In this document: positions 1-32,000 of the stretch, in pieces
How the letters are laid out: each line of letters starts with the position of its first letter
Position numbering within the stretch: the first letter of the stretch is position 1
Origin: Cylindrospermopsis raciborskii Cr2010
GTDB taxonomy: Bacteria > Cyanobacteriota > Cyanobacteriia > Cyanobacteriales > Nostocaceae
DNA length: 32,000 nt
Direction of reading: 5' to 3'
Assembly (NCBI RefSeq): GCF_003367075.2
Contig: NZ_CP065936.1
Coordinates: 2,670,001-2,702,000 of the forward strand
The notes under the pieces: model-generated
Told to the model about the DNA's origin: nothing
Database searches by the model: none
What the model saw: the letters and a program-made list of their open reading frames with translations, nothing else
Made by a program: the position numbers and the translations under genes

Positions 1-2103
1 AAGAAAAAGAGCAAGAGTAGTAAAAATACCAAGTGGTATGAACAAGAACCAGAACAACTATCCTTGGGGAAAAATTTACCCAAAGGGGGAATTTTTCATT
101 TTCTGTTGGGAGATCCGGGTATGGGGAACTATACAGATAAAATCATAAAAAAGATGACTGGGGAGAACCTCAAGAAAATAGATAATTGGCGAAAAGAGTT
201 TTGTCAAGAATTAACAGACGAGCAAGGGAGCTATGCCCATACATTAAGTGAGAGAATTGATAAACTGTGGCATCATTATGCCCAAGAGTTAAAAAGAATT
301 AGAAAAAGAACCACAGACAGTCTAAATATATGGGGACAGGAGGAAGAAAAAAAGCAAGAAATAGCCCTGGAGAAGAAAGATAAGATTCATGACCAGGAGA
401 AACTTGCAGAAGGGATAGAGAACGCCACATCCTATAGGAGATTAAAGCTAGTCATGGACTACTGGTGCGCCCTTTGGTTTTGGCCCATAGAAAAAGCAGA
501 GGAATTACCAGACAGAGAGCAGTTTTTTTGTGACCTAGCTATTATTTTAGGCGAAACAGAAATGTTGCTGGATAGTAACAGACAGCTATCTCTATTTCCT
601 GAGACCCAAACCCCACAAGAGGGGGAAGAGTTTATTAATCAATGGGGATTTGTTAACTTAAACAAATTAAAGCAGAAGAATATTCGGTTACAGATAGTAG
701 ATGAAGTTGTTAACAACCAGCGATTTTTCCATTGGGAACTAGAATTTGCAGATATATTTTGGGAGAGAGGAGGTTTTGACCTCATATTAGGAAATCCCCC
801 CTGGATAAAGATGGAATGGAAAGAAGGGGGAATTTTAGGGGATTATGACCCCAGGATAGCCATCCGCAACCTATCAGCGAGTGAATTAGCGAAAAAGCGG
901 GAGGAGCTTTTTGATAGACATCCTGGATTGAGGGCTGCATATATACAAGAGTATGAAGAGATAAGCGGAACCAAGAATTTTCTCAATGCGGAACAGAATT
1001 ATCCATTGCTAAAAGGGTCACAAACTAATTTATTTAAGTGTTTTTTACCCCAGGGGTGGAGATACACCAGAGAAGGAGGAGTGTCAGCTTTTTTACATCC
1101 TGAGGGGGTTTATGATGACCCCAAGGGGGGAAGGTTACGTAGGGCAATTTATCAGCGATTGCGTTATCATTTTCAGTTTCAAAATCAATATATTCTGTTT
1201 CCTATAGGACATAGGGTTAAATACAGTTTAAATGTCTATGGTTCAGAGAAATTACCTGAATTTACAACCATAGCTAACCTGTTTACCAGTAAAACCGTGG
1301 ATGAGTGTTTAGAGCATGATGGTAAGGGGGAGGTGAAAGGAATTAAAGATGAATCAAATAAGTGGAATGTACAGGGACACAAAGAGAGAATTATCACTGT
1401 AAATAGGGAGAGACTAAATCTATTTTCCCAACTCTATGATGATGAGGGAACCCCAGGGGAAGAAGCGCGACTGCCAACCTTACATTCCCAGCAGTTAATG
1501 GGGGTACTGGAGAAATTTGCAGCCCAAGAAAGGCGCTTAGGTGATTTACAGGGTGAGTATTTTGCTACAGAAATGTGGCATGAAACCAATTCGCAAAAAG
1601 ACCAAACTATTAAGCGTAACACCCAATTTGCCCAGGGTGCAGAACAGTTGATATTATCTGGCCCCCATTTCTTTGTGGGTAATCCTTTAAATAAAACCCC
1701 CAGAAAGGTTTGTAAGACCAAAAGTGATTATGATGTTATTGACCTGACCCAAATTCCCCCAGATTATCTCCCCCGCACCAATTACGTCCCAGACTGCACT
1801 CCCAGAGATTATCTTGACCGCACCCCCCGTGTTCCCTGGGGTGAGCAAAAACCCGTCACTGATTTTTATCGGGTTGCTTATAGAAGAAGGTTAAGTCAAT
1901 CGGGTGAAAGAACCTTAATCCCAGCAATTATCCCTAAACAAGTTGGACATGTTCATACTTGTATTTCTTTCACATTTGAAAATACCAAACATCTCATATC
2001 AGTTACTGGACTATCATCCTCCTTACCCTATGATTTTTTTATCAAAACAACAGGAAAAGGTGATTTTTATAATAGACATCTCCGAAAAAGAATCAAAGTG
2101 TGA
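1..2103 (+). pseudogene. N6-adenine DNA methyltransferase of the Eco57I / type IIG (RM- or BREX PglX-like) class, 5' portion; truncated by the window edge and disrupted by an IS insertion
   Basis: Frame 1 has no stop from nt 1, so the gene starts left of the window; the listed start at 64 is only a TTG inside it. The catalytic motif IV is NPPW (LILGNPPW, nt 793-804), preceded by FFHWELEFADIF, which is typical of gamma-class amino-MTases fused into large RM proteins. The native frame ends at nt 2073. The last 10 codons (RHLRKRIKV*) are read from the IS end. Confidence 0.75.
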
Positions 2104-3214
2104 TAAAATAATATGAAATGGTATTTTTGGCAACTTATTATGAGCAACATATCTGAATATATCCAGAATAATCCTCACGAATCACACCGTTTATTGGGTC
2201 TGAAGTATGAGCAGTTACAGCAACTTTTGGAAAAAGCCATAAAACTGCATCATCAGAAACAACAATTGGTTGAATCAAAAAAAACCCGAATTATTCAAGG
2301 CGGTGGAGGGCGCAAACCCAAATTATCACCGTCGGAGCAAATAATCTTAACATTAACATATTTACGGCAGTTAACAACATTTCAGCTACTAGGTATTCAA
2401 TTTGGAGTAAGTGAAACAACTGCAAATGATATCTTTAACTATTGGTTGCCAATAATAGGAGAATTATTGCCACCAAGTTTGCTAGAACAGGTAAAAAAAA
2501 ACTCCAGTGATTACGAAGTCGTTAAAGAAATATTAACAGAATTTGAGTTAATAGTGGATAGCTATGAACAGCCTATAGACAGACCTGGAGAGTACCAAGA
2601 ACAAAAAAAATATTATTCAGGTAAAAAAGCCTGTCATACTAGAAAAAGTCAACTAATCGTTTTACCAAATGGTAAAGATATTGTTGATGTAGTAGCGGGT
2701 AAACCTGGTCCAAAAAGTGATGTAAATTTATTCCGTGAAACCAGAAATATATTTGATAAAAAACAAAAATTTAGTGGTGATAAAGCTTATCAAGGAGAGG
2801 AGTTAATGAAAACTCCGACAAAAAAACCTAAAAACCAAGAATTAACGTCTGAACAAAAAGAAAAAAATAAAGAGTTAGCTTCCGAACGAATTTTTGTTGA
2901 ACATTTAATTCGTGTAGTGAAAATATTCAGAGTGGCACAAGAAAGATTTCGATTAAATTCAAGTAAGTATGAACAGGTAATCATGACTATTTGTGGACTT
3001 GTTCGTTTCCGAATGGGAACCTACTTATTTTAGTTATCAAGATTTGGACTTGGCTAAAAATAAATTATCTCACATAGGTGTTATCTTTTGGTTAATTCCC
3101 AACAAGAGGCATCTCTAACGCTTATTTTAGCATACCAGTCAGCTACTTTTGTATTGGGGTGTCTCACCTTAAAAAGTAGTATTGGTAACGCTTTGGCTAT
3201 TTCCGGAGATGTCT
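2074..3214 (+). mobile_element. Insertion sequence (1141 bp) with a single DDE transposase; IS5-superfamily / Harbinger-like (DDE_Tnp_4 type)
   Basis: There are perfect 11-bp terminal inverted repeats: AGACATCTCCG at 2074-2084 and CGGAGATGTCT at 3204-3214. An imperfect match extends to about 25 bp. A 3-bp direct repeat AAT (2071-2073 and 3215-3217) flanks the element. One transposase ORF lies inside. Confidence 0.85.
2113..3033 (+). CDS. DDE transposase (HTH_Tnp_4 + DDE_Tnp_4-like)
   Basis: The N-terminal HTH segment reads GRKPKLSPSEQIILTLTYLRQLTTFQLLGIQFGVSETTANDIF. The catalytic triad context looks intact: IVDSYEQPIDRP, YSGKKACHTRKSQ, SGDKAYQG and SERIFVEHLIRVVKIFRV. The true start may be the ATG at 2141 (MSNISEY). 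Confidence 0.85.
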   Translation: MKWYFWQLIMSNISEYIQNNPHESHRLLGLKYEQLQQLLEKAIKLHHQKQQLVESKKTRIIQGGGGRKPKLSPSEQIILTLTYLRQLTTFQLLGIQFGVSETTANDIFNYWLPIIGELLPPSLLEQVKKNSSDYEVVKEILTEFELIVDSYEQPIDRPGEYQEQKKYYSGKKACHTRKSQLIVLPNGKDIVDVVAGKPGPKSDVNLFRETRNIFDKKQKFSGDKAYQGEELMKTPTKKPKNQELTSEQKEKNKELASERIFVEHLIRVVKIFRVAQERFRLNSSKYEQVIMTICGLVRFRMGTYLF

Positions 3215-3853
3215 AATGAATCATTCTCCCAATTTCCCTATCCTAATGTTATATCCTCATTACACATACGTACCCTAGCACTAAACTGCCTAACACAATA
3301 CTACGGGGATTTATGGGAGGAAAACTGGCATAATGAATACACCCAAGAGAGTTGGAGTAAAAGAGAGGATCCGCGATTAAACGGTCAGTTCTTTAGTCAA
3401 CTTACACCCTTTTGGCAAAGGAATAATGCCTTACGTACGGATTATGACCGCAGACAGGCTTTATTAGAAATAGATGTATTAGCTGCTATGAGCTTAGGTA
3501 TGACCCTAGATGAATTGAATACCATCTATCGAGTCCAGTTTCCTGTCATGCAACAGTACGAAAAAGACACCTATTATGACATGAATGGTAGAATAGTGTT
3601 TACGACTAATAAAGGATTAGTGGGGGTAGGTTTACCCCGCAAAGGTAACCCTAAAACTAAATCCCCGGGATGGGAAGATATATGGGAAGATATAAAAGAT
3701 ATGACTACTGGTACAGTTGAAGTACCTATTGTCAATCAGACCTTATCTAATAATCCTGCGAACCAAAGTATCATCTATCAAGCACCCTTTGAGAAATGTG
3801 ATAGGATAGAGGACTATAGAAAAGCGTGGGATTACTTCCGGTGTTTAGATTAA
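3182..3853 (+). pseudogene. 3' portion of the same disrupted methyltransferase / type IIG-like gene
   Basis: Native sequence resumes at 3215/3218. Deleting 2074-3217 joins ...GKGDFYN to ESFSQFPYPN... in the same frame. The first 11 codons of the listed ORF are IS-derived. Confidence 0.75.
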
Positions 3854-6279
3854 AAAGAAGAGCGCCAGTTTTCCTCCCAGGAGAATACACATCCTGCGAG
3901 GGTTTTCCGTGCGATCGCATAACTACACAAGTTTAATAGGATGGGTTAGCAGTAGTGTAACCCATGGGGGTGTTGGGTTTCATGCTTCAACCCAACCTAC
4001 GTTTATCTTCCGGTGTTTAGATTAAAAAGAAGAGCGCCAGTTTTCCTCCTAGGAGAATACACATCCTGCGGGGGGTTTCCGTGCGATCGCATGACTACAC
4101 AAGTTTAATAGGATGGGTTAGCAGTAATGTAACCCATGGGAGTGTTGGGTTTCATGCTTCAACCCAACCTACGTTTATCTTCCGGTGTTTAGATTAAAAA
4201 GAAGAGCGCCAGTTTTCCTCCTAGGAGAATACACATCCTGCGAGGGTTTTCCGTGCGATCGCATGACTACACAAGTTTAATAGGATGGGTTAGCAGTAGT
4301 GTAACCCATGGGGGTGTTGGGTTTCATGCTTCAACCCAACCTACGTTTATCTTCCGGTGTTTAGATTAAAAAGAAGAGCGCCAGTTTTCCTCCTAGGAGA
4401 ATACACATCCTGTGGGGGTTTCCGTGCGATCGCATGACTACACAAGTTTAATAGGATGGGTTAGCAGTAGTGTAACCCATGGGGGTGTTGGGTTTCATGC
4501 TTCAACCCAACCTACGTTTATCTTCCGGTGTTTAGATTAAAAAGAAGAGCGCCAGTTTTCCTCCCAGGAGAATACATATCCTGTGGGGGTTTCCGTGCGA
4601 TCGCATGACTACACAAGTTTAATAGGATGGGTTAGCAGTAGTGTAACCCATGGGGGTGTTGGGTTTCATGCTTCAACCCAACCTACGTTTATCTTCCGGT
4701 GTTTAGATTAAAAAGAAGAGCGCCAGTTTTCCTCCTAGGAGAATACACATCCTGCGGGGGGTTTCCGTGCGATCGCATGACTACACAAGTTTAATAGGAT
4801 GGGTTAGCAGTAGTGTAACCCATGGGGGTGTTGGGTTTCATGCTTCAACCCAACCTACGTTTATCTTCCGGTGTTTAGATTAAAAAGAAGAGCGCCAGTT
4901 TTCCTCCTAGGAGAATACACATCCTGCGAGGGTTTTCCGTGCGATCGCATGACTACACAAGTTTAATAGGATGGGTTAGCAGTAGTGTAACCCATGGGGG
5001 TGTTGGGTTTCATGCTTCAACCCAACCTACGTTTATCTTCCGGTGTTTAGATTAAAAAGAAGAGCGCCAGTTTTCCTCCCAGGAGAATACACATCCTGCG
5101 AGGGGTTTACGTGCGATCGCATAACTACACAAGTTTAATAGGATGGGTTAGCAGTAGTGTAACCCATGGGGGTGTTGGGTTTCATGCTTCAACCCAACCT
5201 ACGTTTATCTTCCGGTGTTTAGATTAAAAAGAAGAGCGCCAGTTTTCCTCCCGGGAGAATACATATCCTGTGGGGGTTTACGTGCGATCGCGTGACTACA
5301 CAAGTTTAATAGGATGGGTTAGCAGTAGTGTAACCCATGGGGGTGTTGGGTTTCATGCTTCAACCCAACCTACGTTTATCTTCCGGTGTTTAGATTAAAA
5401 AGAAGAGCGCCAGTTTTCCTCCTAGGAGAATACACATCCTGCGAGGGTTTTCCGTGCGATCGCATGACTACACAAGTTTAATAGGATGGGTTAGCAGTAG
5501 TGTAACCCATGGGGGTGTTGGGTTTCATGCTTCAACCCAACCTACGTTTATCTTCCGGTGTTTAGATTAAAAAGAAGAGCGCCAGTTTTCCTCCCGGGAG
5601 AATACATATCCTGTGGGGGTTTACGTGCGATCGCATGACTACACAAGTTTAATAGGATGGGTTAGCAGTAATGTAACCCATGGGAGTGTTGGGTTTCATG
5701 CTTCAACCCAACCTACGTTTATCTTCCGGTGTTTAGATTAAAAAGAAGAGCGCCAGTTTTCCTCCTAGGAGAATACACATCCTGCGAGGGTTTTCCGTGC
5801 GATCGCATGACTACACAAGTTTAATAGGATGGGTTAGCAGTAGTGTAACCCATGGGGGTGTTGGGTTTCATGCTTCAACCCAACCTACGTTTATCTTCCG
5901 GTGTTTAGATTAAAAAGAAGAGCGCCAGTTTTCCTCCCGGGAGAATACATATCCTGTGGGGGTTTACGTGCGATCGCATGACTACACAAGTTTAATAGGA
6001 TGGGTTAGCAGTAATGTAACCCATGGGAGTGTTGGGTTTCATGCTTCAACCCAACCTACGTTTATCTTCCGGTGTTTAGATTAAAAAGAAGAGCGCCAGT
6101 TTTCCTCCTAGGAGAATACACATCCTGCGAGGGTTTTCCGTGCGATCGCATGACTACACAAGTTTAATAGGATGGGTTAGCAGTAGTGTAACCCATGGGG
6201 GTGTTGGGTTTCATGCTTCAACCCAACCTAAGTTTATCTTCCGGTGTTTAGATTAAAAAGAAGAGCGCCAGTTTTCCTC
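3835..6279. repeat. Tandem array of 14 full units of 171/172 bp plus a terminal 42 nt; noncoding
   Basis: Units start at 3835, 4007, 4179, 4351, 4522, 4693, 4865, 5037, 5209, 5380, 5552, 5723, 5895, 6066 and 6238 (partial). Each unit holds one HIP1 site and two hairpins: ATGGGTTA-N9-TAACCCAT and GTTGGGTT-N9-AACCCAAC. The supplied track has no ORF of 60 aa or more on either strand between 3854 and 6243. Confidence 0.97.
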
Positions 6280-6300
6280 AGGGAAAATTCTGAAGATTTT

Positions 6301-6329
6301 GAGGGGCGTGCATTTAGAAAATGCCCCTC
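6301..6329. other. Stem-loop GAGGGGC...GCCCCTC (7-bp GC-rich stem plus an inner ATTT/AAAT pairing)
   Basis: Inverted repeat read directly from the sequence; function unknown. Confidence 0.4.
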
Positions 6330-6367
6330 CAAATATCCCAAAACCCTTGAAATAACTGATTCATCCT

Positions 6368-6397
6368 TTGACGGAAAACGTTTACCGTCAACCTTTT
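6368..6397 (+). terminator. Candidate intrinsic terminator downstream of the array
   Basis: TTGACGG-N10-CCGTCAA is followed by CCTTTTAC. The stem is 7 bp and the T-tract is short, so this is weak. Confidence 0.3.
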
Positions 6398-6460
6398 ACG
6401 AACCGGGAACCGAACATGAAACGTGCCTAGATGAGAGCGTGCCTTGCGATCTCGCGTAGC

Positions 6461-6480
6461 GAGTGCTGCGCAATCGCCCA
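6461..6480. repeat. 20-nt dispersed motif GAGTGCTKCGCAATCGCCCA, copy 1
   Basis: The motif recurs at 7040-7059 in the same orientation and at 11443-11463 inverted. A diverged form (GTGCTTCGAAATCGC, inverted) sits inside the 104-nt repeats at about 9987 and 10213. Confidence 0.8.
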
Positions 6481-6517
6481 CCATTCTGAACCATGCGGTT
6501 ATTTCTATTAGTTGGTC

Positions 6518-6546
6518 TTTTGTAGAGAAGAAAAGTCAGGTATAAT
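6518..6546 (+). promoter_or_regulatory. Possible sigma70-type promoter for the pentapeptide-repeat gene
   Basis: A perfect -10 hexamer TATAAT at 6541-6546 lies 34 nt upstream of the ATG at 6580. The -35 is poor (TTTTGT at 17-nt spacing). Confidence 0.3.
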
Positions 6547-6579
6547 TTCTCTTGATAATTTGGTTACAGATTTAAAACA

Positions 6580-7023
6580 ATGAAAAGATTTCTCACCTTA
6601 GCTCTGATATTGACCTTGTTTCTTGTTTCCTCTTTTAGCTTTAGCACTAGTCCTAGTTATGCCTATAGCCAGTCTGATTTGGAAAAACTTTTAGAAACTA
6701 ATATATGTATAAAATGTGACTTGTCACATGCTAACCTTGAACGCGCTGACCTCAAATATGCTTATCTGAACGGTGCTAACCTGTCAGGTGCTAACCTCAA
6801 ATATGCTGACCTCGAAGGTGCTAACCTTAAATATGCTGATCTGTCAGGTGCTAACCTTGAAGATACTAACCTTGAAGGTGCTGACCTCGAAGGTGCTAAC
6901 CTTAAAGATGCTGATCTGTTAGGTGCTAACCTTGAAGATGCTAACCTTGAACGTGCTGACCTCAAAGGTGCTTACATAAGAAGTGCTAATATAGAAAATA
7001 CTCACACATTAGACGCTAAATAG
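6580..7023 (+). CDS. Secreted pentapeptide-repeat protein
   Basis: It has an N-terminal signal peptide (MKRFLTLALILTLFLVSSFSFSTSPSYA) followed by tandem A(D/N)LxG/ANLxx pentapeptides. The DNA is internally periodic. Confidence 0.9.
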   Translation: MKRFLTLALILTLFLVSSFSFSTSPSYAYSQSDLEKLLETNICIKCDLSHANLERADLKYAYLNGANLSGANLKYADLEGANLKYADLSGANLEDTNLEGADLEGANLKDADLLGANLEDANLERADLKGAYIRSANIENTHTLDAK

Positions 7024-7039
7024 TACGATTACTCATAAG

Positions 7040-7059
7040 GAGTGCTTCGCAATCGCCCA
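7040..7059. repeat. 20-nt dispersed motif GAGTGCTTCGCAATCGCCCA, copy 2
   Basis: It is in direct orientation with 6461-6480, and the two copies flank the pentapeptide gene. Confidence 0.8.
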
Positions 7060-7121
7060 TTCCCACTTCCATTCCCACAAGCTTTGATAGAATAAAAATA
7101 AATCGAGCAAAGGTAACTTTT

Positions 7122-7859
7122 ATGGCAACCCTACTCAGTGAAAGTAAATCACAGACGGGACTGGTTATCTCATGGGAAGCGTTACCCAATGATTTTCAAC
7201 GAGAGGATGAACCAGTGGACAATATAGGACAACCACTTTTAGCAGGTGCTTTATGTGAAAGTTTAGAAATCAGTGGTTTTATTCAACCACAGATGTTAAT
7301 TGCTGCTAATTTTGCCTTATGTGCCACATTAAATGCTCAATTTATCGCTAAAGCACCAGATTGGCTATATATACCTTCAGTTAAAGAAATATTGCCAGGA
7401 CGCAAAAGCTATACACCCCATTTAGAAGGGGATATACCGGCTTTGGTTATGGAATTTTTGTCAGATAAAGAAGGCGGAGAATACTCATTTAAACGTACCT
7501 ATCCGCCAGGAAAATGGTTTTTTTATGAACAGATTTTGCAAGTTCCTATTTATATCATTTTTGATCCAGATGGAGGATTATTAGAATATTATCAACTGGA
7601 AGATGAACGTTATGAATTAAAGCAACCAGACGAAAATGGTCGTCATTGGATTAAGTCAATGGGACTATTTTTAGGAACTTGGCAAGGTACAAAAGAAGGA
7701 CGTACTGGCTATTGGTTGCGATGGTGGGATAAAACAGGTAATTTGTTACCTTGGGCTTTAGAACTGATTGAACAGGAACGTCAGGAAAAAGAAAGGTTAA
7801 TAGCTTATTTGCGATCGCAAGGAATTGATCCTCATAATTTACCTAATCATGCTGGGTAA
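7122..7859 (+). CDS. Uma2-family (DUF820) PD-(D/E)XK endonuclease
   Basis: The architecture is typical of cyanobacterial Uma2 proteins: ...PDWLYIPSV..., IPALVMEFLSDKEGGEY, and a C-terminal coiled tail QERQEKERLIAYLRSQGIDP. Confidence 0.85.
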   Translation: MATLLSESKSQTGLVISWEALPNDFQREDEPVDNIGQPLLAGALCESLEISGFIQPQMLIAANFALCATLNAQFIAKAPDWLYIPSVKEILPGRKSYTPHLEGDIPALVMEFLSDKEGGEYSFKRTYPPGKWFFYEQILQVPIYIIFDPDGGLLEYYQLEDERYELKQPDENGRHWIKSMGLFLGTWQGTKEGRTGYWLRWWDKTGNLLPWALELIEQERQEKERLIAYLRSQGIDPHNLPNHAG

Positions 7860-7969
7860 ATTAGCTATGTAAATGTAGCTCCTGTAGCATTGACTGCTCC
7901 CGCAATCAACGGTTATTTAATAACCAATAAGTAAGTTGGCGTTAAAAGACCAAACTATGTAAAGATGAA

Positions 7970-8037
7970 TAGGATAAGTGGGTGAGTGGAATTAAACACA
8001 AGATGAACGTAGGTTGGGTTGAGGAACGAAACCCAAC
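7970..8037. repeat. 68-nt composite repeat (arm L1 + GTTGGGTT-N9-AACCCAAC hairpin), copy 1
   Basis: It matches 9896-9963 at 67 of 68 positions, in direct orientation. The sequence continuing to about 8075 (GCCCCCATGGGCATCCTA...) is homologous to the reverse complement of the 172-bp array unit. Confidence 0.9.
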
Positions 8038-8092
8038 GCCCCCATGGGCATCCTACAAATAATTGTGCCTCCCTACTTACTGGTAAATGAAA

Positions 8093-8121
8093 AGCTCCTC
8101 ACCTGGTGCGGGGCTTTTTTT
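8093..8121. terminator. Bidirectional intrinsic-terminator-like hairpin
   Basis: The sequence is AAA-AGCTCC-N11-GGGGCT-TTTTTT. The stem is 6 bp including one G-U pair, flanked by an A-run and a 6-7 T run. Confidence 0.55.
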
Positions 8122-8244
8122 ATGGCGTATTATTTGAGTAATGCCATGAGTTGAGGGTGTTGGGTGCTGGATCCCTTATGAGTTCACCTATAGAGATTCT
8201 AGAATAAAATCGGTAAGGTTATTTTTTAAAAACTCCTTCTCACC

Positions 8245-9895
<1,651 letters not shown>

Positions 9896-9963
9896 TAGGA
9901 TAAGTGGGTGAGTGGAATTAAACGCAAGATGAACGTAGGTTGGGTTGAGGAACGAAACCCAAC
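9896..9963. repeat. 68-nt composite repeat, copy 2
   Basis: It is a direct repeat of 7970-8037 with a single A/G difference. The two copies bracket the AAA-ATPase gene. Confidence 0.9.
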
Positions 9964-10263
9964 AAACCAACAGGATATATATAAATGCGATTTCGAAGCA
10001 CACCCTTGTCATTATATACTACTAAATAAGACCACAGTGATTGTAGCATGGGTTGCTCGAGAGGGATCTCAACGCCAGTTGGCAGAAAGATTCAAGGTCA
10101 GCTTATCATTTGTGAAAAATTTAGTACGTCGTTATAGCGATCGTTAGTAAAGGAGTAATCGTAGGTTGGGTTGAGGCACGAAACCCAACAAACCAACAGG
10201 ATATATATAAATGCGATTTCGAAGCACACCCTTGTCATTATATACTACTAAATAAGACCACAG
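9934..10263. repeat. 226-bp-period tandem duplication (1.46 copies); the shared 104-nt segment is hairpin + arm R2
   Basis: 9934-10037 and 10160-10263 are identical at 103 of 104 positions. The 122-nt spacer carries a transposase relic. Confidence 0.9.
10038..10147 (+). pseudogene. Relic of the N-terminal HTH region of an IS630-family transposase
   Basis: The translation ...EGSQRQLAERFKVSLSFVKNLVRRY resembles the conserved HTH of cyanobacterial IS630 transposases. No catalytic domain follows, and a stop occurs at 10145-10147. Confidence 0.55.
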
Positions 10264-10370
10264 ATACTTTTAAAAACCAACACAAAACCAAAAACAAATG
10301 CTAAAATTAGTCAGATGAGACTACTTTCCAACCCTGCACCCCCTCTTATCAACTGTGCGCCAACCTTTAA

Positions 10371-10490
10371 CCACTCCCCTTGCGGGAAGCTAAAGAGCAA
10401 GCAGAAGCTATCGCTACTCGGGAACGCCAACAAAAAGAAAAACTAGTTGCCTATCTACGTTCCCTTGGTATTGACCCAGAGAAAATATAA
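10371..10490 (+). pseudogene. 3'-terminal relic of a Uma2-family gene
   Basis: The translation PLPLREAKEQAEAIATRERQQKEKLVAYLRSLGIDPEKI* parallels the C-terminal tail of the intact Uma2 gene at 7122-7859 (QERQEKERLIAYLRSQGIDP). An in-frame stop lies immediately upstream at 10368. Confidence 0.6.
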
Positions 10491-10792
10491 AATAAATTCC
10501 TATTCCTGGGTAAGACCTGAAAAAGGTCTTTCTGTTACGGCCAGCTTACTCCCCCAAGAGATTCACATAATTACGTCTATCCCTGCAAAATCTTTTTCAT
10601 TACGAGTAACTAGGGTTAAGGAATTCTGAAGAGCGATCGCGGCAATGATAGAGTCCATCATTGGCAGTGGTCGTCCTTTTCATAGAAAGACCCATCTTGC
10701 TTTTGTTTTGCATAGGCTCATCTCTTTCTTGATTTCAAAGTTTCTCTGAATAAATACTGGATCTAACTATTCAAATCTGCTCCAAACTTATA

Positions 10793-11266
10793 TTAGTCAA
10801 TTACAGTCTCTTTTACAAAAATCAGAGTTATTTGAACTAAATCAGAAGTCGTTAGTTCTAAATAGCGATGAAATGGGTTTGATTCTTCAGGCCAGTGAGG
10901 TAAGGTATAATCTCCTAGACCCATATCTTTAGCCAATTCTATGAGGTCATAGTAATCTGTATACCAAATATCATCATAGTCCATATCGGGAAATATCCTG
11001 GCGTTATCACCAAGATGTGTTATCACTTTCATAAGACTATCAAGAAATTTGGCTTGTTCTAAGTAAGAGTAATGTTCCTGTACAGCGGAATATAAAAGCT
11101 GTCCCAATCGGTAACTTTTCTCATAACTTTTCTTTTTATCTTGCTCCAGCTTTTCTTTTGACAATCTCTTACCTTTACCATATTCAGTTTTGGGTAAGCT
11201 ATCATGCTGTATTCGTGCAGCATCTAGTTCAGGATTATGACTTTTGGAAAACTTGAAATTTGACAT
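10793..11266 (-). CDS. Hypothetical protein (157 aa from MSNFKFSK); no recognisable domain
   Basis: This is a long ORF. I chose the ATG at 11266 because the upstream 22 codons are an AT-rich, hydrophobic and implausible leader. The N-terminal half is Lys/Glu-rich and the C-terminal half is acidic and aromatic. Confidence 0.55.
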   Translation of the reverse strand: MSNFKFSKSHNPELDAARIQHDSLPKTEYGKGKRLSKEKLEQDKKKSYEKSYRLGQLLYSAVQEHYSYLEQAKFLDSLMKVITHLGDNARIFPDMDYDDIWYTDYYDLIELAKDMGLGDYTLPHWPEESNPFHRYLELTTSDLVQITLIFVKETVID

Positions 11267-11442
11267 AGAAAAATACCTTTGTATCAAAAACTTTATGTAG
11301 AACAATACTAACTTATATAAGATTATAACCACTATAGTAGTTATACTTAATTATGAACTGTTTGTGGAAAAATAAATAACATATTGATTTACCTCAAAAA
11401 ATCTATAAATGCAAATCAAATATATACCACAATGGTATGCTA

Positions 11443-11463
11443 TGGGCGATTGCGAAGCACTCC
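11443..11463. repeat. Dispersed motif, inverted copy (TGGGCGATTGCGAAGCACTCC)
   Basis: It is the exact reverse complement of 7039-7059. Confidence 0.8.
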
Positions 11464-11783
11464 CTGCGGGAGATTGCACTTAATAGATTTTACTTATAGC
11501 TTTATACCGACACAGTAGTTCGGATAGGTTTTGCATATAGTTGGTTTCTGCTGTCGCAAAGCGATCGCAAGCTAAAAATAATGAAGGGGAACAGAAGGAA
11601 ACAGATACCAGCAATGACCCATAACAGCTTGTTCACAAGGGATTAATGCAATTGTGTAACCATTTTAAGTTATACAACCCCACATAATTTGGTCATATTT
11701 GGTAAATTTCCTGTTGGGTGGAGAAAACCCAACAATAATGGAAATCTGGTATTTCAAAACTACTAACAGTCAAATTAGCATTC

Positions 11784-12023
11784 CTACCAAGTGGGATCGG
11801 TAAAAAGATGTATGGTTAGTTCCTTTGTTACTGCAGGAACAGGTGTGATGCAGGCCCGGATAACTTCACCATCATCTAATTCTACAGTACAAGCATGACA
11901 AGTCCCCATTAAACAGCCAGTGGGGATGGACACTCCTGCTCTTTGTGCCACATCTAATAGAGATTCTCCTATTGTGGCTGTGACGGTAACATTATCTGGT
12001 AAAAAGCGAATATTAATCGTCAT
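11784..12023 (-). CDS. Small 2Fe-2S ferredoxin-like protein
   Basis: This 79-aa protein has the Cys pattern GCLMGTCHACTV...RACI and the fold-typical N-terminus (VTVTATIGESLLDVAQRAGV). It lies 29 nt downstream of cobQ. Confidence 0.75.
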   Translation of the reverse strand: MTINIRFLPDNVTVTATIGESLLDVAQRAGVSIPTGCLMGTCHACTVELDDGEVIRACITPVPAVTKELTIHLFTDPTW

Positions 12024-12052
12024 GATAAATGGGAATATGAGATCAAGGGTTT

Positions 12053-13558
12053 TTACAATCTGGTGGTGTCAATGTTAGTTAGAGGACTCAAATTCAAATG
12101 GCTTTCAATTTCAGCAGCTAGGGAATCTAAAATCTTTTCTCTGTGTTCTCCGTAATTGGCAACACCAGTGGGCAAAGACTTAAGACCGCGCTGTTGACGA
12201 AGACGATTTAGCCAACTGCGTCTCCAAGCTCCGTTATCAAAAATTCCGTGTAAATAAGTACCCCAAATTGATTGACAATTATCTACTAGACCTAAATTAG
12301 CATCATCAAATAGAGGATGACAGGGGGATTCATGACTGGATTTATCCGTGGGTTCTTCCATGCGAGAACGTCCTTGGTGAATTTCAAATCCCTGTATGGG
12401 TAGACCCATCTGGGGATAATTGGAAATTACCTGACGTTGACGAGCGGTTTTTTGCCCTGTAATTATGGTTTTAATTGGCAATAGGTTTAGTCCCTGATAT
12501 TTACCAGGTGGACCCTCAATTCCTTCTGGATCTGCTACTACTTGACCTAACATTTGAAACCCACCACAGATACCTAAAACTGTACCTCCACTGGCCGCAT
12601 ATTGTTGAATTGCTTCCGCCATGCCACTTTTTTGTAGCACAATTAGATCGGCTATGGTGGTTTTTGTCCCTGGAATAATCACCGCATCAGGATATCCTAA
12701 CTCCTGTTTAGGACTTATATATTTCACTGATATTGTTGGTTCCGATTCCAATGGATCAAAGTCGGTGAAATTAGCAATTCTGGGTAATCGGATAACTGCT
12801 ATATTCAGATCAGATTGAAATTTAGTGGATTTGCGATCCAATAAGTCTAGGGAATCTTCTGCGGGGAATATTTCTGAAATGTATGGTATCACCCCAATTA
12901 CTGGAATTCCCGTCCTTTCTTCTAACCATGTAATTCCCGGATCTAGCAGAGAACGCATTCCTCGGAACTTATTGATGATTATCCCCTTGATTAGAGCTCG
13001 TTCCTCTGGTTCTAACAATTCCAGGGTACCAACCACATGAGCAAAAGCTCCACCTCTATCAATATCAACTACGAGAATCGTGGATGCTCCTAGATATTTG
13101 GCCACCCGCATGTTAGTTAGATCTCGATGCTTGAGATTAATTTCCGCAGGACTTCCAGCACCTTCACAAACAATCAAATCAAATTCCGAGCTTAACTGTT
13201 TCAGACACTCTTGGATCGTTTGCCAACCTATTTCAAAATACTGTTCATAATAATCCGTAGCACTAACCTTACCTACAACTTTTCCCTTAATAATGACCTG
13301 AGAAGTCATATCTCCCTGGGGCTTGAGTAAAATTGGATTCATCTCTACTGTTGGAGGTATTTTAGCTGCCCAAGCTTGTACAGCTTGAGCGTAACCTATT
13401 TCTCCACCATTGGCAGTGACATAGGCGTTTAAAGCCATATTTTGACCTTTAAAGGGGGCCACTCGCCATCCATTTTGAGAAAAGATACGACACAAAGCTG
13501 TTGTGATTAGGGATTTACCCGCGTGGGATGTTGTTCCCACCACCATAATTGATTTCAT
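12053..13558 (-). CDS. cobQ: Cobyric acid synthase
   Basis: The N-terminus is IMVVGTTSHAGKS (P-loop). The C-terminal glutamine amidotransferase domain contains GICGGFQMLG and YLHGIF. Confidence 0.93.
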   Translation of the reverse strand: MKSIMVVGTTSHAGKSLITTALCRIFSQNGWRVAPFKGQNMALNAYVTANGGEIGYAQAVQAWAAKIPPTVEMNPILLKPQGDMTSQVIIKGKVVGKVSATDYYEQYFEIGWQTIQECLKQLSSEFDLIVCEGAGSPAEINLKHRDLTNMRVAKYLGASTILVVDIDRGGAFAHVVGTLELLEPEERALIKGIIINKFRGMRSLLDPGITWLEERTGIPVIGVIPYISEIFPAEDSLDLLDRKSTKFQSDLNIAVIRLPRIANFTDFDPLESEPTISVKYISPKQELGYPDAVIIPGTKTTIADLIVLQKSGMAEAIQQYAASGGTVLGICGGFQMLGQVVADPEGIEGPPGKYQGLNLLPIKTIITGQKTARQRQVISNYPQMGLPIQGFEIHQGRSRMEEPTDKSSHESPCHPLFDDANLGLVDNCQSIWGTYLHGIFDNGAWRRSWLNRLRQQRGLKSLPTGVANYGEHREKILDSLAAEIESHLNLSPLTNIDTTRL

Positions 13559-13573
13559 ACTTCCATCCGAAAT

Positions 13574-13981
13574 TTAGATTGACGGTAGACGCAACCAACG
13601 AGTTATAGCATCCTGCAGGCGATCGCCCCATGAAGCTCTAGTCCAGGGTTGGTGGGCAAATTTTTCCACCAATTGATGACCAAGGGGTGTGAGACGAAAT
13701 CGATCGGTGATTCCCTGTCCATCAACTTCTCGACGTAATACCCCGACTTCAATCAACCAACTTAAAGCATTATCACATCTTAACCCTGAGAGACTAACTT
13801 GGGTATAACCCTGTTGGACACCATTTACTGTGGCGATCGCTCCTTGGGGAATACTTTGACTTTGCATGTCTCGAAAGAGTTTGAGGCGAAAGGGTGAACA
13901 GATGAGGGCTCGCTCTGCTCTAGATAGTGTTTTTCGAGTATACACAAAAGATTTAGGATTTGGCGAATTTACCATATTCAT
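13574..13981 (-). CDS. Conserved hypothetical protein (135 aa), first gene of the cobQ operon
   Basis: The ORF sits 15 nt upstream of cobQ on the same strand. I recognise no domain. Confidence 0.6.
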   Translation of the reverse strand: MNMVNSPNPKSFVYTRKTLSRAERALICSPFRLKLFRDMQSQSIPQGAIATVNGVQQGYTQVSLSGLRCDNALSWLIEVGVLRREVDGQGITDRFRLTPLGHQLVEKFAHQPWTRASWGDRLQDAITRWLRLPSI

Positions 13982-14237
13982 AAGTTTACATATTTAGAGT
14001 TGAGTTATAGTATCATGTAAGTCCTACAACAGATGCAATTTCAGCTATTATTTATTTTCATTTGGTGGGGTTGACTATTGACCTTTGGATGTGATACCCT
14101 AACAATGGAAGTCTTTGCACTTTTCCACAGATGCTCACACTCCATTATACTTAACCCTCATATTGCCACATTTTTATCCCCTCGACCATAAAAAAAGTTA
14201 TCTCATCCCCCTAATTTTTTTTATCCCTATATAAATA

Positions 14238-14865
14238 AATGTAGATAGATAAATTTGATTATGCACTTATATCCGGTTGGTTTGTTGGGTTTCGTTCCTC
14301 AACCCAACCTACAATGAATGTAGGTAGATAAATTTGATTATGCACTTATATCCGGTTGGTTTGTTGGGTTTCGTTCCTCAACCCAACCTACAATGAATGT
14401 AGGTAGATAAATTTGATTATGCACTTATATCCGGTTGGTTTGTTGGGTTTCGTTCCTCAACCCAACCTACAATGAATGTAGGTAGATAAATTTGATCATG
14501 CACTTATATCCGGTTGGTTTGTTGGGTTTCGTTCCTCAACCCAACCTACAATGAATGTAGGTAGATAAATTTGATTATGCACTTATATCCGGTTGGTTTG
14601 TTGGGTTTCGTTCCTCAACCCAACCTACAATGAATGTAGGTAGATAAATTTGATCATGCACTTATATCCGGTTGGTTTGTTGGGTTTCGTTCCTCAACCC
14701 AACCTACAATGAATGTAGGTAGATAAATTTGATCATGCACTTATATCCGGTTGGTTTGTTGGGTTTCGTTCCTCAACCCAACCTACAATGAATGTAGGTA
14801 GATAAATTTGATCATGCACTTATATCCGGTTGGTTTGTTGGGTTTCGTTCCTCAACCCAACCTAC
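14238..14865. repeat. Tandem array of 8 x 79 bp, noncoding
   Basis: Units start at 14238, 14317, 14396, 14475, 14554, 14633, 14712 and 14791. Each holds GTTGGGTT-N9-AACCCAAC and a junction hairpin CCTACA-N5-TGTAGG. There are only two variable positions: GATTATG vs GATCATG, plus an A/G in unit 1. Confidence 0.97.
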
Positions 14866-14904
14866 GTTGATCTTATATTTAATTCCACCCACCCACTTAT
14901 TCCT
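14866..14904. repeat. Inverted, diverged copy of arm L1 capping the 79-bp array
   Basis: The reverse complement AGGAATAAGTGGGTGGGTGGAATTAAATATAAGATCAAC aligns with AGGATAAGTGGGTGAGTGGAATTAAACACAAGATGAAC at 7971-8008. Confidence 0.75.
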
Positions 14905-15005
14905 AACTTTTTTAAATCCTCCAAATTTTGTAATGATCTTTTTTGATGTTAAACCCATTTCCTTGAATCAAACTATTAACTCCAACCTCTGGTGTTTTTT
15001 ATAAT

Positions 15006-15024
15006 AGTCGGTTAGAAACCGACT
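15006..15024 (-). terminator. Strong hairpin just downstream of the valS stop
   Basis: AGTCGGTT-AGA-AACCGACT is an 8-bp stem. On the valS strand no U-tract follows it, so a terminator role is uncertain. Confidence 0.35.
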
Positions 15025-15033
15025 TAATGTACC

Positions 15034-18000
15034 CTACAATAAATCAGCGAGTCTCTCCCTGAGAATCTGAGCTTGTTTTTCTGCTTCTGCTAGAGTATCT
15101 CTAGCGGTTTGCACCACAGCTGGGGGAGCTTTGTCAACAAAGTTAGGATTATTCAACCTTCCAGTTAAAGCATCTATTTCTGCTTGCACTTTACCTAGGC
15201 TTTTTTCCAATTTGGCTCGCAACACCTCCACATCAACCACCCCAGTTAGGGGAATTACTATCTGTACTGTACCTACCACACCTGAAATCGAATTTTCCTT
15301 CACACTGACGCTAGGTTCTGTGGATTCTGTAGATTTGGTTTCCGATGCTGGTGTTTGTGAGGGAGCTGGAAGGTATTTGTGCAAAAATTCCCGTCTGGCT
15401 TTCCAATTGACCAAATGACGCAAAACAAACCAAACTACATAAAACAAACCCACAGCTTCAAATAAAGCTCCAAAAAGTGGTACACTCAATAGTGTATTGC
15501 CCACAAAAAAGGCAACTTTGAGTATCACCAACACACCCAAAATTATGGCTAGGGTTCTGAAATTATCCCAATAGGGACTGCTGAAAATCTCGCTATTCTT
15601 GAAGATATTCCCGAGATTATTCGCGATATTAGTCCCTACATCAGTTCCTACATTAACTTCTGGTTCTTCCTCAATCCCCTTAGTCCCTTGAGGAATATTA
15701 ATAGTTAAAGTTTCCACCTTAGCTAGGTCTTTGATATAATCTTGCCCAACAACTAAAATTGCTCTTTCCTTTTCGCTATCACTTTCTAAATTAGCAGTTA
15801 TTTTTGCCCCAGGTTTAACATCAGCTTCCGCACGCAAATTGCGAATATTACGAATGGTAGCAATCAATAAATCAAACTGCTCTTCTAACTCAGAATCAAT
15901 TAATTTATCATCCGCTTCTGGATAACTTTGCAAGGCTAAAAATTGCCGGTTGTCTATTGGTTGTTGGGTGAGGGTTTGCCAAATTTCTTCCGTAATATGG
16001 GGCATGAAAGGATGTAATAACTTTAACACTCCCGATAAAACTAAGGCCAGTATTTGCTGGGCAGTTTTCCGAGATACGGGATCTGCATCCTTTTGTAATC
16101 TGGATTTTACCAGTTCAATATACCAATCACAAAAGTCTCCCCAAATAAATTCATACAACCCTTTAGCTGCTTCCCCTAACCCATAATTATCAATATGGTT
16201 ATTGGTTTGTTTTACCACTTGATGATAACGGGAAAGAATCCATCTATCACTTAGTTCTATCCCTTGGGGTTCCCCCAACTGCTCCGGTGTTTGTCCATCC
16301 AAATTCATCATCACAAATCTGGCCGCATTCCATAATTTATTAGCAAAATTACGAGATGCTTCTACTGAAACTGACTCATCCTTTTTACGGTCATATTCTA
16401 AACGAATATCTTGACCTGCACCAACCACTTCTTTTACTAGGGTGTAACGTAAAGCGTCCGTACCATATTTGTCAATCAACAATAATGGATCAATCCCATT
16501 ATTAGCTGACTTGGACATTTTCTTGTTGTTCTCATCTCGGACAAGACCATGGATATACACAGTTTGGAAAGGCATTTTTCCGGTGAAATGTCCAGCCATC
16601 ATGGTCATTCTTGCTACCCAGAAAAATATAATGTCAAAGCCCGTAACTAGAGTAGTTGTGGGGTAATATGTGTCAAGATCCTGGGTTTTTTCTGGCCATC
16701 CCAGGGTAGAAAATGGCCATAACCCAGAGGAGAACCATGTGTCTAATACATCCGGATCTTGAATTAGTTGCACATTTTCACACCCTAAAGCTCGGGCCTT
16801 TTCTAATGCTTCCATTTCGTTGTGAGCCACAAAATAGGGTGTGCTGTCGGTAATTTCTCCCCCAGTTTCACTCACAGCATACCAAGCGGGAATTTGATGA
16901 CCCCACCACAACTGACGGGAAATACACCAGTCCCTTAGATTAACTAACCAGTCACGATATACTTTTCCCCACCTCTGGGGGACAAATTCCGGTGAGTTCT
17001 CTTGGTCTAGGAACTCTAGGGTTTTGTCCGCTAAAGGACGAATTTTCACAAACCACTGGGTAGAAAGTAGGGGCTCAACAGGAACTTTACCGCGATCGCT
17101 ATAAGGTACTGTGTGTTTATATTCTTCTACTTTTATTAGTAGATTTTCCGATTCCAAACGACTAATTACATTCTTTCTAGCAACAAATCGGTCTTGTCCT
17201 TGAAACTCCCCCGCATTGTCGTTAAGAGTACCGTCTTTATTCATAATATTAATAAACGGCAAGTTGTGGCGCTTACCCATTTCAAAATCGTTAGGGTCAT
17301 GGGCGGGGGTAACTTTCACACATCCCGTACCAAAAGCAGGATCAACCAACTCATCAGCAATAATCGGGATTTGTCGGTTCATAATCGGCAAATTTAGGGT
17401 TTTTCCGATTAGATCCTTATACCTTGAGTCTTCTGGGTTGACTGCAACTGCTGTGTCTCCTAACATGGTTTCTGGTCTAGTGGTAGCTACCTCCACATAT
17501 CCAGTACCATCAGTAAGGTAATAGCGAAAATGCCACAAATTACCATTTACTTCCTTGGGTTCTACCTCTAGATCCGATACAGCAGACTGGGAAGCTGGAC
17601 ACCAGTTGACTAAATAATTACTACGGTAAATTAACCCCTCTTCATAAAGTTTAATAAATGCTTCTAAAACAGCTTTTGATAACCCTTCGTCTAAGGTAAA
17701 GCGTTCCCGTGACCAATCCACTGAAACACCCAAACGTCGTAACTGATTAATAATCGTACCACCAGACTCAGCTTTCCATTGCCAAGCCCTTTCTAAGAAT
17801 TTCTCTCTACCTAATTCGTAGCGGTTTTTACCTTCTGATTTAAGTTTTTTTTCTAAAATAGTTTGTACTGCTATACTTGCGTGGTCAGTACCAGGTAGCC
17901 ATAGTGTATTCCTTCCTTTCATTCGATGATATCTCACCAGGGCATCAATTAGCGCACTTTCAAAGGCATGACCCATGTGCAAACTACCAGTGACATTTGG

Positions 18001-18141
18001 AGGCGGAATAACAACACAGTATGGCACACCGGGGTGGTTAGGATTTGCTTTGTAAATTTGATTTTCTTCCCAGGATGTTTGCCATTTTGCTTCTGTGGAG
18101 AAGGGTTCGTAAAGACTAGGAAGATTGGTGATTGCAGTCAT
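15034..18141 (-). CDS. valS: Valyl-tRNA synthetase with an inserted two-helix membrane (CAAD-type) domain
   Basis: It has the class I signatures [14 protein letters not shown] and KMSKS, an editing domain, and a C-terminal coiled coil. I chose the start at ATG 18141 ([14 protein letters not shown]), since the upstream extension in the ORF track is unlikely. The hydrophobic insert lies at roughly 15280-15700. Confidence 0.96.
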
Positions 18142-18286
18142 GCTAGAAATAATCTGTTTAGGGACTAGTTTTTGAGAACTCGGATCCATTGTGCCATAAG
18201 GTTGAAGACTATGCGAAAAATCAATGGGGAGAAGGATTGAAAAAACGCGTCTAACCACCGAATTAGACCCCCCTGAATTAGACCAG

Positions 18287-19639
18287 CTAAATTAGTCCTG
18301 CTGACTCATATAGTCTTTTGAACAAGGCTTTAATTTTTGTTCCATAGTCTAAATCCGCTGACCATCTCCCAGAAAGTTGATCCACTGAGGGTGCTACTCC
18401 CCTGGTCACAAACCTAAAACGCGGATCTACTTCTTCTTGCACTAATGGTTCCAAACTTGCGTATGCTTTTAAGTGTTGAATATGGGCTCTAACACCAATT
18501 CTGGCACTACTAAAAGAAGCTGCTTTTGCACCACCACTAATTCCTCCTAAACCGGCAAAATTGTTTTGTTGTGGTTTAATATCACCGCCAAATCTTAAAA
18601 ATCCGGTTTCTAAACACATCTGACAAAAGGCAATGTCATGATTTACACCCTCTAATGTAGCTTCTTCTCGATAGAGTTTTGGTATATCTCCAAACTGATT
18701 TAAGGCATTTTCGTTGTTGTTGCGCAAAAACAGTTGTAGTTGCACTTCTGTCGTACTACCATTGGAAATTATTTGATCAATATGTCCAGCACAAATGGCC
18801 AAAACTGACCGCAGTTTTACAGTTTTGGTGCTGCTATCCCAAGCAATAGAAATGTTAAACTCCCGCAGTTCGATGGCTTTAACATAAACAATACGACGAT
18901 AAGTTACACGATTAATATTAGATCCCCGTGATAAATCAATGCGCAGTCTATCTACTAGGTCTACGGGGATATAGGAATTACCATTAATTAATATTCCTTG
19001 TTCACCATAGTTTTGCCCATTAATATTAATGTTAATTGCCAGATAATTGGCATCTACAGGAGTCTCAGGTTGAGGAGCAATGATTTTACTCCAACCAACT
19101 AATCCATCAACAATTCCTAGGGCAAAATCTCGACGACGAGTCTGTAATAAATTCCGGTCTTCTGGACTGGTGATAAACCCCACCTGCATCAGTAATGCAG
19201 GAAGATTGGTTTGACGACAAAATTGTAACCTCCCCAAACCACTATCCGTGTCTGGTCTCACTCCTCGACTGGGCAATTGATTGACGCGACGCAACAAACC
19301 TGTTAACAGTATTTCTGCATTTTGTTTCCGCTCGGTGTTGTTAGCAATATAAAACACTCCCGCACCTCTGACTGTGGGGTTATTAGCACCATCAGTGTGA
19401 ATTTCTAGCGCCACATCACCAGCGCGACTACGAGAATTAATCCAAGAGATGGTTTGGACAGCACTTAAATCATCGGGAACAGATAAAACTTCTAGGTTAC
19501 GACCTCGCAGTTCTGTAACAATTAGGTCTCGTAACAAAATCATTTCCCTGGATTCTGTCGTACCCCCAGCTATAGTTCCCGGGTCAATTTTGCCATCTTC
19601 TTTACCCCCATGTGCAGCAGAAATGAAAATACGTCCCAT
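18287..19639 (-). CDS. Peptidoglycan hydrolase: N-acetylmuramoyl-L-alanine amidase (Amidase_3) + copper-amine-oxidase-N-like linker + C-terminal glucosaminidase-like domain
   Basis: The N-terminus IFISAAHGG...DPG...EIHTD matches Amidase_3. The middle resembles the Cu_amine_oxidN1 repeat (NINGQNY...[17 protein letters not shown]...[10 protein letters not shown]). The C-terminus [15 protein letters not shown]...NNFAGLGG is glucosaminidase-like. Confidence 0.8.
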
Positions 19640-19811
19640 TGTGATGAATTCCTATGGTTAAGCTGATACATTCACACAGCATCCTTCCGGGTGTTCCCGG
19701 ACAATGCAGCTGTGTCCGGGATTGTCAAGGAAATTCTGACTTACTCCAGCAATCCCATTTTACTAATTTTAATGGTACTATGAACTTGTGCGATAAATAG
19801 TTCCTGAAGAA

Positions 19812-21728
19812 ATGCAAATCCCCCGTTTACACCCAGATACCGTGGAAGAGGTTAAACATCGTGCGGACATTGTGGATGTTATCTCAGATTATGTAGTTTT
19901 ACGCAGACGAGGTAAGGATTTTGTCGGTTTATGTCCTTTTCATGAGGAGAAAACCCCCAGTTTTACTGTTAGTCCTACTAAGCAAATATACTATTGCTTC
20001 GGTTGTCAGGCTTCCGGAAATGCTATTAAGTTTATGATGGACTTGAATAAGAGGCAGTTTGCAGAAGTGGTTCTGGATCTAGCTAAACGCTATCAAGTTC
20101 CTGTGAAAACTTTAGCACCAGAACAAAGACAGGAATTACAACGTCAGTTATCTTTGCGGGAGCAATTATTTGAGGTTTTAGCATCTACGAGTCAATTTTA
20201 TCAACATGTTCTAAGACAGGATATAGGTCAACAAGCACTACAATATTTACAAAAAAAACGGTTTTTAAAAACAGAGACTGTGGAAAAGTTTGCCTTGGGT
20301 TATGCTCCTCCAGGTTGGGAAACTTTATATCATTATCTGGTGGAAAATAAAAATTACCCCGCCCAGCTGGTAGAAAAAGCTGGTTTGATTAAACCAAGAA
20401 AGGAAGGTGGTGGTTATTATGATGTATTTCGTAATAGGTTGATGATTCCCATCCGTGATGTTCAAGGTAGGGTGATTGCTTTTGGTGGTAGAACTTTGAC
20501 TGATGAACAACCAAAATATTTGAATTCTCCCGAAACAGAATTATTTGATAAGAGTAAAACCCTATTCGCTCTGGATGTGTCTAAAGATGCTATTTCTAAA
20601 TTGGATCAGGCGGTGGTTGTAGAGGGATATTTTGATGCGATCGCACTCCATGCCAATGGAATTAATAATGTGGTAGCTTCTTTGGGTACGGCGTTGAGTT
20701 TGGAACAGGTAAGATTATTATTGCGATATAGTGAATCAAAACAATTAGTGCTAAATTTTGATGGAGATAAGGCGGGGATTAATGCCACAGAACGAGCAAT
20801 TGGGGAAATCAGCAACTTGGCATATAAGGGTGAGGTACAGTTAAAAATCTTGCATATTCCTGATGGTAAGGATGCGGATGAATACTTAAAAAATCACTCG
20901 GTAACAGACTATGGGCAATTATTAGTTGACGCTCCCCTGTGGTTGGACTGGCAAATTGCACAAGTTATTCAAGGTCGAGATTTAAGACAACCTACGGATT
21001 TTCAATTGGTGAGTAGGGAGTTTGTTAAGCTATTGCAAAAAATTTTAAATAGTGACACCTTGAATTACTATATCTCTCACTGTGCGGAAATCCTCAGTTT
21101 AGGGGATACTAGATTAATACCCCTGAGAGTGGAAAATCTCATCACTCAGGTTGCACCTCGTCGCACACCAACTCCACGCCCTCCTCAACCAGATTCCACC
21201 ACATCCCCAAACACACACCAAATATCCCATCCTCAACCCAGTCTGTTGGAGCAAGCTGAAGGATTATTATTAAGAATTTTTCTCCATTGTCCTCAAGAGC
21301 GTCAAGTAATCATCGAAACCTTGGGATTCAGTAATTTGGAATTTAGTGTTTCCCATCATCGTTTTTTATGGGAAAAAAGTTTGCAGTTCCCTTCACAAAC
21401 CCTAGATTTAATTTCTCAATTACAGAACCTCTATTTGGAAACACAAAATGATCTAGGTCCGGTTCAGCATATATTTCAACTGAATGAGAAGAATAAACAA
21501 GAAATCTTACTACGCACAAGTCAACTAGTTCAAGCTGCGATCGCCTGTATGGAAAAAGTATTTAGGGAAAATCGCTATCGTCACTTTTTAGAACTTTGGC
21601 AGAAAACAGATCCCAGCACGGATCCAGATCAGTATAGTCTTTATGCCCAAACTATATATGCTGACAAGATGCGAATACAGGAACTAAGCAAGCAACGTCA
21701 ATTATCCATAGCAGACCTAATTAATTAA
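19812..21728 (+). CDS. dnaG: DNA primase
   Basis: It has the zinc-ribbon CPFHEEKTPSFTVSPTKQIYYCFGCQASGN, the TOPRIM segment VVVEGYFDAIA...NFDGDKAG, and a C-terminal DnaB-interaction region. Confidence 0.95.
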   Translation: MQIPRLHPDTVEEVKHRADIVDVISDYVVLRRRGKDFVGLCPFHEEKTPSFTVSPTKQIYYCFGCQASGNAIKFMMDLNKRQFAEVVLDLAKRYQVPVKTLAPEQRQELQRQLSLREQLFEVLASTSQFYQHVLRQDIGQQALQYLQKKRFLKTETVEKFALGYAPPGWETLYHYLVENKNYPAQLVEKAGLIKPRKEGGGYYDVFRNRLMIPIRDVQGRVIAFGGRTLTDEQPKYLNSPETELFDKSKTLFALDVSKDAISKLDQAVVVEGYFDAIALHANGINNVVASLGTALSLEQVRLLLRYSESKQLVLNFDGDKAGINATERAIGEISNLAYKGEVQLKILHIPDGKDADEYLKNHSVTDYGQLLVDAPLWLDWQIAQVIQGRDLRQPTDFQLVSREFVKLLQKILNSDTLNYYISHCAEILSLGDTRLIPLRVENLITQVAPRRTPTPRPPQPDSTTSPNTHQISHPQPSLLEQAEGLLLRIFLHCPQERQVIIETLGFSNLEFSVSHHRFLWEKSLQFPSQTLDLISQLQNLYLETQNDLGPVQHIFQLNEKNKQEILLRTSQLVQAAIACMEKVFRENRYRHFLELWQKTDPSTDPDQYSLYAQTIYADKMRIQELSKQRQLSIADLIN

Positions 21729-21748
21729 TAGGTTCAACTCTTCACAAC

Positions 21749-22351
21749 CTAGCAGATCCTTGATATTATAAAATCAATCACATCTGCTAACCCTGCTTGA
21801 ACTTTTAGGTTAGTAAAGATAAATGGTTGTTCCCCACGCATTCTCTTGGTGTCTCGTTCCATAACATTTAGATCTGCACCCACGTAGGGAGCGAGATCGG
21901 TTTTATTAATAACTAGTAAATCTGACTTAGTAATTCCTGGTCCACCCTTGCGGGGAATTTTATCCCCCGCAGCAACGTCTATAACATAGATGGTTAAATC
22001 CACTAATTCCGGACTAAATGTAGCAGCTAGATTATCTCCCCCACTTTCTAAAAAGACCACATCTAAATCGGTGAATTTTTCTTCTAACTGTTCAATAGCT
22101 GCCAAATTCATAGAAGCATCTTCTCGAATCGCTGTGTGAGGACATCCCCCCGTCTCTACCCCTAAAATACGCTCCCTCTCTAATGCTTGAGAGCGAACCA
22201 AAAATTGTGCATCCTCTTGAGTATAAATATCGTTGGTAACAACCGCTAATTTATAACTCTCCCGCAATGATTTACATAGTGCATCCACTAAAGCTGTCTT
22301 GCCAGAACCCACGGGTCCTGCTACTCCTACACGATAGGCACTCATAAGCAA
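21749..22351 (-). CDS. ureG: Urease accessory GTPase
   Basis: The P-loop [23 protein letters not shown] and NKTDLAP are diagnostic UreG motifs. Confidence 0.95.
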
Positions 22352-22389
22352 TAATTAGTTATTATTAGTGTTAATATTTATCAACTATT

Positions 22390-23079
22390 CTAACTCCTGA
22401 ATAGTCTTGTATACTGGGTTTCGTGTTGCATACTAGCTAAAGATAAACCCCAACTACAGCAACTGAGATGATCATCTTCCAGGGAAAGAATTTCCTCCAC
22501 CGTTATATCTAATAGTCCCTGTAACTCCCACAACAATTCTTGACCACTGGTTTGACCTAGGGGAATGAGTTTTATGCCCGCTGTAATTAAATTACTCGCC
22601 CAGCTATGTAAATATGCCAACAACCCTACCCGAGCATCAATTTGCCAATGACCACAGCCAATACCAAAGGCGATCGCATAGTTACAAGGATAACCAACCG
22701 TATTGGATATAGATGTAATTGGGGGTGATAACTTACCCAATAATTGTAAGAGAGATCTTCCCATTTGCCAACTAGCAGCGCGCAGTTCTTGTGTATCTCT
22801 AAAAGCAGACAACCAATAGTTCCATTTTTTCAACCCTTCTAGATCTGCCAAATTAGTGGATTGTATGGCTCTAATCATAACTGCACCATCAATACGAATC
22901 GAACCGTAGCGCAATTCGGAATCTAACCAATTTTTCAATCCAACCCTGTCGTGAATAGTCCTATTTTCCACCAGCACTTCTAACCCCTCAGAATAGCTAT
23001 AAGCACCCACAGGTAAAGAGGGACTGGCTAGTTGTAAAATAGACAAAAAACGACTATTCGTGAGAGTGATGGTCTCCAT
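22390..23079 (-). CDS. ureF: Urease accessory protein UreF
   Basis: LLQLASPSLPVGAYSYSEGLE is the typical UreF N-terminus. Gene order is ureE-ureF-ureG. Confidence 0.88.
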   Translation of the reverse strand: METITLTNSRFLSILQLASPSLPVGAYSYSEGLEVLVENRTIHDRVGLKNWLDSELRYGSIRIDGAVMIRAIQSTNLADLEGLKKWNYWLSAFRDTQELRAASWQMGRSLLQLLGKLSPPITSISNTVGYPCNYAIAFGIGCGHWQIDARVGLLAYLHSWASNLITAGIKLIPLGQTSGQELLWELQGLLDITVEEILSLEDDHLSCCSWGLSLASMQHETQYTRLFRS

Positions 23080-23509
23080 AAGCTCCTAGTTCGGGGTAAA
23101 AAGGTGCTACTTCTTCTGTCACCTCCAACTGCAATTTTTGCAGCATCGATTGTAGCACTGAATCGGGAGACAGTCGCAAATAATCAGTAGTAAGTTCCAC
23201 TGGTATATGACGATTGCCCAGGTGATAAGCTGCTCGTAGTAATTGTATAGGGGTTGTGCCAACCACTGTCAAAACAGGTTCAGGTTTGGCAACAATTTTT
23301 ATCCAAGTTGTTTCACTTTCATCTGCGAGCATATCTCCATGATGAATAACCCTCCCGCGAGATAAACGCCAACATATTTCCTGTCCGTTTTCTAATATCA
23401 AGCGATAACGACTGCGCCTGCGTTCCTCAGCAGTAAGGGGTAACACTAAGTCAAAAGCAGTGTGACCGTGGTCACTTTTCAGTTTTGTTAATATCAACAT
23501 GGCACCCAC
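23054..23509 (-). CDS. ureE: Urease accessory metallochaperone UreE
   Basis: Supported by its size, the LGNRH motif (AAYHLGNRHIPVE) and a His-rich C-terminus (GDHHSHE). It overlaps ureF by 26 nt. Confidence 0.85.
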   Translation of the reverse strand: MGAMLILTKLKSDHGHTAFDLVLPLTAEERRRSRYRLILENGQEICWRLSRGRVIHHGDMLADESETTWIKIVAKPEPVLTVVGTTPIQLLRAAYHLGNRHIPVELTTDYLRLSPDSVLQSMLQKLQLEVTEEVAPFYPELGAYGDHHSHE

Positions 23510-23532
23510 TTACATCCATTAAAACCAAGAGA

Positions 23533-23619
23533 CGGAGAGGGAGGGATTCGAACCCTCGTTGAAGTTTCCTCCAAACAGCATTTCCAGTGCTGCGCCTTCA
23601 ACCACTCGGCCACCTCTCC
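23533..23619 (-). tRNA. tRNA-Ser (anticodon GGA), 87 nt, no encoded CCA
   Basis: I folded the cloverleaf by hand. The acceptor is GGAGAGG/CCTCTCC and the anticodon arm is CAGCA-CTGGAAA-TGCTG. It has a long variable arm and the T-arm GAGGG-TTCGAAT-CCCTC. Confidence 0.9.
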
Positions 23620-23756
23620 AGTAGGTCATGAGTTATAACTATAAACTAAGATCTTAAAAAATGCAATGGTTAAATCAAAAAATTTTTGCCATTTTTGCCA
23701 GATATGTTTTTTACAATAGAGTGGTAAGCTACATATTTTTCCAACTCCGACGAAAC

Positions 23757-24125
23757 ATGGCTCAAACCCACACAATTACAGTTCATAATCGCCAAACTGG
23801 TCTATCCCATAGGGTGCAAGTTCCCGATGATCGGTACATTCTCCACTCCGCAGAAAACAATGGTGTGGAATTGCCCTTTTCTTGTCGCAATGGGGCTTGT
23901 ACCACCTGTGCTGTGAGAGTTTTATCCGGGGAAATTTACCAACCCGAAGCTATTGGTTTATCTCCAGAATTACGTCGTCAAGGTTATGCTTTGTTGTGTG
24001 TAAGTTATGCTTGTTCCAACCTAGAGGTAGAAACCCAAGATGAGGATGAAGTTTATGAACTTCAATTCGGGCGATTTTTTGGCAAAGGTAAAGTAAGGGC
24101 TGGGTTTCCCTTAGAAGAGGACTAG
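23757..24125 (+). CDS. Plant-type 2Fe-2S ferredoxin with a C-terminal extension (FdC-like)
   Basis: The Cys motifs are CRNGACTTCAV and LLC. I chose the start at ATG 23757 (MAQTHTITV), because the upstream part of the listed ORF is an AT-rich leader. Confidence 0.88.
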   Translation: MAQTHTITVHNRQTGLSHRVQVPDDRYILHSAENNGVELPFSCRNGACTTCAVRVLSGEIYQPEAIGLSPELRRQGYALLCVSYACSNLEVETQDEDEVYELQFGRFFGKGKVRAGFPLEED

Positions 24126-24135
24126 AGGCAAATTA

Positions 24136-24789
24136 ATGAGGATTATAGAACTTTTAGTACCCAGGATGGCAATTAGGGGCAATTCCTGGAATTATCTAAG
24201 TTTGCTGCCAATTGTACTTTGTTGTTCACTAATGTTGCTCTTAGTAGGTTGTCAAAGCAAGGACAGAACCAAAGATAGTATAGTTCAAGCGAGAGTGGTA
24301 AGAGTAGTAAGCGGGCAAACCCTAGAAGTGGCAAAAATAGGAGATCCGACAAATTCCGTATCCTCCGTGCGATTAATTGGTTTAGACGCCCCCGACCTGC
24401 GTCAGTACCCTTGGGGAGAAGATGCCAGAAAATTATTAGAAAAGTTGATTCAAGATGCCAATAGTGATAATACTACCAATAATAATACCAATAGCGCCCA
24501 AATCAAACTAGCCCAAATCAAACTAGCCCAAATCAAACTAGAATTTGATTTACAAACCCAGGATAAATTTGGACGCAATCTAGCTTATGTTTGGAAGGAT
24601 CAAGTGCTAGTGAACGAGCAAATCATCAAACAGGGGTATGCTCTATTTGCAGGAAGATCCCCCAATCACAAGTACGATTTACGCCTGGAAAATGCCCAAC
24701 ACTGGGCTAGACTCATGGGGGAAGGGATTTGGAATCCAGAAAACCCCTTACGTCTGACTCCCGGTCAATTTCGTCGGATCAACGGTTGA
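24136..24789 (+). CDS. Staphylococcal-nuclease (SNase/thermonuclease)-like lipoprotein
   Basis: It has a lipobox LLLVGC after a hydrophobic segment. SNase-like blocks are VVRVVSGQTLEV...VRLIGLDAPD and FGRNLAYVW...NEQIIKQGYA. The start could instead be ATG 24166. Confidence 0.75.
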   Translation: MRIIELLVPRMAIRGNSWNYLSLLPIVLCCSLMLLLVGCQSKDRTKDSIVQARVVRVVSGQTLEVAKIGDPTNSVSSVRLIGLDAPDLRQYPWGEDARKLLEKLIQDANSDNTTNNNTNSAQIKLAQIKLAQIKLEFDLQTQDKFGRNLAYVWKDQVLVNEQIIKQGYALFAGRSPNHKYDLRLENAQHWARLMGEGIWNPENPLRLTPGQFRRING

Positions 24790-24810
24790 GTTCTTGCTTT
24801 TTTATTTGCC

Positions 24811-25614
24811 ATGGAGATGACGAATTTACAAGTTTTTCTAGATATTGCTACAGAAGCAGCCCTAGCTGCTGGTGTGATTTTACAAGACTATTTAGGAAAG
24901 GTAGAAGATGCAGTTACTGAAAAAGGCAGACCCGGTGATTTAGTCACTGCTGCTGATCAAACCGCTGAAAAAGCAATTTTGGCAGTAATTAACCGTCACT
25001 TTCCCGAACACCCCATTCTAGCTGAAGAATCAGGAAAAGTGGGAAATCAGACCAGTCAGTACCTGTGGGTAATTGATCCCCTCGATGGCACAACTAACTA
25101 TACCCATCAATATCCCTGTTTTTGCACTTCCATTGGCTTACTAGTGGAGGGGGAGCCAAAAGTGGGTGTGATTTACGATCCTCTCCGGGGTGAACTATTT
25201 CAAGCTGCTGCTGGTCTGGGTGCAACACGTAACCGTCGTCCCATTCGAGTCTCCTCTACCACACAATTGAGCAAAAGTCTCCTAACTACGGGTTTTGCCT
25301 ATGATAGAAGAGAAACAAGCGATACTAACTATCCAGAATTTTGCCACTTTACCCACCTGACCCAAGGTGTGAGACGGGGAGGATCCGCAGCCTTAGATTT
25401 AGCCTACATCAGCTGTGGAAGGGTGGATGGTTATTGGGAAAGGGGTCTTGCTCCTTGGGATATGGTTGCTGGTATAATTTTAGTGCGGGAAGCAGGAGGT
25501 AAGGTTACCGCCTATAATGGTAGTGATTTAGAAATTGATTCTGGGAGGATCCTAGCTACTAATAGTTATCTTCACCAGGTCATTAGTGATGAACTAATGC
25601 AGGTTAACCGCTAA
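24811..25614 (+). CDS. Inositol monophosphatase family protein (SuhB/HisN-like)
   Basis: It carries the IMPase motifs EES..., WVIDPLDGTTNY and WDMVAG. Confidence 0.88.
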   Translation: MEMTNLQVFLDIATEAALAAGVILQDYLGKVEDAVTEKGRPGDLVTAADQTAEKAILAVINRHFPEHPILAEESGKVGNQTSQYLWVIDPLDGTTNYTHQYPCFCTSIGLLVEGEPKVGVIYDPLRGELFQAAAGLGATRNRRPIRVSSTTQLSKSLLTTGFAYDRRETSDTNYPEFCHFTHLTQGVRRGGSAALDLAYISCGRVDGYWERGLAPWDMVAGIILVREAGGKVTAYNGSDLEIDSGRILATNSYLHQVISDELMQVNR

Positions 25615-25657
25615 TTTGGATTTGGTTTAGTTATTTGTTTGGTGGGAAGAAAAAATC

Positions 25658-26869
25658 ATGGTGTATCAACCAGCAGCGGGAGCTAGAGATTTATTACCCT
25701 TAGATGTGGCTCAAAAACGCTGGATTGAAGATAGGTTACAACAGGTTTTTCATCGTTGGGGATATCACAGGATTATCACCTCAACTTTGGAGCGTATGGA
25801 TACTATTATGGCTGGAGAAGCTATTGATCGCCATAAAGTTATACAGTTACAAACCGGTCAAGATGAAGAATTGGGTTTACGTCCCGAATTGACTGCTTCT
25901 ATTGCTCGGACTGTGGTTACCCGTATGGCCATGGCTCATTATCCCCAGCGATTATATTACAACGCCAATGTGTTTCGTCGTAATTGGGAAAAACGACACA
26001 ATCATCAGCAAGAATATTATCAAGCAGGTGTGGAACTGTTAGGTGCTGAGGGTTTATTGGCTAATGCAGAAGTGTTACTTTTGACCTCTAACTGTTTGAC
26101 AGCTCTAGGGTTAAACCAATGGCATTTAATTTTGGGTGAAGCAGGAATTACTAAGTCCCTACTCAATGCTTTCCCCCCGGAAATTAGAACTCAGGTGAGA
26201 ATGGCGATCGCCAATTTAGATAGGGTAGCCATAGATACTTTACCCCTGGGTGAGGATCTACATAAACAGGCGAAAATCATGATGGATTTACGGGGAAAAA
26301 GTGGGGAGGTGTTGCAAAAAGTCAGTAATTTCCCTTTAGATTCCAGTCAGCAAGCAGCGGTCAACCATCTGAAATCCCTGGTGGAATTATTAGAAGCGGA
26401 AGGGAAATTTTCTCTCATTCTTGATCTGAGTCTCATTCAAACCATTGATTATTACACGGGAATTGTGTTTGAAGTGGTGGGTGACCTGAATGGTCAGGCC
26501 CAGGTTTTAGGACGGGGAGGTCGCTATGACCAACTGTTGGGTTTATATAATCCTCGAGGAGAAAATATTCCTGGTATTGGGTTTGAATTGAGTATTGATG
26601 ATTTATATCAAGTTTTATCCAGTACCCAACAATTACCCCAAACTATTCCTTCCAGTAATTGGTTAGTAGTACCAGAAGGGGACAATGCTCAAGTTGCCAC
26701 TTTTGCTTATGCACAAAAGTTACGAGATTCAGCCGATTTAATTAGGGTGGAAATGGAATTAGGAGGCAAAGATCCTCAAGGGGTTCGTGAATATGCCAAA
26801 GAACGCTCCATAGCCCAAATTGCCTGGATTAAATCCGATGGCACAGGCAGAATTGAAACCGTTAGTTGA
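25658..26869 (+). CDS. hisZ: ATP phosphoribosyltransferase regulatory subunit
   Basis: It is a HisRS paralogue with GARDLLP, LRPELTASIAR and GGRYD but no anticodon-binding domain of a true HisRS. Its length is about 400 aa. Confidence 0.88.
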   Translation: MVYQPAAGARDLLPLDVAQKRWIEDRLQQVFHRWGYHRIITSTLERMDTIMAGEAIDRHKVIQLQTGQDEELGLRPELTASIARTVVTRMAMAHYPQRLYYNANVFRRNWEKRHNHQQEYYQAGVELLGAEGLLANAEVLLLTSNCLTALGLNQWHLILGEAGITKSLLNAFPPEIRTQVRMAIANLDRVAIDTLPLGEDLHKQAKIMMDLRGKSGEVLQKVSNFPLDSSQQAAVNHLKSLVELLEAEGKFSLILDLSLIQTIDYYTGIVFEVVGDLNGQAQVLGRGGRYDQLLGLYNPRGENIPGIGFELSIDDLYQVLSSTQQLPQTIPSSNWLVVPEGDNAQVATFAYAQKLRDSADLIRVEMELGGKDPQGVREYAKERSIAQIAWIKSDGTGRIETVS

Positions 26870-26897
26870 TGGAAAAATAATTAAGAGAGGAGAATCT

Positions 26898-27125
26898 ATG
26901 CCACATACAATAGTTACAGAAACTTGCGAAGGAGTTGCAGACTGTGTTACTGCTTGTCCAGTAGCGTGCATTCATGAAGGTCTAGGTAAGAATATGAAAG
27001 GTACAGATTGGTACTGGATAGACTTTACCACTTGTATTGATTGTGGTATATGTTTACAAGTTTGCCCAGTAGAAGGAGCAATAGTTCCCCAGGAACGACC
27101 TGAATTACAAAAAATACCACAATAA
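26898..27125 (+). CDS. Small 4Fe-4S ferredoxin-type protein
   Basis: It has CIDCGICLQVCP plus CEGVADCVTACP. The ATG at 26898 is preceded by AGAGAGGAGA. The upstream part of the listed ORF overlaps hisZ. Confidence 0.8.
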   Translation: MPHTIVTETCEGVADCVTACPVACIHEGLGKNMKGTDWYWIDFTTCIDCGICLQVCPVEGAIVPQERPELQKIPQ

Positions 27126-27128
27126 TAG

Positions 27129-27905
27129 GTGATAATGATGATAAACAACCCGGAAAATAGTCCTAAAAACAACTCCAGAAATAATTACCTACTAGAAGTA
27201 GAAAACGTCCACGCGGGGTACATTAAGGATGTGGATATTTTGCAAGGGATTAATTTTCGGGTTGGTTATGGAGAGTTGGTCACTGTCATTGGTCCTAATG
27301 GTGCAGGGAAATCTACCTTGGCTAAAACCATTTTTGGACTCTTGACACCTCACACGGGTACCATCACCTTTGGGGGAGAAAAAATCAACGGGTTAAAATG
27401 TGATCAAATCGTTAAGAAGGGTATGTGTTATGTACCCCAAATAGCCAACGTTTTCCCCTCATTAACCATAGAAGAAAATTTGGAAATGGGCGCTTTTGTC
27501 AGAAATATCCCCCTAAAACCCTTGAAAGATAAAATCTTCACCATGTTTCCCAGATTAGGCGATCGCCGTTTGCAACGTGCTGGAACTCTATCTGGTGGAG
27601 AAAGGCAAATGTTAGCTATGGGTAAAGCTTTAATGTTAGAACCGAGACTATTATTATTAGATGAACCTTCAGCAGCTTTATCTCCTATTTTAGTGACCCA
27701 GGTCTTTGAGCAGATTAAACAAATTAACCAGGGGGGAACAGCTATAGTCTTGGTAGAGCAAAATGCTCGGAAAGCACTAGAACTAGCTCATACAGGATAT
27801 GTATTAGTCTCTGGAAAAGATGAGATTTCCGGATCAGGTCAGGAATTACTCCAAGATCCCAAAGTGGGAGAATTATACCTGGGTGCAGGAGAGACGAGGA
27901 GATAG
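27129..27905 (+). CDS. ABC transporter ATP-binding protein, LivF / NatE / UrtE-like (branched-chain amino acid or urea type)
   Basis: Walker A is GPNGAGKST, the signature is LSGGERQML, Walker B is LLLLDEPS, and the LivF-type C-terminus is DPKVGELYLG. Confidence 0.88.
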   Translation: MIMMINNPENSPKNNSRNNYLLEVENVHAGYIKDVDILQGINFRVGYGELVTVIGPNGAGKSTLAKTIFGLLTPHTGTITFGGEKINGLKCDQIVKKGMCYVPQIANVFPSLTIEENLEMGAFVRNIPLKPLKDKIFTMFPRLGDRRLQRAGTLSGGERQMLAMGKALMLEPRLLLLDEPSAALSPILVTQVFEQIKQINQGGTAIVLVEQNARKALELAHTGYVLVSGKDEISGSGQELLQDPKVGELYLGAGETRR

Positions 27906-27918
27906 TAGATGCGGAAAT

Positions 27919-27940
27919 GTTGGGTTGCGTTCTACCCAAC
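27919..27940. repeat. Solo variant of the hairpin repeat (GTTGGGT-N8-ACCCAAC followed by CTAC)
   Basis: It lies between the convergent ABC-ATPase and Uma2 genes. Another variant is at about 11714-11735 (GTTGGGT-GGAGAAA-ACCCAAC). Confidence 0.75.
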
Positions 27941-28573
27941 CTACAATCTACCTACCATATTTACACTACCACCAGCAGTTAAAAGTTGTTTTGCAGTTAA
28001 TTGTAAACTGGGCAAAATAGCAGAAACAAGAAGATCATCATGTTGAAACAACTGCTTTTGATACTCATCTTCAATTAACTTACAAATAGTAATAGTTGGC
28101 TGCTTAACTTTACCAATATATTCCCTACCACCTAAACCCAAATAATCTATAATCCAATATTCAGGTACACCTAATAAAGCATAATCTTCCACCTTACGAG
28201 CATAATCATTTTGCCAGTTTGTACTCACAACTTCTGCAATTAATTTAATTAATTTTCCTGATGTAATTACAGGTTCTTGTTGCCATAAAGGCTCATTAAT
28301 TAATTGAGTTTGATCCAGTACAATCACATCAGGACGAAAAGCCGTATTAGTTCCCAAAAGTTTCACCAAGCAGCGAGAAGGTGTAAAATATGGTAAATCT
28401 TGATGATCAATTTCTACATTGAGTTTACGACTGGTAAAAGCTGATATTTGTTCATGTGGTCCAGTGGGTTCCATCTCGATTAATTCCCCATCAATTAATT
28501 CATAATGATTATTGTCACCATATTGAGTAATAAACTCATTGACAGTGATTAGTTTTGGTGCTACTTGTACCAT
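27941..28573 (-). CDS. Uma2-family (DUF820) endonuclease, second paralogue
   Basis: MVQVAPKLITVNEFITQYGDNNHYELIDGELIEMEP... and RPDVIVLD...AEVVSTNWQNDYARKVEDYALLGVPEYWIIDY form the canonical Uma2 PD-(D/E)XK core. Confidence 0.88.
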   Translation of the reverse strand: MVQVAPKLITVNEFITQYGDNNHYELIDGELIEMEPTGPHEQISAFTSRKLNVEIDHQDLPYFTPSRCLVKLLGTNTAFRPDVIVLDQTQLINEPLWQQEPVITSGKLIKLIAEVVSTNWQNDYARKVEDYALLGVPEYWIIDYLGLGGREYIGKVKQPTITICKLIEDEYQKQLFQHDDLLVSAILPSLQLTAKQLLTAGGSVNMVGRL

Positions 28574-28611
28574 GATGATTTTTCCTCATAATTTAGTTCA
28601 ATATAATTCAA

Positions 28612-29208
28612 CTATACTTTAGCTAAAGTTACTCTTTCAGGCTGATTTTGATATTTACCTACTCTATCTGCATAAGTAGTTTGACATGGTTCTCCTTCTA
28701 AAAACAATAATTGCACAACTCCTTCATTGGCATAAATTCTACAATCAGCACTTGATGAATTACTAAATTCCAGGGTAAGTGCGCCATTCCACGAAGCCTC
28801 CGCAGGTGTAATATTTGCTATCAAACCCACACGGGCATAAGTGCTTTTTCCCAAACAAATTGCAGTTACATTAGGAGGTATTTGTAATTTTTCTAATGCT
28901 ACTCCTAGTCCATAAGAATGTGCAGGAATAATAAAAAAATCTCCATCTTCATCATGTTGTAAATCTACAGATTCTAAATTTTTGGGATTAAATTTTTTAG
29001 GATTAACAACTGTTCCAGGAATATGTTTAAATACTAAAAATTCTTTAGGTGATAAACGTATATCATAACCATAGGAAGATAAACCATAACTCAATGCAGG
29101 TACTTCTGCGCCAGATTCTAACTTGATAGTGCGAAGTAAACTAGGTTCAAATGGTTCAATCATTCCTTTCTTTGCTTGTTCAATTATCCACTTGTCATTC
29201 TTCAGCAT
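28612..29208 (-). CDS. dcd: dCTP deaminase
   Basis: The N-terminus reads MLKNDKWI...IEPF. SYGYDIRL and the overall length of about 198 aa fit Dcd. Confidence 0.9.
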   Translation of the reverse strand: MLKNDKWIIEQAKKGMIEPFEPSLLRTIKLESGAEVPALSYGLSSYGYDIRLSPKEFLVFKHIPGTVVNPKKFNPKNLESVDLQHDEDGDFFIIPAHSYGLGVALEKLQIPPNVTAICLGKSTYARVGLIANITPAEASWNGALTLEFSNSSSADCRIYANEGVVQLLFLEGEPCQTTYADRVGKYQNQPERVTLAKV

Positions 29209-29246
29209 TTGATAGTTACCTAAATTCCCAATCCCGCTATTCTAGC

Positions 29247-29414
29247 ATGATTAAGGATACCAATACAGTAACTCCCGAAGAAATTGCTCAGTTTTGTACC
29301 CAATTAGCGGATTATCCCAGTGCGATCGCGGCTTTGGATGCAATTGAGGAGTATGAGGGCTATTTGGAGGATGCTATACCATTTAAGGTACCCACCAAAG
29401 CGGGTACAGAATGA
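29247..29414 (+). CDS. Small hypothetical protein (55 aa)
   Basis: The ORF runs from ATG 29247 (MIKDTNTVTPEEIAQF...) and is divergent from dcd. There is no recognisable motif, and coding status is uncertain. Confidence 0.35.
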   Translation: MIKDTNTVTPEEIAQFCTQLADYPSAIAALDAIEEYEGYLEDAIPFKVPTKAGTE

Positions 29415-29422
29415 GATAAAAA

Positions 29423-29496
29423 GCGAGCGCGGCAGGGTTCGAACCTGCGACCAATTGCTTAGAAGGCAATTGCTCTATCCACTGAGCTACGCGCCC
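29423..29496 (-). tRNA. tRNA-Arg (anticodon UCU), 74 nt, no encoded CCA
   Basis: Hand-folded. The acceptor is GGGCGCG/CGCGCTC with one G-U pair, the anticodon arm is ATTGC-CTTCTAA-GCAAT, and the T-arm is GCAGG-TTCGAAC-CCTGC. Confidence 0.9.
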
Positions 29497-29947
29497 AATT
29501 TCAGCACTTGTAAATTCTCAAAACATCCCTCACTATTCCCAGACTCAACGATCGGGGAAGATTTTTTAGGCTTTTGTGTTTGGTGGAGTCCCAAATGCCA
29601 TACAATTCTACAATAGACAGGAATTGTCGGAATGTCAACCTTTTGCCCAAAAATTAAACTGTGTCTTTATGTTTGTATAAGGTTCTGAGCCATAAATCAA
29701 AATCTGACGATAGCTTGTCAATGGTTCCTCAATCTCGATATACTGGACAAATGGCGAGCTAGTTATTATAAGTTAGTGGTTAAATGTGATGAATCCCGTG
29801 CTTCCAAAGCTCCTACTAATTCTAGTTAATTTAGTAACAGACTAAGTGAGAATAAGAAGTTTAAATTTCCTGATAATTGCTGATAGGGATGTAAATGGTG
29901 CATAAAAGTTCGATTAGTGCCTTACAGACAAATAAAGTTAACAAATT

Positions 29948-30949
29948 TTGGTGTCTACCGTGAGAAAACTAACAGATTCAGACAAGACTGAAATTCTCAA
30001 ACTCTATAGAGAAACCGCCGAAACTACCTCAACTTTGGCAGAACGCTATGGAGTGAGTAACTCCACCATTAGCCGTCTGCTTAAAGGTATTTTACCGGAA
30101 GAAGACTATGAGTATCTAGTTTCCCTCAAACGCGCTGCTAGAACTCCGGAAGGTAGGGCCCTGGTAAGCTATGAACAACTACCCCTGCTGGGTCAATCCC
30201 AGGAGGATGAGATTGCAGCTACCCAAACTCCCGTGGAGGAATTAGAACCTCCCAAGGTTGAGGTAACCAGAGTTGATACACCTCAGATGGAAGTGTCTAA
30301 AGCTGTAATAAAGGAAATTGCAGGTGTTGTAGATATTCAAGCTATACCCATTCCTGCTCCCATCATTAGAAGAGTGAAAACACGCTCCTCTGCAACGGAC
30401 AAGCCTCCTTTTCCAGTCTCTTTAGATCTGGAACCAGTTAAAAACCAAGTTACAATCCTGGAAGAGACCGATTCTCAAGCTAGTATCATTGCTAATATGT
30501 TTGGTGATGATTTGCTGGAAGATTCAGAAGATTTGGATGATTTAGATGATGATTTATATGAAGATGAGGAGGATTTTGAAGAAGAGGAGTTTGAAAGACC
30601 CACACCTTTTGTAACCCGACCTAGGGCTGGGGATAGCTCTGTGCAAATTTTGCCACTTTCAGTTGCGCCCCTACCAAAAACATGTTATTTAGTCATTGAC
30701 CGCTGTGCAGAATTAATTACCAGACCCCTAAAAGACTTTGGTGATTTAGGCGCTATACCCATTGTGGAAACCCAACAAAAAACCCTGCCAGTGTTTGATA
30801 ATCATCGAGTGGCTAAACGGTTTTCTACCAAACGCGATCGAGTGATTAGAATACCTGACAGTAAGGTGCTGCACAAGACTAGTAACCATTTGCAAGCCAA
30901 GGGTATTACCCGACTATTAATTGATGGTCAGGTTTACTCTTTGACCTAA
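29948..30949 (+). CDS. HTH-domain protein with a central acidic low-complexity tract
   Basis: The N-terminal HTH (TSTLAERYGVSNSTISRLLKG) is resolvase/transposase-like. An acidic run DDLLEDSEDLDDLDDDLYEDEEDFEEEEFE follows, then a conserved-looking C-terminal globular part. The start codon is uncertain (TTG 29948, GTG 29951 or GTG 29960). Confidence 0.65.
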   Translation: MVSTVRKLTDSDKTEILKLYRETAETTSTLAERYGVSNSTISRLLKGILPEEDYEYLVSLKRAARTPEGRALVSYEQLPLLGQSQEDEIAATQTPVEELEPPKVEVTRVDTPQMEVSKAVIKEIAGVVDIQAIPIPAPIIRRVKTRSSATDKPPFPVSLDLEPVKNQVTILEETDSQASIIANMFGDDLLEDSEDLDDLDDDLYEDEEDFEEEEFERPTPFVTRPRAGDSSVQILPLSVAPLPKTCYLVIDRCAELITRPLKDFGDLGAIPIVETQQKTLPVFDNHRVAKRFSTKRDRVIRIPDSKVLHKTSNHLQAKGITRLLIDGQVYSLT

Positions 30950-31288
30950 TGTGTACTTAAAAACACAGGTCCTGGTGGTCTTTCTCTCTCCATTAGGTAA
31001 CATGGCTTTTTCTCCCGAAAGTACTTGCCATGTTCACCAGAGAAATGTACAATACCTTAAATGATAAATTTTGCCCTCAACAGTCAACCGAAGAGAGCGG
31101 GAGTCTCCATGAGGGGAAATAATGAAGGTTAAATGTCAAAACTTGCATGAAAATAAATAAACATTCAGTTACATTTATTGACTAAATATATGTACTTGGG
31201 GTATTAACAATCAGGAGCAATTCTGAATAATCATAACTCAATATAACTCATACCTAATTACCTTACTACCAACACCTGTGTCACTGTA

Positions 31289-32000
31289 ATGATTAACTCT
31301 GCATCTTCCTCGATTAGCGATCGCAAGCCTTCTAAAGTGGAAGGGATCAAAGAGAAAAGTAACTTTCTCAGAGAACCCCTAGCCACGGAAATCCTTGAGG
31401 ATACGACCCATTTCACCGAGGACGCCATACAAATTCTCAAGTTTCACGGTTCCTACCAACAGGATAATAGGGATAACCGCGTCAAAGGACAGGAGAAAGA
31501 CTATCAGATGATGCTGCGGACAAAAAATCCTGGTGGTTTAGTTCCGCCCCAGCTATACCTAGCCTTAGATAAATTAGCTGATGAATATGGTAACCATACA
31601 CTAAGAGCCACTACCCGTCAAGGTTTTCAAATTCATGGTGTGTTAAAAAAGAACTTGAAAACCGTAATTGGGACTATCATCGAAAATCTTGGGTCCACCT
31701 TGGGAGCTTGTGGGGATATTAACCGCAATGTGATGGCACCCCCCGCACCTTGGAAAAACCGTCCAGAATATCAATATGCTTGGGAATATGCCCAAAATGT
31801 TGCTGATTTACTGTCTCCTCAAACGGGAGCTTATTATGAAATTTGGTTAGATGGGGAAAAAGCCATCACAGCCCAGGAACACCCAGAAGTAAAAGCAGCA
31901 AGGCAAAAAAATGGCACTGGGACTATTTTTCATGACTCGGTAGAGCCCATTTATGGCACTTATTATATGCCACGTAAATTCAAAGTTTGCGTGACCGTAC
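31289..32000 (+). CDS. sir: Ferredoxin-sulfite reductase, N-terminal part (runs off the window)
   Basis: It is not in the ORF track because it has no stop inside the window. My manual translation from ATG 31289 gives [83 protein letters not shown]...[11 protein letters not shown]...[16 protein letters not shown], which is characteristic of cyanobacterial Sir. Confidence 0.88.

Follow-up and report, generated by a model that had tools for sequence, protein, structure and literature searches.

A large noncoding tandem array behind a cyanobacterial DNA methylase gene, probably a strain-variable amplification of a REP/MITE remnant and its flank

A long array of near-identical noncoding repeats that begins within the last codons of a DNA methylase gene raises the question of what such a structure is and how it came to be there. 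The array in question occupies positions 3835-6279 (+ strand) of the 32-kb stretch of cyanobacterial DNA analyzed here (hereafter, the window). An initial annotation made from the sequence alone phased it as (A-B)14-A and offered three explanations, namely, (i) a tandem set of structured sRNAs like NsiR1, (ii) an amplified MITE with its flank, or (iii) a protein-binding, iteron-like or nucleoid-organizing array. On the evidence below, we consider it probable that the array is a local, strain-variable amplification of selfish MITE/REP DNA together with flanking sequence, similar to the BIME and REPIN clusters of other bacteria and expanded by unequal exchange.

The proposed phasing is borne out by Tandem Repeats Finder, which reports a single array at 3835-6279 with a period of 172 (14.2 copies, 96% matches), and by the CTTCCGGTGTTTAGATTAA anchor, 15 copies of which lie in the array at a spacing of 172 or 171 nt. 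There are accordingly 14 units of 171/172 bp and a 42-nt partial unit, after which the DNA is unique. The first A segment (42 nt; 3835..3876, +) starts with CT and, as had been claimed, opens on the last 19 nt of the methylase coding sequence, which ends at 3853 (YFRCLD*), followed by 23 nt of downstream DNA. The first B segment (130 nt; 3877..4006, +) comprises 47 nt with a HIP1 site (3911-3918) and then positions ~13-99 of a MITE, without either TIR, the numbering being that of a consensus built from 121 dispersed copies and aligned with B. Each B segment does contain the HIP1 sequence GCGATCGC and the two perfect 8-bp stems noted earlier, ATGGGTTA/TAACCCAT and GTTGGGTT/AACCCAAC. In unit 1, hairpin 1 (ATGGGTTA..TAACCCAT; 3941..3965, +) has a GTAG tag decayed to ATAG, and hairpin 2 (3972..4000, -) is a REP-type palindrome with a GTAG tag, GTAG-GTTGGGTT..AACCCAAC. 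Hairpin 2 with its tag on the minus strand is present in 14/14 array units, and the whole window holds 25 copies of it versus 0 expected. An attempt to read the left 47 nt of B as a diverged copy of the region downstream of the array (y') was rejected, the alignment score being that of shuffled sequences.

The units are as alike as had been stated (about 95 to 100% identity): 12 of the 172 alignment columns vary, a 1-nt indel among them. The pattern of these 12 variant sites across the array is nonperiodic, units 3, 7, 10, and 12 are identical though nonadjacent, and the same stretch also fits a 343-bp period at 98%. The absence of any ORF of 60 aa or more is likewise upheld, the longest stop-to-stop stretch being 58 codons on the plus strand and 37 on the minus strand and the listed ORFs inside the array reaching 42 aa only.

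The gene that leads into the array is interrupted. The middle part of an Eco57I-like N6 DNA methylase gene (64..2067, +; ORF 64-2103; Pfam Eco57I, 1.2e-9) matches the intact NZ_CP060823.1 gene collinearly as far as 2067. It is followed by an IS insertion of ~1.17 kb (2068..3234, +), whose transposase ORF (2113-3033) matches Pfam DDE_Tnp_4 (4e-32) and HTH_Tnp_4, and by the C-terminal part of the methylase coding sequence (3235..3853, +), with the stop codon TAA at 3851-3853. Intact methylase genes encode 1630 to 1633 aa, and at two loci (L001 and L128) the IS is missing and the gene intact. Hence, the gene is indeed disrupted, as the initial annotation held, but the methylase is inactivated by the IS upstream of the array, and the array is not responsible. 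Homologues of the methylase end 4 to 9 residues past a conserved DYRxAWxxF motif, and the end of the gene is therefore natural. A homologue search with the C-terminal fragment returned no relative above 69% identity, and neither the Uma2 protein nor the pentapeptide protein had a match in exact-protein look-ups; these two, along with the methylase, helicases, and an ATPase, are the neighbors of the array.

At its other end, the terminal A segment (6238..6279, +) runs straight into native downstream DNA. This region, y' (6280..6479, +), consists of repeat modules, which are also found flanking RAYT-like genes on the GIHE-G1 plasmid, and contains a hairpin (6301-6329); position 6479 is the last with homology to the plasmid island. 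In other copies, a repeat module spans the A-y' boundary; as the methylase C terminus is also at its natural position, A-y' can be taken as the native, contiguous arrangement. A small native palindrome, TTTTCC TCAG GGAAAA (6272..6287), has its loop broken by B at all A|B junctions.

The orthologous locus was recovered in two further states. On a plasmid of Cylindrospermopsis curvispora (NZ_CP060823.1), a single unit (A-B-A) lies behind the intact orthologous methylase gene. In Raphidiopsis raciborskii GIHE 2018, assembled from PacBio plus Illumina data, the same chromosomal locus has an intact 1633-aa methylase and 16.2 units, with flanks 99.6% identical to those of the window. The question of whether copy number differs between strains is thus answered by counts of 1 (C. 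curvispora plasmid), 14 (window), and 16 (GIHE 2018) units. The window and GIHE 2018 arrays have variant sites in common, but in differing combinations and orders, and in both the terminal hairpin copy is mutated (CCTAA and CCTAG). The change CTCCTAGGAG -> CTCCCGGGAG within units was considered as a symmetry-preserving covariation and dismissed, the asymmetric CTCCCAGGAG being about as frequent in GIHE 2018 as each of the symmetric forms. The A-segment pattern had 0 matches in GTDB representative genomes and, in metagenomes, one real match (L124) besides two chance matches (L125 and L126). L124 does not serve as proof of a methylase-independent hairpin 2-A-y' arrangement: it derives from a GIHE-G1-like plasmid by a ~32-kb deletion, with the joint at a 3-nt microhomology within a RAYT gene.

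The source of the greater part of B is a MITE of ~121 bp. The consensus of 121 copies is sharp ended, TAAGTAGG...CCTACTTA, and TIRs (TAAGTAGG../..CCTACTTA) bound the dispersed copies, whose target is TA. Both TIRs are lost from the array unit, which is hence a MITE remnant rather than a MITE. The consensus carries a GTAG tag on both hairpins, that of hairpin 1 falling in columns free of constraint by the search pattern, and hairpin 1 of the window unit reads ATAG. The inverted doublet GTAG-hp1 ... hp2-CTAC occurs in the MITE consensus and in every unit; the core of the MITE is an inverted pair of REP-type hairpins, that is, a REPIN-like structure. The hairpin pattern is found at at least 120 places in Microcystis, Nostoc, Calothrix, Leptolyngbya, and other cyanobacteria. 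A solo full-length copy in the window (7975..8079, -) has both TIRs and is devoid of hairpin 1, which for this reason looks like a nested insertion. In this respect, hairpin 1 resembles, by description only, the SDRs of Nostoc punctiforme, which are reportedly mobile and very short, form hairpins, and become inserted into other repeats. Given that the MITE part is without TIRs and has a hairpin doublet of the REP/REPIN type as its core, the array finds its closest analogues in BIME and REPIN clusters, four hallmarks of which are seen here: a GTAG stem-loop, dispersed high copy number, an inverted doublet, and variable tandem copies that include flanking DNA.

The initial annotation had judged the array to be no ordinary intergenic DNA for a bacterial chromosome. 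While the array is real, it is not a one-off in its genome. A second array (14234..14899, +) sits 8 kb from the first and has 8.0 units of 79 bp (14234-14865), each ending in hairpin 2-CCTAC, followed by the right end of the MITE (14866-14899); in GIHE 2018 it has 18.0 units. A BLAST search of its unit against plasmids gave chance matches only. Further, two 104-nt direct repeats (D1; 9934-10037 and 10160-10263, -) combine upstream flank and element, with a CT start and a hairpin 2-CCTACG end. Since the same hairpin seeded both another array and a 104-nt duplication within the window, the unit largely turns out to be what the initial annotation had named as the deflating outcome, one of many selfish repeat expansions.

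The same architecture, x-(A-B)n-A-y, recurs elsewhere, with n=2 at two loci (L014 and L046) and n=1 at five (L021, L039, L100, L101, and L051), as well as at D1. Of 12 independent cases from different genera, 7, with the first array among them, have a duplicated flank that begins |CT; at a background CT frequency of 0.058, the binomial probability is ~1e-6. The break in the element lies a few nucleotides 3' of the GTAG hairpin in the first array and in at least 6 independent cases. Among Microcystis copies without a right end, at least 10 in number, the cut is always at CCTACGTTC|T, and in intact Microcystis copies the element-side break is C^A. The A|B junction of the first array, CCTC|CTAGG, is not a C^T site, and the junction of the second array, CCTAC|AATG, falls outside the CT rule.

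Taking these findings together, we propose a two-step origin. In step 1, B would have been inserted in the loop of the small native palindrome, and 42 nt of the upstream flank duplicated with it as a direct repeat, giving A-B-A. This state exists on NZ_CP060823.1; the manner of its formation is what we infer. In step 2, unequal homologous exchange or replication slippage between direct repeats may have driven expansion to the 14 to 16 units of the R. raciborskii chromosomes, with the 42-nt A copies as the first substrates, whole units and dimers as later ones, and turnover still ongoing. The change in copy number is directly visible between genomes, and the process behind it is suggested by sequence signs of repeated exchange, i.e., the 343-bp higher-order period, the identical nonadjacent units, the reshuffled variants, and the mutated terminal hairpins. 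The second of the original explanations, an amplified MITE plus flank, is thereby essentially right, considering the A-B-A progenitor, the MITE core in B, and the series of 1, 14, and 16 units. Selfish REP/MITE DNA most likely left the array behind as a by-product. As for the distal A-y junction, which looks like an empty site, the candidate explanations are that a terminal intact copy was excised or that an A+B circle entered an empty allele.

Which enzyme might have performed step 1? In E. coli, the REP-associated tyrosine transposase (RAYT) TnpA_REP cuts single-stranded DNA at C^T sites that lie close to a GTAG REP or as far as 400 nt from it, and is able to assemble tandem BIMEs, the copy number of which differs among strains (PMC3333891). 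The CT start of the flank and the break near the hairpin fit this cleavage rule, from which we infer a link, and a HUH enzyme of the RAYT/TnpA_REP type is plausibly the maker of the initial A-B-A. RAYT-like genes (Pfam Y1_Tnp) lie 1.6 kb and ~32 kb from A-B-A on the plasmid, but the repeats on either side of them belong to a family other than that of hairpin 2. A tblastn search with the plasmid RAYT, WP_187707581.1, found no such gene in the 32-kb window or in 120 sampled 8-kb MITE loci. A more far-reaching and tentative proposal, which we regard as possible but doubtful, is that the array and its relatives are natural footprints of a cyanobacterial RAYT, left by steps of cutting, joining, and reentry. 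The enzyme would cut in two places, one a few nucleotides beyond the 3' side of the GTAG hairpin and the other a C^T in the upstream flank, at a distance of up to more than 100 nt; the two cut ends would be joined, plausibly into an A+B circle; and the product would reenter an empty allele of the polyploid genome. The outcome would be x-(A-B)n-A-y, capturing host sequence, in this case the stop codon of a defense gene.

An enzyme of this type could also have made the whole array, by rolling-circle-like rereplication or by integration of a multimeric A+B circle. The C^T junctions beside the GTAG hairpin, the proximity of RAYT-like genes to the plasmid A-B-A, and published models of TnpA_REP-driven BIME amplification (PMC3333891) agree with such a process, and if an (A+B)n circle recombined in A, the outcome would be precisely x-(A-B)n-A-y and neither native junction would be disturbed. 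We nevertheless hold it to be unlikely: the window is without a RAYT gene, the tag of hairpin 1 is degraded, repeats of 172 bp suffice as a RecA substrate, and the shuffled variants, 343-bp dimers, and decayed edge units are predictions of homologous exchange. Another reading is that the array has been co-opted, either as a 3' UTR element that stabilizes or attenuates the methylase mRNA or as an element that binds protein or acts topologically, as BIME-2 does with gyrase, roles of a kind that E. coli REPs do have (PMC3333891). With the stop codon directly ahead of it and the first terminator-like hairpin (6301-6329) behind it, the array would be cotranscribed, and it is kept behind an intact gene in GIHE 2018. 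Its variation from 1 to 16 copies with fast turnover, its persistence behind the IS-destroyed gene, and the similar array at an unrelated locus make co-option improbable; at most, the array would give the methylase gene a cotranscribed, hairpin-rich 3' UTR.

The near-alike units with their stable hairpins might also recall a tandem set of unit-length structured sRNA genes, like NsiR1 in Anabaena PCC 7120, and TCCGG in the A segment resembles the DIF+ motif, TCCGGA. This explanation has, in our estimation, little chance of being correct. No -10 element lies at the proper distance from TCCGG, fold z-scores are just -2.1 and -1.0, the hairpins belong to a mobile element of many genera, and the C. 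curvispora plasmid has a single unit. An Rfam search of the array gave no match at the gathering score or at E<=10, and a consensus scan of both strands of 3835-6279, which -10-only promoters may escape, found no sigma-70-like promoter or intrinsic terminator. Nor does the context favor an iteron-like or nucleoid-organizing array: iterons and partition sites come as 17- to 22-bp repeats with adjacent initiator or partition genes, whereas the unit here is 172 bp, and because rep and par genes are absent nearby, that explanation is without contextual support. Finally, near-identical tandem repeats assemble poorly, and the array or its copy number might be an artefact. That is exceedingly improbable given the PacBio-based assembly of a close relative, an independent one, with 16.2 units of the same array at the same locus; the nonperiodic pattern of the 12 variant sites and the one-unit form on a plasmid of another species likewise speak against it.

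The preferred reading, amplification of REP/MITE DNA with its flank, has several consequences. Where Raphidiopsis/Cylindrospermopsis genomes contain large noncoding arrays, these can be annotated as REP/MITE-derived amplifications; being hypervariable between strains, they are potential typing markers and are likely to break short-read assemblies. One locus in three copy-number states, along with the CT-start architecture in Microcystis, constitutes a testable data set on how REP clusters originate, something that studies of E. coli and Pseudomonas have not settled. If the RAYT-footprint proposal were true, the formation of REP/BIME clusters would become directly testable outside enterobacteria, with stages of n=1, 2, 14, and 16 all preserved in public genomes.

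Among known systems, the NsiR1 array is a tandem direct-repeat array in the heterocystous cyanobacterium Anabaena PCC 7120 (PMC4030482, PMC9045159). Compared with that array, the unit here is three times longer, is built from a mobile element, and has no per-unit promoter or terminator site, no Rfam match, and another genomic context. The hairpins also resemble, to go by description only, the GTAG-12, -15, and -16 REP families, which are dispersed in Anabaena, Nostoc, and unicellular cyanobacteria (PMC3733652) and likewise are short GTAG stem-loops. What E. coli and Pseudomonas have as REP/BIME clusters has its cyanobacterial counterpart in the present array. As in the BIME-2 and atypical BIME arrays of E. 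coli (PMC3333891), GTAG palindromes stand in tandem in intergenic or 3' regions, with near-identical copies per locus, strain-variable number, and, on the flank side of the array, a C^T-compatible junction. Unlike in those arrays, the unit is ~4 to 5 times longer (172 bp), occurs in up to 14 to 16 copies, and has coding sequence (19 nt), a stop codon, and unrelated DNA (47 nt) among its parts; its hairpins reside within a decayed TIR-type MITE, and no cognate RAYT came to light in the window or in the sampled loci. In REPIN and REP clusters, too, flanking DNA is part of what is tandemly repeated, and as many as 12 units of 184 bp occur (PMC3116915, PMC3733652). The REPIN clusters and GI-GIII REP arrays of Pseudomonas fluorescens SBW25 (PMC3116915) thus match the present array in their near-identical REP doublets with flanks and are of almost equal scale; they differ in belonging to another phylum and in having an unrelated REP sequence, and in the cyanobacterial case an n=1 progenitor and two expanded states are on hand for one locus.

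The main array (window positions 3835 to 6279) is a real and well-characterized feature. Tandem Repeats Finder reports one array with a period of 172 and 14.2 copies (96% matches), and a 343-bp period fits it better still (98% matches). The anchor CTTCCGGTGTTTAGATTAA occurs 15 times at a spacing of 172/171 nt; hence, there are 14 full units and a terminal partial unit of 42 nt, which bears out the phasing (A-B)14-A proposed in the initial annotation. The other structural claims made there also hold: the first 19 nt of A are the end of the CDS that stops at 3853, every B carries HIP1 and two perfect 8-bp stems (hairpins 1 and 2), and stop-free stretches in the array are at most 58 codons long. 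Among the units, 12 of the 172 alignment columns are variable; units 3, 7, 10, and 12 are identical though non-adjacent, and units 9 to 14 are a dimer repeated three times.

The gene upstream of the array codes for an Eco57I-like N6 methylase, split well upstream of the array by an IS (2068 to 3234) with a DDE_Tnp_4/HTH_Tnp_4 transposase (ORF 2113 to 3033). In the Cylindrospermopsis curvispora GIHE-G1 plasmid (NZ_CP060823.1), an intact orthologous methylase, ~96% identical, is followed by A-B-A (one unit plus 42 nt) and then by the same downstream sequence as in the window. The chromosome of Raphidiopsis raciborskii GIHE 2018 (VHLJ01000001), from a PacBio RS II and Illumina assembly at 63x (PMC7005129), was retrieved via an exact-protein look-up with the neighboring ATPase gene; here, the methylase is intact (1633 aa), and the main array has 16.2 units. 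A second array, with 8.0 units of 79 bp in the window (14234 to 14865, followed by a MITE right end to 14899), has 18.0 units in GIHE 2018 (L128 16140 to 17551). The main array thus forms a series of 1, 14, and 16 units and the second array one of 8 and 18. The IS, being absent from both relatives, is a recent insertion. The units of the window and GIHE 2018 have their variable sites in common, in different combinations and orders, and in each of them the outermost copy of the hairpin carries a mutation. Such non-adjacent identical units, dimers, reshuffled variants, and mutated edge copies are what repeated unequal exchange within an array leaves behind, and the same pattern makes an assembly artifact unlikely.

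The methylase island (window 1 to 6479) is only ~96% identical to GIHE 2018, against 99.6% for the housekeeping flanks on the 6480 to 32000 side, and is equally ~96% identical to the plasmid of another species, with the plasmid homology stopping at 6479 within a repeat of the GCGATC..GTAG..GCAATCGCC type. This suggests that the island was horizontally exchanged or is an old allele. Inside the methylase CDS, a perfect 12-bp tandem duplication (ATGGGAAGATAT x2.1; 3670 to 3694) lengthens the protein by four residues, WEDI, in comparison with all homologues and the plasmid orthologue; elsewhere in the window, ORF 24136 to 24789 contains 3.1 perfect tandem copies of a 15-bp repeat (GCCCAAATCAAACTA; 24496 to 24541).

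Hairpin 2 (GTTGGGTTTC...CAACCCAACCTAC) is not specific to the main array: the window has 25 copies, against 0 expected, with solo copies at 8009, 9935, and 10161 and others within the second array, the unit of which spans the MITE left end to hairpin 2-CCTAC. Among the matches listed, a pattern spanning both hairpins was found in more than 120 places, from Microcystis, Nostoc, Calothrix, Leptolyngbya, Nodosilinea, and others. Alignment of 121 copies yielded an element of ~121 bp with sharp ends and terminal inverted repeats (TAAGTAGGGAGGCACAATTATTTGTAGGATGGGTTAGCGGTAGCGTAACCCATGCGGGCGTTGGGTTTCATGCTTCAACCCAACCTACGTTCATCTTATATTTAATTCCACCCACCTACTTA). The core of this element is a pair of related, inversely oriented hairpins, each tagged with GTAG at its foot (GTAG-hp1 ... 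hp2-CTAC), as in a REP doublet or REPIN. Of the element, the array unit retains only positions ~13 to 99, both terminal repeats being absent, and its hairpin 1 is tagged with ATAG. For the left 47 nt of B (CTAGGAG...GCGATCGC...GACTA), the orthologous plasmid locus gave the sole match; on comparison, this segment proved unrelated to the downstream DNA. A solo full-length MITE with both terminal repeats (7975 to 8079, minus strand) is without the 18-nt hairpin 1 segment GGTTAGCAGTAGTGTAAC; hence, hairpin 1 may stem from a very small repeat that inserted into the MITE.

The methylase C terminus lies where its homologues stop, a few variable residues past DYRxAWxxF, and past the last A, the DNA is built of repeat modules. 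Further copies of these modules lie on the plasmid, notably beside two RAYT-like genes, and one module extends across the boundary between A and the downstream DNA (y'). The position of the C terminus and this module together indicate that x-A-y' (x being the upstream DNA) is the original sequence and B the intruder. B interrupts the loop of a small palindrome, TTTTCC TCAG GGAAAA (6272 to 6287), and the 42 nt upstream of its insertion point are duplicated. The modules, of ~116 nt and ~30 nt, occupy window 6280 to 6479, positions 14813 to 15317 and 18376 to 18642 of the plasmid locus L001, and positions 1953 to 2481 of locus L127. On the GIHE-G1 plasmid, they flank two 99%-identical RAYT-like genes (Pfam Y1_Tnp); the annotation table omits one of the two (L001 13815 to 14564, minus strand). 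The distances of these genes from A-B-A are 1.6 kb and ~32 kb, and the repeats around them belong to a family other than that of hairpin 2. No RAYT gene was found in the 32-kb window. A metagenome contig (L124; OGWL01000934.1) derives from a GIHE-G1-like plasmid by a ~32-kb deletion, which took out the whole helicase-methylase island; at 2760 to 2830, a RAYT gene truncated just past the HUH motif is fused 4 nt upstream of hairpin 2 via ATG microhomology.

The right end of the MITE is present in ~91 of the 119 dispersed copies analyzed. At least 10 independent Microcystis copies (L006, L014, L021, L033, L039, L046, L066, L080, L100, and L112) are without it, all cut at exactly CCTACGTTC/T; this shared cut point suggests that, 4 nt past the CTAC tag, the element has a defined cleavage site or alternative end. 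Several right-end-less copies are followed by the upstream flank, repeated in direct orientation, and beyond it by a TA target that appears to be empty, x-(A-B)n-A-TA-y, the duplicated flank measuring 18 nt in L021, 28 nt in L014 (n=2), 31 nt in L100, ~36 to 41 nt in L046 (n=2), ~42 nt in L101 (diverged), and >60 nt in L039; L051 has the same architecture with another MITE subfamily. The window duplication D1 consists of two 104-nt direct repeats on the minus strand (9934 to 10037 and 10160 to 10263; 99% identical, 226 bp apart), each starting with CTGTGG and ending with hairpin 2-CCTACG, with the MITE right end kept only by the downstream one on that strand; in GIHE 2018, the corresponding hairpins are 376 bp apart. 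The duplicated flank begins exactly at CT in 7 of the 12 cases with readable boundaries (main array CTTCC, D1 CTGTG, L014 CTGG, L021 CTTG, L046 CTTC, L100 CTGA, and L051 CTTA), for which the binomial probability is about 1e-6 at the CT frequency of 0.058 in these loci; the second-array (CCTAC/AATG) and A/B (CCTC/CTAGG) junctions do not fit this rule. The cross-genus junctions look like possible in vivo RAYT footprints.

An array of sRNAs would be a different reading, against which stand the absence from the array of Rfam matches (whether at the gathering score or at E<=10) and, on both strands, of sigma-70-like promoters and intrinsic terminators, fold z-scores of the unit (-2.1 plus, -1.0 minus) that stem from the two local hairpins, and the single unit on the C. 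curvispora plasmid. Just downstream (6308 to 6390), a sub-threshold Rfam match to Yfr20 (18.3 bits versus a gathering score of 44; E=4.6) is most likely due to chance. An iteron or partition array is at odds with a unit far too long for such a role and with a neighborhood devoid of replication or partition genes. The array may have a BIME-like role, whether as part of the 3' UTR or by binding protein; however, the copy range of 1 to 16, the rapid turnover, and the persistence of the array downstream of a gene inactivated by an IS all speak against a constrained function. The amplification of a MITE plus its flank, one of the options in the initial annotation, proved right in substance, given A-B-A on the plasmid, the MITE core in B, and the 1, 14, and 16 units.

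As to the history of this amplified MITE, the comparisons show that A-B-A predates the divergence of the R. raciborskii and C. curvispora copies, that it grew to 14 to 16 units in R. raciborskii chromosomes, where change continues, and that the IS hit the methylase later, in the window strain. We propose that A-B-A arose when a break just 3' of hairpin 2 was joined to a C^T located 42 nt upstream of where B inserted, with a RAYT-type enzyme as a plausible agent. The intact distal A-y' junction could go back either to an A+B circle that integrated into an empty allele or to a terminal copy that was intact and was then excised. Expansion would then have proceeded by unequal homologous exchange or slippage, first between the A copies and then between whole units.

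GTAG-tagged REPs are known in filamentous and unicellular cyanobacteria (PMC3733652). The REPIN clusters of Pseudomonas fluorescens SBW25 are tandem repeats in which flanking sequence is included, and its GI-GIII arrays have up to 12 units of 184 bp (PMC3116915). Tandem BIMEs at one Escherichia coli locus are near-identical and vary in number between strains; the E. coli RAYT, TnpA_REP, requires a GTAG REP, cuts ssDNA at C^T, next to the REP as well as in "linker" sites that can be >400 nt distant, and can join the cleaved ends into tandem BIMEs. Their amplification has been modeled as a rolling-circle-like or circle-based process (PMC3333891). The main array differs from these systems in its long unit, which takes in the final 19 nt of the CDS, stop codon included, in the placement of its hairpins in a decayed TIR-type MITE, and in that no cognate RAYT was found for it. 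It resembles them in anatomy, strain variability, and scale, and its upstream junction is compatible with the C^T rule of TnpA_REP; the main array is an amplification of the REP/BIME/REPIN-cluster type.
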